Shown here: piece by piece, positions 1 through 64,000 of the stretch
How the letters are laid out: each line of letters opens with the position of its first letter
Position numbering within the stretch: the stretch's first letter is position 1
IMG/VR virus record: IMGVR_UViG_3300046318_000439
Coordinates: 128,001-192,000 of that record
Length of the DNA: 64,000 nucleotides
Reading direction: 5' to 3' (one strand)
Source: a virus
Taxonomy: Duplodnaviria; Caudoviricetes
The notes under the pieces: generated by a model
Databases searched by the model: none
What the model was told of the DNA's origin: nothing
Seen by the model: the letters and a program-made list of their open reading frames with translations, nothing else
Made by a program: the position numbers and the translations under genes

Positions 1-58
1 TGGTCACTCTTGCTCTCATATCAGAATCGCGGACTCTAGTTACTATATCCGCCATATA

Positions 59-265
59 TTATTTCTTCGTAGGAACTTCTTTACCCTCAAGCTTCTTGTG
101 AACCTTGATGGTTTTGCATTGTTGTTTTACGGAACCGTCTTTATTCTTAACAACGTTACCGTCTTTGCCTAGTACATCCTTACATACAGTTTTCTTTTCA
201 CCTGCAGCATGGGCAGTACCAATAGCTAATGTAGCTAATACAATTGCTGTTAATATTTGTTTCAT
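59..265 (-). CDS. Small secreted/periplasmic hypothetical protein
   Basis: Classic signal peptide (MKQILTAIVLATLAIGTAHA), two Cys, basic; last gene of lysis cassette. Confidence 0.6.
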   Translation of the reverse strand: MKQILTAIVLATLAIGTAHAAGEKKTVCKDVLGKDGNVVKNKDGSVKQQCKTIKVHKKLEGKEVPTKK

Positions 266-273
266 TTTTGTCC

Positions 274-774
274 CTATAACATTGGTTCGTCTACTGCAGG
301 AGGAGCTTTCTTACCACCAAAGCCTGTCGTTACAGCCGATGGAGTATTTAGGGTGAATGGTTGTTGGGGGACCACAGGAACGCTTGGTGTTACTGGAGCG
401 CTTGGAACTGATGGAACGCTTGGAACTGATGGAACACTTGGCGTTGATGGTAGTCCAGGAATAGATGGAATTGATCCACCCGTCGCACCAGCTAACTTCT
501 CCTGGCCACGACTCCATGCAGTGATACCAAGTACAGCACCCATAGCCATATGGAACAAACCTGCTCCTTGTAATGTCAGCGGTTGCCATTGTCTAAATGC
601 GTCATTGGCTGCTTGTGTTTCCCAAAACTGTACCACGGCCCATAATATAGGTGCTACAATAAAGTCAAACGCACATACGCTCATATACATTATGGCCATC
701 ATTGGACGCCACTTCTTTGTCATCCAATCTTCTGCTTCTTTTTCTACTTTTGTTGGCTTGTTATTATCTGCCAT
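274..774 (-). CDS. Holin (3TM-type/GTA-holin-like) with Pro/Ser/Val-rich tail
   Basis: WRPMMAIMY...QWQPLTLQGAGLFHMAMGAVLGITAWSRGQEK pattern, hydrophobic segments, directly downstream of endolysin. Confidence 0.7.
   Translation of the reverse strand: MADNNKPTKVEKEAEDWMTKKWRPMMAIMYMSVCAFDFIVAPILWAVVQFWETQAANDAFRQWQPLTLQGAGLFHMAMGAVLGITAWSRGQEKLAGATGGSIPSIPGLPSTPSVPSVPSVPSVPSAPVTPSVPVVPQQPFTLNTPSAVTTGFGGKKAPPAVDEPML
399..443 (-). repeat. Short 18-bp coding tandem repeat (PSVPSV) in holin tail
   Basis: cgcttggaactgatggaa twice plus a partial copy. Confidence 0.7.
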
Positions 775-785
775 TTTATTTTTCC

Positions 786-1406
786 TTAGTGAGCACCTAA
801 AACATGAAGTGCGTGTTCATAGTGTTTGATTCGATCATCTAAACCAATATAACCACCATTAATGGCTCTCGTCAAGCCTTTAATATCACTAACATCAGCG
901 AATCTATTTAAATTGTTTGTTTCCCAAAACCAACATGCTGACTGCGCAGCACCTTCAAAAGTAGCAAGATATGCTGGCACATCTTCTACATCCATTTCCA
1001 AACTGTCAGCAAAGTTCTGATAGTTCGTTTTACCTGTCAATTGAATTAGCCCTCTACCGCAATATCGGAATCCATCCCCTGACGATTCATCACCATTGCC
1101 CATACGGTTAGCATAAATCCTATTTGCAATTAATTCCTGCTTTCCAGCATATGCGGCTGCGATCTCATCTGTAGGGAAATATTTACTAAACAATTTACGC
1201 AATGTAACTGCTCGGTAATTTAAATTTTCCTTAAGAGTTCTAAAGTTGCCACTTTCGTGCGCGCATTGCGCAACAAATGCAGCTACCCGGTGTGGTGTAT
1301 CAATCTCATAATCTGGTAGTAAAATTTCTAAAGCTTCATGCCAGTCGGCAACATATGGGTTGCCAGGAATCATTTGTGCTAGTTGTTCTTTTGTAAGTAT
1401 CGACAT
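786..1406 (-). CDS. Endolysin, glycoside hydrolase family 19
   Basis: AAFVAQCAHESGNF, YCGRGLIQLTGKTNY, AINGG motifs. Confidence 0.92.
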   Translation of the reverse strand: MSILTKEQLAQMIPGNPYVADWHEALEILLPDYEIDTPHRVAAFVAQCAHESGNFRTLKENLNYRAVTLRKLFSKYFPTDEIAAAYAGKQELIANRIYANRMGNGDESSGDGFRYCGRGLIQLTGKTNYQNFADSLEMDVEDVPAYLATFEGAAQSACWFWETNNLNRFADVSDIKGLTRAINGGYIGLDDRIKHYEHALHVLGAH

Positions 1407-1409
1407 TTA

Positions 1410-1613
1410 TTAAACCATTGATGTAGCTGCAATAGCTGCGTTGATGTATATATTAAGTTCTTCTTTAAATTTTAACTCTTCTTCTGAATGAGCTATCACT
1501 GAGGATATATCCAACCCCTTCATTAAATCTCCATACTCACCTGCTGTTATCTCTTTACTTTTTAGCATCGAACCATACTGCGTTGCCAGTTGATGTATTT
1601 CTTGTAACGTCAT
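1410..1613 (-). CDS. Hypothetical protein (likely start 1613)
   Basis: ATG at 1613 overlaps the upstream TGA stop. Confidence 0.55.
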   Translation of the reverse strand: MTLQEIHQLATQYGSMLKSKEITAGEYGDLMKGLDISSVIAHSEEELKFKEELNIYINAAIAATSMV

Positions 1614-2014
1614 CTTGGTTTTGCTCCTATAATCTTCTGTGAGGAAATCGCGTTCTTTTCTACTTGTTGCATTTTCAATTTGCAATAAGCAGCACTCACT
1701 GTCTCATTCTTTTCATAATGTTTCTTTAACTGTTCTGTTATTAAGAACAAATTATATGCAATAGTGCTCGTGTCATCGTTTCTTGCTCTTAATTGAGTAA
1801 AGTTTTTAAAGTATGTTGCTGTGATAAACATTTCATTAATGTGCTGCTCTGTCTTCTTTTTATCAGCGCACGACTCTTGTGCTACCTCAGCTTGTGTTCT
1901 TAATTGTGTAATCGCTGCATATTCATTTGTGTCATATTTTGCCATAAAGTATGCATCATAGAGAGCACACCCAGATAACATATACACTGCAAGCGCGAGT
2001 ATTACTTTTTTCAT
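1610..2014 (-). CDS. Lipoprotein of unknown function in lysis cassette
   Basis: Signal peptide II with lipobox LSGC. Confidence 0.7.
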   Translation of the reverse strand: MKKVILALAVYMLSGCALYDAYFMAKYDTNEYAAITQLRTQAEVAQESCADKKKTEQHINEMFITATYFKNFTQLRARNDDTSTIAYNLFLITEQLKKHYEKNETVSAAYCKLKMQQVEKNAISSQKIIGAKPR

Positions 2015-2577
2015 TCTATTATCTTCTGCTGTTCTTTAACCCACCGTTGTAAGGAAATGAGTTGTTCTTTCAACTCATGATATGTTCCGTAGTTCTCTGT
2101 TACTGTTTTGGTTGTGGTAGAGAGCGTAACTCCGGAGGCGCTTTCATTAGTGAGTCTGGCGGCGTCGGGAACTTTGTTGTGTGCGGCACTGTCATGCAAG
2201 ACGACAACATTGTTAGGAATAACGCACTTAGCATCAGCTTCTTTAGTAATGTACTTGTCAACATATTTAACAATTGTCTCACCTTTTTGTTTTGTTAATA
2301 CTAACTTGGTTTGATACTCCTGCTCAATTTTTGCAGTAGCTTCTTTTGATTCTTTTTCTATGCGGGCAACTTCAGCACGTGCTTTTTCAATGTAATGGTT
2401 ACCACCTTCTAACCAAACACCCCATGTAAACAAAACTGCGCCAACGAGAGTAATTATAGATCTATAAGTTGATACAAATGGAATGAAAGAAATCGTTTTA
2501 CCTATTGTAAGTAAAACGACTCCAGAAATAAAGATGGTATGGATGGACCAACTAGGAAGGAAGTTTAGAACCCACAT
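2011..2577 (-). CDS. Inner-membrane spanin (Rz-like)
   Basis: N-terminal TM segments, coiled coil, C-terminal C..P...V.LHD and NY..YH..K.QL..LQ.W pattern. Confidence 0.7.
   Translation of the reverse strand: MWVLNFLPSWSIHTIFISGVVLLTIGKTISFIPFVSTYRSIITLVGAVLFTWGVWLEGGNHYIEKARAEVARIEKESKEATAKIEQEYQTKLVLTKQKGETIVKYVDKYITKEADAKCVIPNNVVVLHDSAAHNKVPDAARLTNESASGVTLSTTTKTVTENYGTYHELKEQLISLQRWVKEQQKIIE
2100..2282 (-). CDS. Outer-membrane spanin lipoprotein (Rz1-like), embedded in Rz in another frame
   Basis: Lipobox LSSC then Pro-rich 32-aa mature part (FPTPPDSLMKAPPEL); fully nested in 2011..2577. Confidence 0.75.
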   Translation of the reverse strand: MRQLLNMLTSTLLKKLMLSALFLTMLSSCMTVPHTTKFPTPPDSLMKAPPELRSLPQPKQ

Positions 2578-2725
2578 TTGGAACCTTTCGCTTCAACATA
2601 TTTTTCACTTTAGCGAGCAGTGCTTTGTGTTTTGGAGGCTCACCCTGTGGACCTACGCCTAGACCAGCAACGTTTCCGCCACCGACATTATTAACCGATA
2701 CGTCTTCTTTAAGTTGCTTGTCCAT
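2552..2725 (-). CDS. Small hypothetical protein (57 aa, not in ORF track)
   Basis: Manual translation MDKQLKEDVSVNNVGGGNVAGLGVGPQGEPPKHK...; fills the gap between genes. Confidence 0.6.
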   Translation of the reverse strand: MDKQLKEDVSVNNVGGGNVAGLGVGPQGEPPKHKALLAKVKNMLKRKVPNVGSKLPS

Positions 2726-3119
2726 CAATTTTCCTTAATACTTCTACAATGTTTGGTTCAAGAGGAATGTCGCTAGTGTAAATGTCTTTACCCTCTACGC
2801 CAATCTTCCTTACTACGTCTGGTAGTGTTCCCATCATCACAAGAAACGGTGTGATTAAATGGAGATAATCCTTAAGCTTCAAAAACAAGAGCCGAGTACC
2901 AGCCTCAGCCCCAAATACATTATAGATAATTGTCAAGTGATTTATAATCAACCGATCTTTGATATCGCCTGATTCTTCATACTTATTCAATAATCGTTTA
3001 ATGTACTTAAAGCGATTTAAATCTTCATAAAACTCAATTGTATCATAGCAGTGTGGATTGTCATAATGTTTTGCTGCATATAATAAAAAGTTTGTTTCGT
3101 CAACTTGGTCAATAATCAT
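2709..3119 (-). CDS. Conserved T4-like hypothetical protein
   Basis: NFLLYAAKHYDNPHC...EFYEDLNRFKYIKRLL...RLIINH pattern typical of T4-like myoviruses. Confidence 0.75.
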   Translation of the reverse strand: MIIDQVDETNFLLYAAKHYDNPHCYDTIEFYEDLNRFKYIKRLLNKYEESGDIKDRLIINHLTIIYNVFGAEAGTRLLFLKLKDYLHLITPFLVMMGTLPDVVRKIGVEGKDIYTSDIPLEPNIVEVLRKIDGQAT

Positions 3120-3121
3120 AA

Positions 3122-3451
3122 TTAGAATGTACTTAGAGCTGCCCTCTTTATTGTACCATTTGCTGTGGCCACATAAATGTAGTTATCATCAAACCAAATA
3201 GACCCCTGTACGTCACTTGTTCCAGTAGACAATACGGGAGTGTTTTTTCTACGGATCACTAAATTATTAGCCGACAAATAATGAGTGTTACTTACAGTCA
3301 CATTGGCTTGGCTGTTATTTAAAAAGTTTTGTACAGTAACCTGCCTCGTTACCGCGTTGCCAGATGGGGCATCCACGATAACGAGCAAGTCGTCTGTTGA
3401 CGGCGCTGTTAGAGCTGTGAGCTCTGAAATCTTCTTTGCGCGATCAGCCAT
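3122..3451 (-). CDS. Probable virion structural protein
   Basis: KKISELTAL...DDLLVIVD head and GSIWFDDNYIYVAT motif seen in fibre-associated proteins. Confidence 0.5.
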   Translation of the reverse strand: MADRAKKISELTALTAPSTDDLLVIVDAPSGNAVTRQVTVQNFLNNSQANVTVSNTHYLSANNLVIRRKNTPVLSTGTSDVQGSIWFDDNYIYVATANGTIKRAALSTF

Positions 3452-3454
3452 CTA

Positions 3455-4093
3455 TTACGCTACGATAGTGATAACTGCGTTTGAAGAGAACACTGCATCA
3501 GCACCAGTTGCAGCTACACGTACGCGATAGATCTCTGCAGTTGTTGCTGTGTTAGCTAATACTGACAATGTTGCTGTTGTAGTGTTGCTATAGGCACCAG
3601 CATTTGACAAGTTAGCGAAAGCTGCGCCATCATACTTCTGCCATACGTATGTCAATGAAGCACCTGTCGGTACAGAAGCGGCAGCGACTGAGAAGTTCAC
3701 GATATCGTTATTGCTTGCGTCACCTGTATTAGCAGCAGGCTGTGTATTGATTACTAACTTGTAATCTGGTACAACAGTATCATCAGAAGCGTCTGTCGAT
3801 AAACGAACAGCTACTAGTGTCTCGTACTGCGTACGACCAGCACGGCCGCCTGATCCAACTGTACGCAACTGATATCCAGGTGTCACTACGCGTGTGTTTG
3901 CACCAGCGCGTGCTGCACGTGCTTCGGCTACGTCTACACCAAAGATACCTTTTGTTGTGCCAGATACGAATGCGTCAGCTGTCGTGTTGCCATAAAGCGC
4001 ATCGCGGTTAGTTGTATTTTGTGTTGCTTGAACTGTAGAGCATACTATAACGCTAACGTTACTAGCAGCATCTGATTTTCCATATAATGCCAT
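3455..4093 (-). CDS. Virion structural protein with C-terminal Ig-like domain
   Basis: MALYG start, GRAGRTQYETLV; Ig-like INTQP...FSVAA...LTYVWQ...TLSV...YRVRV. Confidence 0.65.
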   Translation of the reverse strand: MALYGKSDAASNVSVIVCSTVQATQNTTNRDALYGNTTADAFVSGTTKGIFGVDVAEARAARAGANTRVVTPGYQLRTVGSGGRAGRTQYETLVAVRLSTDASDDTVVPDYKLVINTQPAANTGDASNNDIVNFSVAAASVPTGASLTYVWQKYDGAAFANLSNAGAYSNTTTATLSVLANTATTAEIYRVRVAATGADAVFSSNAVITIVA

Positions 4094-4097
4094 TTGT

Positions 4098-4319
4098 TTA
4101 TTCCCCTTTTGTTGTTAAATCTTCTAAGTATTTAGAATTCTTATATACTACTTTCTCAATACCATTCTCGATGACAGTTACTTGTTTTGATTTGGTCGGA
4201 AAAGTAGCTGCATTTTTTCGCGAAACTTTCTCTGCAATTGATATATTGCGTTCGTTCATTAGTGTTTTTTTATCGGCCACTACATCGTTTATAACGACTT
4301 TGCCTGCTTTAATAGCCAT
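4098..4319 (-). CDS. Hypothetical protein
   Basis: ORF with RBS in co-oriented operon. Confidence 0.55.
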   Translation of the reverse strand: MAIKAGKVVINDVVADKKTLMNERNISIAEKVSRKNAATFPTKSKQVTVIENGIEKVVYKNSKYLEDLTTKGE

Positions 4320-4326
4320 TTTTATC

Positions 4327-4854
4327 TCACTTCAACATTGAATGAACTGACTGAAAGTTCTCATGTGATTTGTATACATGAGAAGCCGCTTCAGCGCGAT
4401 CTGCTGGCTTTAGCTTTTCAAGCGCTGATAATACTTTATGTGCATGTTCTGATTTAACGAAATGTTTTTTACCATTTTCGAAATGAATATCTGCACCACC
4501 TTTTTCCGACTTACCGTCTACTGCACGTTTCAATTGCATATGGATGTTTTGGTTAGCCTCAGGTCCTTTATCTTCTAACTCATCTTCACCCTCATCTTCG
4601 TGCTCTGATTTAGCAGGAGCAGACTTAGGACGGCCGCGAGCAGCCATCTCAAGGATGTCTCTTAGTGAGCTTTCTTTGATATGTTTGATCTTACCACCCA
4701 TTTCATGGAAGTCATCCAACTCTGTATCGGATAGATGCTCACCAACTTTAATACCACCAGAAAAGTTTTTACCAACAGCGTGTACTTTATATTTTGTACC
4801 GCCAGCTGTCTTTACTGGTTTAACGTGTAATGCGTCTGGATGTAGGGTTGCCAT
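4327..4854 (-). CDS. Probable head internal protein (likely start 4854)
   Basis: AAGGA RBS before ATG 4854; charged His/Lys-rich; IKE/ILE candidate gp21 cleavage sites. Confidence 0.5.
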   Translation of the reverse strand: MATLHPDALHVKPVKTAGGTKYKVHAVGKNFSGGIKVGEHLSDTELDDFHEMGGKIKHIKESSLRDILEMAARGRPKSAPAKSEHEDEGEDELEDKGPEANQNIHMQLKRAVDGKSEKGGADIHFENGKKHFVKSEHAHKVLSALEKLKPADRAEAASHVYKSHENFQSVHSMLK

Positions 4855-4855
4855 A

Positions 4856-6463
4856 TTATTCCTTTGAATCAAACTGTTTTGATAATTCTTCAATACGAGC
4901 CAACTCTTCTGATGAGAGTGTAATGTTCTCTTCTACTTTTTCTTTTTCTGGCTTCTTCGTGTACACAGTACCAGTTGAAATCTTTTTCTTTTCAAACTTA
5001 CCAGTACCTTCTTGCTCTTTACGCTTCTTCAACCAAGCGTCCATTTCAGCAAATCCTTCTGTATACAAACCGCCATAACTTTCCTTACCACGCTTCTCTA
5101 GTTCTTTAGAAGCATGAATGACGCGATCGCGTTGATCGTGAGATACATGATACTCAGAAGTACCACTATCTTCATCATGAGTAATCTTGCTAATCTTTGC
5201 ACCAACTTTATCCAACGCTGCCTTAGCATGCTTCTTCATAAAATCAGTAGCGCCAGATAAAATATGAGTAGCTTCTTCTAACTCATTTTCTTCTTTAACT
5301 TCTTTATCTTCTTTGTCTTCTGGTTTAACGCGAGGCTTACCAAACTTTAAATTCTGTTTGTCTTTAATTGTATCCATCACATTACCGCCACCGATAATCT
5401 TACCATCTTTATCGAGAGTTAGCTTTTCATCTAATTCTGTTGGCTCAGTATCTTCTTTAATTTTTTTTACAAGACTTTTAGTGGCTTTATTAATACCCAC
5501 TAAACGGTTTGCGAACTTGTTAGCAGTTTTATCTTCTTCTTGTCCTGCTCCCATGCGATATGCATCACTAGCAATTGAATGCTTAGCTTTATTGATATAG
5601 CTGGCTAACGTTTTTGCTTTCAATTCATCAATCTGTTCTACTTCTTCTTTAGCAAGTTGCTTTTCTTTCTGAGCAATCTTTTTCTTCATATTCATGGCTC
5701 TGCCAGCATAGTGCTGAGCAGCATATTTGTTATCATCCATGTGCGATTGGAATGCTTTATTGCCTAGCTTTTCTTTAGCAGATTTCATTGTGTCGATTGA
5801 GATTTCATCAAGCTGCTCGCCTTCAACTTCTACACTCTCCATTGGCTCTTTCTTGCCTTTGATGAATGCTTTCAATCCTTTTCCTACGTTGTGTAGAGGA
5901 CCTGGCTTCTTACCAGCTGTCTTTAACCATGACTTATCTGACACGTCAGTATTCTTAGATGGGGTAGCTTCTTCAATCTTCTCACCATTAAGAATTGTTT
6001 CATCAGCTACATCTGCTTGCATTTTAGATTTACGGCTACGGAGCACTTCGAAATCGTGTGCATCAATCTTACCGTTCTTGTTAGCATCAATCTTTTTCTG
6101 ATTAGGATGTAAGGCTTTAGCTTCATCTACTGACTCTGTGACTGGCTTAGCAGCACCACGAGCAGCGTATGCACGTTGAATGGCTTCTGATTCAGCTTTT
6201 TGCTGTGCTGCTGATTCAGCAACTGATTTTGCATATACAGCACTGATTGCGTCATTGACACGGCGCTCTGGAGCTTTAGAAGCGTAAGTATTTACTTTAG
6301 CTTCTTCTGTAGACAATGGACGAGCAGCCATCTTTGTATACTGAGATGATAACTGTTCATTTGTGGTTTTAGCCGCTTCTGCTTTAACTTTGGACGAATC
6401 TTTAAGTACGCCAGAAACTGAGTCTAGCAACCCTTTTGATAATCCTAAATCTAATTCTTTCAT
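4856..6463 (-). CDS. Large charged modular protein, probable head-internal polyprotein
   Basis: Repeated LDE/IDE/LEE/IEE sites, EF-hand-like IDANKNGKIDAHDF, GATAAATA late-promoter-like site upstream. Confidence 0.55.
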   Translation of the reverse strand: MKELDLGLSKGLLDSVSGVLKDSSKVKAEAAKTTNEQLSSQYTKMAARPLSTEEAKVNTYASKAPERRVNDAISAVYAKSVAESAAQQKAESEAIQRAYAARGAAKPVTESVDEAKALHPNQKKIDANKNGKIDAHDFEVLRSRKSKMQADVADETILNGEKIEEATPSKNTDVSDKSWLKTAGKKPGPLHNVGKGLKAFIKGKKEPMESVEVEGEQLDEISIDTMKSAKEKLGNKAFQSHMDDNKYAAQHYAGRAMNMKKKIAQKEKQLAKEEVEQIDELKAKTLASYINKAKHSIASDAYRMGAGQEEDKTANKFANRLVGINKATKSLVKKIKEDTEPTELDEKLTLDKDGKIIGGGNVMDTIKDKQNLKFGKPRVKPEDKEDKEVKEENELEEATHILSGATDFMKKHAKAALDKVGAKISKITHDEDSGTSEYHVSHDQRDRVIHASKELEKRGKESYGGLYTEGFAEMDAWLKKRKEQEGTGKFEKKKISTGTVYTKKPEKEKVEENITLSSEELARIEELSKQFDSKE

Positions 6464-6495
6464 TTTATCTTCCTATTAATTTAATTGTGTTAAGC

Positions 6496-6503
6496 TATTT
6501 ATC
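6496..6503 (-). promoter_or_regulatory. Late-promoter-like GATAAATA
   Basis: One mismatch to T4 gp55 consensus TATAAATA, intergenic. Confidence 0.45.
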
Positions 6504-7019
6504 CTAGAGATCTCTTGGGTTCAGAATGTATGTTTTAACTTCTTCTGTGACCGGCTCTGGTTGTTTTTCTTCTTGAACAGGTGCTCCCATCATACTTGAT
6601 CTGAGCATCCATCCATGTTTCTTGTGAGTATCAATACGACCTTCTAAGAAATTCACCAATCCACGTTCATTATATCTTTCCGCTGCTTCGTGTACTTCTT
6701 TAAGCACAGCAATAACTGTTTCATTATCGCGATACAAAATAGACACCATCTGCTGTAATACAGGAACACTTGTTTGACATTCAATTTCTGATAGACTTAG
6801 GTATTGCGTGAATGATCCATATGCAACTCCATCGAGAGCGCGAATTTGTTCTGCTGTCTGATCTACTGCCTCGTATGCATCTCCATACAATTCTCCAAAG
6901 AAGTCATGGAACTGGAAAAAGTCTTGTCCCTTAACATTCCAATGGAAGAATTGCGACTTCAAATAAAATGCAAACGTTGTTGCAAGAAGTTTGTTTGATT
7001 TTTCAATTAATTCACTCAT
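6504..7019 (-). CDS. dps: Dps/ferritin-like DNA-protection protein
   Basis: FYLKSQFFHWNVKG..FFQFHDFFGELY...DQTAEQIRAL...HKKHGWML. Confidence 0.9.
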   Translation of the reverse strand: MSELIEKSNKLLATTFAFYLKSQFFHWNVKGQDFFQFHDFFGELYGDAYEAVDQTAEQIRALDGVAYGSFTQYLSLSEIECQTSVPVLQQMVSILYRDNETVIAVLKEVHEAAERYNERGLVNFLEGRIDTHKKHGWMLRSSMMGAPVQEEKQPEPVTEEVKTYILNPRDL

Positions 7020-9133
7020 TATGCCCCTACCTTTTTACTTGCTGACCATGACCAGTTGCATGACCAGTAATTTGCTTTCCATTTTGGACCTGGATTATCA
7101 CAGCCATGTCTAGCACGATATGCTTTACGACGGTCTGGATCATCGCGTTTGATTTCTAAGTTTGGATCTCCAAATCCTAGCTTAATAACATTACCTTTGT
7201 CATTCTTTACATAGACGGCAAACTTCTTTGGGCCACCTGGTGTACGGAATGGTTTATTCAAAGCACGTCCTTCGTTATTCTCTTCTACAAGAGTATTCCA
7301 TTGTTCTTCTGTCCACTCTTCGTAAATGTAGTCTTCTTCCGGTACGCATACGTTTTCTTGCTGTACACGCTTACCACCAGCTAATTTTTCCTTAGCAAGA
7401 TACAGAATAACGTTTGCTACAGTATCATAGTCTTTTTTCTTAAGGGCAGCAACAATCCTTTCCTTCATCATAGCCAATTGTGGAGATTGTCTGCGTACGA
7501 TTTTATTAGCTGCGCGAGTGAATACTGAGCTATCCTTTGCTTCGATAATCTTACGATTCATCTCGCCAGTAGCGCGTCTAATTAACTCAGCTTTCTTACG
7601 AGCAGCTTTTAATTTGTCTTCTTTTTCTAACGCTTCAATTTCTGCTTTAATAACACTGTGTTGACTGAATGAATGAACTTTAGGTAGGTTCTCCACATCA
7701 ACGTTGGTCATATCGCGTGCTGTATATTGTACAGTCTTACGCTCTAATAGATCAGCATCTTCCTCAGCTGCCTTACCATTCGATAGGAATGAATTGACTC
7801 TTGCAAATGCATATTGTTGTGGTGTTAGTGTAGAATCGCTAGGGTATGATTTAATCCCACGAGCAAATACTTCCACAATAGCTTCAAACTCAATTCCAGC
7901 CTTATGTGCTTTTTGCTTGAGAGCAATCGCTGCTTTCTCTGTTAGTGTTTTATTACCATCTATTTCATAAGACGCTATAAGAGGAGTTGGAGCATTGCGA
8001 ATTTGTTTGCCTCTAGCTATAGAAGCAAGACGGTTAATGTCATCACGCTTAACTCTTGGTGCCAAACGATTAGCCATCTTGATAATTTGCTTCTTACGCT
8101 TATCTGCCAAACGATCAACTGCTATCTTATCGCCAACTGTTAGCTTGTTATAGTTTGTACCACGTTGACCAGCAATACGTGTTCTGATTACTGCACGAGC
8201 ACGCTTCAAAGCTCGACGTCGCATTTGTACGGCCTTAGCTAAACGCTTACGAGCAATACGACGAGCTGCTTCTAATTTCTTAGCGTTACGTTTCATCGTA
8301 ACAGCTCTACGCAACCGCTGTTGCATCGATAGTGCTTCGGACAAATCTTCTTTAATTGATGATATGTGTTTAATCATTTCTTTTGCATGAGGCTGTAAGG
8401 CTTTTGGTAAGCCAGATTTAAATTCTTCATGGTTTCCAGATTTTGCATGTTCACGCATCTTTGTACCTGACATTCCTTCTACACCCTCTGCATCTGGATC
8501 GCGATGACCGGCTGAAACTACTTTAATAGATTTAAAGTTATAGTGACCGTGTTTTGATGGTACATTGTTGTATTTCGTCAACATTTTGTGATATTCAGCA
8601 ACACGATCGCTACCAGCAACTACTACTAAATGTTTGTGGCCTTGATTATGTAAATTGGCTGCAGCGTGTAAAATACTTGGTTCTTGCTTTGATGATCCCA
8701 TCACCTTTGTGTCTTTATCAGCAACTTTATGCAAGTAACCTATCTTCTTATCTTGAGGTAGTGGGTCTTTTTGAGTACCTTCTGAGTGGCTAGCTACGAT
8801 GTGAGGAGTGCCGCCATGTTCTTTAGCAACATCTTCAACTTTATGAATCAGCTTTTCGTGACCAACAGTAGGTGGATTGAATCTACCAAAGGCCATTACA
8901 GCTGTTGACTCTTTAGCTTCTAGAATTGGAGGTGAATCTGGATTGATTACAACCTGATCTGCAGGTTGTCCAGTCATTGTAGTACCAGCCTTTTGAGCAG
9001 GAGCAGCTACTGTTTTAGCTTCCTTCTTAGCTGGTGTTTTTTGTTTAACTTGTTGTTTCTTTTCGCTTTTTTCCAATTTTTGGATATCTTCTAGCGAAAT
9101 GTCGCCACTAAATGGCTCGTTATTTTCAATCAT
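7019..9133 (-). CDS. HIGH-family nucleotidyltransferase (phage cytidyltransferase) fused to basic/charged modules
   Basis: AFGRFNPPTVGHEKL, VVVAGSDRV, SAGHRDPDAEGVEGMSGTKMR; C-terminal KFAVYVK..G.VIKLGFGDP...RARHGC domain. Confidence 0.8.
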   Translation of the reverse strand: MIENNEPFSGDISLEDIQKLEKSEKKQQVKQKTPAKKEAKTVAAPAQKAGTTMTGQPADQVVINPDSPPILEAKESTAVMAFGRFNPPTVGHEKLIHKVEDVAKEHGGTPHIVASHSEGTQKDPLPQDKKIGYLHKVADKDTKVMGSSKQEPSILHAAANLHNQGHKHLVVVAGSDRVAEYHKMLTKYNNVPSKHGHYNFKSIKVVSAGHRDPDAEGVEGMSGTKMREHAKSGNHEEFKSGLPKALQPHAKEMIKHISSIKEDLSEALSMQQRLRRAVTMKRNAKKLEAARRIARKRLAKAVQMRRRALKRARAVIRTRIAGQRGTNYNKLTVGDKIAVDRLADKRKKQIIKMANRLAPRVKRDDINRLASIARGKQIRNAPTPLIASYEIDGNKTLTEKAAIALKQKAHKAGIEFEAIVEVFARGIKSYPSDSTLTPQQYAFARVNSFLSNGKAAEEDADLLERKTVQYTARDMTNVDVENLPKVHSFSQHSVIKAEIEALEKEDKLKAARKKAELIRRATGEMNRKIIEAKDSSVFTRAANKIVRRQSPQLAMMKERIVAALKKKDYDTVANVILYLAKEKLAGGKRVQQENVCVPEEDYIYEEWTEEQWNTLVEENNEGRALNKPFRTPGGPKKFAVYVKNDKGNVIKLGFGDPNLEIKRDDPDRRKAYRARHGCDNPGPKWKANYWSCNWSWSASKKVGA

Positions 9134-9174
9134 ATTTTCCTTATCAGGTTTGCCGGGGCCTTACTGAGATGGGG

Positions 9175-9182
9175 TATTTATA
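9175..9182 (-). promoter_or_regulatory. T4-type late promoter TATAAATA
   Basis: Exact consensus about 40 nt upstream of the ATG at 9133. Confidence 0.75.
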
Positions 9183-9188
9183 ATTCTT

Positions 9189-10376
9189 CTAGCCTCTTAC
9201 CTTTGCAAAGTTGGCTTTACTGAATTCTTTCCTATCGACAATCTTGGTAGGTCTATTATTAATTACGGCTACATGGCCTTCTGGTTTTGTTTCGGCACCA
9301 TCAATTGAGTGACCATATGATGTGTGGGATGATAATGCATTTGCTAATACATTCTTAGCAGATTGTAAATGGTGATGCAGTTGTAAAAGATTACCGAAGT
9401 GCTCTGAGTTTTTATCTACATGCCCAGTTAACTGTTTTCCTGCACTCAATATCTTATTCTTACCAGCTTCTGTTTTTAGTTTATCAGCAGCTTTGGTGTG
9501 GTGAAGGGTAAGGTGATCGTGATAACCTTCAACAGAAGGGGTTTCGTCGGTTCTTACCGTCTTATTAATATAAGTCTTCAAGTGGTCGGCGTGAGCTTCA
9601 GCAGCGTCATATCCCCCACTCTTTAATTTCTTGTGTAGTGCCTCAGCAGCTTTCATGTGTTGTTGGAACTCAGCAGCATGCTCAGGCTTGTATTTTGTTT
9701 TTGAGGTTTCGTGGTTAGTGTTAATTATATGCACATCTGGATGGTGAGTAAACCCCTCAGCATCAGAATTAAACTTTGCTTTAAGATCCCCAAACGAATT
9801 ACCACTATACGATGTGTGTACAGCAACTCCAATTTTAGAATCTTTAACATCTTCTGATTCTCCAGGCTTGTGAGTAGAGTATGTAATTGTATTTGGTGTA
9901 AAGTGTGCTTGACCTTTACTCAATGTAACATCACCATGTGGATTATCTTTGCTCTTTACGCCACTATGCATGATATCACCTTGGAATACACCTTTACTTG
10001 GTGTAACTTTAGGTAAATGCTTGAGAGCTGCTTTTAATTTTTCAACCAATCCTGGTGCATGTCCGTGATTCTCTTCAATATCTTTTTCAGAATAATTAAT
10101 CTTAGGATTCTTATTGAATGCAGATTTAGATGCTACGAAGAATTTACCACTTTCTGGATGTCGGCCAAACACAATTGATGGTGAACCATCATACTTTGTA
10201 CTAATAGACACATTACTTGTTTTACCTTGCAATGCATTATGAATACCAGTTAGCGTCTTTTTGGCATGATCAAACCCAGCAGAGCCAGCATTGAGGACGT
10301 GGTCTTCAGCATGCTCTAAGTGAGTTAGTTTATCTTCAGTTGTTGCCTCGGAAAGGAATTCTTTTATGTTTAGCAT
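9189..10376 (-). CDS. DUF6267-like protein, probable ATP-dependent ligase fold
   Basis: TKYDGSPSIVFG (motif I KxDG), VFQGDIM (III), PEGHV (IV), PTKIV (V). Confidence 0.6.
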   Translation of the reverse strand: MLNIKEFLSEATTEDKLTHLEHAEDHVLNAGSAGFDHAKKTLTGIHNALQGKTSNVSISTKYDGSPSIVFGRHPESGKFFVASKSAFNKNPKINYSEKDIEENHGHAPGLVEKLKAALKHLPKVTPSKGVFQGDIMHSGVKSKDNPHGDVTLSKGQAHFTPNTITYSTHKPGESEDVKDSKIGVAVHTSYSGNSFGDLKAKFNSDAEGFTHHPDVHIINTNHETSKTKYKPEHAAEFQQHMKAAEALHKKLKSGGYDAAEAHADHLKTYINKTVRTDETPSVEGYHDHLTLHHTKAADKLKTEAGKNKILSAGKQLTGHVDKNSEHFGNLLQLHHHLQSAKNVLANALSSHTSYGHSIDGAETKPEGHVAVINNRPTKIVDRKEFSKANFAKVRG

Positions 10377-10392
10377 GTATGTATTTATGAAC

Positions 10393-11787
10393 TTAGTATA
10401 TCTTAATAAAAGGTCCAGCTGTTGACAACTCTTTTTTGGCTCCGTAGAACAATACTCTCAAAAAGTCCTCTAATACACCTTTATTTTTAAAAACCAACAT
10501 ACTGGCTGCGTAATGCATGCCTTGTAGTTTGTTGGAAAAGCTGTTTGCAAACTTAACGCTATCTTCTTCTTTAAGGATAGCATCTTTTAGAAAAGCTTCA
10601 AATTGAGATGTAGTACGAATATAACTGCCCCAGTTTACCTGATCGTTGATAGTATCAAACAACTTTACATATTGCTTTATATCTTCTGGAGTCCAATTTC
10701 CAACTTTCGGTAGTTCCGATCCTTTGACGCGAGTTTGAGCATATCGTGTGAAAAAGCCATCTATCACGCCTGTTGGTACTTTACCTAATCGAGCACCCCC
10801 AGTGAACTTCGTCAACTCCGTCTGTACTGTTTCTCGTTCTCCCTGACCTGGGAACCCTCTTACCTGAGCTGGCACACTGCCATTCGTTTCACCTTCTATT
10901 CCAATTTTAAATGACATTTCTCTTGTGGTAAAGTCGGAACCCTGATAATCCAAATTTATAGTAATATCAGATAACAGTTTAAACTTTTCTTGTTTGGTAT
11001 TCTTTGTGGTTGACGCATTTGTTTCTTCTACGTGAGCTACTGAGCGCGTGTCTCCTAACCGTTTGAGAGAAATACCAATCAAAGTCTTTGATGCTAGCTG
11101 GGTTCGCATATATGCATTAAGAGCATCTAATCCTCCCTCACCATCATGATTTTTTCTCAACTTCATTATGGCTGCAGTTATTGATGATTCCTTATCTTTC
11201 TTAACAATATACACGTCTGCGGGGTTCCATGAGTCTTTACTCTTAACCCCAAACATTTTAGCGGTTGATTCAACAACCTCCATAATGCCATCTCCACGAT
11301 AGTAGTTGTAGGATTTGTTTGATCCCAAATACTTCTTAAGAGCAATGGACTGCTGTTCGAAAGTGTGTATCCATATATCGTTTACTAAAGGGTATATTTT
11401 ATACACCGATTCTGGCGATGGATACTTTCCCTTTTCAATATAGCTTTCAAAATAGAGACGAGAGCAATTTTCCTGCTTAGCTGTTTCGGCCGCATCACCT
11501 ACAGTTTGTTTGGCTTCGCCTGCACTACCAGATCCAAATTTAATATCAAGTTTTGATACATCGATGTTAGATTTCTTAAGAGTGGCAATCACTTCTTTAA
11601 TTAAAATGCCACTCCGTTCCACCTCGCGTGGAATCTTTACTGTTCTGAAATTTGTAGTAGGATCGAGAATTATACCGACTTTGTATACTTTTTGCACTAC
11701 ATCAAATAATAATGCTACTTGAGAAGAATACGCTTTCTTTTTGTCGACTATCTCTTTACTGGTTTTGGGAGCGAAGTTGAATGCCAT
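10393..11787 (-). CDS. Hypothetical protein, possible PD-(D/E)XK nuclease fold
   Basis: KQE...WNPADVYIV...LIGISLK pattern. Confidence 0.4.
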   Translation of the reverse strand: MAFNFAPKTSKEIVDKKKAYSSQVALLFDVVQKVYKVGIILDPTTNFRTVKIPREVERSGILIKEVIATLKKSNIDVSKLDIKFGSGSAGEAKQTVGDAAETAKQENCSRLYFESYIEKGKYPSPESVYKIYPLVNDIWIHTFEQQSIALKKYLGSNKSYNYYRGDGIMEVVESTAKMFGVKSKDSWNPADVYIVKKDKESSITAAIMKLRKNHDGEGGLDALNAYMRTQLASKTLIGISLKRLGDTRSVAHVEETNASTTKNTKQEKFKLLSDITINLDYQGSDFTTREMSFKIGIEGETNGSVPAQVRGFPGQGERETVQTELTKFTGGARLGKVPTGVIDGFFTRYAQTRVKGSELPKVGNWTPEDIKQYVKLFDTINDQVNWGSYIRTTSQFEAFLKDAILKEEDSVKFANSFSNKLQGMHYAASMLVFKNKGVLEDFLRVLFYGAKKELSTAGPFIKIY

Positions 11788-11850
11788 TATATTTCCTTTA
11801 TTTTATTTATCGCCCTAAAACGATAACAAAAAAGGTCAAATGACTATAGA

Positions 11851-12069
11851 TTACAATCCAAAGATTTTAGGACTATATTGAGTAGATCCATCGTTACGGA
11901 AATGATCTTCTAGCATCTCAAACACGAACGCTTCATCTTCCTTGCCACGACGCTCGAATTCTTCCTTAGCTGTTTTGAAGAACTGCACTAATCCCATATG
12001 GCTAATATGACCTGCACCAAGAGCTGCTGGTTTAGTATTTGCTTTTCGTTGAAACATCACTCTCTCCAT
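11851..12069 (-). CDS. Hypothetical protein
   Basis: Co-oriented ORF with GGAGAG RBS. Confidence 0.6.
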   Translation of the reverse strand: MERVMFQRKANTKPAALGAGHISHMGLVQFFKTAKEEFERRGKEDEAFVFEMLEDHFRNDGSTQYSPKIFGL

Positions 12070-12241
12070 ATATTAATTCAGTTAAAAATGCATGTGCTTT
12101 GACTTCACACTCAAAGTATCGCACAATTGACGTATTAAAGTCAACATTATAAAAGATTAAACATATGGAATCGTTGTTAAAAACGCTGCCTTGTATCACC
12201 CAACCGTTCAATAATAAAGGTCTAAGCGACACCAACTTCAT
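12032..12241 (-). CDS. Hypothetical protein
   Basis: Co-oriented ORF, overlaps neighbour. Confidence 0.45.
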   Translation of the reverse strand: MKLVSLRPLLLNGWVIQGSVFNNDSICLIFYNVDFNTSIVRYFECEVKAHAFLTELIYGESDVSTKSKY

Positions 12242-12243
12242 GA

Positions 12244-12732
12244 TTAGTTGTCGCGTTCGTACTTAGTACGGTGGTACTTTATCTTGTGTTTGTGAGCAAA
12301 ACGTGACCAAAGACCATATTCTCGTCCGTGCGCTTCTATTTCCCACGGAGTATCCCAGTAGTCCATAGAAGAAGGCATTCTTTTGCCTTTCCACACACTC
12401 ATATTCTCGTCTAACTCACCCAAAGCATATTGTTTTAAGTGGACAAATTCATGAGCCAAGGTCATCATCATATAACGCTTGGATTTATTTTTACGGATCT
12501 GAATAGTGAATTCACGAGGCTTTCCTCGCACATTATGACCAGTTACTTCGCAGTATCCATCCGCATCTTTATCGAGTTTGCTCATAAAGTCGATGTCTAC
12601 TGAGATGTGACGAGCGATTCTGTTGGATAAAAGCATACTAAGATAGAACTCACATGCTTTATGCACGGCGTTCTTGAACTTATTATCGGTTAATCCAGAA
12701 ATGCCTACTAACATACGGTTTTTAACGAACAC
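12244..12732 (-). CDS. Zincin-like metallopeptidase
   Basis: LAHEFVHLKQY (HExxH) and YWDTPWEIEA. Confidence 0.75.
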   Translation of the reverse strand: MFVKNRMLVGISGLTDNKFKNAVHKACEFYLSMLLSNRIARHISVDIDFMSKLDKDADGYCEVTGHNVRGKPREFTIQIRKNKSKRYMMMTLAHEFVHLKQYALGELDENMSVWKGKRMPSSMDYWDTPWEIEAHGREYGLWSRFAHKHKIKYHRTKYERDN

Positions 12733-12750
12733 GTCGTCCCTCGTAGATTA

Positions 12751-12924
12751 TTACTCGTCTTCTATATGTATCTGTTTTAGCTCTTTGTCAAGCTCCCACC
12801 ACAGGTCCACGGGCATGTGGAAAATAGCCATAAAATACTGGAATCCCATCACCAACGTCGTAAAAACGAAGTTGATGGGGAAGAGTACTGTCCAAGCACC
12901 TAGAATTGTTATATATTCTTTCAA
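12751..12924 (-). CDS. Small membrane protein (57 aa, TTG start, not in ORF track)
   Basis: Manual translation MKEYITILGAWTVLFPINFVFTTLVMGFQYF...; TTG overlaps the gp41 stop. Confidence 0.5.
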   Translation of the reverse strand: MKEYITILGAWTVLFPINFVFTTLVMGFQYFMAIFHMPVDLWWELDKELKQIHIEDE

Positions 12925-14309
12925 CTGAAGTTCTCAAAAACGTTTTTGTCAAATTTACGTTCAGACTTCATACGCTTTCCAGTATCGGTATTATCAAATA
13001 ACGGCTTATCATCCACAACATCATCTTGCGCATGTTGTTCAACGTCGTATAGCTTCATTTTAGCTCTATCTACACCGATAACAAACCTACGATGTACAGA
13101 TGGATCTCCAAAACGATTCTTCAGCTGTTTGACCATAATTTGATTCATTTCTTGCAATTCTTCAGTAGAAATTAATGCAAACATAAGGTCAGCTGTAGCT
13201 GGTAAACCAAACGACTCAGATGTATCCTCTAAACCAAGATCGGAACTCGTAAATCCTGAACGCGTTGTTTGTGTAGCACTCACAATTGGCACGTTAAATT
13301 CAACGGCTAATCCTCTAAGCTCTTCAGCAATGGCTTTAATGTATGTGTATGAATTAACATTAGAACCATACTTCAATCTAGAAGAAGCACAAATATTTAG
13401 ATAATCAATGTAAATGATATCCGGTATAAAGTTTCGTTTTAACTTTAATTCGTTCAATAAATGTCTAAAGTGAGCTGCTCCAGCACTTGCTGTTGGATAT
13501 TCTTTAATAATCAGTTTACCAGGAGATGAGGATCTGATACGTGCAACTTTCTTCTCGTAGATATCTCTTGGCAATAAAGCTAACTCATCCATCGATACGT
13601 TTAGTAGATTTGCATCAACACGTTCAGCGATTCGTTCTTCAGCCATCTCGCAAGTGATGTAAAGAACATTCTTACCTTTCGATATATTACTTGCAGCACA
13701 GTGACACATGAATAAAGACTTACCGACGTTAGTGCCTGCCAAAATAATATTCAATGTCTTGTTAGGCAAACCCCCTTTAGTAATACGATTAAAGTAATCC
13801 AAGTCAAAAGGCACGCGTGTTTCTTTACGGTGGTAGAAATCATAACGCGATTCAGCATCTTCTAAAAAGTCATGGCCAATGTGAGTATCAAATGAAACTC
13901 CCAATGCATCAGATAATATCTTAGGAATTGCTCCCTTATCTTCTGATGCATTCTTATTGTCGAGAATACCAATACTTTGATAGATCGCATTGTAGATTGC
14001 TTTGTCTTGACAGAACTTCTCAGTTTCATCTAGAAGCCAATTAACGTCAGCTGGTTTATCTTCTAACACATCAATAGCTTTTGTTAGCTTCTCGTGCTCA
14101 TCATCAGATAGACCAGGATAGTTATCTGCTTCAACATAAAGGGCTGTCTTTGTAGGAAAGTTATTATACTTCTCAACAAACTTTGCAATCACATTAAACA
14201 ATGACTGATCAACGCGACTCTGAAAATACTCCTTCTTAAGAAAAGGAATAACCTTTCTACCATACTCTTGATTAAATACTAGGTTAGCAAAAATTGTTTG
14301 CTCGATCAT
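12921..14309 (-). CDS. gp41: Replicative DNA helicase
   Basis: AGTNVGKS Walker A, IYIDYLNI, SATQTTRSG, QLKNRFGD. Confidence 0.97.
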   Translation of the reverse strand: MIEQTIFANLVFNQEYGRKVIPFLKKEYFQSRVDQSLFNVIAKFVEKYNNFPTKTALYVEADNYPGLSDDEHEKLTKAIDVLEDKPADVNWLLDETEKFCQDKAIYNAIYQSIGILDNKNASEDKGAIPKILSDALGVSFDTHIGHDFLEDAESRYDFYHRKETRVPFDLDYFNRITKGGLPNKTLNIILAGTNVGKSLFMCHCAASNISKGKNVLYITCEMAEERIAERVDANLLNVSMDELALLPRDIYEKKVARIRSSSPGKLIIKEYPTASAGAAHFRHLLNELKLKRNFIPDIIYIDYLNICASSRLKYGSNVNSYTYIKAIAEELRGLAVEFNVPIVSATQTTRSGFTSSDLGLEDTSESFGLPATADLMFALISTEELQEMNQIMVKQLKNRFGDPSVHRRFVIGVDRAKMKLYDVEQHAQDDVVDDKPLFDNTDTGKRMKSERKFDKNVFENFS

Positions 14310-14317
14310 ACTGTCGA

Positions 14318-15385
14318 TTACTCCTCAGTGATCATTTTAAGTTCTTCGTCAATTGATTCATCCGTAGACATAATCGAACCAGTAGATACTTGATAAGTTT
14401 TCTTAACCCAATCTTGGAATCCTTTATTCTGAATAACAGGGGCCCAGAAATCTTTCGTATCCGTATCCTTGATACGGAACTTCTTATCTTCTACAACTCC
14501 ATCTTCATCGACACGCGAGTACCAACCATTAGAAGGTTTGATAACGTGACCTGATTCTAAAGCCATATCAAGTAAACCAGACCAAGTTGAAATACCACCA
14601 TCATGTCTTACGGTAATAGGAATCTTAGACTTCTCACGCACATGACGTGATTTCTCTACGTTGATAATAAAGTTATAACCAATCAACTCAGTACCTTCTT
14701 TTTCTTGCTGACGACCTAAGATGAAGATATTATCAGCAGAGTAGTAAGAACCAGTACCGCCACCAACAACATCTTTAGAATATAACTCCAATGTCTTGTA
14801 TGTGTGATTAACAACAACCATTGGGATATCCTTTAGAGTTAGATGCGGTGTTACCATACGGAACAAACTCTTCATCTGTTTAGCACGACTCATATCTGCA
14901 GCAGACTTACCTTCCATTGCATCCTCTACTTCTTTCTTAGAAGCTAAGTTACCGATAGAATCAATAACAATGATCACATGCTCTTCACGTTCGATGCCGT
15001 GTAGCTGTTTCATAATGTCAAACTTTAATTGCTCTACGTCAGTAATAGGAGTGTGAACAACACGACCTAAGTCAATGCCAAACGATTCGAAGTATGATTG
15101 TGGTGTGCCAAACTCTGAGTCATAAAACAACATAACAGCATCTGGATACTTGTCCAAATAAGAACGAGCCATCAATAAGCTGAATGCAGTTTTGAAATGT
15201 TTAGATGGACCTGCCCACATAGTTAAACCAGGAGTCAACCCGCCATCGAGTCGACCACTCAAAGCAACGTTAATAGCTGGAATAGCTGTCGGAATCATAT
15301 CCTTTTTCTGAAAGAACTTAGAATCAGAAAGAATTTCAGTATCACTGATTGTACTATTCTTACGTAGTTTATTAATCAAGCTCAT
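14318..15385 (-). CDS. uvsX: RecA-like recombinase
   Basis: GPSKHFKT, FYDSEFG, IDSIGNLAS, VNHTY. Confidence 0.97.
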   Translation of the reverse strand: MSLINKLRKNSTISDTEILSDSKFFQKKDMIPTAIPAINVALSGRLDGGLTPGLTMWAGPSKHFKTAFSLLMARSYLDKYPDAVMLFYDSEFGTPQSYFESFGIDLGRVVHTPITDVEQLKFDIMKQLHGIEREEHVIIVIDSIGNLASKKEVEDAMEGKSAADMSRAKQMKSLFRMVTPHLTLKDIPMVVVNHTYKTLELYSKDVVGGGTGSYYSADNIFILGRQQEKEGTELIGYNFIINVEKSRHVREKSKIPITVRHDGGISTWSGLLDMALESGHVIKPSNGWYSRVDEDGVVEDKKFRIKDTDTKDFWAPVIQNKGFQDWVKKTYQVSTGSIMSTDESIDEELKMITEE

Positions 15386-15594
15386 TTTATTTCCTTTTCA
15401 AATTGGGTAGTGCCTAATATCCTTGTTAGTTTGACTAAGAAAACGCTCTCTTGCCAAACAAGTAATCTTATAATCACATAGGCAGCCATTGAGGCTACCG
15501 TAGAAAAGATCATTGATATAGTTGCTGCTGCTAATAATAAAATAGCAGCAACAATAACAACAATCATAGTAAAGGGGAGAAATACAATTTTCAT
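15382..15594 (-). CDS. Small membrane protein
   Basis: Hydrophobic 70-aa ORF. Confidence 0.5.
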   Translation of the reverse strand: MKIVFLPFTMIVVIVAAILLLAAATISMIFSTVASMAAYVIIRLLVWQESVFLVKLTRILGTTQFEKEIK

Positions 15595-15603
15595 AGTGTA
15601 GTT

Positions 15604-16692
15604 TTATTTCATATTAACGATAGAGTCTTTCTTAATCTCTACTATACCATCTTTCTTTTTCTGAATCAACCCTCTTGCACGTTTATACCATTGAGGGGAC
15701 CATGATTCTTTTTCTTTAGGAAAGGAGGTATCGGATGGCATGTGGTTCAGTTCCTCTTCTTCTGTTTCGAAAGGAGTATCTTTAGCATCACATCTTGGGT
15801 TAGGACAGAAGTGTCCTATTCCATCAGCATACACAACCGCTGTGTTGCATTTTACACAATTGCCATAATCTCGACTTCCCTTAGCGTGTAGGAAATCAAA
15901 CCAATCATCAACAATGCCGTCACCGTCTTGATCTTTGTTCGGTTGTACTGGTTCAATAATTTCCTTTTTGGATTGGGCGATGGAGTGATTAGCTGCCAAC
16001 AATAACATAATCGCAAGAGGATCAAACACAAACACTAAAATTAAAATAACAGCTCTTACAGCTTTTCCAATAACTCCCTCAGTTGAATCTCCGTAGACCA
16101 AGTCGGCAATGTATTTGATTGGTCCAACTTCTGCTTCAATTTTGAGGTTTTCTTTTCTGAGAGGAAGAGCTTTTGTATTGAGATCCTTAATAGCATTAGA
16201 CGCAGAAGCAATCTCAGTACCCAACGCTTTACGTTCCCTTGCCTGGCCACCACGTAGCTTGACAGCGGATTCTGTATCAGACTGATCAACCAATCGATCG
16301 AGAGCAGTAAGAGATTTCTGAGCATTTTCTAGCCTTCTTTGTTCTGATTGTATTTGTTGATCTAATAATTTTAACTCAATGCTCGTGTCACCACTCACAA
16401 GTGTTTGGTCGAGGTGAGCCTTAGACAAAAAGCCAAAAATCCCCATGCTAGTAATAAACATGAGGACTACAACAGCTAGAGTTAAATAATATTTAATGAA
16501 TCTTGGGGAATTGTTCCAATTCCTATACAACCATGATGCTGCCACTACCTTACCAGCTTCAAGCGTTGATGCCATAATAATAACTGGTATCATGGCTGCT
16601 GAGAAAATAACTGCAAGACCAACAATACTATAATACGCTGCCACAAAAGACAACATCAACGCTACCGCTAATGCAAGGTAATTAACTATCAT
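15604..16692 (-). CDS. Multi-TM membrane protein with coiled coil
   Basis: Three N-terminal TMs, TSMGIFGFLSKAH, VGPIKYIA, IFVFDPLA-type motifs common in T4-like phages. Confidence 0.7.
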   Translation of the reverse strand: MIVNYLALAVALMLSFVAAYYSIVGLAVIFSAAMIPVIIMASTLEAGKVVAASWLYRNWNNSPRFIKYYLTLAVVVLMFITSMGIFGFLSKAHLDQTLVSGDTSIELKLLDQQIQSEQRRLENAQKSLTALDRLVDQSDTESAVKLRGGQARERKALGTEIASASNAIKDLNTKALPLRKENLKIEAEVGPIKYIADLVYGDSTEGVIGKAVRAVILILVFVFDPLAIMLLLAANHSIAQSKKEIIEPVQPNKDQDGDGIVDDWFDFLHAKGSRDYGNCVKCNTAVVYADGIGHFCPNPRCDAKDTPFETEEEELNHMPSDTSFPKEKESWSPQWYKRARGLIQKKKDGIVEIKKDSIVNMK

Positions 16693-16975
16693 CGTTTACT
16701 ACGTCCTGTACTTTTTTAATGAATGCATCCATCTTCTCTTTACGATCAGGCCAATAGATGTAGTCTTTACCTTCATCCTTCGCTAGATTCTTTAGAAGTG
16801 GCATAATCATATTATAGAGCGTGCCTAACTTTTCTTGATAGGATTGATACACTCGTTTAATCTGCTGTTCCTGATTGGCAACAGTAGCTTCCAACTCTCG
16901 CTCAATGCTTTTCAACTCTTCTTCACTAACAGCTGAAAACCCAAAGTCAAAATCGCCAAGATCCTTGATTGTCAT
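16682..16975 (-). CDS. Conserved hypothetical protein (likely start 16975)
   Basis: DFDFGFSAV..EEL...LYNMIMPLLKNL..D..KDYIYWPDR pattern. Confidence 0.65.
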   Translation of the reverse strand: MTIKDLGDFDFGFSAVSEEELKSIERELEATVANQEQQIKRVYQSYQEKLGTLYNMIMPLLKNLAKDEGKDYIYWPDRKEKMDAFIKKVQDVVNDDS

Positions 16976-16976
16976 A

Positions 16977-17537
16977 TTATAAACCTTCGTAGATTGCTGA
17001 ATTGCCAGCATGCTCAAACACTTCAGCACTCTTTAGCTTAACACCTGATCCTACATTATAACGTGCTTGGAAGACGCGACCATCTGGATGTGTCCATCCC
17101 TTACCTTCTTGATACGCTGTTAATATTTCATTCATTGCTGTATAAGCTAGCTTTGAAAACAATTCACAACCAACACCATCCACTACGCGTAGATCACATA
17201 ATGCGCCACGCTCATTAGGTATCTTACTTAAATGATTTTCACTCTCTACATCAACAATTTCATTCATGTGTTCAAAAAAGTCTAGCATAGGATCATCCTT
17301 AGCTACAACCAACGTATGATCAAACATATAGTCAGCCCATTCCTTAAATGCCTTCAGTCCTCCAAAGTCCATAACCCAGTTACGGTCATCTAAAGTTTCT
17401 GATTCGAAAATAAGTTTAATGCCAATTGAGTATCCGTGTAGCAAACTACAGTGACTATGTCTGCTACGCCATTGGCGGAAGCAGCATGATAATCCACGAT
17501 CGGTACCATATGTTTTTGTTGAAAGATATTTTGCCAT
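16977..17537 (-). CDS. queD: 6-carboxy-5,6,7,8-tetrahydropterin synthase
   Basis: HSHCSLLHGY, WVMDFGGLK, FDHT, VGCE, EHAGNSA. Confidence 0.9.
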   Translation of the reverse strand: MAKYLSTKTYGTDRGLSCCFRQWRSRHSHCSLLHGYSIGIKLIFESETLDDRNWVMDFGGLKAFKEWADYMFDHTLVVAKDDPMLDFFEHMNEIVDVESENHLSKIPNERGALCDLRVVDGVGCELFSKLAYTAMNEILTAYQEGKGWTHPDGRVFQARYNVGSGVKLKSAEVFEHAGNSAIYEGL

Positions 17538-17610
17538 TTGTTTCTCCTATGTTGTACTATATCATAGGCTTGCAGAATTTATAAAGCGGGATGAATGCCA
17601 CGAGGCCGCT

Positions 17611-20133
17611 TTAGAAGAACGCATCTAACGTGACACGTTTTTCTGTGTGCCATCCAAGCACATCCAATATTGTTTGGAGTGGATCGATGAATGACTTTGT
17701 GAATTGAGTATCATAATCAATATACTCAATTAAGTCAAGCTCTTTGGGTAGTGAGCCTGATGTTGCAATGATGTTACTCATAGCGGGGTTAGGTAACTTG
17801 AGATGACAAAATTTAATCTTCTCACCTTCACCTATAGCTTCATATTTAGTAGTCAGCCCATGCTGCTTTAGCATGTTGTTGTAAATCAAAGCACCACGAA
17901 CATGGATTGGTGTAGACTTGCGGAATATAGTAACTGGGTCATAGTATTCCGTCAAGCCACGTACTGTACGTGGGAAAGCAATATCTTGAAATGGTAATGC
18001 TTTGAACTCTTCTCTGAAGTTGGCAATAAAATCTACTAAGTCTTCTTCTGTAGAAGTCATAATCAACTTGAGGGCCTTCTTAATGTTGTCTCTGCAAGCC
18101 GAAGGTGTTGAAGAACGAACAGCTTCAATACCAGACAACTTTAACTTTGGTTCTGAGTACTGCACACCTTCGTTGTTGTAAACGTTGAGGATGTATCGTT
18201 TCTTAGCAGTCCAAATACCCTTATCAGCAATTGCTTCACGCTTCATTTTCATCTTCTGATCATAAGCGTTCACGTATGTTGCTAATTCTTCATACGACTT
18301 ATCAATAAACGGTTCAAATACTTTCTCACAAACAGTATCCAAATACTTAACAGTTTGTTCAGTAGTCTTACCTTCACAAGTCTGCTTTACGAACTCGCCT
18401 AGATCAAGGTACATGGAGTCTGTATCGCAAGCAATAACATAGTCAACGTCAGTCGTCTTCAATACTTTATTCAAGTATGCGTTCATCTTACGTTCCATCC
18501 AGCGGATAGAAAGCTGACCAGACTTAGTAATAGATTCTGCTAGGTCTCTATCGAACCAGCGGAAGTAGATGTTTGACAAAGCGCCATAAGCGGAGTTGAG
18601 TTGGATCTTTTTAGCAAGTTGCATGTTGTGGCATCTTGCGATCTCTTTCTCATTTTCGTATGACTTGTCTGTTTCGTAGCGTTGCTTAGCAGCCAACATT
18701 TGCTTTTTAAACTTAACACGGTCATTATACATCTTCTCCATAAGAGTTGGTAGGAAACCTTGAAAGTCACGATCAAACACACAACCAGAGGCAGCGATTG
18801 TTTGATTACGTGCTACTAAATCATTCTGAATCATATGGTTGGGTGCTGTAAGAATACCATCCAACATACCTTCAATACTAATACCTTCGATCTGGCCAGC
18901 ATATGTTTCTGGTGAGATGTTGTATTGCATAATCAAGTGTGGGTACAAACTATTCAAGTCAAACGACACAACCCAGTTATGCATACCAACTTGCGGATCC
19001 TTCACATAAGCTCCAACGATTTGAGAATCCTTAGAACCTTTATCTGTCATAGGTACAACAATACCTTTATTGAGAAGGTAGTTGTGGATAATGATATCCC
19101 ACATACGCACAGACGTAAAAGCATCACTATAGTTAACGTGGCCGTCATATGCAATCGCATAGATCTGCTCTAAGAACTTTAACTTGTCTTCTAACTTATC
19201 AACAAGTTCGACGTCTCGGATGTTATAATTAATGTAGTTGCGGAAGTCGCCTTTGTAGAACTCATCTAACGTCTCAAAGCCAAGTTCTGTATAATCTAAC
19301 TTACGCTCGCCCAATTCGATAAAGGCGATATGATCTAGTTTGAATGACTCTTGTTGAGCGAAAGAAAACTTCTTATATGCTTGCATGTAGTCAATAATAT
19401 TAACACCGACTGGAGTAAAAATTGTATACTCTCTACCCATAATCTCAATCGTGCGTTGATCAAGAAGACTCCATGGCGACAAACGCTTCGCAGATGCATC
19501 GCCCATGGTTCTTCTAATGCGATTAACGAGATATGGAATATCGAAGAACTCAATATTCCAACCAGTGATTACATCTGCGTCGAGTGCTTTCCAGGCTTGC
19601 AAGAACTTATCAAGTAAGTCATGTTCATCCTTACATAGCAAGTAGTTAACATCTTCGCTCTCTGGTGTATATTCTTTAAGACCAAACACATATGACTTAC
19701 CTCTCTTGCGCAGAGTGATAGCAGTAACCATTCTATCTGCTTGTGCAATGTCTGGGAAACCACCTTCAGAGTCAACCTCGATATCCAGAGATACTAAACT
19801 AATTAACTTAGGGTCGTAGTCGATGTCGCCTGGATAATTATCATTGATGTAGGTATAGACAAAACTATCCATACCATACAGTGGCTTACCAGGAATACCC
19901 TTAAACTGTTTAACATGCTCGCGCGCTTCATACACGCTGTCAAACACTTGCTTATAGACAGGTTCACCCTTTAATGTTCTAAAGGGTGTTTCGACTCCAC
20001 GTTCACGATACACGCGATTAGGTTCAAAGATGTATGGTTGGTAACGTACTTCTCGCTGAAACCGTTTACCGTTTTCATACCCTCTTACAAGAATGTTTGC
20101 TTTGTGGAGATGTACATTAGTATAGAAATTCAA
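17611..20133 (-). CDS. gp43: Family B DNA polymerase
   Basis: DIEV exonuclease I motif, SFDLNSLYPH, KIQLNSAYG, CDTDS, KKRYIL. Confidence 0.98.
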   Translation of the reverse strand: MNFYTNVHLHKANILVRGYENGKRFQREVRYQPYIFEPNRVYRERGVETPFRTLKGEPVYKQVFDSVYEAREHVKQFKGIPGKPLYGMDSFVYTYINDNYPGDIDYDPKLISLVSLDIEVDSEGGFPDIAQADRMVTAITLRKRGKSYVFGLKEYTPESEDVNYLLCKDEHDLLDKFLQAWKALDADVITGWNIEFFDIPYLVNRIRRTMGDASAKRLSPWSLLDQRTIEIMGREYTIFTPVGVNIIDYMQAYKKFSFAQQESFKLDHIAFIELGERKLDYTELGFETLDEFYKGDFRNYINYNIRDVELVDKLEDKLKFLEQIYAIAYDGHVNYSDAFTSVRMWDIIIHNYLLNKGIVVPMTDKGSKDSQIVGAYVKDPQVGMHNWVVSFDLNSLYPHLIMQYNISPETYAGQIEGISIEGMLDGILTAPNHMIQNDLVARNQTIAASGCVFDRDFQGFLPTLMEKMYNDRVKFKKQMLAAKQRYETDKSYENEKEIARCHNMQLAKKIQLNSAYGALSNIYFRWFDRDLAESITKSGQLSIRWMERKMNAYLNKVLKTTDVDYVIACDTDSMYLDLGEFVKQTCEGKTTEQTVKYLDTVCEKVFEPFIDKSYEELATYVNAYDQKMKMKREAIADKGIWTAKKRYILNVYNNEGVQYSEPKLKLSGIEAVRSSTPSACRDNIKKALKLIMTSTEEDLVDFIANFREEFKALPFQDIAFPRTVRGLTEYYDPVTIFRKSTPIHVRGALIYNNMLKQHGLTTKYEAIGEGEKIKFCHLKLPNPAMSNIIATSGSLPKELDLIEYIDYDTQFTKSFIDPLQTILDVLGWHTEKRVTLDAFF

Positions 20134-20490
20134 TTATTTTAATCCGCAGTTTAGATCGTAGCAAGTATGGTTGCCGAGTTGTTCCGACGTTAGACCGCAT
20201 ACTTTACATCTTTCATTCGGAAAAGACAACTCTGCTCCACCAATTGTACCAGGCATTGGCATCGTGTATGTGTATTCCTCACTGATGCAAACATCTTGGG
20301 GCATTGGTTCTTCTTTACAATCCTCATCAGAACAAAAATCCAACTCACCTCTAAAGTGATATCCTGATCCGCGGAGGAATTGTTCGAACCCCTGAAGTAC
20401 TTCAGGGAGGTAGCTTGCATCAAACTCTAAAGTGTTAATCATATCCTCACCACCATCGCCGTTTATGCATGTGAATTTGAACTTACTCAT
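20134..20490 (-). CDS. Hypothetical protein
   Basis: FEQFLRGSGYHF domain; C-terminal Cys pairs. Confidence 0.6.
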   Translation of the reverse strand: MSKFKFTCINGDGGEDMINTLEFDASYLPEVLQGFEQFLRGSGYHFRGELDFCSDEDCKEEPMPQDVCISEEYTYTMPMPGTIGGAELSFPNERCKVCGLTSEQLGNHTCYDLNCGLK

Positions 20491-20780
20491 CTTTTTAGAT
20501 CTTTCTCAAATGTAATGAATGCTTCTTGTTTGGCTTGATCGTCCCAAGTCTTACAGTAGTGATTATCTAAATCACAAAGTGCAATTGCTTCTTCCAATGT
20601 GATTGGTCGATGTGACACAATAGTTTCTCCAAGATGTTCTTGTGAGAATTCTTTTGCTTGATCAGATACTACAGTATCAAGAGCCCAATCTTCCTTCCCT
20701 TCAGGCACTTCTACAACATAGCGATGTCTGAACATCTGTACTGTCTCAACTAAAACAAATTTATTTCGGGCCATTACCAA
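20487..20780 (-). CDS. Hypothetical protein
   Basis: LVETVQMFRHRYVVE...EFSQEHLGE pattern. Confidence 0.65.
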   Translation of the reverse strand: MVMARNKFVLVETVQMFRHRYVVEVPEGKEDWALDTVVSDQAKEFSQEHLGETIVSHRPITLEEAIALCDLDNHYCKTWDDQAKQEAFITFEKDLKR

Positions 20781-20959
20781 TCTCCATTATCTAACCAAAC
20801 TCTCACCGTAATACCTAGGAAGCCAAAGGCCCACATATAATCATGGACCATCGGCCACTCCTTATTCCGCTCACGTCTGAACCATGGTAGCACTTTCCAA
20901 TACAATGGATTTAAACTCAGTATAATCGATGCTCCAGAATAACGAATCCATTTTATCAT
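20774..20959 (-). CDS. Hypothetical protein
   Basis: Overlapping start/stop with neighbours. Confidence 0.55.
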   Translation of the reverse strand: MIKWIRYSGASIILSLNPLYWKVLPWFRRERNKEWPMVHDYMWAFGFLGITVRVWLDNGDW

Positions 20960-21876
20960 ACTTGTACCACCTGTGGTAAGAAACGATCTGCGATACTCTC
21001 ATGTCCACTATATCCTCGTGGATTACATACTACACGAGTTGTACCAACCATATAATCAAATCGGTCGTGTGTATGGCCGTGAGTCCATAATTTAATTTGA
21101 GGGTGGTCTAAGATCAAATCGCTCAAGTCGCTATGATAACCACCATTCATTACTTTATCATCAGCATACCGAGGATGGCAACTAGCATATGTTGGTGTGT
21201 GGTGAGTACATACAACTACCTTTTCTTTACCAGCAACAGTATCTTTGAGGAATGAAATAAACTTCTTATGTTCTTCTACTGCATCTTCTGGTGAGAATGT
21301 GCTAGGCTCTTCTTTAACCTTTTCACTTTCTTTGATGTAGTATCCATTGGAATCTAGAAGATACTGACCAGAGCCATCTGGATTCTTAGCATACAGAGGA
21401 ACACGTCGTTGCAACATTTTATTACTATTCTTCACACCGCTAAAATCATTCATACGACGACGGATGAAAAATAATGTATCTGGATCTTCTTTATTCATAT
21501 CAGTCCACATCGTTCCACCTACAAATGTCACTCCATCAAGCTCGATGGCTTCATTATCTAAAAAGTGAATGTTATCATACTTACATGTAGTAGCATGAAT
21601 TGTGATTGGTGTGTATTTGAAGTCGCCATGATAGTGTTCATGGTTGCCCATGATGTATATGACATGCTTATATGATTGACTGACTCTATTGAAAAACTCG
21701 AGAGCATCTCTTCGTCGACTGAAAGTGCGAACGGCACCTTCCTGCAGGTCTGCAGCTACGAGTATGTCTCCGCCTAAGATAAGAACATCAGCTTGTTCAA
21801 CATTTTTAAACAAAGCGTGCTCTGGATGGATTACATCAAATTCTAAATGCAGATCGCTGCATACTGCAATTTTCAT
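20956..21876 (-). CDS. Metallophosphoesterase
   Basis: SDLHLE, LGGDI, GNHEHY, THH, HGHTH. Confidence 0.9.
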   Translation of the reverse strand: MKIAVCSDLHLEFDVIHPEHALFKNVEQADVLILGGDILVAADLQEGAVRTFSRRRDALEFFNRVSQSYKHVIYIMGNHEHYHGDFKYTPITIHATTCKYDNIHFLDNEAIELDGVTFVGGTMWTDMNKEDPDTLFFIRRRMNDFSGVKNSNKMLQRRVPLYAKNPDGSGQYLLDSNGYYIKESEKVKEEPSTFSPEDAVEEHKKFISFLKDTVAGKEKVVVCTHHTPTYASCHPRYADDKVMNGGYHSDLSDLILDHPQIKLWTHGHTHDRFDYMVGTTRVVCNPRGYSGHESIADRFLPQVVQV

Positions 21877-21895
21877 AACAAACGTCCTAAATGTA

Positions 21896-22075
21896 TTAGG
21901 CTTCTAGTACAAAGTCTTCTGCTATATCTTCTGCCTGCTGTGATGTATCAACATACACGTGGTTAATTTCTTTAGTATCCTTATTACAATAAACCACATA
22001 CGTGTGCTCATCCATCAGATATACTTTAGCTAAACGACCATTGTTATCGCCATAATGAGTAGATAAATGCTTCAT
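21896..22075 (-). CDS. Hypothetical protein (likely start 22075)
   Basis: AEDIAEDFVL C-terminus; follows upstream stop. Confidence 0.55.
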   Translation of the reverse strand: MKHLSTHYGDNNGRLAKVYLMDEHTYVVYCNKDTKEINHVYVDTSQQAEDIAEDFVLEA

Positions 22076-22076
22076 A

Positions 22077-22343
22077 TCAATTATACTCGCTTTTGAATTC
22101 ATTGTCAACGTCTGTAATGAATTGATTTATAAGAGATTTTGCTTGGATAATTTCGTTGTATGGAACCCCAGCATACGCCAGTGTAAGGTCTGCTGTGTCC
22201 ATTTTAATTAATTCCTCGTAGGTCCAATCTTTACATAAGTCCAAGCTATACCAAAGACTCAGTACCTGTTCTTCTTTTGAGGGACCAGAATTGTCGCTCC
22301 AAAAAGAATACCACGGAGAAGAGGACCAACGAGAATAAGACAT
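22077..22343 (-). CDS. Hypothetical protein
   Basis: MSYSRWSSSPWYSFW start, coupled to upstream stop. Confidence 0.6.
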   Translation of the reverse strand: MSYSRWSSSPWYSFWSDNSGPSKEEQVLSLWYSLDLCKDWTYEELIKMDTADLTLAYAGVPYNEIIQAKSLINQFITDVDNEFKSEYN

Positions 22344-22636
22344 TAGATTGCCTTAGCGATTTGAATACCAGAACCAAACATACGATTGTAATTGTTTAAC
22401 ATATCAACACCTGGTTCGAATTGAACCATTACAAAAGATTTATTGAATGGAAATGCTTTATCATCAGCATATGGAAGAAAAGGCATTAATCCTAATCCTA
22501 CTTGACCTTGTTGGCCACCTGGCATCATTACAATAGATGCTACATCTTTCAAATCAATCGTGGTGCTTGTTTCATTTTGAAACTTACCAACAACCTCTTC
22601 CCCAGACGTTAATTTTAAACATACAATTTTTTCCAT
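22343..22636 (-). CDS. Conserved T4-like Sm-like hypothetical protein
   Basis: LKLTSGEEVVGK...LMPFLPYA...LNNYNRMFGSGI. Confidence 0.75.
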   Translation of the reverse strand: MEKIVCLKLTSGEEVVGKFQNETSTTIDLKDVASIVMMPGGQQGQVGLGLMPFLPYADDKAFPFNKSFVMVQFEPGVDMLNNYNRMFGSGIQIAKAI

Positions 22637-22651
22637 AACAATTCCTTAATA

Positions 22652-22753
22652 TTAAGACCACTCATTTAATTTATATCTACGCTTTGCCTGCATAGCACGA
22701 GTTTCCACTATTACATCAAATAAGACAACGAAAAAATTGCATATGTGTTTCAT
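22652..22753 (-). CDS. Small hypothetical protein (33 aa, not in track)
   Basis: MKHICNFFVVLFDVIVETRAMQAKRRYKLNEWS; ATGA overlap with upstream ORF. Confidence 0.4.
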   Translation of the reverse strand: MKHICNFFVVLFDVIVETRAMQAKRRYKLNEWS

Positions 22754-22872
22754 ATGAACCCTCTGCGAGTTAAAATATTCATACGATATTCTAGATCCCA
22801 GCGGTCAGTTGCTTCATTGAGAAAAGCTTCAATCTCTTTTATATAGTGAGGGGCAAATGTTCGCTTTACCCA
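22750..22872 (-). CDS. Small DUF3563-like protein (TTG start, not in track)
   Basis: EIEAFLNEATDRWDLEYRMNILTRRG resembles DUF3563. Confidence 0.45.
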   Translation of the reverse strand, partial: WVKRTFAPHYIKEIEAFLNEATDRWDLEYRMNILTRRGFI

Positions 22873-22920
22873 ATTTTGAAATTTTGTTTCCATGTGCGTG
22901 TTTATACCCATATAAGATTT

Positions 22921-22955
22921 AAAGAAAAAGAAAGCCGAGAGTTTCCTCTCGGCCT
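22921..22955 (-). terminator. Rho-independent terminator after hsp20
   Basis: GCCGAGAG-gaaa-CTCTCGGC followed by TTTCTTTTTCTTT. Confidence 0.85.
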
Positions 22956-22963
22956 TTATTACA

Positions 22964-23425
22964 TCAGTCTACTAAAAGTTCTTTTTTAGCTTTCGACTTG
23001 ACAGGGATCTTCTTTGGTTGTTTATGTTCCGGAACCAAACGTTCCAAAGCAATTTTTAACATACCATTAAACATCTCTGCATCTTTCACTTCGATCTCAT
23101 CATTTAGTGCGAATGTGCGAGTAAAAGCTCTATTCGCGATGCCTTTGAAGAGGAAGTTGTCTTCTTCTCCATCAGTAGCAATATTGCCACGTACAACTAA
23201 CTTTCCGTCATTCATTTCAATGTCAATGTCTTGCTGACCAAAACCTGCAACAGCAATTTCAATAGTATAATGATTCTCTCCTACCTTCTTAATATTGTAA
23301 GGAGGGTAGTTAGGAATGTTCTTAGTTAAGTCATCATGTAGTTTTGCAATCTGATTAAATTGCTCATCAAACCCAATGAAAAAACGGTCGAAGTCTTTGA
23401 ACTGTGGAAATGTAATGTTAGTCAT
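22964..23425 (-). CDS. hsp20: Small heat-shock protein Hsp20/IbpA (likely start 23425)
   Basis: NYPPYNI, IEIAVAGF, FLFKGIANRAFTRTF, NGMLKIAL; GGAGG RBS. Confidence 0.95.
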   Translation of the reverse strand: MTNITFPQFKDFDRFFIGFDEQFNQIAKLHDDLTKNIPNYPPYNIKKVGENHYTIEIAVAGFGQQDIDIEMNDGKLVVRGNIATDGEEDNFLFKGIANRAFTRTFALNDEIEVKDAEMFNGMLKIALERLVPEHKQPKKIPVKSKAKKELLVD

Positions 23426-23438
23426 ATCGCCTCCAGAT

Positions 23439-23678
23439 TTATTTTGCAAAAGCGAAAGCTTTGCTGGCATCAAACTTAACTAATTCTTGTGTAGACAAGT
23501 TAGCTACTTCAGCTGCAGTTTTAACAACTTGCTTACTGAATTTTGTTTGTGCATCAATAAATGAATTGAGGGATTTTGCGATATCTGCGTTCTTTACGAA
23601 AGTCTGAACGAAAGATGTTTTTGCACCTTGAACGGTGTCGATGAATTGGCTAGCTTGAGCCGTGAATTGTTCACTCAT
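23439..23678 (-). CDS. Phasin-like protein
   Basis: Ala/Thr/Gln-rich amphipathic helix, FIDTVQGAK..FV...LN.FIDAQT.F.K pattern. Confidence 0.45.
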   Translation of the reverse strand: MSEQFTAQASQFIDTVQGAKTSFVQTFVKNADIAKSLNSFIDAQTKFSKQVVKTAAEVANLSTQELVKFDASKAFAFAK

Positions 23679-23846
23679 TTGTATCTCCTTGAATTAAGCG
23701 AGTTTAAAATAAAAACACTACCCCGAAGGCATAGTGGGTTCCAGCTTACCGACTACTGGGGTACCATATCGTTGTACCGGTATAATATATATAACGTCCC
23801 ATCCCTGGGTATTAACCATTATAGTAAAATTTTTGTAAAAAATCAA

Positions 23847-25379
23847 CTATACTGATAATTTTTTGTGTTTGTAATGCTCTACAAATTTGATGAAGTTGTT
23901 CTCATATGGTTTTCTCGTGTAGTCGGTGAGGAATAACTTTTTATCGAGTGTAACTTGATCCCCATTATCTTCACACATGATTGATGATAGAGCAAGAGCA
24001 TCGATCACTCGCATGTTGAATTTTCCAACTTTATATAAATCATATAGTGATTTTGTCCACACATCAGCTTCATAAATTGTCATGTGTTCATTTTCCCATT
24101 GAAGATAATGTCCTACTGTATCTTCTTCTGGTGATATGATCCGATGGTTGCCACTTCCATCTTGCTGTTGTTCTCGTACTTGCATGTATCCATGTTCTGC
24201 GTAGTTTTTTGACAAGTAAGAATTCTTGTCATTTTCTTCTGCTACGATTTCTAATACTTCACTGTGGGCATAAAGCGGATGCCATTCATCTCGTACCCAT
24301 TCATAGGTAGAGTTAAGACTCTCCATCGTTTCGTGTGGGAGTCCAGCAATGAGGTTGATAGTTGGTCTATACCGATGACCAACACGTTCAGTGAAAAAGT
24401 CACGTACTTCAATTAGGCCTGCCTTAACGCGAGCAGGACCCATACCTTTTCCAATAAATTTTGCTGATCGAGCATTGAAGCTTTCTATGCCATAGAATTG
24501 CCCAAGCATACCCATGCGCAACAACTCTTCACGATCCAATTTACGAGATATTAATAGATCGGCCCGAATAAATCCTGTAAACCATGGTTTAAAAGATAAC
24601 GTATCCACGACGTCAGCAAACTTTGTAATCTTTTCAGTTGTGTCATTGAATGTATTGTCTGTGATTACATAGTTCGATATACCAAACCTGTCATGCGCAT
24701 CCATCAATTGCTCATATGCACTTTCCGAACTACGTGTAGCATCGAAGTTGGCATTCCTAATAGGGAAATTACAAAACGCACAATCGAACTTACAACCCCT
24801 TGCAAACTCTATCGATCCCCACTCGCCAGGAATTATAAAATCTCTATTCTCATACTTGATCATAGGATTCTTCCATGGAGCTGCGGGATAGTCGTGCATT
24901 GTTTCTATTACACAAGTACCTTTTACGACCTTAGTCTTTGGAGCTACACCGTTACTAAACTTATATTTGAGAATTGCGTCAAGAGCATTTTCTCCATACC
25001 CAGCAACAAAGTAGTCAATATAATCAAGATGGAATGGTTCGAATTGGCCGCCCCCTATTAGAACGATATCTGGATATGTTTTTTTAATATACAAACAAAA
25101 TTGTTCTAAAAGAGTTTTCCTTGTTGTGAAACTGTAGATGAATGAGAAACCAATGAATTTAGTTTCAGATGTGATGCGCGAATGGAGGAGAGCAATCAAC
25201 TCATCGAATGTCCAGTATTCGAAAAAATCAATAACCTCTGCATCCCACCCCTGCTCGCGCATATAGGTTGCCATGCGATGAGAACCAGGACCTCTATAAC
25301 GACTTCCATCGTTAATTGATATCATTAAACAATGCATATTAGGCAGTTTTGAACCCCACAGCTCCACCTTCTGCTTCAA
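23847..25379 (-). CDS. B12-binding radical SAM protein
   Basis: EFARGCKFDCAFC, IGGG, DNTFN, GIESFN, LIAGLPHET. Confidence 0.9.
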   Translation of the reverse strand: MKQKVELWGSKLPNMHCLMISINDGSRYRGPGSHRMATYMREQGWDAEVIDFFEYWTFDELIALLHSRITSETKFIGFSFIYSFTTRKTLLEQFCLYIKKTYPDIVLIGGGQFEPFHLDYIDYFVAGYGENALDAILKYKFSNGVAPKTKVVKGTCVIETMHDYPAAPWKNPMIKYENRDFIIPGEWGSIEFARGCKFDCAFCNFPIRNANFDATRSSESAYEQLMDAHDRFGISNYVITDNTFNDTTEKITKFADVVDTLSFKPWFTGFIRADLLISRKLDREELLRMGMLGQFYGIESFNARSAKFIGKGMGPARVKAGLIEVRDFFTERVGHRYRPTINLIAGLPHETMESLNSTYEWVRDEWHPLYAHSEVLEIVAEENDKNSYLSKNYAEHGYMQVREQQQDGSGNHRIISPEEDTVGHYLQWENEHMTIYEADVWTKSLYDLYKVGKFNMRVIDALALSSIMCEDNGDQVTLDKKLFLTDYTRKPYENNFIKFVEHYKHKKLSV

Positions 25380-25929
25380 TACGCTTAATTACATCCTCAA
25401 ACAGTATAGGCGCAAAGTCTGGTAGTTGCTCTACGCTGACGTTATGATATCTAGTATCAATCTCATCACCATATAGAACCTCTCCTGTCTTTGCATCAAC
25501 ACCTCTTGGCTTCATAACTCTATTAGAATGTAAGTGGCCGTGAATGTTAACACCAAAGCGACCTAAGCTATCAGAGTGAATAGGAATATGGCTTAGGATC
25601 ATTCCGTTCAATATGTGGTAGGCACGAAGCTCCCGGAAGTATTGTCTGTATTCATCGTCTCGGAAGATATCATGATTACCGCGGATCAATACCTTATCAC
25701 CATTGAGACGAGCTAATGTAGGCAATGCTTTACGATTAATCACAACATCCCCTAAGTGATAAACCTTGTCTGTAGGCTTAACTCTCTCGTTCCATGCTTT
25801 GATCATATCCTCATCCATCTCGGCAGGATCGTCCCATGGACGAAGTTTCGTAACGCCATCGCTACGTGTGAAGCGGCAAACGCCAGTGTGACCAAAGTGC
25901 GTATCGCTTACTAGAAATACTGACGGCAT
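25339..25929 (-). CDS. Calcineurin-like phosphoesterase
   Basis: SDTHFGH, YHLGDV, GNHD, SHIP, HGHLH. Confidence 0.9.
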   Translation of the reverse strand: MPSVFLVSDTHFGHTGVCRFTRSDGVTKLRPWDDPAEMDEDMIKAWNERVKPTDKVYHLGDVVINRKALPTLARLNGDKVLIRGNHDIFRDDEYRQYFRELRAYHILNGMILSHIPIHSDSLGRFGVNIHGHLHSNRVMKPRGVDAKTGEVLYGDEIDTRYHNVSVEQLPDFAPILFEDVIKRIEAEGGAVGFKTA

Positions 25930-26042
25930 TTGCTACTCCTTTCAAAAAAGATAGTTTGCTTCTACTGAAGGAGATCTATCAACTCCCACTCACATTTATT
26001 TTAACAGGTCGTGAGCTTGACAGACACAAGGCCTCCTGTTTT

Positions 26043-26126
26043 TGGTGGAGCATCCTGGGATCGAACCAGGCATGTCTAAGACGGCGGATTTACAATCCAC
26101 TGCATCACCATTGATGCTTCTGCTCC
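26043..26126 (-). tRNA. tRNA-Tyr(GUA)
   Basis: Cloverleaf GGAGCAG...GTGGA-TTGTAAA-TCCGC, long variable arm, TTCGATC T-loop, encoded CCA. Confidence 0.9.
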
Positions 26127-26269
26127 AAATTAGTGCTGGGTATGAAATCCAGCGACACTTTCTCGGAGTGTCCGATCCTCTTGCTTCAAACGCTGGTATG
26201 CTACCACAAGCCTCCCGTCGTCTATTGTTTATACTCGCTTCCGAACCCGAGTTTTCTTAAACCACAATG

Positions 26270-26342
26270 CTCCGGGTCCTGGATTCGAACCAGGCTTCAC
26301 GGATTAACAGTCCGCCGCCTTCACCTAGATTGCTCACCCGGA
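26270..26342 (-). tRNA. tRNA-Asn(GUU)
   Basis: TCCGGGT/ACCCGGA acceptor, GCGGA-CTGTTAA-TCCGT, TTCGAAT; CCA not encoded. Confidence 0.9.
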
Positions 26343-26352
26343 GCATTATGGT

Positions 26353-26775
26353 CTATCCATACATTTTTAATCCTTTTGACTTCCGTCCATTGCCCATATT
26401 CTTGGCTCCGAAAGTTTCAGATTGACTGTCGCAGTTGGGGCATATCAAACGAAAATTCGAAGGGGCATTGTTTGAAGCATCCCCATCTATATGATCTACC
26501 CACAATCGAATTGGTTTATTGTTCCACTCCGTGATACTACATACAGTACATTTATTACTGAATCGCTTCACAAGAATTTCATAAATGTCTCTTCTCGTTG
26601 TAAGCTGGCCAGCATCAAATAGCTTTGTTTTCTCTTCCATTACCAAGACATGCTTTTGTTCTGCTTGACATTTATTACTACAATACTTGTGGTTGTAGCT
26701 ATGGCCTTTGAATTTAATGTCAACTCCACAACCACAACACTTATACACCTTATCTTTTACACCCTTATAATTCAT
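26353..26775 (-). mobile_element. HNH homing endonuclease gene
   Basis: CTVC, LWVDHIDGDASNN...NFRLICPNCDSQ; N-terminal CCGC/YCSNKC; inside tRNA cluster. Confidence 0.9.
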
Positions 26776-26807
26776 AAGTAGGACCTCCTATATGGTATAT
26801 AGGGTTT

Positions 26808-26830
26808 TCTACCGACTGAGCTATATGCCA
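26808..26830 (-). pseudogene. 5' fragment of a tRNA gene
   Basis: TGGCATATAGCTCAGTCGGTAGA is an acceptor 5' strand plus D-arm; no matching 3' half found nearby. Confidence 0.6.
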
Positions 26831-26851
26831 ATATTACTACAACAAATTGTT

Positions 26852-26938
26852 TGGTGCTGACCATAGGATTCGAACCTACGTTGGGATTACTCCGCCTGAT
26901 TACAAGTCAGGTGCCTTCAACCGCTCAGCCAAGTCAGC
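26852..26938 (-). tRNA. tRNA-Thr(UGU) with long variable arm
   Basis: GCTGACT/GGTCAGC acceptor, CCTGA-CTTGTAA-TCAGG, 15-nt variable region, encoded CCA. Confidence 0.85.
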
Positions 26939-26945
26939 ATTATTC

Positions 26946-27023
26946 TGGAGCGGGTGGGGAGATTCGAACTCCTCACTTCAAGTTTGGAAGACTTACGTGC
27001 TAGCCGTTAAACACTACACCCGC
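26946..27023 (-). tRNA. tRNA-Gly(UCC)
   Basis: GCGGGTG/CACCCGC acceptor, TAAGT-CTTCCAA-ACTTG, U73, encoded CCA. Confidence 0.92.
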
Positions 27024-27431
27024 TTTTGGAACTTCTAAATTATATTTGTGTATCTTCGCATGACAGTTTCTGCAAACCACAATACACTTCGAAAGTTCCT
27101 TTTTTATTTTTTCCAATGACGAATCTCTCAACAGTGAAGATATAGTATGTTCTTTTACAGAGGGATCGACGTGATGAAAATCTAAGCAAGCCTCCTCACT
27201 TTCTCCACACATACAACAACATAGAGTTGACTTCCACATACGGAAAGAATCTCGCTTTGCTGTAGCTCGAACAACATTCTCTCTTATTACCTTCTGTCTG
27301 TGTTTTTCGTAATATCTTTTCTTTATTTCTCGATCGCACACTCGACAATAATTTTTCTTGATGCCTTTTGTTTTATTCTTCCAGTTAAATTCTTCAGCTA
27401 ATTTTATTTCTTTACAAACCATACATTTCAT
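27000..27431 (-). mobile_element. HNH homing endonuclease gene
   Basis: CMVC, CRVC, CCMCGE..EACLDFHHVDP...CIVVCRNCH. Confidence 0.88.
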
Positions 27432-27500
27432 ATACTCCTCCTTCCTCTATTTATCGAAGTTTTGCCTTCGAAATCTAATTGAGGTTGGAATATATAAATT

Positions 27501-27529
27501 ATTATACCTATGTAGCGTTTTAACGTCAA
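27501..27529 (-). promoter_or_regulatory. Sigma70-type promoter
   Basis: TTGACG-17 nt-TATAAT, upstream of HNH/tRNA-Gly/tRNA-Thr. Confidence 0.85.
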
Positions 27530-27536
27530 CACCATA

Positions 27537-27653
27537 TGGGTACTCTCTGTGGTGCTTGAACCCACGATAGCCCTACTCTTCCTTGGCATAAAGTATGACT
27601 GGTCGACTTTGCAACTCTATGTTTTATTTCCAAGTGTAGCTACTCAGAGAGTA
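27537..27653 (-). ncRNA. tRNA-like small RNA of unknown function
   Basis: 8-bp TACTCTCT/AGAGAGTA stem, T-arm-like GTGG-GTTCAAGCA-CCAC, 3' CCA; no D or anticodon arm. Confidence 0.55.
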
Positions 27654-27659
27654 TTCATA

Positions 27660-27734
27660 TGGTACACCGTAGGAGAATCGAACTCCTCTTACCTGCGTGA
27701 AAGGCGGGTGTCCTAACCGATAGACGAACGGTGC
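27660..27734 (-). tRNA. tRNA-Glu(UUC)
   Basis: GCACCGT/ACGGTGT acceptor, CTTTCAC loop, TTCGATT, encoded CCA. Confidence 0.92.
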
Positions 27735-27736
27735 AA

Positions 27737-28204
27737 CTATAAATTTTCTACAAAGATAATTTCAACCCCAGCTTCATTAAACATCTGAAGTGATTCTTCT
27801 AGATTGTTGTGTGTTCTATTTAAATCTGGACGAGTTGTGACGACTGTTGTAATTCCCTTTTGGATAATGCCTTTAGCACATTCATTACACGGAAATAGCG
27901 TGCAGTATAACGTTGCACCTTTAATATCCATGTATGCATTATCCAATGCATTGCGCTCAGCGTGTGACACAAACTTATATTTGGTTTCTTTATCTTGATA
28001 GCGTTCTGCAATGTCTTCCACTCCTCGTGGAAAACCATTAAATCCTAAACTTAGGACTTGCTTGCTATCATTGACCACACATGCACCAACTTGCGTCGAA
28101 GGGTCCTTAGACCATTCTGACACGTGCTGAGCAAGCTGATAAAACCGTCTATGCCATTTATTAACCATCTTATCATTATACATATAATTCTCATGAAAGG
28201 TCAA
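27737..28204 (-). CDS. cd: dCMP deaminase
   Basis: SKDPSTQVGA, HAERNA, PCNEC. Confidence 0.93.
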   Translation of the reverse strand: MTFHENYMYNDKMVNKWHRRFYQLAQHVSEWSKDPSTQVGACVVNDSKQVLSLGFNGFPRGVEDIAERYQDKETKYKFVSHAERNALDNAYMDIKGATLYCTLFPCNECAKGIIQKGITTVVTTRPDLNRTHNNLEESLQMFNEAGVEIIFVENL

Positions 28205-28210
28205 CAGTCT

Positions 28211-28618
28211 TTATTTTTTACGGCCTATATTGTATTTGGCTACTAATTCCCACTGATCCTTTTCTTTATAAGAAAGGACCTTGATTTGGGAGAGTGGTGC
28301 TACTGGTGCAGCACTTTTGCTTGAATCAATCAACTCTACAAGTCCCCACTCCGCCATTAAATTAGCGATAGTGTTTCTGCGAGATAAATCATCTTCTGAT
28401 ATATCAGTTGGTTTTCCGTCTAAAGCAAATAACTCTTTAAAATGAACGATGTAGTATCTACCCTGCTTGTGCAAGATATGACATGATTGGTATATTTTTT
28501 GATCTTTTTTGGAAGCGACGCCTATCCGCGTGAGAGTCTCACGAACTTTCAGAAAATCATCTTCATTAACTAATTTTACTTCGACTAAACTATCGAGCTG
28601 TATCATCCTCAACTCCAC
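28211..28618 (-). CDS. regA: Translational repressor RegA
   Basis: FLKVRETLTRIG, CHILHKQGRYYIVHFKELF. Confidence 0.97.
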   Translation of the reverse strand: MELRMIQLDSLVEVKLVNEDDFLKVRETLTRIGVASKKDQKIYQSCHILHKQGRYYIVHFKELFALDGKPTDISEDDLSRRNTIANLMAEWGLVELIDSSKSAAPVAPLSQIKVLSYKEKDQWELVAKYNIGRKK

Positions 28619-28991
28619 TTTGTAATGTTGTTTTTATCATGGATAGTTGTTCATATGACAGCAATGGTAAAACTTGTTTGGCCTTGTCAATACCGTACGA
28701 AAAGTATTCCATTACAAGTTGGAGATCGCTATCTTCCCTTTTTGCCCATTTAGAGAATCTCTTGCCTGGACGAATAGTATTTAGGAGATAGTGGAATTGG
28801 AGTTTATTGTCCAAAATATTATGTATATTCACGTGGTTAGCATACATTATAGTGTCTGGAAAATACGATAAAGCTCGATTGACAACGAACGGCACATAAG
28901 CCTTTTCGGCCAGCTCGTCGTTGTCTGTACCCGTCATTAAGTCTTTCTTAGACAGGTTTATTGCATTTACATACTCAAATGGGTTACTCAT
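28590..28991 (-). CDS. gp62: Clamp loader small subunit
   Basis: YVPFVVNRALSYFPDT, QFHYLLNTIRPGKRFSKW. Confidence 0.93.
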   Translation of the reverse strand: MSNPFEYVNAINLSKKDLMTGTDNDELAEKAYVPFVVNRALSYFPDTIMYANHVNIHNILDNKLQFHYLLNTIRPGKRFSKWAKREDSDLQLVMEYFSYGIDKAKQVLPLLSYEQLSMIKTTLQSGVEDDTAR

Positions 28992-29287
28992 ATCATCCTA
29001 ACAAGACCAATAGTGTCGATTGTAGTTAGCAAAATGTAGTTAGCCAGCATGCCAAACGATTTCCTAGTATAAGCAGCCCAAGCGTACATAGCGCAACCAA
29101 TAATCCAGATAGGATACAGAATGAGCAACGGAGGGTTGGGGACAGTAAGAGCCATGGCGATCGAACAGCCAATAGAAATAGCCCAAGCAAGCAACTCAAT
29201 AATAAAACGAAACTTACCGCTATTCCAGTCATCCTTTATCCATCCAAACGTGTTTAAAAATATGTCATTCATAATCATTAATATCAA
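28988..29287 (-). CDS. Small membrane protein
   Basis: Three to four hydrophobic segments. Confidence 0.6.
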   Translation of the reverse strand: MILMIMNDIFLNTFGWIKDDWNSGKFRFIIELLAWAISIGCSIAMALTVPNPPLLILYPIWIIGCAMYAWAAYTRKSFGMLANYILLTTIDTIGLVRMI

Positions 29288-29504
29288 TATTTGTGTCTAA
29301 AAATATAGGAGTGTACTCTCCAACATACGATCCGACAACGTTATAATCCATGTGCTCAATTGCTTCTTCCTCTGTCATTTCATCACGGACAATAAGAATA
29401 TCCACACACTTGTTGTAATCGTATATGGCAAGCAACTTTGTATGTTGATGGCCAAAGCCAATCAACGCATCTTCAAAACCATCTGCTAATAGTGTATCAG
29501 TCAT
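29265..29504 (-). CDS. Conserved phage hypothetical protein
   Basis: ADGFEDALIG...YDYNKC...MTEEEAIEHMDYNVVGSYVGEYTP. Confidence 0.7.
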   Translation of the reverse strand: MTDTLLADGFEDALIGFGHQHTKLLAIYDYNKCVDILIVRDEMTEEEAIEHMDYNVVGSYVGEYTPIFLDTNIDINDYE

Positions 29505-29793
29505 TCCAATTAAATCCCATAATTTTGTATGCTAGTTTACGATACCAAGGCATTGGTCCACCCTTGATTGTTAACCCATCACTATTGAGGGTTACTCTTG
29601 ATGTTATTGCAATCGCAGGAGGGTCTGCTATGTACACAGTTCCAGTAGGAAAAGGTCCATGCCGTCCAGCGATACCTTGCGCTCTTAACCAGTATTGGTG
29701 AGGAGAACATTGACTGAAATCTAAGTCTAAAGGTATTTGTTCAGTAAGAGGAAAAAAGAATTCAATTTCAGTTTGTTTCACTTGCGCCCCCAT
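29497..29793 (-). CDS. Hypothetical protein
   Basis: EIEFFFPLTEQIPLDLD start; co-oriented. Confidence 0.55.
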   Translation of the reverse strand: MGAQVKQTEIEFFFPLTEQIPLDLDFSQCSPHQYWLRAQGIAGRHGPFPTGTVYIADPPAIAITSRVTLNSDGLTIKGGPMPWYRKLAYKIMGFNWND

Positions 29794-30023
29794 TTAACTC
29801 TGCTCCATACACGTTCATGCATCCAATAAACAAAGGGCTTAATAACCATTTCCGTTGCTCCGATAGCCAAGGAAACTATAAACTTACCAGTAATAACGTA
29901 GGAAATAATAATAGTGGTTAGAGTACCGCAACACCTATAGCTGTATGCTTTAACTAAACTACGGAGGGCAGTTTCACTGCTATTTAAATTCCACTTATCA
30001 ATAAATTTAATAAACCAACTCAT
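29778..30023 (-). CDS. DUF2061-family membrane protein
   Basis: RSLVKAYSYR...YWMHERVWSRVKWG. Confidence 0.8.
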   Translation of the reverse strand: MSWFIKFIDKWNLNSSETALRSLVKAYSYRCCGTLTTIIISYVITGKFIVSLAIGATEMVIKPFVYWMHERVWSRVKWGRK

Positions 30024-30025
30024 GA

Positions 30026-30865
30026 TTATTTCAAACCCATCTCTTTGCGAATTTTTGTAGCAGAAATGTTATGTGTTGCTTCGTCAAATACTTCTTGCTC
30101 AATCGTATATCCTACACCACGACCATAGCCAATATGCACAATGTTAGGTACTACTTGGATTTCGTATTGTCCTTGATAGATAGGATCTAAGTCTCTACGA
30201 ATGAATGCCTTAACTTTTTCTACTTCAAATGGATTACTGCCCTGCCAGCCTTGTACATCGCGTATTTGTATTACCACTTGCCCTGTACGTTGTATTAATC
30301 GGTCAAATAAGGCTCGATGCCCATCATGCCATGGTTGCCAGCGACCTAACATCTGTACTGTTTCTTTTTTCCAATCAAATGTTGGACGACGTCGATTTTC
30401 AATAATATGGTTTCCGATAAACTCAGCCCACTTTTCTGCGTTCTGTTCCGTCACCCTGAAGTCGTATACCTCAGGCTCCACAAAGGCTGCATTGGTATCA
30501 GCATAGCGACCTTCACGAATAGTATCAACCCAGATAGTCCAATCCGCCTTAAAGTTATTACGCATTTCAACTAAGGGAGCAACAAAGTCGCAGATAACAT
30601 AATCTCCGCCTGCCTCCAACGAGAATTGGAACATGCGAATGCTTTGACGGATCCGACCCTCATTACTGAAATCCCAGTCATTAAACTTACGACGGACATC
30701 GTCAGCATTGAACCAAGTTACTTGGGCATTAAGCCCTGTAAGTGGTAGAGATTCAGCACGGTATGAACTGATTGTTCCGTGTGCCTCCAAATACTTCTTA
30801 AGTGCGCTTGCCAACATTGTTTTACCAGCGCCAGGTAAGCCCATAATTAAAATACGTTTACTCAT
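30026..30865 (-). CDS. cysC: Adenylylsulfate kinase-like protein fused to HIGH nucleotidyltransferase-like domain
   Basis: GLPGAGKT, NADDVR, FSNEGRIRQ; C-terminal LGRWQPWHDGH and ISATKIR. Confidence 0.75.
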   Translation of the reverse strand: MSKRILIMGLPGAGKTMLASALKKYLEAHGTISSYRAESLPLTGLNAQVTWFNADDVRRKFNDWDFSNEGRIRQSIRMFQFSLEAGGDYVICDFVAPLVEMRNNFKADWTIWVDTIREGRYADTNAAFVEPEVYDFRVTEQNAEKWAEFIGNHIIENRRRPTFDWKKETVQMLGRWQPWHDGHRALFDRLIQRTGQVVIQIRDVQGWQGSNPFEVEKVKAFIRRDLDPIYQGQYEIQVVPNIVHIGYGRGVGYTIEQEVFDEATHNISATKIRKEMGLK

Positions 30866-30877
30866 CTCTGCATCCCT

Positions 30878-31819
30878 TTACTTAAATTCACATTCAACCA
30901 TTACTTCAGTTAAAAAGGCAACCATGTTAATTTCACTATCCGCTACAAACGCTTGCTTGTATTGGTATTCTGCAATTAACAATACTAACTGTGGGATTGC
31001 AGAAGGCTTAAAATACTCAATAGACGAGTCATAAAACTTTCTAAACAACACTACTGGATCTGTATCTAAATTCTCTCCTACCCACTTACGCACGTGTGTA
31101 AAGTCTTTTGTTTTCAGATAACCAATTAAGTCTTTAATCGACGTATCCTGCACGTTAACAAGAATACCAGAATCAATCGTACCAGTAGCACTGTAACGCT
31201 GAAGTTCATTAAGTGTACGGCGGAAATCAGGGAAATGCTTTTCTACAACAGCAGCAACTACTTTAGGCTCGAATGTAACGCCTTCATCCGTTAAAATGGT
31301 AGTTACACGCTTATAGAAGCCTGCTGCTAGTTTTGGTTTTTCTTTTGTAGGAATCCTAAACTCTATTACACTACAACGACTGTGTAAAGGTTCAATGATA
31401 CGATTCTTAAAGTTGCATGTTAGAATGAATCCACAATTCTTACTAAACTCCTCCATGAAGTTACGTAGAGCTGGTTGTGTAGAGTTTGGATTTAAATAGT
31501 CTGCCTCATCGAGGATCACATACTTACGACCGCCTGTCAAGGAAACGCTAGAAGCAAAGTTTGAAATGTCGTTACGGAGTGTATCAATATTACCATTCAT
31601 ACTACCGTTGATAATAATGTAATCGCATCCTAACTCTTCGAGCATAGCTCTAGCTACAGTCGTTTTACCTGTACCAGCTTTGCCGGATAGAAGTAAATTA
31701 GGAACTAGTTGATCGTTTATAAACTGCTGGAAAGTTTGCTTAAGTTCGGCCGGTAGAATAGTTTCTTCAATAGTCTTCGGACGATACTTCTCTACCCACA
31801 AGAAGTGGTCATTCATCAT
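30878..31819 (-). CDS. gp44: Clamp loader large subunit
   Basis: WVEKYRP, GKAGTGKT, LDEADYL, LHSRC. Confidence 0.97.
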   Translation of the reverse strand: MMNDHFLWVEKYRPKTIEETILPAELKQTFQQFINDQLVPNLLLSGKAGTGKTTVARAMLEELGCDYIIINGSMNGNIDTLRNDISNFASSVSLTGGRKYVILDEADYLNPNSTQPALRNFMEEFSKNCGFILTCNFKNRIIEPLHSRCSVIEFRIPTKEKPKLAAGFYKRVTTILTDEGVTFEPKVVAAVVEKHFPDFRRTLNELQRYSATGTIDSGILVNVQDTSIKDLIGYLKTKDFTHVRKWVGENLDTDPVVLFRKFYDSSIEYFKPSAIPQLVLLIAEYQYKQAFVADSEINMVAFLTEVMVECEFK

Positions 31820-31838
31820 ATAAAACTCCTCAATTAGA

Positions 31839-32024
31839 CTAAGAGTTTATTTGTGCTTTTAGTCTTTCAATTTGCTGACGTAATTCATTAACAACGTCAG
31901 TATCATAATTACTACTAGATATCAACGAGGCAATCGCTTCTTCTAATTCATAGATTTCATCAATTACCTGTTGATTCATTATATCACTCTTTTGATTGTT
32001 TGTCAACTTTTGCAAATCGAGCAC
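31839..32024 (-). CDS. Hypothetical coiled-coil protein
   Basis: Short co-oriented ORF; true start may be internal. Confidence 0.45.
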   Translation of the reverse strand: MLDLQKLTNNQKSDIMNQQVIDEIYELEEAIASLISSSNYDTDVVNELRQQIERLKAQINS

Positions 32025-32154
32025 GCTCTTCTGCTACTTCACAACTGATAGCAAAACGCTTAAACTCTGCTGCTTTAATCGGATCAGCATATCGATTGCT
32101 TGCAAGGATACGCTTTGATGATTTACTTAAATTGAATGTTGCACTTGTTTTCAT
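31984..32154 (-). CDS. Small hypothetical protein (56 aa, not in track)
   Basis: MKTSATFNLSKSSKRILAS...; start overlaps gp45 stop. Confidence 0.6.
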   Translation of the reverse strand: MKTSATFNLSKSSKRILASNRYADPIKAAEFKRFAISCEVAEERARFAKVDKQSKE

Positions 32155-32816
32155 TGTCTAGCCTCAAAAGTTGAATTTGCTTCAGCTACAATCCAGTAAT
32201 CAACATCCTCACCCTTGAAGTGAGAAATACCTTTACTAGAAATAGCTACATCATAATCACCAGTCATAATCTTAATGTTTTCTGATCTAAAAATCATTTT
32301 AAACTTATGTACTGAAGTACCCACCTGTACAGCGAAGTTGTCGCCAGAAGGATTCTTAGAGTCGATGGCCTGTACATATACATCAGTCCCATCTCCAACT
32401 ACAGCAAACTCAGGCATCTTTAAAACGCCCATTGCTTTCTGCACACGATCAAGAGTCACCTGAGTCAGTTTAAACTCAATTTCTGGATCATTTACTTGCG
32501 GTGTCTTATCAGATGCTTGTACAATCATCTTAGGATCAGCGAATGTGTAATTAACACGCTGTTGACCATCTGTGATTGTCATAAACTTCTCTTGCACAGT
32601 TAATGCTGGTTTCTCAAACAAACTCAACACGCTTAGGAACTTGCTTAGGTCATAGATTGCAAACTGACCTTCTACCTCTTCTTTTAACTTAGCATGTGCT
32701 AAGATTGTTTTATTAGGCGACATTGTTTTAAGAACGTCGCCTGGTTTAAACATAATTGAGGGATTGATTGACGCAAAGTTCTTGAGGATAGATAACGTTC
32801 TGCCTTCAAGTTTCAT
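32151..32816 (-). CDS. gp45: Sliding clamp
   Basis: LKNFASINPSI, FAIYDLSKFL, position upstream of gp44. Confidence 0.95.
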   Translation of the reverse strand: MKLEGRTLSILKNFASINPSIMFKPGDVLKTMSPNKTILAHAKLKEEVEGQFAIYDLSKFLSVLSLFEKPALTVQEKFMTITDGQQRVNYTFADPKMIVQASDKTPQVNDPEIEFKLTQVTLDRVQKAMGVLKMPEFAVVGDGTDVYVQAIDSKNPSGDNFAVQVGTSVHKFKMIFRSENIKIMTGDYDVAISSKGISHFKGEDVDYWIVAEANSTFEARQ

Positions 32817-32835
32817 AATATAGATTCTCCGTTAA

Positions 32836-33786
32836 TTACTTCTTTTTACCTAGTTTACCAACATCAGCTGTAGCAGACGCCCCGATTGAAGCAAGGTCAG
32901 CCAAACTACCACCGAATACATAACTACCTACGTGCTGCAATTGCATCCATGGGCAGAACCAAACTCTAGCGCCCATGCGTTGAACATTGTAGCAGAACAT
33001 ATAGTCCTCTGACAAGTAACGATGTGATGAGTGAGCTTCACCTTCAACCATTTGCTTAGCTATCTCTTGCAACTCCGCACCTTTACCATCTGCAACATCT
33101 CGTAGCAATTGGTGTAGATTCTCATAACCATATCCACGATCAATAATACAATCGAAGTATGCCATGATCTCACGTGTGCCATCAAAGTGCTCTGTACGAA
33201 CATGATCTGGCTTATAATGCAAATGAGGATATGCCTTTTCATAATCTTCAAATGTCTTACGACGTACCATCATAAAGCCTGTACCAATCTCCATCACCTC
33301 AACAGGAGCGCCAATTGGAATTTCTTTCTGTGAGCCTTTAGGGTTAAACACATAGTCTCCAACAAACTTCTCAAGCACGTTTGGATCTTTATCTGCAACA
33401 CCTTTATCAACCGCTTGCTTAATTTTTTCCCACGAAATACATTTCTTAGGATATGGGCCACCCATAACATCATATGGACTTTCGTCTGTCATAAGAGCCA
33501 ATAATGCTAACACGTCTTGTGGATTAAATCCAATATCAGAATCGATAAACATTAGATGGGTTGCACCACTGCGCATAAACTCATCCACACAATAGTTACG
33601 AGCACGAGTGATTAACGATTCGTTGAATAGGAAGTATAACTGTAAAGGGATTTGATACTTAGCACAAACTGCAGAGAGGTCTGCAACTGATCTAGTGAAC
33701 ATACCAGCACACTGTCCACCATACATCGGAACTGCTACGAATAGTTTACGTTTTTGCAGTTCTGAAATTTCAACATTAATTTCCAT
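32836..33786 (-). CDS. GT-A fold glycosyltransferase-like conserved protein
   Basis: VPMYGG, ESLITRARN, MFIDSDIGF (DxD), EIGTGFM, LSEDYMFC. Confidence 0.7.
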   Translation of the reverse strand: MEINVEISELQKRKLFVAVPMYGGQCAGMFTRSVADLSAVCAKYQIPLQLYFLFNESLITRARNYCVDEFMRSGATHLMFIDSDIGFNPQDVLALLALMTDESPYDVMGGPYPKKCISWEKIKQAVDKGVADKDPNVLEKFVGDYVFNPKGSQKEIPIGAPVEVMEIGTGFMMVRRKTFEDYEKAYPHLHYKPDHVRTEHFDGTREIMAYFDCIIDRGYGYENLHQLLRDVADGKGAELQEIAKQMVEGEAHSSHRYLSEDYMFCYNVQRMGARVWFCPWMQLQHVGSYVFGGSLADLASIGASATADVGKLGKKK

Positions 33787-34288
33787 TATTTTTCACTCCA
33801 TATTTTTCATCATGTGATTTACCGACACCATAGTCTCCATCATATTTATGTAGTGCTTGAGCATCAAAGCTTAAATATTGACCGATGCGAGTACCTTGTT
33901 TAATCCTCGCTGGACCCACACCGACGTGTAATACACCAGCCATGACACCATGGTACCCGGAATCATAAAGACCAGAAGTAATAAACAACCCATTACGATT
34001 GAGAGTAGAACGAGTGATGACCCAACCTGCCTCTCCCTCACCGACATTAATAATATTCTCCATGACAACCTCATAATCCCCAGGCTGTAATGTATAGTAT
34101 CCCTCAGCATCCGGCTCAAGTGCGGCTTCGGTGCCTCTATGCTTCTTATGATCGTTAGAAATTTCGAATACATCATTCTTAATCGGAAATATCTTACCTA
34201 AACGCAAATCCACAGCATTAGGTTGTACGTCCCCCTCCTGTACGTTTGTTAGTGATGATTTTGAGCCTTCGCCCATAATATGCTTCAT
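33776..34288 (-). CDS. dut: Trimeric dUTPase/dCTP deaminase family
   Basis: VQPNAVDLRL, RSTLNRNG, GLYDSGYHG, RIGQ. Confidence 0.85.
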   Translation of the reverse strand: MKHIMGEGSKSSLTNVQEGDVQPNAVDLRLGKIFPIKNDVFEISNDHKKHRGTEAALEPDAEGYYTLQPGDYEVVMENIINVGEGEAGWVITRSTLNRNGLFITSGLYDSGYHGVMAGVLHVGVGPARIKQGTRIGQYLSFDAQALHKYDGDYGVGKSHDEKYGVKNNGN

Positions 34289-34842
34289 AGCCAATTCCAC
34301 TCCTGTAGTTTTTTATCAAATGCTTTTAATACTTCGTCTGTAAATTCTCGTAGCGTAGACTTATTCTCTAGCACTAGATTACAAACGGAGTTATCAAAAC
34401 CACGTTCCGTAATATGAGTATCGATAATTCCAAGAGGTCTATCAATCTTCACAATTTTTGCTCCTAGGTTCTGAAGATGAATCAATTCATTATCGAAACG
34501 AAGGTCTGTAATCACCCACACTGCATCTTCCGATGCAATTCTTTCATCCACATACTCTACAAACTGATTTACATCATATTTTCGCATCAACATACCGATT
34601 TCACGAACAACACGACGTCCATCTACTGATGTACTGTTGGACACTAGTATAGACCGTTTAAATGCGTCATACTCAGCAATCGTTTTTAGTCCAAATATAT
34701 GCATAATCTCACGTTTAATTGGATCAGCAAATGCAATGCGTCTAAAGGGACGATCAGTTGTAGAATAAGCATCTAGAAGGATATCAGCTACAGTATCCTT
34801 CCCACAACCTTTAGCTCCTGTTAATGCAATTATCTTCGACAT
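34285..34842 (-). CDS. Deoxynucleoside monophosphate kinase
   Basis: GAKGCGKDT, IAFADPIK, VITDLRFDNE, HITE. Confidence 0.9.
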   Translation of the reverse strand: MSKIIALTGAKGCGKDTVADILLDAYSTTDRPFRRIAFADPIKREIMHIFGLKTIAEYDAFKRSILVSNSTSVDGRRVVREIGMLMRKYDVNQFVEYVDERIASEDAVWVITDLRFDNELIHLQNLGAKIVKIDRPLGIIDTHITERGFDNSVCNLVLENKSTLREFTDEVLKAFDKKLQEWNWL

Positions 34843-35717
34843 AGACGATCAATCACTCCAATATTAAATTTTACAACATCATCGTGCGCTTTCACTTCAT
34901 GATTGTAGCTGAAATTAACTTCAGACTCAACTTTGCCGTGTTCAAGGCCAGACGGGGAGCGATCGAAGGGTACCCCATTAATACCAGCCCACACAGCTGC
35001 TGATGAGTCCCATGAATAGATATATGGTTGATATTCTCGTAATAACTCAATCTCGTTTGGACCATCTGTCATACCCAAGCAGTGAAACTTCTTAATAGCT
35101 CTTGCTGGTTGCAATAGTCCACGGTCATCTAATGACTTAAACATCATCCATCGTGATAAGAAACGTTGCAGTTTGTATGCGTCATTGCGTTTACCATCAC
35201 CGTGCTTAGACTCATTTACTTCAAATGCAATAGGACATGCTAGAATAGATACACCAATCAAATCCACTTCTGGATTCTCAATAGCCCATTCATATGAATT
35301 CATAATACCTTCCACATCACCCAATTCACTTTGAGGAACATAGAATGTACCGAACCCAGCATCCTTCAATTGAGGAATCTGTTTGATTGCTGTGTTCATT
35401 GTTTTCGACCATTCTTCTTTTGGATAGTCAGACATAACAATAACATCAGCCTTACAACGCTTACCCATCTCAATTAACTTGTTCGGATCATACATTGGAC
35501 GACCTTGCTTAAACATCTCGAAAGCTGAGTTGTCCATAATCTTTACTTTACCATCATCTAGATTAGCATAGTAGTCAGCATATGCTGGATCTTGTTCCAC
35601 AAGATGAGCAAGCAATAAGTGAGCTCCATTAGTTTTTGTATATCTGTCTAGGAAGTGGGTGGGAGCAATGTGACAGAATTTAATTCCATCATTAATATTT
35701 TTATTTAAGGGTGTCAT
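34830..35717 (-). CDS. dpdA: TGT-like (DpdA-family) deazaguanine transglycosylase
   Basis: IMDNSAFE, MSDYP, FHCLG, SWDSS TGT-type motifs; context with folE/queE. Confidence 0.7.
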   Translation of the reverse strand: MTPLNKNINDGIKFCHIAPTHFLDRYTKTNGAHLLLAHLVEQDPAYADYYANLDDGKVKIMDNSAFEMFKQGRPMYDPNKLIEMGKRCKADVIVMSDYPKEEWSKTMNTAIKQIPQLKDAGFGTFYVPQSELGDVEGIMNSYEWAIENPEVDLIGVSILACPIAFEVNESKHGDGKRNDAYKLQRFLSRWMMFKSLDDRGLLQPARAIKKFHCLGMTDGPNEIELLREYQPYIYSWDSSAAVWAGINGVPFDRSPSGLEHGKVESEVNFSYNHEVKAHDDVVKFNIGVIDRLCRR

Positions 35718-35748
35718 TTAATTTTAGCCTTGTTGTTAGATTGTTGCA

Positions 35749-36192
35749 TTATCTCTCAAAGTAGATACGGCAACCATTTTCATTATCTTCTGATACTTCA
35801 ATGCGGATCTCACGAGAAGGCCACGTCACTGCAATCTTGTCGTATAAATCTTTTGCAGTCATTTCACATGATTTGTAATCTACTGATAATGTCTTCTCAC
35901 TATACCAGCTTTCTAGTATTCTTTTCAACTGGATAAACTCTACATCTCGGTTGTCGTGGAATACTTCCATCTCTACTCTAAAGTGAAAGATATGGCGGTG
36001 AGGCGATGCCAAGAAACTAACATCAAGCCAATCGCCTGTTGCTAGTTTCGGATCGGTCGCTGCTGCTGGATATCTGTGAATGCCTTCTTTTTGAAATGTG
36101 ACCCAGATAAAAGACCTAGGCAACTTACCAATAGTAAAGTTATCCTCAACTCCATCTGGTAGTGTGTATGTTATTTCAGTAGGTGTGCTCAT
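35749..36192 (-). CDS. QueD-paralog T-fold protein, DpdL-like (putative CDG decarboxylase)
   Basis: EGIH, FLASPHRHIF (LxxxHRHxF), DVEFIQLKR, SCE, EDNENG. Confidence 0.65.
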   Translation of the reverse strand: MSTPTEITYTLPDGVEDNFTIGKLPRSFIWVTFQKEGIHRYPAAATDPKLATGDWLDVSFLASPHRHIFHFRVEMEVFHDNRDVEFIQLKRILESWYSEKTLSVDYKSCEMTAKDLYDKIAVTWPSREIRIEVSEDNENGCRIYFER

Positions 36193-36665
36193 ATTTTTAA
36201 CTTCTTCATGTTAATAAAACTTGGTATATTATCGCAATAGAGTAATATCGTTCTGTTACCCCATTGATCGGTGTATACGCGATATTCACTAGCATTATTG
36301 GTAACAAACTGTTGCATATCCTTACGTTTATATAATACAGCATCATGCGTATTAATGTCAATATGGATAATAAACTCACTAATCTTTTTAGGGTTGAATA
36401 ACCAACCACGTGGTCCTACCTCAACGTAAAACCGTTTGTTGTTGAGATTGCCTTTGACATCAACAGTAAACAATTTGTCACCCTTTTGCACAATAAAATC
36501 AATTCCTGATACCTGATCGTGATAATCGCTTTCACGGTCGTGAGCAATCATTCCTTGATTTGCAACGTGTTGTGCGTATAGCAATTCAGCTGCTCGTCCT
36601 TTTGCTCCGTTAGCCCCATATGCTCCCTCAAGCGTCGGTGTCCATTCTGGTGTCAATCTAGACAT
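36189..36665 (-). CDS. PD-(D/E)XK-like nuclease (likely start 36665)
   Basis: GRAAE...DQVSGIDF...TVDVKG spacing. Confidence 0.5.
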   Translation of the reverse strand: MSRLTPEWTPTLEGAYGANGAKGRAAELLYAQHVANQGMIAHDRESDYHDQVSGIDFIVQKGDKLFTVDVKGNLNNKRFYVEVGPRGWLFNPKKISEFIIHIDINTHDAVLYKRKDMQQFVTNNASEYRVYTDQWGNRTILLYCDNIPSFINMKKLKI

Positions 36666-36677
36666 AAAACTCCATAA

Positions 36678-36712
36678 TAAAAAAGCCCACACCCAATTAA
36701 GAGTGTAGGCTC
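36678..36712 (-). terminator. Rho-independent terminator
   Basis: AGCCTACAC...GTGTGGGCT followed by T-run. Confidence 0.75.
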
Positions 36713-36728
36713 ATATCACTTGTTTATA

Positions 36729-36992
36729 TTAAACGCGTGAGAACAATGCATCTGCGCCTAACAAAGCAACAGCTGCTGCAACCATACGACGGCTTGGTGT
36801 GCCCAAGCGATACTTCAAAGTCTCGCGACCTTTAGTATCTGTATGTTTGTTCAAGTAGATCGCATGACCTTCTTGACGTAGCAAAGACACTACTTTGCGT
36901 GGTGATGCAATGTTAAACTGCGCACCAATTTGCTTAGCTGTCAATTGACGGCCTTCTTGTAACACATTCAATACTTTCTGCTTTTGATTCAT
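36729..36992 (-). CDS. Winged-helix DNA-binding protein
   Basis: KVLNVL..GRQLTAKQI..FNIASPR..V..LRQEG..IY...KYRLGTP. Confidence 0.75.
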   Translation of the reverse strand: MNQKQKVLNVLQEGRQLTAKQIGAQFNIASPRKVVSLLRQEGHAIYLNKHTDTKGRETLKYRLGTPSRRMVAAAVALLGADALFSRV

Positions 36993-37041
36993 ATAGTACT
37001 CCTACAAAGTTAATAACATAATCTGGAAACCAGAATGTTCA

Positions 37042-37071
37042 TTCTATAGCATAATTAAAAAAGAAGTCAAC
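37042..37071 (-). promoter_or_regulatory. Sigma70-like early/middle promoter
   Basis: TTGACT-18 nt-TAGAAT. Confidence 0.55.
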
Positions 37072-37073
37072 TG

Positions 37074-37766
37074 TTATTTGTTACTACCAATACGGGCAAT
37101 GTTCAAAAACTCACGACGCACTTCTGAATCGGGAGCTGAGAACAGACCACGGGTTGATAATGTAACAGTTGATGAGCCTGTGTCTTGAATGCCACGGCTC
37201 TTGACGCAGTAGTGGGCAGCGTCAATGTATACAGCGACGTGTTCTGTCTCTGTAATAAATGCAATTGCTTCACAGATCTGCTCTGTTAGACGTTCTTGCA
37301 CTTGTGGGCGCTTTGCAAAGAATTCTACAATACGGTTTAGCTTAGATAAGCCAAGAACCTTCTTGGTTGGAATATATGCAACAGTCGCCAACCCATCAAT
37401 AACTACAAAGTGGTGTTCGCAGTTAGATTGGACGTTAACATTACGCTCAAGAACAAATGAATGGTTGTAATCCATTTTGTTTTCGATCGTAGTGCATTTT
37501 GGGAACTTTGTGTAATCAAGACCCCAGAAGATTTCGTTGACATACATTTTCGCTACACGGTTAGGGGTATCTTCCAAAGAGTCATCATTTAAGTCAAGAC
37601 CAAGAGTATCCATAATCTGTTTGAATAATGGAGCAATCTCTGCAATCTTATCTTCTGATGGACGGAGAACTTTATTAGTGATAGGCGTTTCCAAGCCTTT
37701 TGATAATAAATGTTGGTGAACGCGCAAACCAAGTTCTGCATTCGCTTTATGCACTGGATGTGACAT
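37074..37766 (-). CDS. folE: GTP cyclohydrolase I
   Basis: TPNRVAKMY, SNCEHH, GLSKLNRIV, RPQVQERLT, HYCVKSRG. Confidence 0.97.
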   Translation of the reverse strand: MSHPVHKANAELGLRVHQHLLSKGLETPITNKVLRPSEDKIAEIAPLFKQIMDTLGLDLNDDSLEDTPNRVAKMYVNEIFWGLDYTKFPKCTTIENKMDYNHSFVLERNVNVQSNCEHHFVVIDGLATVAYIPTKKVLGLSKLNRIVEFFAKRPQVQERLTEQICEAIAFITETEHVAVYIDAAHYCVKSRGIQDTGSSTVTLSTRGLFSAPDSEVRREFLNIARIGSNK

Positions 37767-37871
37767 AGATTGTATTTCCTTTCAGGTTGTCGGTGGAAAG
37801 GTCAAGGACCACCAGAATGATTTCTGGTATACTACTTATAAAAAAATAGCACCACTTGGATGCCATTTTAT

Positions 37872-37902
37872 ATCTTTAAATGTCTAAAGTCAACTATCAG
37901 TT
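37872..37902 (-). promoter_or_regulatory. Sigma70-like promoter
   Basis: TTGACT-17 nt-TAAAAT upstream of folE. Confidence 0.55.
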
Positions 37903-37909
37903 GTAATGA

Positions 37910-38233
37910 TTATGCACATTGTTTTTCCATTTCAGCATACCATGCTTCTTGCTCACGTTTACGCTCATCATCAAGCCACTTAGCGCGCTGAGCAAGCTCA
38001 GGATCAGTCTCCTCTATTACCCAACCCTGCTCTCGTAAATGCTCACGACCTTGGAAGGTCTGCTTGAGTTCGTCCATTTCATTATGGATTCGTTGAATCT
38101 GACCCTCAAGAAACTCTTGATCGTTCCATTGCTCATTACTCACCCAACGAGGACGGAATCCATAAAAGTCTTTATGGAAATCGCTAAATTCACATTGGAG
38201 CTTTTCTACTACTGTAAAATCATCCCAAGACAT
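37910..38233 (-). CDS. Hypothetical protein (likely start 38233)
   Basis: FSDFHKDFYGFRPR motif common in phage early genes. Confidence 0.7.
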   Translation of the reverse strand: MSWDDFTVVEKLQCEFSDFHKDFYGFRPRWVSNEQWNDQEFLEGQIQRIHNEMDELKQTFQGREHLREQGWVIEETDPELAQRAKWLDDERKREQEAWYAEMEKQCA

Positions 38234-38263
38234 TTCAAAACCTCTCTCAATTAACATATAACC

Positions 38264-38292
38264 ATTATCCGGTTTTATTAATAAAAGGTCAA
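38264..38292 (-). promoter_or_regulatory. Sigma70-like promoter
   Basis: TTGACC-17 nt-GATAAT. Confidence 0.5.
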
Positions 38293-38327
38293 CAGCTAAA
38301 ATAACGTGTAAATATTGGGTAGGATAC

Positions 38328-38355
38328 AAAAACAGCCCACATAAAATGGGCTGTA
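38328..38355 (-). terminator. Rho-independent terminator
   Basis: ACAGCCCA-ttttatg-TGGGCTGT then TTTT. Confidence 0.75.
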
Positions 38356-38376
38356 TAATGTTATTTTAAATCTAAT

Positions 38377-38850
38377 TTAGGTCGGAGTTGAGGGGGTTGA
38401 GGTTGAACCTGGATCAGATTCCCACCAAAAATGTACCCATTCTTTATATGACTCACGACTAATAGTGGTACCACAATAATCTGGCTTGATGCTTTGGTCT
38501 TTGTTATAAATCATAACAGCAATACCAACCTTATCTCGGCCGCAGCCCCAATCTTCTAACAACTCTTTCATTGTACGGCCAGAATCTAAAATATCATCTA
38601 CTAACAACACATTCTTGCCTTCAGCAATATCTTCCGCGATATCTAATGCCGATTCCCTCATTTGATCGCTATGAAAAGTTGACCACGACACTGTACGCAT
38701 TGGAATACCTAAACGATGCGATAGATACACAGCAGGAATTGCACCGCCTCTCACAATACCGACAACGTAGTCGTAAAACTTACCAGAACCAGTAATTTGA
38801 TGTACCAATGAGTCTGCATCTTGTTTGAATTGATTATATGAATAATACAT
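38377..38850 (-). CDS. Type I phosphoribosyltransferase (purine PRT-like)
   Basis: VGIVRGGAIPA, VLLVDDILDSGRT, WVHFWWE. Confidence 0.9.
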   Translation of the reverse strand: MYYSYNQFKQDADSLVHQITGSGKFYDYVVGIVRGGAIPAVYLSHRLGIPMRTVSWSTFHSDQMRESALDIAEDIAEGKNVLLVDDILDSGRTMKELLEDWGCGRDKVGIAVMIYNKDQSIKPDYCGTTISRESYKEWVHFWWESDPGSTSTPSTPT

Positions 38851-38851
38851 T

Positions 38852-39733
38852 TTATTTTCCTATCACGTTACCGAACACGTAACAATGATTACGTGTAGCT
38901 ACATTAAATCCTCGTTTCATTGCTTCAATACTAATCTTAGCAACTTGTTCATCTTCTTGTTGATCTTTCGTAGCACCAACTGGCATCACCCAGAAGTCTA
39001 CTGGAAGTGAAGAAGCAGCGTAGATATCTTTTACAGCTTGATCTACTTCAGCCCAGCATGCATCTGTTCCATTAACCACAAACTTAACCACATGCGTGTA
39101 GCCAGCCTTAATATAAGAAGCAATCACTTCAGGCTTCACAGCATCTTTCTCACCAGACACCGTAAACAGTTTAGGCGACATTGCGAAGTGGAAATCAATT
39201 CCAGAATAATGAATCATCTCTTCCATCGCTGGAGTAATCTCTTTAGTGGCATTGGTCTCAATTGTAATCAGCTTAGGCATGTTATCACGCTTCTTAAGCT
39301 CTTCTACGACAGCAATCATAGCCTTCTGCCACATCATTGGCTCGCCACCAGTAAAACACAATTGTGTGTCAATTCCTGTAATAGGATGAACCCATTTACC
39401 TTCTGGATTAGTTTCATGCTTAAGCATGTCAATCAACTTATTGCCAACTTCTTCTTCATTATTGTCTTGTACTAAATGCTTATACTTGGCTGACCAGGAG
39501 TAAGAAGAGTCACATCCATGCTTCCATACTGGCAAGTCTTCAATACGATTAACAGTACTGATATCAAACGTTGCATATGGTAAGATGTATGTTTCTGGAT
39601 TGGTAGGATCCGATTGTCCGAATCCATTACATTCTAGGTTACATCCAAAGAATCGAATCCAAGCACTAGGCTTGCCAGCATATAATGCCTCACCTTGGAA
39701 ACTATAAAACATTTCTGATATTCTAATTTTCAT
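38852..39733 (-). CDS. queE: 7-carboxy-7-deazaguanine synthase (radical SAM)
   Basis: SFQGEA, IRFFGCNLEC...GCDS, FTGGEP, IETN, SPKL, KFVV. Confidence 0.9.
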   Translation of the reverse strand: MKIRISEMFYSFQGEALYAGKPSAWIRFFGCNLECNGFGQSDPTNPETYILPYATFDISTVNRIEDLPVWKHGCDSSYSWSAKYKHLVQDNNEEEVGNKLIDMLKHETNPEGKWVHPITGIDTQLCFTGGEPMMWQKAMIAVVEELKKRDNMPKLITIETNATKEITPAMEEMIHYSGIDFHFAMSPKLFTVSGEKDAVKPEVIASYIKAGYTHVVKFVVNGTDACWAEVDQAVKDIYAASSLPVDFWVMPVGATKDQQEDEQVAKISIEAMKRGFNVATRNHCYVFGNVIGK

Positions 39734-39999
39734 TTAATAAACCACCTAAAGATGCCGATCATGTCGACAATAATAAAAAATGCATTCTGTAAGAGCATAG
39801 GATAGTCTTTTAGCTTGCTAAAGACAACGACTAAAAGTATATGAGCAAAAAGGAATGATACAAACCCCCACCGCGATATCTCTATATTAAGAGCTAACAC
39901 GCCTCCAGAAAATATGAAGAGAGTTGTTGCTATCCATTTAAATAGTACCGTCCAGTTTAACTGGAGGTAGGTCTGAAGGCTTGTAATATACTTCACCAC
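39730..39999 (-). CDS. Small membrane protein
   Basis: Three hydrophobic segments; start uncertain. Confidence 0.5.
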   Translation of the reverse strand: MVKYITSLQTYLQLNWTVLFKWIATTLFIFSGGVLALNIEISRWGFVSFLFAHILLVVVFSKLKDYPMLLQNAFFIIVDMIGIFRWFIK

Positions 40000-40495
40000 G
40001 TTTCGTTTGCCTGTCTAATTGTTTCTTTTGGTTCCATGCTCGATTGAGGTGCGGAACTGATGCACGCTTAGTAAAGATGATACCATCCAAATGATCCATC
40101 TCATGTAAGAACCCTCTAGCTGTCATGCCAATAAACTTTTCCGTATGAGTATCACCATAACAATCCTCATAACGAACTTTAATTACCTTAGGGCGCTTTA
40201 TTTTAATGAATAAATTTGGAAAAGTCAAGCAACCTTCATCCAATAAAACCATTTCAGATGTTTGGTCAATGATACGAGGATTAAAACACACCAACGGTTC
40301 TGCTGACCATAAAGCAAATACACGGTATGGAAGACCGCATTGGTTGGCAGACAGTCCTAGACCTTTGTTGTCCTTCATCGTTTCGATTAGATCGTTGGCC
40401 AGTTGTATAGGATCAGTAGGAGGATTAGAAAAGTCAAAATCTTCCATCTCTTGATACAGCAGCTTGTCTGTAGTTGGTTTAATTTGTAATATCAT
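39938..40495 (-). CDS. def: Peptide deformylase
   Basis: GLGLSANQ, EGCLTFP, HEMDHLDG. Confidence 0.97.
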   Translation of the reverse strand: MILQIKPTTDKLLYQEMEDFDFSNPPTDPIQLANDLIETMKDNKGLGLSANQCGLPYRVFALWSAEPLVCFNPRIIDQTSEMVLLDEGCLTFPNLFIKIKRPKVIKVRYEDCYGDTHTEKFIGMTARGFLHEMDHLDGIIFTKRASVPHLNRAWNQKKQLDRQTKRGEVYYKPSDLPPVKLDGTI

Positions 40496-40552
40496 TATGC
40501 AATCCGACTAAAGTTGTTTTTAATATATATGTTCATAAAGGAGACCTTTTAT

Positions 40553-41197
40553 ATGATAATGGATAAAATAATTAAATTCAACAAGCACTCGTCTAATAAA
40601 AAACAGATGGATGATCTAGGCATTGAAGATAAAAATGGTATTTACGAGCTGCCAGTATCTATTTTTTTAGATAAATTTCCTTGTTCAAACATAGTTAAGT
40701 TGAATTGTATATGCATGTCATGCAACACCACATACAGTCTCGCTGTCAGTGACTACACGAGAAAAAAACACAAAAACTACTGTTCCATATGTCTAAAGAC
40801 AAAGATTCTTACTGGACCAGCCGCTTCTCAATATGGTAAACATCATAATGCTGGAAAACAAAAAACAGAAGAACATAAGATGAAAATGAAAGGCCCTCGC
40901 GACAACATGAAGGGACATTTAAATCCAAACTGGAATCCTAATACTCCAGCGTTTAAGAGATATAAGAATAGAGTTCACCAACTTTCAAACCGAACATACT
41001 ACCGTCACCAACTAATTATCAACCCCTGCAACCATCCTCGAACTCTAGCAGGTGTGGAAGGAGGATGGCAGCTTGATCACATAATCTCAGTGAAAGAATG
41101 TTATAAGCTAGGATTGAGTGAAGAACAAGCATCGGCTCTAGAAAATTTACAGATGTTACCATGGAAAACCAATTTATTGAAATCAACTACCCGTTGA
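40553..41197 (+). mobile_element. HNH-like homing endonuclease gene on opposite strand (likely start 40553)
   Basis: CMSC/CSIC, NPNW, WQLDHIIS...ALENLQML; AAGGAG RBS. Confidence 0.75.
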
Positions 41198-42907
41198 AGC
41201 AATACGGCTAAAGTTTTTATGTTTTTCAAACTTTATGGTATGCTCAAACTTGTCCGCTAGCTGATCGCCTTTATGACTTATGATGAATGTATTAGTGTCG
41301 CTTGTTAAACCATTTAATATTTTTAAGAATTCATCTGTGCCAGACGAGTCTAATGAACTATCGAATACTTCGTCCATAATGAGAAGATTAGTAGAAGCAC
41401 TATTACGAAGCTTAGCAACAGCTCTCCAAGCAAATAGGAGGGCCAAGTCAATGCGCATCTTTTCACCTTCTGAAAAACTATCGTAAGTAAATTCATCTCT
41501 AAACCTCGATTTAATTGTCTCTTCAAAATTCTCGTTTAGCTCAAAGCTAACGAAGAAGTCCATTGCTGCAAGATACTTGTTAATTAATTTATTAATAATT
41601 GGAACATACTGTTTAATAATTTTAGTCTTAATACCAGAATCTTTCAACAGCACAGCGGCAATATCAAATACTTGTTTATCTTTTGACAGTGTTTCTTTAT
41701 CTGCAATTGCTGTCTTTAAATCTTCTTTAAGCTGTTTGATCTCTTCGTTATTAGCATCAATGTGTTTAGTATTTGCTCCAATATCTTCTATTTCTTTGTT
41801 GATCTGAGTCACAAATGTAGACCAAGTTCTAATCTGTACTAGAAGATCAGACACTTCACGGTTGCGTGCAGTAATAGTAGATGATATCTTAGCAATCTCA
41901 GACAAACGCTCATTGATGCCAGTTAACTCTTCAGCTATCTGCTGCTTACCTCGTTCAATCTCAGCTACTTGATTATTATTAGTCTCAAGGATTGATGTTT
42001 TGTGAGTGTGTTCAATGCCCTGGCGGCATGTAGGACAATCGTCGTGCGATTCGAAGAATGTAATATCTTTTTTAATCTTATCTAAACGATTATCTACTTT
42101 TCTAGCAAGGTCTTGTACAGTATCTAACTTCTTACGTACCTTGTCTTGATCGACGACCGTCTCGGATAACTTTTCAATCTCAGAACTAATCTCAGCCACT
42201 TTACCATTAGCAGCTGTAATGTCATCGTTTACTTTTTGTAATTGTTCATTCTTTTGTTTGATTAATTCATCATTATTCTGCTTCAATGATTCGATATGCT
42301 TCTTATGCATTTCGATCTTTTCCGCACTACCTTTGATCTTGTAGTCAACGTCAGTGGCTTTAATCCTATTGTATGCAATCTTATCCTTTAGGATAGAATT
42401 CATTGTAGAGAATATTTGGATATCGAGCAGATCTTCTACAATTTCTCTACGATGAGATGTAGGCAGCTGCATAAAAGGAACAAAGGAAGCTGAACCGAGA
42501 ATAACAATCTGCGCAAAAGACTTTTGGTTTAGCTTGAGAATTTGACTCTCAAGCATCTCTTGATATTCTTTAGCATCAGCGTTTTGATCTAATAGATTGC
42601 CTTCGCTGTAGATTTCAAATACATTAGGTTTGATGCCACGAACTACTTTGTAATTCTTTTTACCAATGGAAAACTCTAACTCTACGACAGTACCTTTACC
42701 GTTGATTGTGTTGATTAGTTGATTCTTATTTACTTTTCTAAATGGCTTGCCATACAAACCAAAAGACAAGGCATCTAATATGGTAGACTTACCAGCTCCA
42801 TTCTCACCAACAATCAATACAGTCTTATAACTATCGAATACAATCTCAGTGAATGTATTTCCAGTACTTAACAAGTTCTTCCAACGGATACTTTTAAAGT
42901 ATATCAC
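41183..42907 (-). CDS. gp46: Recombination endonuclease ATPase subunit
   Basis: GENGAGKS, CPTC hook, FSEGEKMRIDLAL, LIMDEVFDSSLD. Confidence 0.97.
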   Translation of the reverse strand: MIYFKSIRWKNLLSTGNTFTEIVFDSYKTVLIVGENGAGKSTILDALSFGLYGKPFRKVNKNQLINTINGKGTVVELEFSIGKKNYKVVRGIKPNVFEIYSEGNLLDQNADAKEYQEMLESQILKLNQKSFAQIVILGSASFVPFMQLPTSHRREIVEDLLDIQIFSTMNSILKDKIAYNRIKATDVDYKIKGSAEKIEMHKKHIESLKQNNDELIKQKNEQLQKVNDDITAANGKVAEISSEIEKLSETVVDQDKVRKKLDTVQDLARKVDNRLDKIKKDITFFESHDDCPTCRQGIEHTHKTSILETNNNQVAEIERGKQQIAEELTGINERLSEIAKISSTITARNREVSDLLVQIRTWSTFVTQINKEIEDIGANTKHIDANNEEIKQLKEDLKTAIADKETLSKDKQVFDIAAVLLKDSGIKTKIIKQYVPIINKLINKYLAAMDFFVSFELNENFEETIKSRFRDEFTYDSFSEGEKMRIDLALLFAWRAVAKLRNSASTNLLIMDEVFDSSLDSSGTDEFLKILNGLTSDTNTFIISHKGDQLADKFEHTIKFEKHKNFSRIASTGS

Positions 42908-42910
42908 TAA

Positions 42911-43972
42911 TTACTCCACGCTTAATGCTTCATGATAAAGAGTTCTAATTAAATTATCAAGCCTTTGACGATCACCTTGAATTTGCATTTGATCGACATA
43001 CTTGTTAAGAATAGTAAGCGTATCCTCTGCTTCATTCACAATATCATCATCGGCTTCTAAATCGAGGTGGAAGTGATCCTCCACAACCTGCATATCAAGA
43101 ACGCCAGCCTTTTCGAGTTTATCCACATACATATCAAACCAATGCGGATTTGTTTTATTACGAACGATGATCTTTACAATTGTGCCTCTGTACTGCTCAA
43201 AGTTTACATTCAATACATCGTCCATACTCCCTACGGCATCATCGTAGTGGACCTTATGGAACATTACGTTAGGATTAGGAACAAACGTCAATTGTTTTGT
43301 ATCTGTATCGAATATATGGAACCCTTTAAGGTCATTGAAATCAGACCATGTTATCTCATATGGTGTTCCGAGATACTGAATATTCTTGTGCGATGATTTG
43401 TGGTGGAAGTGACCAGACAATACCATAGGATGTTTTGCAAATGCGTCCATTGGCATACCTTCATCACAAACAGCGCCACGATACATTTCGAAACCAGCAA
43501 TCTCAAAATGTCCAATTATAACATCAGCGCTTGTTGACGCAATAGCATCTAAGCATTGCTTCTCGTTAGCTTGACAAATCCATGGAACCATTAAGAATTT
43601 ACAATCTTCAAATTGTATTTCCGTTGGGTCCTCATATACACTAACGTTACTATACTCTTTCAGTAGTAACGTCAATGAGTTAACTTCGTTTGTATTTTTG
43701 TAGTAGGTGTCATGGTTGCCAATAATAACACGACATGTGATGTTCTGCTTAACCATTGGATCGAAGAAATAATCTCGACACGACTTCAGTGTCTGAAAGT
43801 TAATATATTTTCTTCGGTCGAATACATCTCCCATTTGTATTACATTTGTAATACCGTGTTCTTTTAAGTATGGAAAGAATATATCGTTATAAAACTTCTC
43901 GAAAAATGCATGGAAATGAGGGCTATCATTCCTCGCACCAAAGTGCGTATCTCCTAATACAGCAACTAACAT
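42911..43972 (-). CDS. gp47: Recombination endonuclease nuclease subunit
   Basis: GDTHFG, GDVFDRRK, GNHDTYYK, SGHFH. Confidence 0.96.
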   Translation of the reverse strand: MLVAVLGDTHFGARNDSPHFHAFFEKFYNDIFFPYLKEHGITNVIQMGDVFDRRKYINFQTLKSCRDYFFDPMVKQNITCRVIIGNHDTYYKNTNEVNSLTLLLKEYSNVSVYEDPTEIQFEDCKFLMVPWICQANEKQCLDAIASTSADVIIGHFEIAGFEMYRGAVCDEGMPMDAFAKHPMVLSGHFHHKSSHKNIQYLGTPYEITWSDFNDLKGFHIFDTDTKQLTFVPNPNVMFHKVHYDDAVGSMDDVLNVNFEQYRGTIVKIIVRNKTNPHWFDMYVDKLEKAGVLDMQVVEDHFHLDLEADDDIVNEAEDTLTILNKYVDQMQIQGDRQRLDNLIRTLYHEALSVE

Positions 43973-43975
43973 TAA

Positions 43976-44581
43976 TTATTCCTCAGGATCAAGTTTGGGT
44001 ACGTCTAGCTCTATATCTTCTATGTCTTCTACGTTTGCCCCTTCATCCTCTAGGAAATTTTCAATTCCTTTTTTTCTTTTCTTTTTCTTTGTTATTAGAT
44101 TATCTTCGAAGTTTTTAATAAAATCGAACATATTCTCATTACCTAAATCTACATAAGCTGGTGTAATATCCTTCTCATCAAACTCACTCTGTTCAATCAA
44201 TTCGTTGAGAATCATACTATTTTCTAAACTCTTATGCTTAATGTATAATTGTTTCTTCTCTTTTAGAATACGACGTAAAAAAGCATAGTAGATAATCTGC
44301 GTAAAGTATGCAAAAGGATTAGTCGATTTAAGAGGATCAAAATTATCAATGTAGCAGATACAGTTCTCTACTCCATCCGAAATCATTTCTTCTCTGTAAG
44401 AGTAGTTGACGAAGTTTGGTTTTGTAGATAGTCTATTTGCAATCATAAGAATGCATGCTCCTACATAATTAGGAATCTGAGGACGCGGCGCACCCTTTTC
44501 CCTAGCTTCTAAAACCTTCTGTCTGTATTCAACTATGCAAGCATATAACTGCTTGTTGTCAACATAGTGCGTAACCATCAA
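43976..44581 (-). CDS. gp55: Late sigma factor
   Basis: HYVDNK, PNFVNYSYREEMISDG, NPFAYFTQIIYYAFLRRI. Confidence 0.97.
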   Translation of the reverse strand: MMVTHYVDNKQLYACIVEYRQKVLEAREKGAPRPQIPNYVGACILMIANRLSTKPNFVNYSYREEMISDGVENCICYIDNFDPLKSTNPFAYFTQIIYYAFLRRILKEKKQLYIKHKSLENSMILNELIEQSEFDEKDITPAYVDLGNENMFDFIKNFEDNLITKKKKRKKGIENFLEDEGANVEDIEDIELDVPKLDPEE

Positions 44582-44633
44582 TACTCCTTAACATAAACGA
44601 CTTAATAATATAACATTATAGTAGAAAAGTCAA

Positions 44634-45038
44634 CTAATTTAGTGGACCCTTAAAATTCATTCTCTCTAATAGAGCTCGATACGCGTCGGTAATTTCGTCT
44701 CCATCATCTAGATCTTTATCCATTCCCACTGCTTGCATTAGCTCTTGCTCAACGTTCTCGTCGATTACTTCTTTATAATTATACAAAGCGTGCTGATAAT
44801 ATTCAGCCATGGCTGGTCTTGGTTCGGCGATGTGCAACAAATCTTTCTTATTAAACGTGAAGATTTGTTCAGCAGAAAAAGGCATGTAACGACTGACACT
44901 TACTGTTGGCATTGGTTGTGTAGCTACCAATCTATAGTTTATCTGTAAAGGGTCTTCTAGTGTAATCATCGTCTTTAAGTCTTCTTTAACATTGCCAATC
45001 ACTTCTTGTCCATTTTGTAATTTTATTAGTGCTAGCAT
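44634..45038 (-). CDS. Conserved hypothetical protein
   Basis: IKLQNGQEVIG Sm-like start; position between uvsW and gp55. Confidence 0.7.
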   Translation of the reverse strand: MLALIKLQNGQEVIGNVKEDLKTMITLEDPLQINYRLVATQPMPTVSVSRYMPFSAEQIFTFNKKDLLHIAEPRPAMAEYYQHALYNYKEVIDENVEQELMQAVGMDKDLDDGDEITDAYRALLERMNFKGPLN

Positions 45039-45039
45039 G

Positions 45040-46500
45040 CTATCCTTTCAGCTTAACGGTGTAGATTTTATATTCAAATTGTTCCTCACCATATATCTTA
45101 ATACGTTCAGCAAAATGCGTCAGTGTATGATTCTTGTGTGTCTTCCATGATAGGTCATCGGCAATATCATACAACGATGCTGCTGTCTTGGTATCACTTT
45201 TGCGAAGTCCTCTACCAATCGATTGTAGATTTCTAATCCTCGATTTAGAAGGGCTAGCAAATATAATATTATGTAGGTTTTTAATATTGACGCCTGTAGA
45301 GAATGTGCCATATGATGCAATGATGATCATATCGTTATTCTTTTCTGCTACTTGTCTAACTTCTTCTCTGACTAAAGAATCCACTTCTCCGTGCACCAAT
45401 ACTACATTTCTTCCAGTTGTAGAAAACATATCATTTAATACCTTGCCATGTTTCTCTACGAACTGATACAGTATCAACGTATTACCTTTCAAAGACAACG
45501 CTAAATTCTTGATAAATCTGTTTCTTCCTTCGTGTCTTACAATCCAATCAATCTCGTCTTGATAAGTTGCTTTCTTTAAGGCTTCTCTTTCTTGATCTGA
45601 ATATTTAAGCACTATACACTTAATATCGAAGTTAGCAAGATGTTTCTGTTCGATTAGCTCTGCTGTAGTTGTAACACGTTTTACGACGCCAAATAACCCT
45701 TCTAATACGAGCTTGTGGGTTTGGGTTCCATCTAATGTTCCCGTGAATCCAAATCTATAATCACAATCGAGCATTTTATTTAATATACCCGTAAGACTAG
45801 TTGCTTTGAATAAGTGAGCCTCATCTCCTACCACGCATGAGAATTGTTCAAACCATTTCTTTGGCATCTTGTATATTGACTGCCACGTAGATACAATAAC
45901 GCGTTTATCAGTATCAATATCATAACCATACATGATCTTATGAGCCATGTTTTTTAAATAATCGCTGTTTGTATAAGAGGCGAAATCGGAGACCATTTGA
46001 TGGACAAGAGATGTTGTTGGAACTACAATTAATGCTTTACCTTTTGTCTGCATCATAGCATAACAAATTAGCAAAAATATAGTAAAGGATTTACCAGATG
46101 CGGTAGGGGATAATAAGAGGGCTCTCTTGTTCCTTACAGCGTGAACAAAAGCTTCTATTTGATAGTCTCTAGGCTCCATGGTCAATTCTAATTTAGACAT
46201 GAATTGACGAGCCTCTTCTATGGAAAACTCTTCTGCAGAAAAGTCAGTTAAATAACCAACTTCATAATTGCGTTCTTTAGCAAATGCCTCAATGTAATGA
46301 TTGAGGCCACCATATATTAGATGCGTTCCAGTATTGAAAAGTCTAACTTTACCGTCCCACCTTCTTGCCTTTACGGCAGGAATAAATCTAGCGCCTGGAA
46401 CTTGGAAGGTAAAATACTCTCCTAACTCATATCCTATAGAAGTGTCGCAATGTATTTTGTTGTATACTGAATTATACTTCTCGATTGTTATGTCAGCCAT
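45040..46500 (-). CDS. uvsW: SF2 helicase
   Basis: SPTASGKS, GDEAHLF, GFTGT, QSIGRGLR. Confidence 0.96.
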   Translation of the reverse strand: MADITIEKYNSVYNKIHCDTSIGYELGEYFTFQVPGARFIPAVKARRWDGKVRLFNTGTHLIYGGLNHYIEAFAKERNYEVGYLTDFSAEEFSIEEARQFMSKLELTMEPRDYQIEAFVHAVRNKRALLLSPTASGKSFTIFLLICYAMMQTKGKALIVVPTTSLVHQMVSDFASYTNSDYLKNMAHKIMYGYDIDTDKRVIVSTWQSIYKMPKKWFEQFSCVVGDEAHLFKATSLTGILNKMLDCDYRFGFTGTLDGTQTHKLVLEGLFGVVKRVTTTAELIEQKHLANFDIKCIVLKYSDQEREALKKATYQDEIDWIVRHEGRNRFIKNLALSLKGNTLILYQFVEKHGKVLNDMFSTTGRNVVLVHGEVDSLVREEVRQVAEKNNDMIIIASYGTFSTGVNIKNLHNIIFASPSKSRIRNLQSIGRGLRKSDTKTAASLYDIADDLSWKTHKNHTLTHFAERIKIYGEEQFEYKIYTVKLKG

Positions 46501-46934
46501 TAGCCACCCATTTTAAACTTCTCCCAGTCGATTGCCCCTTTAATTTGATAACCTCGGGTGACTAAGCTTTTGATAATAGCTTCTACGAAATCGACTTTCT
46601 CTTTTTGCATCTCGATTCGTAGGGCATAACTTTGAACAACAGGATCCGCTTCAATATACATTGGGATATCCGTTCTGAGAATTTTGAGGGGGTTTGGTTC
46701 CCACTCACGCGTCTTTAATGTTTCTTCTGAAATGTTACCATTATACCACTCATACTTATCGCGGTAAAGTTGTTTATATTCTGCTTCTAGTTTACGAAGC
46801 GTTATACGCTCTTGTGAAAATACCTTAAAGTATTTAGAGTGTAGTAGAGGAATGCGAAGAGACTCTTCCCCTAGTTCAGTTCGGTCAATCTGAGCATCAC
46901 GCTCCCACATCAATTGTATTTCATCAAGTTTCAT
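46500..46934 (-). CDS. uvsY: Recombination mediator
   Basis: ESLRIPLLHSKY, GYQIKGAIDWEKF. Confidence 0.93.
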   Translation of the reverse strand: MKLDEIQLMWERDAQIDRTELGEESLRIPLLHSKYFKVFSQERITLRKLEAEYKQLYRDKYEWYNGNISEETLKTREWEPNPLKILRTDIPMYIEADPVVQSYALRIEMQKEKVDFVEAIIKSLVTRGYQIKGAIDWEKFKMGG

Positions 46935-46990
46935 AAAAAAAGTTTCTTTAGATAAAGGTTATAACCAATTATCTTACATTTTAATTCTTA

Positions 46991-47518
46991 TTACAACGGG
47001 GTAATCTGGAAAGTTCTGAATTTGAACGTTGCGGTTGCTTCTACATATTCAACATCAACATTACGAGAATCAAAGTTAAAATCTGTCAATGCTATTGGAA
47101 AAGCGTCTAGGAATATAATCTGATTAACAGGATTCATGGCACTAGACAATAGAGTGAGAGTAGCATCTGAGTATATACCGTCCCCTGAAAAGGAAGGAAC
47201 AAATTTAGGATCAACTGCTTTATGTTGATCAAAATTGTCTGGGAATCCAATTGCCTTGATCCAGTTAAACAATTCAAGGTAGTTGTTCATGTTTTCATCA
47301 ACCTTAAACGTTATAGCAAGATCTCCATACTCAATATGATCACCGGCAATAGGAATACGTCTAAAAGGAGTAGGAAAACTAGTCTCTCCTAAATTGACGT
47401 TGGGTAAGTTCACTGCTTGAACGAAATAATTAACGTTCGGAGTCTTTTTAATTGTGAATTTAAACCCTAGTGGGGATAAGAAATTCTTATTTGTGGGTTC
47501 TGTATTAGTAATGGCCAT
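46991..47518 (-). CDS. gp3: Tail completion/tube terminator protein
   Basis: NFLSPLGFKF, YGDLAITFKVDENM.NY.E...W, FPIALT. Confidence 0.75.
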   Translation of the reverse strand: MAITNTEPTNKNFLSPLGFKFTIKKTPNVNYFVQAVNLPNVNLGETSFPTPFRRIPIAGDHIEYGDLAITFKVDENMNNYLELFNWIKAIGFPDNFDQHKAVDPKFVPSFSGDGIYSDATLTLLSSAMNPVNQIIFLDAFPIALTDFNFDSRNVDVEYVEATATFKFRTFQITPL

Positions 47519-47546
47519 ATATGTCTCCTTTACTATTTATCCAGAT

Positions 47547-47575
47547 AAAAAAAGAGCCCCCGAAGGAGCTCTTTT
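47547..47575 (-). terminator. Rho-independent terminator with UUCG loop
   Basis: GAGCTCC-TTCG-GGGGCTC then T-run. Confidence 0.85.
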
Positions 47576-47609
47576 GAAATGTCCCTCTTCGGGGATTTCT
47601 TCATTATAT

Positions 47610-48206
47610 TTATTTAGCTAAACGGTATCCTTTAGAAGATGATGTGCGAAGATTGGGCTCTCTTAATCCATGTTGCTTAGCAAATTGATTCAAATTGTGT
47701 ACTTCGTGTATGCTTCCGTCTGGAAACTGTACTTTGTATGTTTTAGCACGGGCTTTCCTGGTCGCTTCTTTTTGCTTATCGGAGGGAGGGTGGCCTTTTA
47801 GAGCTGCACTTATCTTTGCTCCATGCTCTGGGGTAGATCTCCATGTAGAATTCTTTTTTGACTGGCGCATCTTGGTTTTATATTCCTCGGAGCGTTTCAC
47901 ACCGGTGGCGCCACATTCACCCCCAGTAGAAACATTATATCCTTTTTCTGGATTGGTAGTGTTGAATTTATCAATACTTTCCATTTCCGTTTTCAGAGAT
48001 TCATTATAATCCATTGTCTCGAGCAAGACTTCTTGTGTCCATTGCTCTAATGGATATTTGCGTAAGGCCTTTTGAATTGGGCGTTGATACCCTCTACGCA
48101 CCTCACTCATATGATCTTGAAGTCGTTTCTTAAGCTTTCTACTAGTCCATCCTACGTAAATCTTACCACTAGGCGAGGTTAGTTTGTATACGGTATATGT
48201 TTTCAT
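47610..48206 (-). mobile_element. GIY-YIG homing endonuclease with NUMOD3-like repeats (Seg-like)
   Basis: VYKLTSPSGKIYVGWT...R...H, GYN...GG, SEEYKTKM, HGAKISAALKG. Confidence 0.9.
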
Positions 48207-48234
48207 CGTGTCAACATCCTCTAGATATTAGGCA

Positions 48235-48260
48235 GGAAAAGGGATCCGAAGACCCCTTCC
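48235..48260 (-). terminator. Terminator-like hairpin after gp23
   Basis: GGAAGGGGTC-TTCG-GATCCCTTTTCC. Confidence 0.65.
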
Positions 48261-48292
48261 TTTATGATTATCTTTGATAAATCAAAGAGTTA

Positions 48293-49621
48293 TCACAAAA
48301 TATTATCCACTAACACACGTCTGTAGTAAACGTTGCTGTCCTTTGTCAATGCGCCTAAACCAGCTGTAGCACCTTGAGCAAATGGGTTTGCAACCATACC
48401 GTAACGAGTCTTGAAGCCAATCTTAGGCTGGAAAGAACCTGTGTCAACTGCGCGAACCATTTGCAATGGAACGTATGGGCAGTAGAACAAACCAGCGTCG
48501 AATGCTGAAGCACCCTTATAACCAACAACCATGTAGTTGCCTGTTGCATATGGATCGATATACACCTTGATACGACCATTCAACACACCAGCGAATGTAG
48601 CACCAGTGTCATCAACTTGCAAGTTGTTGCTGTTTAATGCAGGAGCGTAGTCAAGTACACCAGCCATTTGTAATGCAGACGCTACGTCTGAAGAACAGAT
48701 GATGATGTTACCTTTACCGCGACGAGTTGCCTTGGCAATCGCGTTAGCTTCACGCTCAACTTGGAACATCAAGCCCTTGAACTTCTCAACTGACCAACGA
48801 CCGTTAGCATCAACGTCTAAGTCAAAACGACCAGCAGTTGTTGTACCTGAAGCAGCACCTTGTGTAGCTGTAACAGCAATTGTACGAACTACTTCACGGT
48901 TGATTTCAGCCAAAATTTCTGTTGTCAAAATGTTTGACAATTCTGTTTCAGCGTCCAAACCATGGATAGCTTTCAAGTCTTGTGCCAATTCCATTGTGTA
49001 CTCAGCTTTAAGAGCACGTGTCTTAGCAGTAACTGATACTTTCTCAATGCTGAAAGCCATTTCTGGGAATGCTGTGTTACCAGATGTTCCCAATGCTTCT
49101 GCTTGAGCTGTAGACATACCAGAACCGTAGTTATAGATGCCTGTTTCAGCCAAGTTAGCTGTACCAGTAGTTGTGTTACCTGGATAGCCGCCAACGTTCT
49201 TGTCGCCAAGAGTATTAGCACCACCAACAACAGTACCGTATGCTGTGTTAACTTCGTTGTAGAATGTTTCAGCACCATCTTGTGCGCCATAACGTGCACG
49301 CATTGCGAAGATCAAGCCTGTTGGGCCAGTCATCGGCTGAACGCCTGCGATGTCATAAGCGATCAAGTTAGGCATCGCACGACGAACCAAGCTAATTAAA
49401 ACTGGATCGAATGTGTCGATTTCTGAACCTGTTGCATTTGCTGGTGCAGCTTCTGTCAAATATTGACCACCTGCACGTGAACCTGATTCACGCAAAGCAC
49501 GCTCTGTGTTTTCTAATAGAACAGCAGTAACGCCACGCTTATGAGCATTTTCGATCTTTGGTAGATCGGCGTGCTCAATGACTGGCGCCCATTTGTTTTG
49601 GATATCTTCTGATAGATACAT
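48293..49621 (-). CDS. gp23: Major capsid protein
   Basis: DPVLISLVRRAMPNLIAYD..GVQPMTGPTGLIFAMR, RALKAEYTMELAQDLKAIHGLDAE. Confidence 0.99.
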   Translation of the reverse strand: MYLSEDIQNKWAPVIEHADLPKIENAHKRGVTAVLLENTERALRESGSRAGGQYLTEAAPANATGSEIDTFDPVLISLVRRAMPNLIAYDIAGVQPMTGPTGLIFAMRARYGAQDGAETFYNEVNTAYGTVVGGANTLGDKNVGGYPGNTTTGTANLAETGIYNYGSGMSTAQAEALGTSGNTAFPEMAFSIEKVSVTAKTRALKAEYTMELAQDLKAIHGLDAETELSNILTTEILAEINREVVRTIAVTATQGAASGTTTAGRFDLDVDANGRWSVEKFKGLMFQVEREANAIAKATRRGKGNIIICSSDVASALQMAGVLDYAPALNSNNLQVDDTGATFAGVLNGRIKVYIDPYATGNYMVVGYKGASAFDAGLFYCPYVPLQMVRAVDTGSFQPKIGFKTRYGMVANPFAQGATAGLGALTKDSNVYYRRVLVDNIL

Positions 49622-49660
49622 TTTGGTTTCCCTTCGTTGTTAAAAAAATGAACTTCTTAC

Positions 49661-49668
49661 TATTTATA
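49661..49668 (-). promoter_or_regulatory. Late promoter TATAAATA (gp23)
   Basis: Exact consensus, intergenic. Confidence 0.85.
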
Positions 49669-49674
49669 AAACTT

Positions 49675-50670
49675 TTACTTTTTGATTGTTCTTGAAATTG
49701 CAGAAACGTAATTAGCAACTGGACCAGCAACTTTAGCTTGCGGTGCAACTACTTCTTCGTCTAACTCAACAATCTCCTGCTCTTCGATAGTCTTAGTAGC
49801 AACTTTCTTTTCTGTAAAGTATTGCTCTTTAACAATCTCAAGCTTTCTGCGATATGTTTCAGCTGTGTCATAATCAACACCTTCTGCAAGAGTGCGGAAC
49901 TTCTCAGCTTGTGTCAATGCTAAACCTTCAGAAACTTCGTCAAAAATTTCTGCTGCAGTTTTGCTCTCAACAACTGAGCGGAGTTCGATGTTCTCTGCAA
50001 CTACACCGTTAAGTTGAGCTTCTAACTCTTCAACTTTAGCTGCTAGTTCTTCAACAACATCAACCTTTTCTGCTGGAACGTGGATGTATGACTCTTCAAA
50101 CAATGCCTTCAACTTAGTCATGAACTCTTCAGCGATCTGAGTGTTCAATGAAGATTCGATAGCAACTTGATTCTCGTCCATCCATTGTTCTACAACATAG
50201 TCTAAGTAATCGCTAACTTGGTTAGACAATTCTTCAACTAATTCTGTTTTTGCCTGTTCAAAAGACTCTTCAAGTTCAACTTTCTTAGCAGCAAACTCTT
50301 CTTCTAAACCTGCACGCTCTTCAGCCAAACGGCCAGCGATAGCAGCTTCAAAAAGTGTTGTTGCCTTTTCCTTGAATTCTTCTGAAAGATCATCTCCAAA
50401 CAAACCGTTGATTTCTTCTTTCATTGATGAAGAAGCAGCGCTTGGTTTAGTAGCGATCGTTTTCTTGTTAGCTTCTGCCGAATCGTTTCCACCCATTGTA
50501 GGTGTATCCTTTTCCGCGTCGCCTTGTCCTTTAGCAGTCTTCTCGCCGTTGCCTAGGTTTGATGCTGGTAATGTCGCTTGGTTGCCGACTGGGTCAGCAG
50601 ACTTAGAGACACTAGTAGCACCACCGCCAACTGGATCGGATGCTTTTTCTAGTAGTTCTTTTTCAGCCAT
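49675..50670 (-). CDS. gp22: Prohead core scaffold protein
   Basis: LSEEFKEKATTLFEAA, YLDYVVEQWM.EN.VA; between gp21 and gp23. Confidence 0.93.
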   Translation of the reverse strand: MAEKELLEKASDPVGGGATSVSKSADPVGNQATLPASNLGNGEKTAKGQGDAEKDTPTMGGNDSAEANKKTIATKPSAASSSMKEEINGLFGDDLSEEFKEKATTLFEAAIAGRLAEERAGLEEEFAAKKVELEESFEQAKTELVEELSNQVSDYLDYVVEQWMDENQVAIESSLNTQIAEEFMTKLKALFEESYIHVPAEKVDVVEELAAKVEELEAQLNGVVAENIELRSVVESKTAAEIFDEVSEGLALTQAEKFRTLAEGVDYDTAETYRRKLEIVKEQYFTEKKVATKTIEEQEIVELDEEVVAPQAKVAGPVANYVSAISRTIKK

Positions 50671-50697
50671 GTTTTTCTCCTAAATTGAGATTATTAA

Positions 50698-50705
50698 TAT
50701 TTATA
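50698..50705 (-). promoter_or_regulatory. Late promoter TATAAATA (gp22)
   Basis: Exact consensus. Confidence 0.8.
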
Positions 50706-50708
50706 TGT

Positions 50709-51362
50709 TTATTTATTCGAAAGCGAATTTAAGAAGTGTTCGAATACTGAAAGCTTAGTAGCCTCTAGTTCACGAGCGCTCGCTTTTTGAACAGTCTTCT
50801 TGTATGTTTCAACTTGGTTAGCTTTGAGAATACCGTTATCCCAAACCCATTCCACGTTTTCCATAATACCCTGTACAAACGCATCAGGCGCTGAAGGATC
50901 AGCTACAATGTCAGCAGCAGTTGCAAGATAAAAGTCGTCTTGAACCTGCATTACGCCATCGATCTCTTTAAGAGAACCCATACCACGTGTAGATACACCT
51001 AATTGAACACCGCTTTCTAATAAATTTTTAGCAATGTTACCCATTGGCGTTTCTAAAATCTTTGCCTTACCAATGAAGTTGTTTCCATCTTGTTTCAATT
51101 CAACAATCTTGTGAGAAACGCGATCTAAATTGATCGAAGGACCATTTGGATGACCAAGCTCCCCTAGAGCTCTATTTGACTTGACATACTCATCGTTATA
51201 ACGCTTCACTTCGCGTTCTAAAATATCCAGCTTGTAGATACGACCATTACGGTTCTTTTGTTCAGCTTGCATGAAAGGACCTGTGATAAACAAGTCCTTT
51301 TTGCCATTCTTTTCTTCGACGATGTATTGTACGTCTTCTACTAATTCTGTGAATAGTTTCAT
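50709..51362 (-). CDS. gp21: Prohead protease
   Basis: KNRNGRIY, ALGELGHP, INLDRVSH, GVSTRGMGS, DIVADPSAPDAFV. Confidence 0.97.
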   Translation of the reverse strand: MKLFTELVEDVQYIVEEKNGKKDLFITGPFMQAEQKNRNGRIYKLDILEREVKRYNDEYVKSNRALGELGHPNGPSINLDRVSHKIVELKQDGNNFIGKAKILETPMGNIAKNLLESGVQLGVSTRGMGSLKEIDGVMQVQDDFYLATAADIVADPSAPDAFVQGIMENVEWVWDNGILKANQVETYKKTVQKASARELEATKLSVFEHFLNSLSNK

Positions 51363-51370
51363 TTTAATTC

Positions 51371-51643
51371 CTATCTGTATGCTATTGATGTGGCTTTTAC
51401 GCTCGTAGCACCAGTTGATTCTAATGTGTCTGTTGGTGATTTAACGATACATTCGTTTGAAAAATCAGTACCAGAAGAACCGAGAGTGAAAGTTCCAAGA
51501 GTGCCACCAGCACCTGTTTTAATTGTAACAGTAGCAGCATTTGTTGGATCGACGTTGACTAAACGTACCAAAGAAGCTAATCCTACAGTGTTAGCCGTTG
51601 TTAGTGTAATTTCAGTACCAATTACTTTTAATGGTTCTGCCAT
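51371..51643 (-). CDS. Conserved hypothetical protein
   Basis: ANTVGLASLVRLVN...IVKSPTDTL. Confidence 0.65.
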   Translation of the reverse strand: MAEPLKVIGTEITLTTANTVGLASLVRLVNVDPTNAATVTIKTGAGGTLGTFTLGSSGTDFSNECIVKSPTDTLESTGATSVKATSIAYR

Positions 51644-51644
51644 T

Positions 51645-52331
51645 TTATTCCTCCATACCTTCTACGATGAATCCTTCAACAACTTCTACTAAATCATCAA
51701 ATGCATCTTCAGAATCTAACATCTCAGCAAAGTGCTGCTTTTCTTCTTCTGTTTCCAATCCTTCATAGATGGATTCTAGAATTGTGGCATATGCCTCTAC
51801 TAACTCTTGTTCTTCAATCTGTTGTTTGTGTGCTTGTACAGCGTCAATAATAGAATCAAACATCTGTGGTGTTTCAGCTTCTGTTTCTTCTTTCATGGCA
51901 TTCTTCGTTGCTGTAGCATACATTACTGATTCTGCATCTTTACCGTAACGGGCTTTGAATGAAGAAAGATTCTTTTTCATCCCTTTAACGATGTCTTCGC
52001 GCTTTGCCATTTCGGCTTTTGACATCTCGTTAACTTCTTCACTTTCTTTAGCAGAATAACCGTGCTTTTCTTTTTTACGATCAATCGGCTTTACCTTCGA
52101 ACCTTTAAAAACCTCATCACCATTACCATTACGGTCTGGTACCATCTCAATTTCATGGTCGTCGATGAACTCTTGAGCGCCTAATGTTGGAGCTGGTAAG
52201 TTGCCTTTTAAAGATACTGGCGTATTATCGTTAAACTTTTTTTCTGGAGCAGTAACGCCAGGCTTTCTTACGCCTTGTTCGTGTTTTGCAACAGTTCTAA
52301 ATGTCTCAACTAGTGACTTTAGCGTCTTCAT
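51645..52331 (-). CDS. Prohead core/internal protein (gp68 position; likely start 52331)
   Basis: MKTLKSLVE start, KREDIVKGMKK...RYGKDAESVMYATATK module, acidic tail. Confidence 0.6.
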   Translation of the reverse strand: MKTLKSLVETFRTVAKHEQGVRKPGVTAPEKKFNDNTPVSLKGNLPAPTLGAQEFIDDHEIEMVPDRNGNGDEVFKGSKVKPIDRKKEKHGYSAKESEEVNEMSKAEMAKREDIVKGMKKNLSSFKARYGKDAESVMYATATKNAMKEETEAETPQMFDSIIDAVQAHKQQIEEQELVEAYATILESIYEGLETEEEKQHFAEMLDSEDAFDDLVEVVEGFIVEGMEE

Positions 52332-52626
52332 CGGATTCCTCGGTTTCTTGTTCTGCGGTTTGTTCAGTATCACTATCGACAGCAACTTCATCAGCCACTG
52401 CTTCGGTATCTTCCTGATCTTCAGCTGATGATTCTTGTTCTTCCTCATCAGACTGCTGATTAAACATTCTATTAGCTACTTCAATCTTCTGAGCTTGGAT
52501 TGCATCTACAACGCGCTGACCAACTAGTTGGTCAAACGCAGCTGAAAGATTTACTGAATCCTTTGCTATAGCAAAATTTACAATGTCAGTTGGGGTAAAG
52601 GTTGGTGTAGTCATATTATTCTCCAC
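52306..52626 (-). CDS. gp67: Prohead core protein (gp67 position)
   Basis: Directly after gp20, acidic tail. Confidence 0.65.
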   Translation of the reverse strand: MENNMTTPTFTPTDIVNFAIAKDSVNLSAAFDQLVGQRVVDAIQAQKIEVANRMFNQQSDEEEQESSAEDQEDTEAVADEVAVDSDTEQTAEQETEESDEDAKVTS

Positions 52627-52634
52627 TATTTATA
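52627..52634 (-). promoter_or_regulatory. Late promoter TATAAATA
   Basis: Exact consensus. Confidence 0.7.
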
Positions 52635-52640
52635 CATTTT

Positions 52641-54212
52641 CTAAGTTTGTTGGTCAGAACCACCTTGTTGAGGTTGTCCTCCCGCGCCTTCTTCCGGAAC
52701 TGGAGGATTATAGATTGGATTTTGCATCTCCTCTTTAATCTCTTTATCCATCTGTTTCATGAAGTCACCATCCTGCATGAAGATGTGTGAACGCACCCAT
52801 TTATTTGAATAATACTTACCAACTGCTCCAGCATTCACCAGTTGTTGATAAGCATTAATCTTATCATTCATAATCTCAATTTCTTTTAATTCTGAGAAAT
52901 AGTTGTCTTTCGCGTAAATAAACTTAATCTCTGATGAAATATCTTTCCATTCATCTTGAGTGATTACTTGCTTAAGTACTAATTGTTTTTCTAGCGCTTT
53001 TAAAAATACATGATTAAAACGCACACGCAAACGATCAATAAACTTTGAGAACTTTACTTCGTCCCTTGATATCTCTGTAGCACGACCCATATTGAAAGAG
53101 TAATCTGGTTCAATACGAGATACAGGAACATTCAATGACTTATACATTACCTTTTGGAAGTATTCTACATCAGTCATCTCACCAAGATTTTGGCCACCTG
53201 GCAATGTTTCGATCTGCGTGCCACGATTACCTTCGCGGCGTGGTAACCAGAAGTCTTCAAGCATTGTCATAAATTTACGATCATCACGGATTTCTCCAGA
53301 AGATGCATCATAAACAACTTTATTCTTATGACGGGTCATCATATCGCGTAGATACTGTTCTGCCTTCATTTTAGGCAGATTGCCGACGTCGATGTAGAAT
53401 ATACGGCGCTCAGGTGCTCTTGATATACGGTAAATGATTGTAGCGTCTTCTAGTGCTCTTAACTGATTAAGAGGTTTGATCGCTTTGTGTAGGTATGATA
53501 TAACTAGTGAATTGGTTTTATCTAATAAACCAGATGTGCAGTAGATAATACTATCTTTAGCAATCTTTAGTCCTGTCGTGGCTGATGCTGTTGAAGGACC
53601 AGACGTTGGCTTACCACCAAACCCTTTTTCGTTATAAACGAAGTATTCTTTTTCACCAACCGCAACATCTGTTGATGCTTGGTTGTTTTGAATACGCTTC
53701 TTTTTTACTTCTTTAATTTTTTTGATTTTGCGTGGATCGATATATCTTAATTCTTGAATACCGTCCTTCGTATTATTCTTATCAATAATAGCATGGAAGT
53801 ATAATCGTCCATCAACATACCAACGCTTGAATACATCATAGCCTTGGTGATTGAAATCTAACAATCTAAGAACTGCTTTGAATTCTTGATCGATTGCCTT
53901 CTTAACTGTATCGTTAATGTTAGGCACATTCTCTAAACTAATTGTAACTGTATCTTCTGCATCTGTCACAATCGCTTCATTCACGATATCGTCTACTGCA
54001 GCCTCAACTTCAGCATGCATAACCATCTCACGATATTTTGTTACTAGTTCAGCTTCGTTCTTAGCTGCGCCCTCTAAGTCGACGACGGTACCATAGGAAC
54101 CACCTGCAGCAACTACAAGTGAACCATCATCGTTCTGTTTAGGGATAAACTCGTCGAGGTCTTGCTTTTCGGCAGGGCCTCTTCGACGGAACTCGAATCC
54201 TAGGAACTCCAT
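52641..54212 (-). CDS. gp20: Portal protein
   Basis: IYRISRAPERRIFYIDVGNLPK, EDFWLPRREG.RGT.I.TLPGG. Confidence 0.99.
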   Translation of the reverse strand: MEFLGFEFRRRGPAEKQDLDEFIPKQNDDGSLVVAAGGSYGTVVDLEGAAKNEAELVTKYREMVMHAEVEAAVDDIVNEAIVTDAEDTVTISLENVPNINDTVKKAIDQEFKAVLRLLDFNHQGYDVFKRWYVDGRLYFHAIIDKNNTKDGIQELRYIDPRKIKKIKEVKKKRIQNNQASTDVAVGEKEYFVYNEKGFGGKPTSGPSTASATTGLKIAKDSIIYCTSGLLDKTNSLVISYLHKAIKPLNQLRALEDATIIYRISRAPERRIFYIDVGNLPKMKAEQYLRDMMTRHKNKVVYDASSGEIRDDRKFMTMLEDFWLPRREGNRGTQIETLPGGQNLGEMTDVEYFQKVMYKSLNVPVSRIEPDYSFNMGRATEISRDEVKFSKFIDRLRVRFNHVFLKALEKQLVLKQVITQDEWKDISSEIKFIYAKDNYFSELKEIEIMNDKINAYQQLVNAGAVGKYYSNKWVRSHIFMQDGDFMKQMDKEIKEEMQNPIYNPPVPEEGAGGQPQQGGSDQQT

Positions 54213-54260
54213 ATTAACTCCAATTATTGAGGCTGACCAAAGCCAGCCTCCATCCTAATA

Positions 54261-54812
54261 TTAGGCGCCACCAGCGTTGCCGGTAGTACCACCACTAACT
54301 TCCCACCAATCATATACAAATGAAACTGTAAACTCTTCAATTGTATCGGTAGCGTTCCAGTCAAGCTCAATTGGCGCAACTTCTACTGGGAAAATACCAT
54401 TAAATGTGTATGTTCTCAGCGCTTCGCCAGTTCTTGAAAACTGTGTTACTTGAGCGTTTGCTTTATATTGCAACGGGCTTGATGATGCAAAATCACGCAC
54501 GTTTGTTTGGAATGTATTGATCCTGTTAGACCACTCTTCCATCGCGTTACGGATTAAGAAATCCTCATCGTTCATAACAGTAACTGTCCACTCTGCAAAT
54601 GTACGATCGCCTGCCATTCTAACTTTACGGCCAAAATACGGAACTTCAATTACTCCAAGTGTTGCAGCAGGAATCTGAGCTGCACGTACCAAGAATGGTA
54701 CTTTAATATCCGCAACCCCGTTGGCGGGGTTTTGGATTGTTACTTGGAATAGAGAGTTACGAGCACCACCGAAGTTTAGCTGACTTCTAATTTCATTTAC
54801 GTTAAATGCCAT
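54261..54812 (-). CDS. gp19: Tail tube protein
   Basis: GGARNSLFQV, GRKVRMAGDRTFAEWTVTV.NDEDF. Confidence 0.96.
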   Translation of the reverse strand: MAFNVNEIRSQLNFGGARNSLFQVTIQNPANGVADIKVPFLVRAAQIPAATLGVIEVPYFGRKVRMAGDRTFAEWTVTVMNDEDFLIRNAMEEWSNRINTFQTNVRDFASSSPLQYKANAQVTQFSRTGEALRTYTFNGIFPVEVAPIELDWNATDTIEEFTVSFVYDWWEVSGGTTGNAGGA

Positions 54813-54842
54813 GTCTGTTCTCCTTATTCTTATTTATTAGGG

Positions 54843-56921
54843 TTAAAACTGCCCTACGATTTCAGAGAACTCAACACCTGATCTAACAGCCACGAAGTTC
54901 AACTGGATAAAGTTGATTGAACGGGCTGGTTTGATATAGATGTCACCGACAAACTCATTGCGGTCAATTACTTCTCCTGTGTTGTTGCTTGAATCGCAAA
55001 CAACCTTGAAGTCGTAAATACCACGACGACCTTGTACATCGCGTAAGAATGGCTCAACTAAGTTCTTGAACTGAGCACGTGTAAATTCATCATTGAATTC
55101 AAACAATGTAAATTTAGCTGCAGTTGCAATTGCCTTCTCTAATACTATGAACAAACGACGTACGTTGATACGATCGAATGCGCTTGGTTTAGCTAATAAC
55201 GTCTTATCTCCAAATAATACTGTACCTTGACCTGGGAATGTTACGACAGGGTTGATACCAGACTTATAGAGAATGTCGCGATCTGCTTTACGTGGATTGT
55301 ATGCTAATTTAACAATATTTTTAACTTGGCCACGATTGAAGCCGCCAGGTGACCACCATGGATCACGAGTCTCGTCTGTACGGACACATAAGCCAGCAAT
55401 ATCGCCGTTCAAAGGAACATATCTGTATAAGTCGTTGTACTTATCATACTGATATTTGTATCCAGAGTCAAGCACTGCATATGATGTTGAGCTCATTGAG
55501 TTACGGAAAGCAATAATGTCTGTAGCCTCGTCACCTGTATTGCTAATCACATCTGCTCGGTCTGGAGATACAAATACTACACAATCCTTACGTGCTTCAG
55601 CAATATTATCAATCAAGTAGTTGGCCAACTGTTCTCCATTTGTGCCGCCACGAGCTTTACCTGTTAATATCAATGATACATCAATATCTTCAGCAGATTT
55701 AAAGTAATCATAAGCTGTAGCCAATGAACCAACTGCAATATCTGCCTCACCATCACCATCTTGACCAGACGTAAACACAGTTGTAGTTGGTTTGGTGTTG
55801 GTTGAGGTCAATACGTTAACTGCTGTATTTGACGCTGCACCAGCTAAGTCATTAGCATACCAAACGTAGTTAGAGTTCTGATTGATGACTTCTTTATAGA
55901 AGTTTGTGGCACCATCATTTGTCTTAGAATCGCTTGCGCGGGATACGTTAGAATATACTTCTAAAATAGTTCCTGGAGTACCAGTCACAATACCGTCGTT
56001 GTCTACTACAACAGCGTGCAATTCATCTTTGGCAGCTGTGTTACCAAAGCTGGCCTGATGTTCAGATTGATCTGGTGCTGCATCAACGCTATTAAAGAAT
56101 TCCCAATAACGTGTTACGCTAGTGCCAGAGAATGCTGTAGATAAACTATACTTGTTATCAAACGATAAAGTAAAGAATGCGTGAGTGGCGTTAACTGTTG
56201 GAACTGCATCATAAGACAAAAGCTTAAGATACTGCTTACCAATTGTTGAATTGCCAACTTCTACATAGTCGCCGATTGTTAGTTTATCAATAAGAGATGT
56301 TGCTGCTGTATTTGCATCTACCAATGTACCAACACTCGAGTTAGCTAATTTAACTAAAGCTGTGTTAGAACCAATTGACATAGTAATGTTAGTTAATGCT
56401 GTGTTGCTGTTAATTGTAGAATCAACAACCGCATTAAGAACGCTGCTATAAGCAGTATTGCTATCGCAAACAGAAATCTTTAATGAATTTCCAAGAGCAC
56501 CAGGATATTTTGCAATAAACTTAATGTCTGTATCTGCAGCAAAAGCACCACTTGACAATTTTTCATTGTAATGATCTTCGTTTTTTACTACGAAAGTGGC
56601 AACGTTTGAAATAGAACCGGTGTTAGCTAAGGCGTTAAAAGCGCCGTTAGCAAGACTTGTTGTGTTTGCAGCACGTACAACAAATAACTTATTACCATAA
56701 GATAAGAAGTTTGCTGCTGTAAAAAACGTTTCTGCGTTGAAATTTGTAGGCTTACCAAATCTAGCTACTAGATTTGACTCTGAATCAACTAACACTCGCT
56801 GCTCTACTGGACCCCAACGGAAAACGCCAGCTAAGGCACCTTCTGTTGTAGATACGGCAGGGACAACGGTTGTCAGATCAATTTCAGATACATTTACGCC
56901 CGGACTGACTTGAAATGGCAT
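54843..56921 (-). CDS. gp18: Tail sheath protein
   Basis: SPGVNVSEIDLT, WWSPGGFNRG, FDRINVRRLF, IKPARSINFI.LNF. Confidence 0.98.
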   Translation of the reverse strand: MPFQVSPGVNVSEIDLTTVVPAVSTTEGALAGVFRWGPVEQRVLVDSESNLVARFGKPTNFNAETFFTAANFLSYGNKLFVVRAANTTSLANGAFNALANTGSISNVATFVVKNEDHYNEKLSSGAFAADTDIKFIAKYPGALGNSLKISVCDSNTAYSSVLNAVVDSTINSNTALTNITMSIGSNTALVKLANSSVGTLVDANTAATSLIDKLTIGDYVEVGNSTIGKQYLKLLSYDAVPTVNATHAFFTLSFDNKYSLSTAFSGTSVTRYWEFFNSVDAAPDQSEHQASFGNTAAKDELHAVVVDNDGIVTGTPGTILEVYSNVSRASDSKTNDGATNFYKEVINQNSNYVWYANDLAGAASNTAVNVLTSTNTKPTTTVFTSGQDGDGEADIAVGSLATAYDYFKSAEDIDVSLILTGKARGGTNGEQLANYLIDNIAEARKDCVVFVSPDRADVISNTGDEATDIIAFRNSMSSTSYAVLDSGYKYQYDKYNDLYRYVPLNGDIAGLCVRTDETRDPWWSPGGFNRGQVKNIVKLAYNPRKADRDILYKSGINPVVTFPGQGTVLFGDKTLLAKPSAFDRINVRRLFIVLEKAIATAAKFTLFEFNDEFTRAQFKNLVEPFLRDVQGRRGIYDFKVVCDSSNNTGEVIDRNEFVGDIYIKPARSINFIQLNFVAVRSGVEFSEIVGQF

Positions 56922-56945
56922 GGTTATCTCCCCAAAAATAGGTTA

Positions 56946-56971
56946 TATTTATAGACTTCTTGGTATTTATA
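56946..56971 (-). promoter_or_regulatory. Tandem late promoters TATAAATA (gp18)
   Basis: Exact consensus at 56946-56953 and 56964-56971. Confidence 0.8.
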
Positions 56972-56977
56972 ATTTCG

Positions 56978-58588
56978 TTAATTTAATAGCCAATTATCGT
57001 TATTGGCTGGAACAGCTATCAAAGGTTTTTCCTCAAACACATCCTGACCATCATCATATATTCCAAATGGTGTTAAGGAATCCTCTAGCATACTTTCTTG
57101 ATCTGCATATAAGTTCTGTCTTAAATCAGTGCTTGTTAGTTCTTTTACATATGGCTGTTCCATTAACCATGAGAATAAAACACAACACATTACTAAGTCA
57201 TCATGTCCTTCTTCTGCCTCATAAGAATCACCTTTAGCAGAAAAACGGAACAATTCGTTTATCAAATCTTGATCTTCTAAAAATATTTTATCATTTTCGA
57301 CCATAGATTTAAAGTTTGAACATCCAATCTTCTTTACGGTCCTTGATGTTTTGACACCAATATTAGAAGTACCACCAAACCCTCCAGTGATTCTTTGACC
57401 TGACTTTTGGTCTGAAGTGGTATAGAATACATGTTCATACTCTAACTCGTAATATAATATGTCAGCAACTTGTTTACCGATATCATTTGATTCCACTAAG
57501 CAATATGCATTATTATAGTGTTTAGCTAACTGATACACCATTGATGGGTATATTAAAGATGATATCTGGTTGTTTCTATACACAGCAGCCACCTTGTACG
57601 GTATTTCCGTAATATCGAAAATAACAAATGCTGAATAGTCTGAACCTATGCCCCTTGACGTATCCACAACAGCTGTATATAATCGGCCTTGTGCCGGTTC
57701 TGAATATATCTTTAGGTGTTCAGTATGCTTTAGGGGATTCGAGTAAGTAAGCATCCTCAATTTAGTTGGACTAATTAAGGTATTAGATGACCCTAAAAAC
57801 TCACAATCGTATTCTTGCCTGAATTGTTCTTCAGAAGTATTTCGAACAATCTGCTCTTTCCAAGCCTCATCGCGACCAGGTACTTGTGACCAATGCACAT
57901 CAACGCGTTTGTAATCATTACGGCCTTCTTCACTATCCTTCCATAGCTTGTAAAACATATTCAAGCCATTAGGTGTAGATGTAATAATTACTTTAGAACT
58001 ATTACCAGAAGAAATTGTAGGATATACAGACATGAAGAATTCTTCTTGCATGTTGTTTGGAACGAACGCGAACTCATCAAGGTAGATTAAGTTCTGAGAC
58101 GTACCACGAATTGCTGAAGACGATGTAGCCGATGCAAGAATCTTCGAACCGTTGGCTAACTCAATAAAACCTTTATTCCATTCCACAACACCTTGCTGTA
58201 ACCATTTTGGTAAATGTTCAAAAGCCATTTGAATACGACCTAGAATTTCACGAGCCTGAGATAGTTTGTTAGCTAAGATTGCAACTGAGTAGTTTTCGTT
58301 AAACAAAACATAGTGCAAAAGGATTGCTGCTACTGTAGTTGTTTTACCGACCTGTCGAGGCATCTTACAAATAACAAAACGCTCTTGATCAGATAACTCA
58401 ACAATTTCTTCTTGGAATGGCCAAAGTTCAAAAGGCACTAAACCTTTATCGACGTTCACAATCTGAACATATTTTTTTATAAAATATAATTTATCTGTAG
58501 CACAACGAGTATACTCTAATAGCTGTTCTCTTGAGAATTCTATCTTGTCATGTATACTTGATAAATTTTGATTGCCGTTGTATGACAT
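56978..58588 (-). CDS. gp17: Terminase large subunit
   Basis: PRQVGKTT, IYLDEFAF, STPNG, DTSRG, GHDDLVM. Confidence 0.98.
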   Translation of the reverse strand: MSYNGNQNLSSIHDKIEFSREQLLEYTRCATDKLYFIKKYVQIVNVDKGLVPFELWPFQEEIVELSDQERFVICKMPRQVGKTTTVAAILLHYVLFNENYSVAILANKLSQAREILGRIQMAFEHLPKWLQQGVVEWNKGFIELANGSKILASATSSSAIRGTSQNLIYLDEFAFVPNNMQEEFFMSVYPTISSGNSSKVIITSTPNGLNMFYKLWKDSEEGRNDYKRVDVHWSQVPGRDEAWKEQIVRNTSEEQFRQEYDCEFLGSSNTLISPTKLRMLTYSNPLKHTEHLKIYSEPAQGRLYTAVVDTSRGIGSDYSAFVIFDITEIPYKVAAVYRNNQISSLIYPSMVYQLAKHYNNAYCLVESNDIGKQVADILYYELEYEHVFYTTSDQKSGQRITGGFGGTSNIGVKTSRTVKKIGCSNFKSMVENDKIFLEDQDLINELFRFSAKGDSYEAEEGHDDLVMCCVLFSWLMEQPYVKELTSTDLRQNLYADQESMLEDSLTPFGIYDDGQDVFEEKPLIAVPANNDNWLLN

Positions 58589-59031
58589 TATTGTTCAACA
58601 TCTTTAATATTGTTATTCTTTAATGCCTTGAGAAGTTCAGCTGTACTACCAACAAAGAGATTATTATTGACTGTTTGAGCGGATCCCTTACCATCAATCT
58701 TGTCTAATTCTTTTTTCTGTTTAGCAAGATTCATTAAGTCTTTATTCGCATCCACCATTGTTTTCACTAGATTGGCTGCTACTTCAAATGCTCTTGGATG
58801 TTGACCCATACCAGCAACATCTAAAATGCCATCTAGCGCCTCTCGTCCCTTTTCGATGGTCGCAATGATGTTACCACGAGCATATTCGTAATCATCCTCT
58901 ATCTGATTAGGATCAGTGGTCTGAATAGGAGTAGGAGGTGGCATAGTGGTCATAGGAGTAAGACCTAGGGCCTCTCCTATGCTATCCGAGCTTGACGATA
59001 AATCCGTATTGGCTGTTTGCTGTGATTTCAT
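58588..59031 (-). CDS. gp16: Terminase small subunit
   Basis: DYEYAR, HPRAFEVA, NNLFVGSTAEL. Confidence 0.93.
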   Translation of the reverse strand: MKSQQTANTDLSSSSDSIGEALGLTPMTTMPPPTPIQTTDPNQIEDDYEYARGNIIATIEKGREALDGILDVAGMGQHPRAFEVAANLVKTMVDANKDLMNLAKQKKELDKIDGKGSAQTVNNNLFVGSTAELLKALKNNNIKDVEQ

Positions 59032-59800
59032 TTCTACCTACACTCACTGAAGCGTTGGATGTTGGCGACCCGTTAGCTAACTGGCCTGGCTCGACGGTTA
59101 CTTTGTCGACGCTCTCTGCAACACCTACTGCATCATCTATGTTATCAAAATTCGAAGCATCAAAGAAGTTTGTATTAGCTAAAGTAATTACTCCAGAGCT
59201 GCGTACTGGACCGTAGAAGTATCCCTTCATGATAAAATCTAATGTCCAAGTAATTACTCTTCGCTCTTCAAAACTGCCCTCATATGTGTCTTGAGGGGTG
59301 ACGTTTAATAAAACTAACGGAATATCCTGTACAATATTCAATTCAGGAATTAAATTAATTGTGGTAGTCCATTCTGGCGTAAAGTATGGAAGAATTTGTT
59401 CAAGTAGTTGTGTACCATCTTCTTGATTCTTAACCATAATATACAACGAGAAAGATATATCGTATGGCACTGGACTATACGAATAACTAAATTCATTCGC
59501 TGTATTACTAACCTTCCTATTCTTATTTATCGTTGGTAATTTACGAGTAGGAGCATATGACATAGTCGTTATTTCAAACGACATGCGTGGTAGGACCATG
59601 GCTACTGGCTTGGATAATTCAGGATTAGACTCTAGTCGAGCTAGTACCTTCTCACGTGGTGCATACTGTAAAGGTACCTTAATAGTATTAACTACATTAT
59701 GAACGCTATATGTTCTGTTGATATAGAGATCGTTAAACAGTGTACCAAATAAGGTTACATATTTTTTAAGAGTGCCGTGATAAAACGTTTTTCCTAGCAT
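58982..59800 (-). CDS. gp15: Tail sheath stabilizer/completion protein
   Basis: FGTLFND, VPLQYAP, LPRMSFE, EQILPYFTP. Confidence 0.95.
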   Translation of the reverse strand: MLGKTFYHGTLKKYVTLFGTLFNDLYINRTYSVHNVVNTIKVPLQYAPREKVLARLESNPELSKPVAMVLPRMSFEITTMSYAPTRKLPTINKNRKVSNTANEFSYSYSPVPYDISFSLYIMVKNQEDGTQLLEQILPYFTPEWTTTINLIPELNIVQDIPLVLLNVTPQDTYEGSFEERRVITWTLDFIMKGYFYGPVRSSGVITLANTNFFDASNFDNIDDAVGVAESVDKVTVEPGQLANGSPTSNASVSVGRNEITANSQYGFIVKLG

Positions 59801-60522
59801 CAGTAAGTTCCTTCACTGAAAGGATCGCGTTCACTGAAGTTGATAAAGTTATCAGCTTCTTCTTGGATTTCATCGTTTTGTGCAGTAGGATCTATAACGT
59901 CAATATCATAGGATTCTTGCAATAAGGAGAATCCATCTTCTAATCTAAGCTCAAGACGTGACTCTGTAGATATTGCAAAGTTGTTAAGCTCAATGTTGTA
60001 GTTTTTCTCAATAGCGTCAATTTCACGAACGCCTGTATTAAGCACCTCTCCGCTGTACTCAAACATCTCACACTTGATATCGTATGATGGTAAAGAACCA
60101 AGAGGCATCATTACTGGGAATTTTTCCACATATGTTATCTTTAGTAAGCGTTTGGCTACTGGCAAGTAAATTAAATCACCTTCACGAGGCCTCAATATGC
60201 CTACTGGTTGTGTGATTTCATCTTGAAAGGTTCTCTGCGATATTGAGAATGTTACTGAATCTCTTATTTCTAAGTTAAACTTCTGAAGGAATGAACCTTC
60301 CCCTTCAAATTGATCAAATGACTTTAAATATACATCTAGCAGTAAAGCTCGCTGATATTCATTTAAAGCATCTTCTGTGTAGATTTCATCTTTATCTACT
60401 GTTTCTCTTGGAAGATAAAAAACATCAATTCCGTGAATTTTTATTGATTCAGCAACTAGCTCCGCCAGGAGATCTTGCTCCATAGCGTTTTGATGTTGAT
60501 CAAAATAAAAGTTGGTAGCCAA
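59800..60522 (-). CDS. gp14: Neck protein
   Basis: ESIKIHG.DV.YLPR, RPREGDLIY, CEMFEYS.E. Confidence 0.95.
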   Translation of the reverse strand: MATNFYFDQHQNAMEQDLLAELVAESIKIHGIDVFYLPRETVDKDEIYTEDALNEYQRALLLDVYLKSFDQFEGEGSFLQKFNLEIRDSVTFSISQRTFQDEITQPVGILRPREGDLIYLPVAKRLLKITYVEKFPVMMPLGSLPSYDIKCEMFEYSGEVLNTGVREIDAIEKNYNIELNNFAISTESRLELRLEDGFSLLQESYDIDVIDPTAQNDEIQEEADNFINFSERDPFSEGTY

Positions 60523-60523
60523 A

Positions 60524-61267
60524 TTAGCCCACCATATCCATTACTGGTAGAGAATAGTTCATAATCATCTCTTGTTCCATCTTCTTGATATCAGCATCTG
60601 CTTCGTCGTAGATCTGCTGCCCATTGAAGGTAATTCCTCCAGGCATCTGCATTCCGTTGAATTTCTTAAGATTGGTACCCCACTGTCTTTTAATAAGAGC
60701 AGTAGCATAGGTAGCCAACCAGCGGTCTCCCCAAACATCTGTATATACTGTTGGATCGATTACTTCATATGCTTCTACAAGTAGATATTCACCTTCATTA
60801 AGAGTATTCCAGTCCATATCCACGTGAAGTTTGTCTCTATGTCTTGTATAACGAATTGGCTGCTTACCTACCAACAATTCTTGAATAACCGCCAAATGCT
60901 GCATTACCATGTAATATGGTACCAACGATACAGAGGTTAGTGTGTAAAGATCATTGAGGGCGATTTGATAGCGAATATTAAACAAATCATCTGAGCGGAC
61001 AGATGGATCGCCAATAGAGAAAATACTTACTGCGCCAATGATGTTTTCTGGCAAAGTAATGTATTTGTTAGCTTTATCGGTAGATGTTACTTGGTGTTTG
61101 TAGTATGTTTTCTCAGTAGCATCAAAGTGATAATCCCCATAATACTTTAACGCTTCATCGATACGATCTTCTACTTGATCATCTTCTACGTTAATTGATA
61201 GTACTGGTTTACCGAGAGCTCTTAAGCAATATTCTTTGAATGACGCTCTATCAGCTGGTACGGCCAT
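60524..61267 (-). CDS. gp13: Neck protein
   Basis: YCLRALGKPV..INV.DDQVEDRIDEAL, KRQWG.NLKKF.G..MPGG. Confidence 0.96.
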   Translation of the reverse strand: MAVPADRASFKEYCLRALGKPVLSINVEDDQVEDRIDEALKYYGDYHFDATEKTYYKHQVTSTDKANKYITLPENIIGAVSIFSIGDPSVRSDDLFNIRYQIALNDLYTLTSVSLVPYYMVMQHLAVIQELLVGKQPIRYTRHRDKLHVDMDWNTLNEGEYLLVEAYEVIDPTVYTDVWGDRWLATYATALIKRQWGTNLKKFNGMQMPGGITFNGQQIYDEADADIKKMEQEMIMNYSLPVMDMVG

Positions 61268-61814
61268 AGCGCAACTCCTTATTTATTTTTCTTGTTTTTA
61301 ACATCTTTTCAATATTTTCTATATTCTTCATGGGATTATTTAGAACCATTGCGCTGGATCTAGTTGCTGTGTGTTTCTTAGCAGCTTCCTTCATGCGATG
61401 TTTGGATTCCTCTTTGTGAGTTTTTCCAATCCAACTAGCAATGGCTTTGTCGTGATTGCAGTTATAAGTACCGCGTCTCTTCCAACTAGTACTCATTTTT
61501 TTACGAGTTTCTTCGCTATGACCATCACAAAAAAACGTACCATTATTGTTGTGCTGATTGTAATAATGAGGATTGTTAGCAGCGTTTACTGATTGAAGAA
61601 TTGCTGATTCCAAAGCACGCATATTGGAAAGCGTGCCAGTTGCTATGATTTGACGAGTAAATTGTTGAGGAGATTGCTTGTATTCTTTTAGTAATACTTT
61701 ACTAGAACACACATAACCATCATTCGGGGTACCCTTGTGTACCCCGACGTAAATCCTATTGTTTTGTGTATTCGTCCAACAGTATACAAAAGCCTCAGGT
61801 GTAGGAACGGCCAT
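61251..61814 (-). mobile_element. GIY-YIG homing endonuclease (Seg-like)
   Basis: FVYCWTN..NNRIYVGVHKG..DGY.CSS, YYNQ, HSEETRKKMS. Confidence 0.9.
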
Positions 61815-61834
61815 ATTTTTCTCCTAATATGGCG

Positions 61835-61842
61835 TATTTATA
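61835..61842 (-). promoter_or_regulatory. Late promoter TATAAATA
   Basis: Exact consensus 20 nt upstream of the ATG at 61814. Confidence 0.85.
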
Positions 61843-61888
61843 TACATCCAAAATACTAGGTTTATTTATCGTGAATTTGAGTAATATA

Positions 61889-62455
61889 TCAAACTCTCGG
61901 TATCAGCCTGTAATATTGAACAACTCCATGTTCAAAAGAATGGAAAACCCATGGTCTGAAGAATACACCTTGGTTTGCTTCCATCCTTACATTTGTCGTA
62001 ACATCCCACTCAAATAAATTTCTATAGTTAAACTGATATCCATCTAAAACTGTTTTGGCGTCTACTTGATTGTAATCATTGAAGCGAACATCTTTTACAT
62101 GATGGTAAGTGTTGAATGTTGTATCTTGCAGGGCGATGACAAAGCACCATTCATTTAAATTATCAAAGTGTTCGAAGTGAATGAAGTTGTTGAATGGTTT
62201 TCTGATGATCCCTGAACGACGATGATCTACTACAACATCCTCCCCCAACATTTTAGAAAAAACTCCATCCATTCCTGGAAACACTAGATTAAAATCTGGC
62301 ACTTCAAGTCCGTAGGGCCTTTCTACGTATTGGAGTCCATCTACAACACTGCATAAGTCCTCAGCTTCTTTCTTAGGAAAGAAACCATCAGCATGAATTA
62401 GTTTTATAGCGGCTTTATTAACCTGCACATCATCCTTTTTATTCTGCTCGCTCAT
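61889..62455 (-). CDS. DUF6445-like protein, possible 2OG-Fe(II) oxygenase-like fold
   Basis: FIHFEH...T.F..YH...NQGVFFRPWVFHS. Confidence 0.45.
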   Translation of the reverse strand: MSEQNKKDDVQVNKAAIKLIHADGFFPKKEAEDLCSVVDGLQYVERPYGLEVPDFNLVFPGMDGVFSKMLGEDVVVDHRRSGIIRKPFNNFIHFEHFDNLNEWCFVIALQDTTFNTYHHVKDVRFNDYNQVDAKTVLDGYQFNYRNLFEWDVTTNVRMEANQGVFFRPWVFHSFEHGVVQYYRLIPRV

Positions 62456-63881
62456 TAATAATAACTCCTAAATCCTTTAAATTATTATAGCTGTCTCTTA
62501 CCCAAAACGGATAGTGATTTTTATACCTTAAACTTTCACTCAAAGCATGAAAGGCAAAATCCTTTGCATTTTCCAAATCATTTTGCTGTTTAAAATACTT
62601 ACTTAGTAATATAAAAGTTCTAGGTCTAAACCAGTTAGTTTGAGACTCAGTCAAATTCAAATATCGAATACCATAGTTATATACATTGTTCCAATCTTTT
62701 TCTTCAAAACTGTAATCTAATAAAAAGCGGATATAGTATGGATCATACTCATTCTTTTCAAACTCTTTCAGACACAGTTCTTTATAGAAAGATGTTTTGT
62801 GAGCTGTTGTTGGAGAATACTTAAAGAAATTTAAACCACTTTTGGAGGATATATTACCCCAAGAGGACGTACGAGAAATTTCCTCATGTACAGGTCGTAC
62901 CCAACTAAATCCATTTCTTCGGTGTACTTTGATCTTACTTTCTACTTCAATGTATTTTTGCTCGTCAAAGTTATATAAGAAACATTTGGTTAAATACGCT
63001 GAGTTGAGGTAACTATATCTTATATCATCTATTGCAGAAGGTGGCATATCCATTCTCTCATTAAAATCTAATGATATGCACCAATCAACATCAGTAGGAA
63101 TTAAATCTAAACAGTCGTTTCTTGCTTGGGCAAAATCAAAAGAAGGATACTGCTTTTCTGTAACCTTAACGTTGTGTTGTTTTAATAGCTCTACAGTCTT
63201 ATCCGTAGAACCAGTATCTAACACATACACATCATCAAAATTGCTAACGTTTTGTATGAACTTTTCAATGTTATGCTCTTCATTTTTACAAATAGCATAA
63301 CCAACAACTTTTGGTACTGCATGTGCAGGCTTTCCTACTACCCAACACCCTTCCATAATATCAAACCGAGCAAACGACTCACGCACTGCTTGTATCACGC
63401 CTGGCCAGCTAAGACAGAAATCATCGCCTGCTAAGATCCCACCTGGTTTTAGTTTGGGCCACCATGCTTGGATATCAGCTAATACATCCTGGTACTCGTG
63501 TGAAGCATCGATGAATATGAAATCTAAACTCTCATCGGGAAATCGAGTTACAGCTTCAAGCGAGGGTGCACGCATTGGAGTATAATAATTCTCCAATGGT
63601 TTCATATTAGTTGTAAATGTATCGTAAAGGCTAGAAAGTTCTTCTTTATTTATTTCTTGATGTTCTACAGACCCCATCCATGTATCGACACAAGTGAAAG
63701 ATATGGATTTATTAGAGTTAGCTATTTCTACTGCCATGAAAGCAGATGATTTGCCTTTCCATGAACCTACCTCAACAAACTTACTACCGGACGGAAACTT
63801 ACTTACAACGTCCGCATAAAGTTTAGCATACGAAAACCAGTTTTCCCCAAACTCTGGCTGTTGATAAATGTGATCGATCAT
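62439..63881 (-). CDS. Class I methyltransferase fused to GT2 glycosyltransferase and helical domain
   Basis: VEVGSWKGKS, CVDTW, FIFIDASH..., GGILAGDD; YAICKNEE, LDTGSTD, FAQARN, SLDFNE. Confidence 0.85.
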   Translation of the reverse strand: MIDHIYQQPEFGENWFSYAKLYADVVSKFPSGSKFVEVGSWKGKSSAFMAVEIANSNKSISFTCVDTWMGSVEHQEINKEELSSLYDTFTTNMKPLENYYTPMRAPSLEAVTRFPDESLDFIFIDASHEYQDVLADIQAWWPKLKPGGILAGDDFCLSWPGVIQAVRESFARFDIMEGCWVVGKPAHAVPKVVGYAICKNEEHNIEKFIQNVSNFDDVYVLDTGSTDKTVELLKQHNVKVTEKQYPSFDFAQARNDCLDLIPTDVDWCISLDFNERMDMPPSAIDDIRYSYLNSAYLTKCFLYNFDEQKYIEVESKIKVHRRNGFSWVRPVHEEISRTSSWGNISSKSGLNFFKYSPTTAHKTSFYKELCLKEFEKNEYDPYYIRFLLDYSFEEKDWNNVYNYGIRYLNLTESQTNWFRPRTFILLSKYFKQQNDLENAKDFAFHALSESLRYKNHYPFWVRDSYNNLKDLGVIINERAE

Positions 63882-64000
63882 TCTGCAAAAATATCGTGGT
63901 TAATCACATTGCAGAATTCTTTCAACTCTTCTTTTGAGAAATTCATAATACCGTCATTGAGGCGATCTGTAAACTCTGTTTCCACCCCACCAAAACGAAT
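63878..64000 (-). CDS. C-terminal fragment of an upstream gene (truncated by window)
   Basis: Open frame ...EFCNVINHDIFAE* whose TGA overlaps the next ATG. Confidence 0.6.
   Translation of the reverse strand: MRFGGVETEFTDRLNDGIMNFSKEELKEFCNVINHDIFAE

What the first reader, a model, noticed from the sequence alone, without database searches (positions are those of the whole stretch)
37767..37840. Riboswitch-like switchable pseudoknot covering the folE Shine-Dalgarno
Minus-strand leader: ACCAGAAATCATTCTGGTGGTCCTTGACCTTTCCACCGACAACCTGAAAGGAAATACAATCTATG. Fold A: GGTGG/CCACC stem whose 12-nt loop (TCCTTGACCTTT) can pair 5 bp with the AAAGGA RBS, an H-type pseudoknot with the same topology as translational preQ1-I switches. 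Fold B: ACCAGAA/TTCTGGT plus GGTC/GACC hairpins, which use the same nucleotides and leave the RBS free. The loop lacks the canonical preQ1-I terminal C, so any ligand may differ (CDG, 7-deazaguanine, GTP, pterin), or it may be a protein-binding site. A phage riboswitch on a DNA-modification pathway would be notable.
Basis: partly seen in the sequence, partly recalled or inferred. Interest (0 to 1): 0.72.

Follow-up and report, generated by a model that had tools for sequence, protein, structure and literature searches.

The report
Conserved pseudoknot leader on phage folE
The untranslated leader of this freshwater T4-like phage's GTP cyclohydrolase gene (folE) is a real, evolutionarily conserved RNA pseudoknot that ties up the ribosome-binding site; it matches no catalogued RNA family and is a good, but untested, candidate for a new riboswitch on a 7-deazaguanine DNA-modification pathway.

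Summary
The same element precedes folE in 23 distinct sequences from viral and metagenome contigs. A clear divergent copy occurs in Aeromonas phage Ahp1_CNU-2021, with weaker look-alikes in Vibrio phages D479 and Bakedbeans.

A 5-bp stem (P1) closes a 15-nt loop (UCCUYSMCC-UUU-CCA). The 3' half of that loop pairs with the Shine-Dalgarno stretch GAAAGG (P2). Both helices covary: 94% of cells are paired, 7 of 12 pairs change on both sides, and 0 of 500 shuffles reach this. The loop and linker letters stay fixed while FolE itself falls to 32-58% identity.

Rfam 15 gives no match, and the pattern found no true copy in 185,579 prokaryote genomes. The GGTC/GACC mini-hairpin is not conserved.

The locus is a QueC-less 7-deazaguanine cluster (QueE-like, PRTase, QueD-like, DpdA3-like). 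Ligand binding is untested. I put the riboswitch reading at about 0.45; the rivals are a protein operator or a ligand-free attenuator. Earlier notes of this scan report other folE and queD leader pseudoknots on other phage DNA (unchecked here).

The parts
37074..37766 (-). folE (GTP cyclohydrolase I, 230 aa), the regulated gene
   Evidence: Pfam PF01227 E=2e-56; NCBIfam FolE 302 bits
37778..37783 (-). P2 3' strand GAAAGG. It is the 5' part of the Shine-Dalgarno stretch AAAGGAAA (37782-37775) and is preceded by the conserved AAYCUGAA.
   Evidence: Pairs with loop CCUUUC. Covaries as CCUUUUC/GAAAAGG, CCUUC/GAAGG, CCAUUC/GAAUGG and CCUCUUC/GAAG(A)AGG.
37784..37791 (-). L3 linker GACAACCU. Its end, AAYCU, is conserved across the family.
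   Evidence: Alignment A1: invariant A30, A31, C33, T34 in window numbering
37792..37796 (-). P1 3' strand CCACC, the register used in this window's subgroup. The family-wide register is CCGAC, 37793-37789.
   Evidence: Energies (-7.3 against +0.8 kcal/mol); covariation of the family-wide register
37797..37808 (-). Conserved loop UCCUUGACCUUU. L1 is UCCUUGA; CCUUU(C) is the anti-SD, the 5' strand of P2.
   Evidence: GUCCU...C...UUCCAC is invariant in 23 sequences. Part of this was forced by the search pattern, but the five leaders found through FolE homology alone agree.
37809..37813 (-). P1 5' strand GGUGG
37811..37828 (-). P0 hairpin ACCAGAA-AUCA-UUCUGGU. It overlaps the P1 5' strand by 3 nt and corresponds to helix S2 of the larger 'type B' relatives.
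   Evidence: In the MFE and centroid fold. Inner pairs differ among L002, L009, L091, L169 and L183 while pairing is kept. S2 covaries at 5 of 6 pairs.
37833..37840 (-). TATAAGTA, one mismatch from the T4-type late promoter TATAAATA, 4 nt upstream of P0
   Evidence: Invariant in the six subgroup leaders. Type B leaders carry ATAAATA at the same place. The genome has 14 TATAAATA boxes, most of them 15-50 nt upstream of start codons. No transcript-start data were obtained.
37840..37869 (-). Terminator-like hairpin AAAAUGGCAUC-CAAGU-GGUGCUAUUUU plus a U run. Its 5' arm overlaps the -10 of the promoter below.
   Evidence: Fold; conserved in L002, L009, L169 and L183
37865..37893 (-). Sigma-70-like promoter TTGACT-17-TAAAAT
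   Evidence: 10 of 12 consensus matches. This is a consensus match only.

Best explanation
The folE leader is a cis-acting RNA pseudoknot that controls translation initiation.

Anatomy: a 5-bp stem (P1) presents a 15-nt pyrimidine-rich loop. The 3' half of the loop (CCUUUC) pairs with GAAAGG of the Shine-Dalgarno stretch (P2). This makes an H-type pseudoknot that hides the ribosome-binding site.

Most likely mechanism: this is the aptamer and expression platform of a new translational OFF riboswitch. An end product or intermediate of the phage's QueC-less 7-deazaguanine pathway (CDG, 7-deazaguanine, or a nucleotide of one) would bind at the P1/P2 junction. The binding site would be lined by the invariant unpaired letters (L1 UCCU..., the CCA, the AAYCU end of L3). 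Binding would stabilise the otherwise marginal P2 and shut off FolE, the first pathway enzyme. In this window's subgroup the ligand-free ON state is helped by the upstream hairpin ACCAGAA/UUCUGGU, which takes 3 nt of the P1 5' strand.

Shown: the helices, their covariation, the conserved loops, the exclusive link to folE, the pathway context, and the absence from Rfam.
Inferred: ligand binding, ligand identity, the direction of control, and the transcript start.

That the element is a functional cis-regulatory pseudoknot I hold at about 0.9. The confidence given below is for the riboswitch reading.
For: 1. Conservation. The element precedes folE in 23 distinct sequences. A divergent copy in cultured Aeromonas phage Ahp1_CNU-2021 scores 20.9 bits, E=2e-4, with the covariance model. 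Vibrio phage D479 scores only 6.1 bits (E=3.3) and Bakedbeans was judged by eye.
2. Covariation. P1 and P2 are 94.3% paired, 7 of 12 pairs change on both sides, and 0 of 500 shuffles reach this. In the longer relatives four helices are 97.2% paired with 12 of 23 pairs changed on both sides.
3. RNA more conserved than protein. Unpaired loop and linker letters are invariant, while FolE identity across carriers falls to 32-58%. L102 has FolE about 34% identical yet an RNA almost identical to L116.
4. Specificity. Every true hit of a gene-blind pattern scan precedes a PF01227 gene, although the upstream neighbour differs. The genome holds one copy only.
5. Marginal P2. P2 alone is -4.8 kcal/mol, and P0 against P1 is -8.0 against -7.3. 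The system is poised, as in small pseudoknot riboswitches.
6. Metabolic context. The neighbours are a QueE-like protein, a purine-type PRTase, a QueD-like protein and a DpdA3-like protein, with no QueC.
7. Precedent. The topology is the same as preQ1-II without its P4: the SD sits in the pseudoknot helix, with a pyrimidine L1 and an adenine-rich L3 end (review PMC11625349).
Against:
- Several close FolE relatives (L005, L006, L010, L011) lack any leader and are translationally coupled to the gene upstream. The element is therefore dispensable.
- In L012, P2 is extended to 11 perfect pairs and sits just upstream of the SD. This looks like a static structure rather than a poised switch.
- P0 and P1 exclude each other only in this window's subgroup. 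In type B relatives a 9-nt joiner separates them.
- Earlier notes of this scan (unchecked) report uncatalogued pseudoknot leaders before polymerase and capsid genes of aquatic phages. Pseudoknots at ribosome-binding sites may thus be a general phage device that needs no metabolite.
- Part of the sequence conservation was imposed by my search patterns.
Confidence: 0.45

Rival explanations
1. Protein-dependent translational operator. A phage protein (FolE itself, another pathway enzyme, or a general regulator) or a host protein recognises the conserved loop or pseudoknot and blocks the ribosome-binding site. Precedents are the T4 gene 32 leader pseudoknot, the gp43 operator and the E. coli rpsO/S15 pseudoknot.
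For: Invariant unpaired letters next to covarying stems suit a protein site as well as a ligand pocket. T4-like phages are known for autogenous translational operators (textbook knowledge). An earlier unchecked note of this scan reports pseudoknots before a phage polymerase gene. A small winged-helix gene follows folE at 36729-36992.
Against: No candidate RNA-binding protein stays with the element. Its neighbours differ between subgroups: a 139-aa unknown protein here, QueE-like or PTPS in type B. FolE diverges to 32-46% identity while the RNA stays fixed, which argues against tight co-evolution with FolE. Metabolic-enzyme leaders of this size and shape are usually riboswitches.
Confidence: 0.2
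2. Ligand-independent element. The pseudoknot sets a fixed low translation rate and/or protects the 5' end of the late transcript. Alternatively, it gives temporal control: early transcripts (from the sigma-70-like promoter) and late transcripts (from TATAAGTA) carry different 5' ends and so fold differently, as with T4 genes e, soc and 49.
For: A late-promoter-like box lies 4-12 nt before the first helix in all subgroups, so the structure would start at the very 5' end of the RNA. An early-type promoter lies 55 nt further upstream. The L012 variant has a very stable static helix. Some relatives do without the element. Other unrelated pseudoknot leaders are reported in phages (unchecked).
Against: A mere stabiliser or attenuator would not need about 20 invariant unpaired letters kept across FolE clades of 32-58% identity. 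Nor would it need an exclusive link to one metabolic gene. Most late leaders in this genome are short and apparently unstructured.
Confidence: 0.25
3. A diverged member of a known preQ1 riboswitch class (preQ1-I or preQ1-II), that is, homologous to one rather than a new class.
For: Same H-type topology with SD pairing, and association with a 7-deazaguanine pathway. preQ1-II without P4 has the same order of elements.
Against: No Rfam hit to RF00522, RF01054 or RF02680, even at E<=10 on 111-166 nt, or at E<=1 on 10 loci. The nucleotide just 5' of the P1 3' strand is A (CCA), not the specificity C of preQ1-I. L1 is 7-8 nt, not 2-3. The junction-proximal pair of P2 is C-G, not the U-A of the preQ1-II floor triple. 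The pathway lacks QueC, so preQ0 and preQ1 are not its products.
Confidence: 0.05
4. Chance complementarity in a leader that looks conserved only because the phages are close relatives.
For: The single-sequence fold is not better than shuffles (z = -1.09; type B z = -0.19).
Against: Compensatory changes occur at 7 of 12 and 12 of 23 pairs, with clean slid and shuffle controls. Flanks and helices vary while loops stay fixed. The carriers span FolE identities down to 32%.
Confidence: 0.02

Closest known systems
preQ1-II riboswitch (Rfam RF01054; Lactobacillus rhamnosus and Streptococcus pneumoniae queT leaders)
   Same: Order of elements: stem, then pyrimidine-rich loop, then anti-SD, then 3' strand of the stem, then linker ending in adenines, then SD. 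The whole SD helix is part of the knot. It acts on translation. Its ligand is a 7-deazaguanine (PMC11625349).
   Different: No P1 or P4 helices. No CM match. Different conserved letters. The junction pair is C-G instead of the U-A-U triple. It occurs in phages of Gram-negative and aquatic hosts before folE, not in Firmicutes before queT. The pathway here stops before preQ0.
preQ1-I riboswitch, types I-III (Rfam RF00522)
   Same: Small H-type pseudoknot with a 5-bp P1, a 3' tail that reaches the SD, and que-pathway genes downstream.
   Different: The loop is 15 nt with L1 of 7-8 nt (preQ1-I has 2-3). There is no specificity C before the P1 3' strand. The tail is not a run of A. P2 is 5-7 U-A-rich pairs rather than 3-4. 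There is no CM match.
SAM-II / SAM-V riboswitches
   Same: Classic H-type pseudoknots in aquatic bacteria in which a pyrimidine loop lies along a U-A-rich SD-containing helix and the ligand stabilises SD sequestration (my own knowledge).
   Different: Unrelated sequence and gene context; no CM match.
T4 gene 32 leader pseudoknot, gp43 operator, and E. coli rpsO/S15 pseudoknot
   Same: Pseudoknotted or hairpin operators at ribosome-binding sites of T4-type phage or bacterial mRNAs that repress translation (my own knowledge).
   Different: Those are bound by proteins (autogenous control). No partner protein is evident here, and the gene is a metabolic enzyme.
THF-II (folE motif) and THF-I riboswitches
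   Same: Cis-regulators found before folE or folate genes.
   Different: No Rfam match of any kind at the leader. Here folE sits in a 7-deazaguanine cluster, not a folate one.

Membership tests
preQ1-I riboswitch (RF00522) | Match to the family covariance model at or near the gathering score | tested here: not met
   cmscan over 1.6 kb, 111 nt and 166 nt at E<=10, and over 10 relatives at E<=1: no RF00522 row
preQ1-I riboswitch (RF00522) | Specificity cytidine immediately 5' of the P1 3' strand (AC or UC before P1, per PMC11625349) | tested here: not met
   The conserved letters there are CCA (CCG in Ahp1); in this window CCA is even part of P1
preQ1-I riboswitch (RF00522) | H-type pseudoknot with about 5-bp P1 and a 3' tail pairing with the loop at or near the SD | tested here: met
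   P1 and P2 covariation
preQ1-II riboswitch (RF01054) | Match to the family covariance model; four helices P1-P4 | tested here: not met
   No RF01054 row. The linker is 7-22 nt and holds no conserved hairpin.
preQ1-II riboswitch (RF01054) | SD fully inside the pseudoknot helix formed with an anti-SD in the loop | tested here: met
   CCUUUC/GAAAGG and its covarying variants
preQ1-II/III pocket | C plus UU third strand over U-A pairs, a U after the anti-SD, and an A before the SD (ten shared nucleotides, PMC11602147) | tested here: inconclusive
   L1 begins UCCU, P2 is U-A-rich and L3 ends AAYCU. But the junction pair is C-G and the letter after the anti-SD is C/A. The registers do not map one to one, and no 3D test is possible.
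Riboswitch (generic) | Direct, selective binding of a small molecule that changes expression | not testable with these tools
   Needs in-line probing or ITC, and reporters
Riboswitch (generic) | Conserved structured 5' leader with covarying stems and invariant junction or loop letters, tied to one metabolic pathway | tested here: met
THF-II / folE motif and THF-I | Match to the Rfam model | tested here: not met
   No such row
T4-type late transcript leader | TATAAATA box about 6 nt before the RNA 5' end | tested here: inconclusive
   TATAAGTA here, ATAAATA in type B, at fixed spacing. No transcript-start data.

The most novel reading that the evidence does not exclude
A new riboswitch class, confined to T4-like phages. 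It would sense a QueC-independent 7-deazaguanine intermediate (CDG or 7-deazaguanine, or its nucleotide) and feedback-control the first enzyme of the pathway that supplies the phage's DNA hypermodification. This would be the first riboswitch dedicated to a viral DNA-modification pathway, and a fourth structural solution for 7-deazaguanine recognition. In its larger form it is a double pseudoknot of about 110 nt.
Probability: 0.4. Interest if true: 0.85.

Novelty: new variant of a known kind. Interest (0 to 1): 0.72.

Why it matters
If a ligand binds, this would be a new riboswitch class with a possibly new ligand (CDG or 7-deazaguanine). It would show that phages regulate their anti-restriction DNA chemistry with their own metabolite sensors. 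Such a sensor could also serve as a small SD-sequestering part for engineering.

Even if no ligand binds, the element is a well-supported, uncatalogued RNA family with clear helices. A cultured phage, Aeromonas phage Ahp1_CNU-2021, carries a clear copy, and Vibrio phage D479 a weaker look-alike. The question is therefore directly testable at the bench.

Tried and rejected
- Single-sequence thermodynamics: z-scores from -1.1 to +0.45, uninformative for a pseudoknot.
- Rfam at permissive thresholds: only noise (gltS, Zeta-pan, DUF2815 RNA at 12-19 bits, all far below gathering).
- A second covariance-model hit in the genome (window 15382-15441, 17.3 bits) is only an SD-like string inside an ORF before a 355-aa ORF I did not identify. 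Rejected.
- Pattern scan of 185,579 prokaryote genomes: 33 hits, none with P1 plus SD plus folE. All are chance.
- Roughly 50 of the 73 metagenome hits and 17 of the 37 viral hits were likewise chance.
- Public runs: the DNA occurs in freshwater and aquatic metagenomes. The only RNA-labelled runs held 5-7% of the sampled words, and none laid on the leader. The DNA contigs were identical, so there are no transcript ends and no population variants.
- The GGUC/GACC mini-hairpin is not conserved.
- A triple-helix register between L1 and P2, and a one-to-one mapping on the preQ1-II pocket, were tried on paper and did not fit cleanly. Not claimed.
- Rhizobium phage RHph_I1_18 carries a homologue of the DpdA3-like protein, but there folE directly follows the upstream gene, with no leader.
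- Literature searches found no description of this motif. The library is incomplete, so this is not proof of novelty.

Full report
**What is at the site**

The window is part of a complete 202-kb T4-like phage genome with direct terminal repeats. Its DNA occurs in freshwater and aquatic metagenomes.

On the minus strand, folE (37766-37074, PF01227, E=2e-56) is preceded by a 143-nt intergenic region. Reading 5' to 3', that region holds:
- a sigma-70-like promoter, TTGACT-17-TAAAAT (37893-37865)
- a hairpin plus U7 whose 5' arm overlaps the -10 box (37869-37840)
- TATAAGTA (37840-37833), one mismatch from the T4 late-promoter box
- the hairpin ACCAGAA-AUCA-UUCUGGU (37828-37811)
- GGUGG (37813-37809)
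- the loop UCCUUGACCUUU (37808-37797)
- CCACC (37796-37792)
- GACAACCU
- GAAAGG-AAA, the SD (37783-37775)
- AUG (37766)

On its own, the sequence does not fold better than shuffles (z = -1.09). Nearest-neighbour energies put the upstream hairpin at -8.0, GGUGG/CCACC at -7.3 and the loop-SD helix alone at -4.8 kcal/mol.

**Relatives**

No close DNA relative is among the deposited phages. A FolE-guided scan of IMG/VR returned 80 loci. Among the 14 closest FolE loci (78-91% identity), five distinct leaders carry the same core, GUCCUUG(A/C)CC..UUCCAC ... CUGAA..GG, although their flanks are unrelated. Other close relatives have no leader at all; there folE overlaps the stop codon of the gene upstream.

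Gene-blind pattern scans of IMG/VR and of the metagenome collection raised the set to 23 distinct sequences. Every hit that had a stem and an SD lay before a GTP cyclohydrolase I gene. The remaining hits were obvious chance matches inside genes.

The same pattern found nothing credible in one genome from each of 185,579 prokaryote species. The phage genome itself holds one copy.

With a covariance model built from the 23 sequences, a divergent copy was found before folE of cultured Aeromonas phage Ahp1_CNU-2021. It reads GGAUG-CCCUUGACUCUUCCG-CAUCC ... CCUGAAGAAAGG and scores 20.9 bits, E=2e-4. A weaker look-alike lies before folE of Vibrio phage D479 (6.1 bits, E=3.3). By eye, a further variant lies in Vibrio phage Bakedbeans.

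**Structure**

On the 23-sequence alignment (A1) I scored two crossing helices: P1 (5 bp closing the loop) and P2 (the loop's CCUUUUC with GAAAAGG of the SD stretch). The result:
- 94.3% of cells are paired.
- 7 of 12 pairs change on both sides.
- 0 of 500 shuffles reach any of the five measures.
- Partners slid by 1-3 columns give only 35-64% pairing.

P1 shows GACUG/CAGUC, GACAG/CUGUC, GACGG/CCGUC, GACCG/CGGUC, AACGG/CCGUU, GAUGG/CCAUC and GUCGG/CCGAC.

P2 shows matched length and letter changes:
- CCUUUC/GAAAGG (this window)
- CCUUUUC/GAAAAGG
- CCUUC/GAAGG
- CCAUUC/GAAUGG
- CCUCUUC/GAAG(A)AGG
- one U-G, in L148

The positions that covary were not fixed by my patterns. The positions that were fixed (GUCCU, UUCCA, AAYCUGAA) agree with the five leaders found by protein homology alone.

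In the family at large, the P1 3' strand begins right after the conserved CCA. The letters that once formed the old 3' strand (GAC, GCA, ACA) now drift, as expected if the register moved.

Its invariant ACC pairs with GGU of the P1 5' strand. The GGUC/GACC mini-hairpin is not conserved.

**A larger form**

Fourteen relatives ('type B' plus L015) carry an extra 5' domain. It consists of S1 (GCAAC/GUUGC), a conserved loop AAGGUAUU, and S2 (CCAGAG/CUCUGG, which crosses S1). A mini-hairpin and a U run follow, then a joiner CGCAGGUCU, and then P1 and P2.

All four helices together are 97.2% paired, and 12 of 23 pairs change on both sides. These include the swaps CCAG to CUGG (L123) and CUACUG/CAGUAG (L015). 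The window's upstream hairpin corresponds to S2.

An SD-like box, CAAGG(U), recurs either in that loop or in the joiner just before P1 (L170, D479, L015, Ahp1). It could compete with the SD for the anti-SD. I did not test this.

An ATAAATA or TATAAGTA box sits 4-12 nt before the first helix in all subgroups. This genome has 14 TATAAATA boxes, most of them 15-50 nt before start codons. The structured RNA probably starts at the 5' end of a late transcript. No transcript data could be obtained.

**Strength of constraint**

FolE proteins downstream of the element are only 55-58% identical between this window and type B. Identity falls to 44-47% for L189 and 32-37% for L102. Yet the loop and linker letters are identical.

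L003 combines a type B RNA with a FolE 85% identical to this window's. The upstream gene differs between subgroups: a 139-aa unknown protein here, QueE-like or PTPS in type B. The RNA travels with folE and with nothing else.

**Pathway context**

The surrounding genes are as follows:
- Two genes upstream of folE lies a 293-aa QueE-like radical SAM protein. Its relatives in Vibrio, Pseudomonas and Campylobacter phages are annotated QueE, and it is 45% identical to its type B counterpart.
- Next to that lies a purine-type phosphoribosyltransferase.
- A QueD-like protein is at 16977-17537.
- Downstream of folE is a 295-aa protein that distantly matches the annotated 'DNA guanine transglycosylase' of Flavobacterium phage immuto (24.8% identity over 81% of its length, E=1e-6).
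- A dNMP kinase follows.
- The genome has no QueC and no Pfam-detectable TGT.

According to Cui et al. 2023 (PMC10516641), Cellulophaga phage phiST has FolE, QueD and QueE but lacks QueC and canonical DpdA. The same paper lists phiST and Flavobacterium phage immuto_2-6A among phages whose DNA is completely modified through the distant DpdA3 subfamily.

**Comparison with known families**

Rfam 15 gives nothing at the leader at any threshold used.

The topology equals that of preQ1-II without its P4, and of H-type riboswitches in general. The SD is in the knot helix, L1 is pyrimidine-rich, and L3 ends in adenines (review PMC11625349).

The defining letters do not match, however. There is no specificity C before the P1 3' strand, L1 is 7-8 nt, and the junction pair is C-G. 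The pathway also does not make preQ0 or preQ1. I therefore file it as working like these riboswitches but not as a member of any of them.

**How likely is each reading**

That this is a functional cis-regulatory pseudoknot gating the SD is well supported (about 0.9). That it senses a metabolite is an inference (about 0.45).

For the metabolite reading:
- many invariant unpaired letters
- exclusive linkage to the first enzyme of a small-molecule pathway
- marginal stability of P2
- close structural precedent

Against it:
- The element is missing in some close relatives.
- The L012 variant has an 11-bp static P2, and the SD is only reached through an extension.
- The competing hairpin exists in one subgroup only.
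- Earlier notes of this scan (unchecked) list uncatalogued pseudoknot leaders before non-metabolic phage genes, as well as other folE and queD leader pseudoknots. The device may be general in aquatic phages.

The rivals are a protein-bound operator (0.2) and a ligand-free attenuator or early/late transcript device (0.25).

**Caveats**

- Most sequences were ascertained with fixed-letter patterns.
- The sequences are related, so shuffle controls overstate significance.
- Pseudoknot energies were not computed.
- Transcript starts and the promoter assignments are consensus matches only.

Noticed in passing
L047, L052-L081 (for example L063:2890-3003); not in the window: A second, unrelated conserved leader precedes folE in another T4-like clade. 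It has an AATAAATA box and a hairpin with a covarying stem and a fixed loop ACAA(C/A)GG. An A-rich spacer follows, then an SD-enclosing hairpin (AACC...GGUU against AUCC...GGAU). No Rfam hit at E<=1.
   Followed up: partly
window 37840-37893 (-): A terminator-like hairpin plus U7 has its 5' arm overlapping the -10 box of a sigma-70-like promoter. Read-through from the upstream gene would stop there, while transcripts from the promoter would lack the 5' arm. The arrangement is conserved in L002, L009, L169 and L183.
   Followed up: partly
window 34285-39733 (-) and 16977-17537 (-): A QueC-less 7-deazaguanine cluster: QueE-like radical SAM, purine-type PRTase, FolE, a DpdA3-like 295-aa protein, dNMP kinase, and a distant QueD-like gene. 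The PRTase stays next to the pathway genes in type B contigs too. This hints at a nucleotide-level step not described for DpdA-type systems.
   Followed up: partly
L116:4806-4870 (-), L119, L131 and others; L015:2880-2945: Relatives carry an extra 5' pseudoknot domain: S1 GCAAC/GUUGC, loop AAGGUAUU, S2 CCAGAG/CUCUGG. Together with the SD pseudoknot this makes a double-knotted leader of about 110 nt. The window keeps only S2, as a simple hairpin.
   Followed up: yes
L003:1083-1838 compared with window 37074-37813: Mosaicism: L003 has a FolE 85% identical to the window's but a type B leader, and L102 has a FolE about 34% identical but a near-identical type B leader. The RNA module and the coding region have exchanged partners, or they evolve at very different rates.
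   Followed up: partly
L012:121-196: A variant in which the loop pairs over 11 perfect base pairs (CUUGACCAUUC/GAAUGGUCAAG) with a stretch just upstream of the SD. A duplicated UCC reaches the SD GGA across a 3x3 internal loop. There is no separate promoter: the element lies 20 nt after the stop codon of the upstream gene.
   Followed up: partly
window 36729-36992 (-): A small winged-helix (HTH_39) gene lies directly after folE, with its own promoter-like site (37070-37041) and a strong terminator (36712-36683). Its role is unknown.
   Followed up: no
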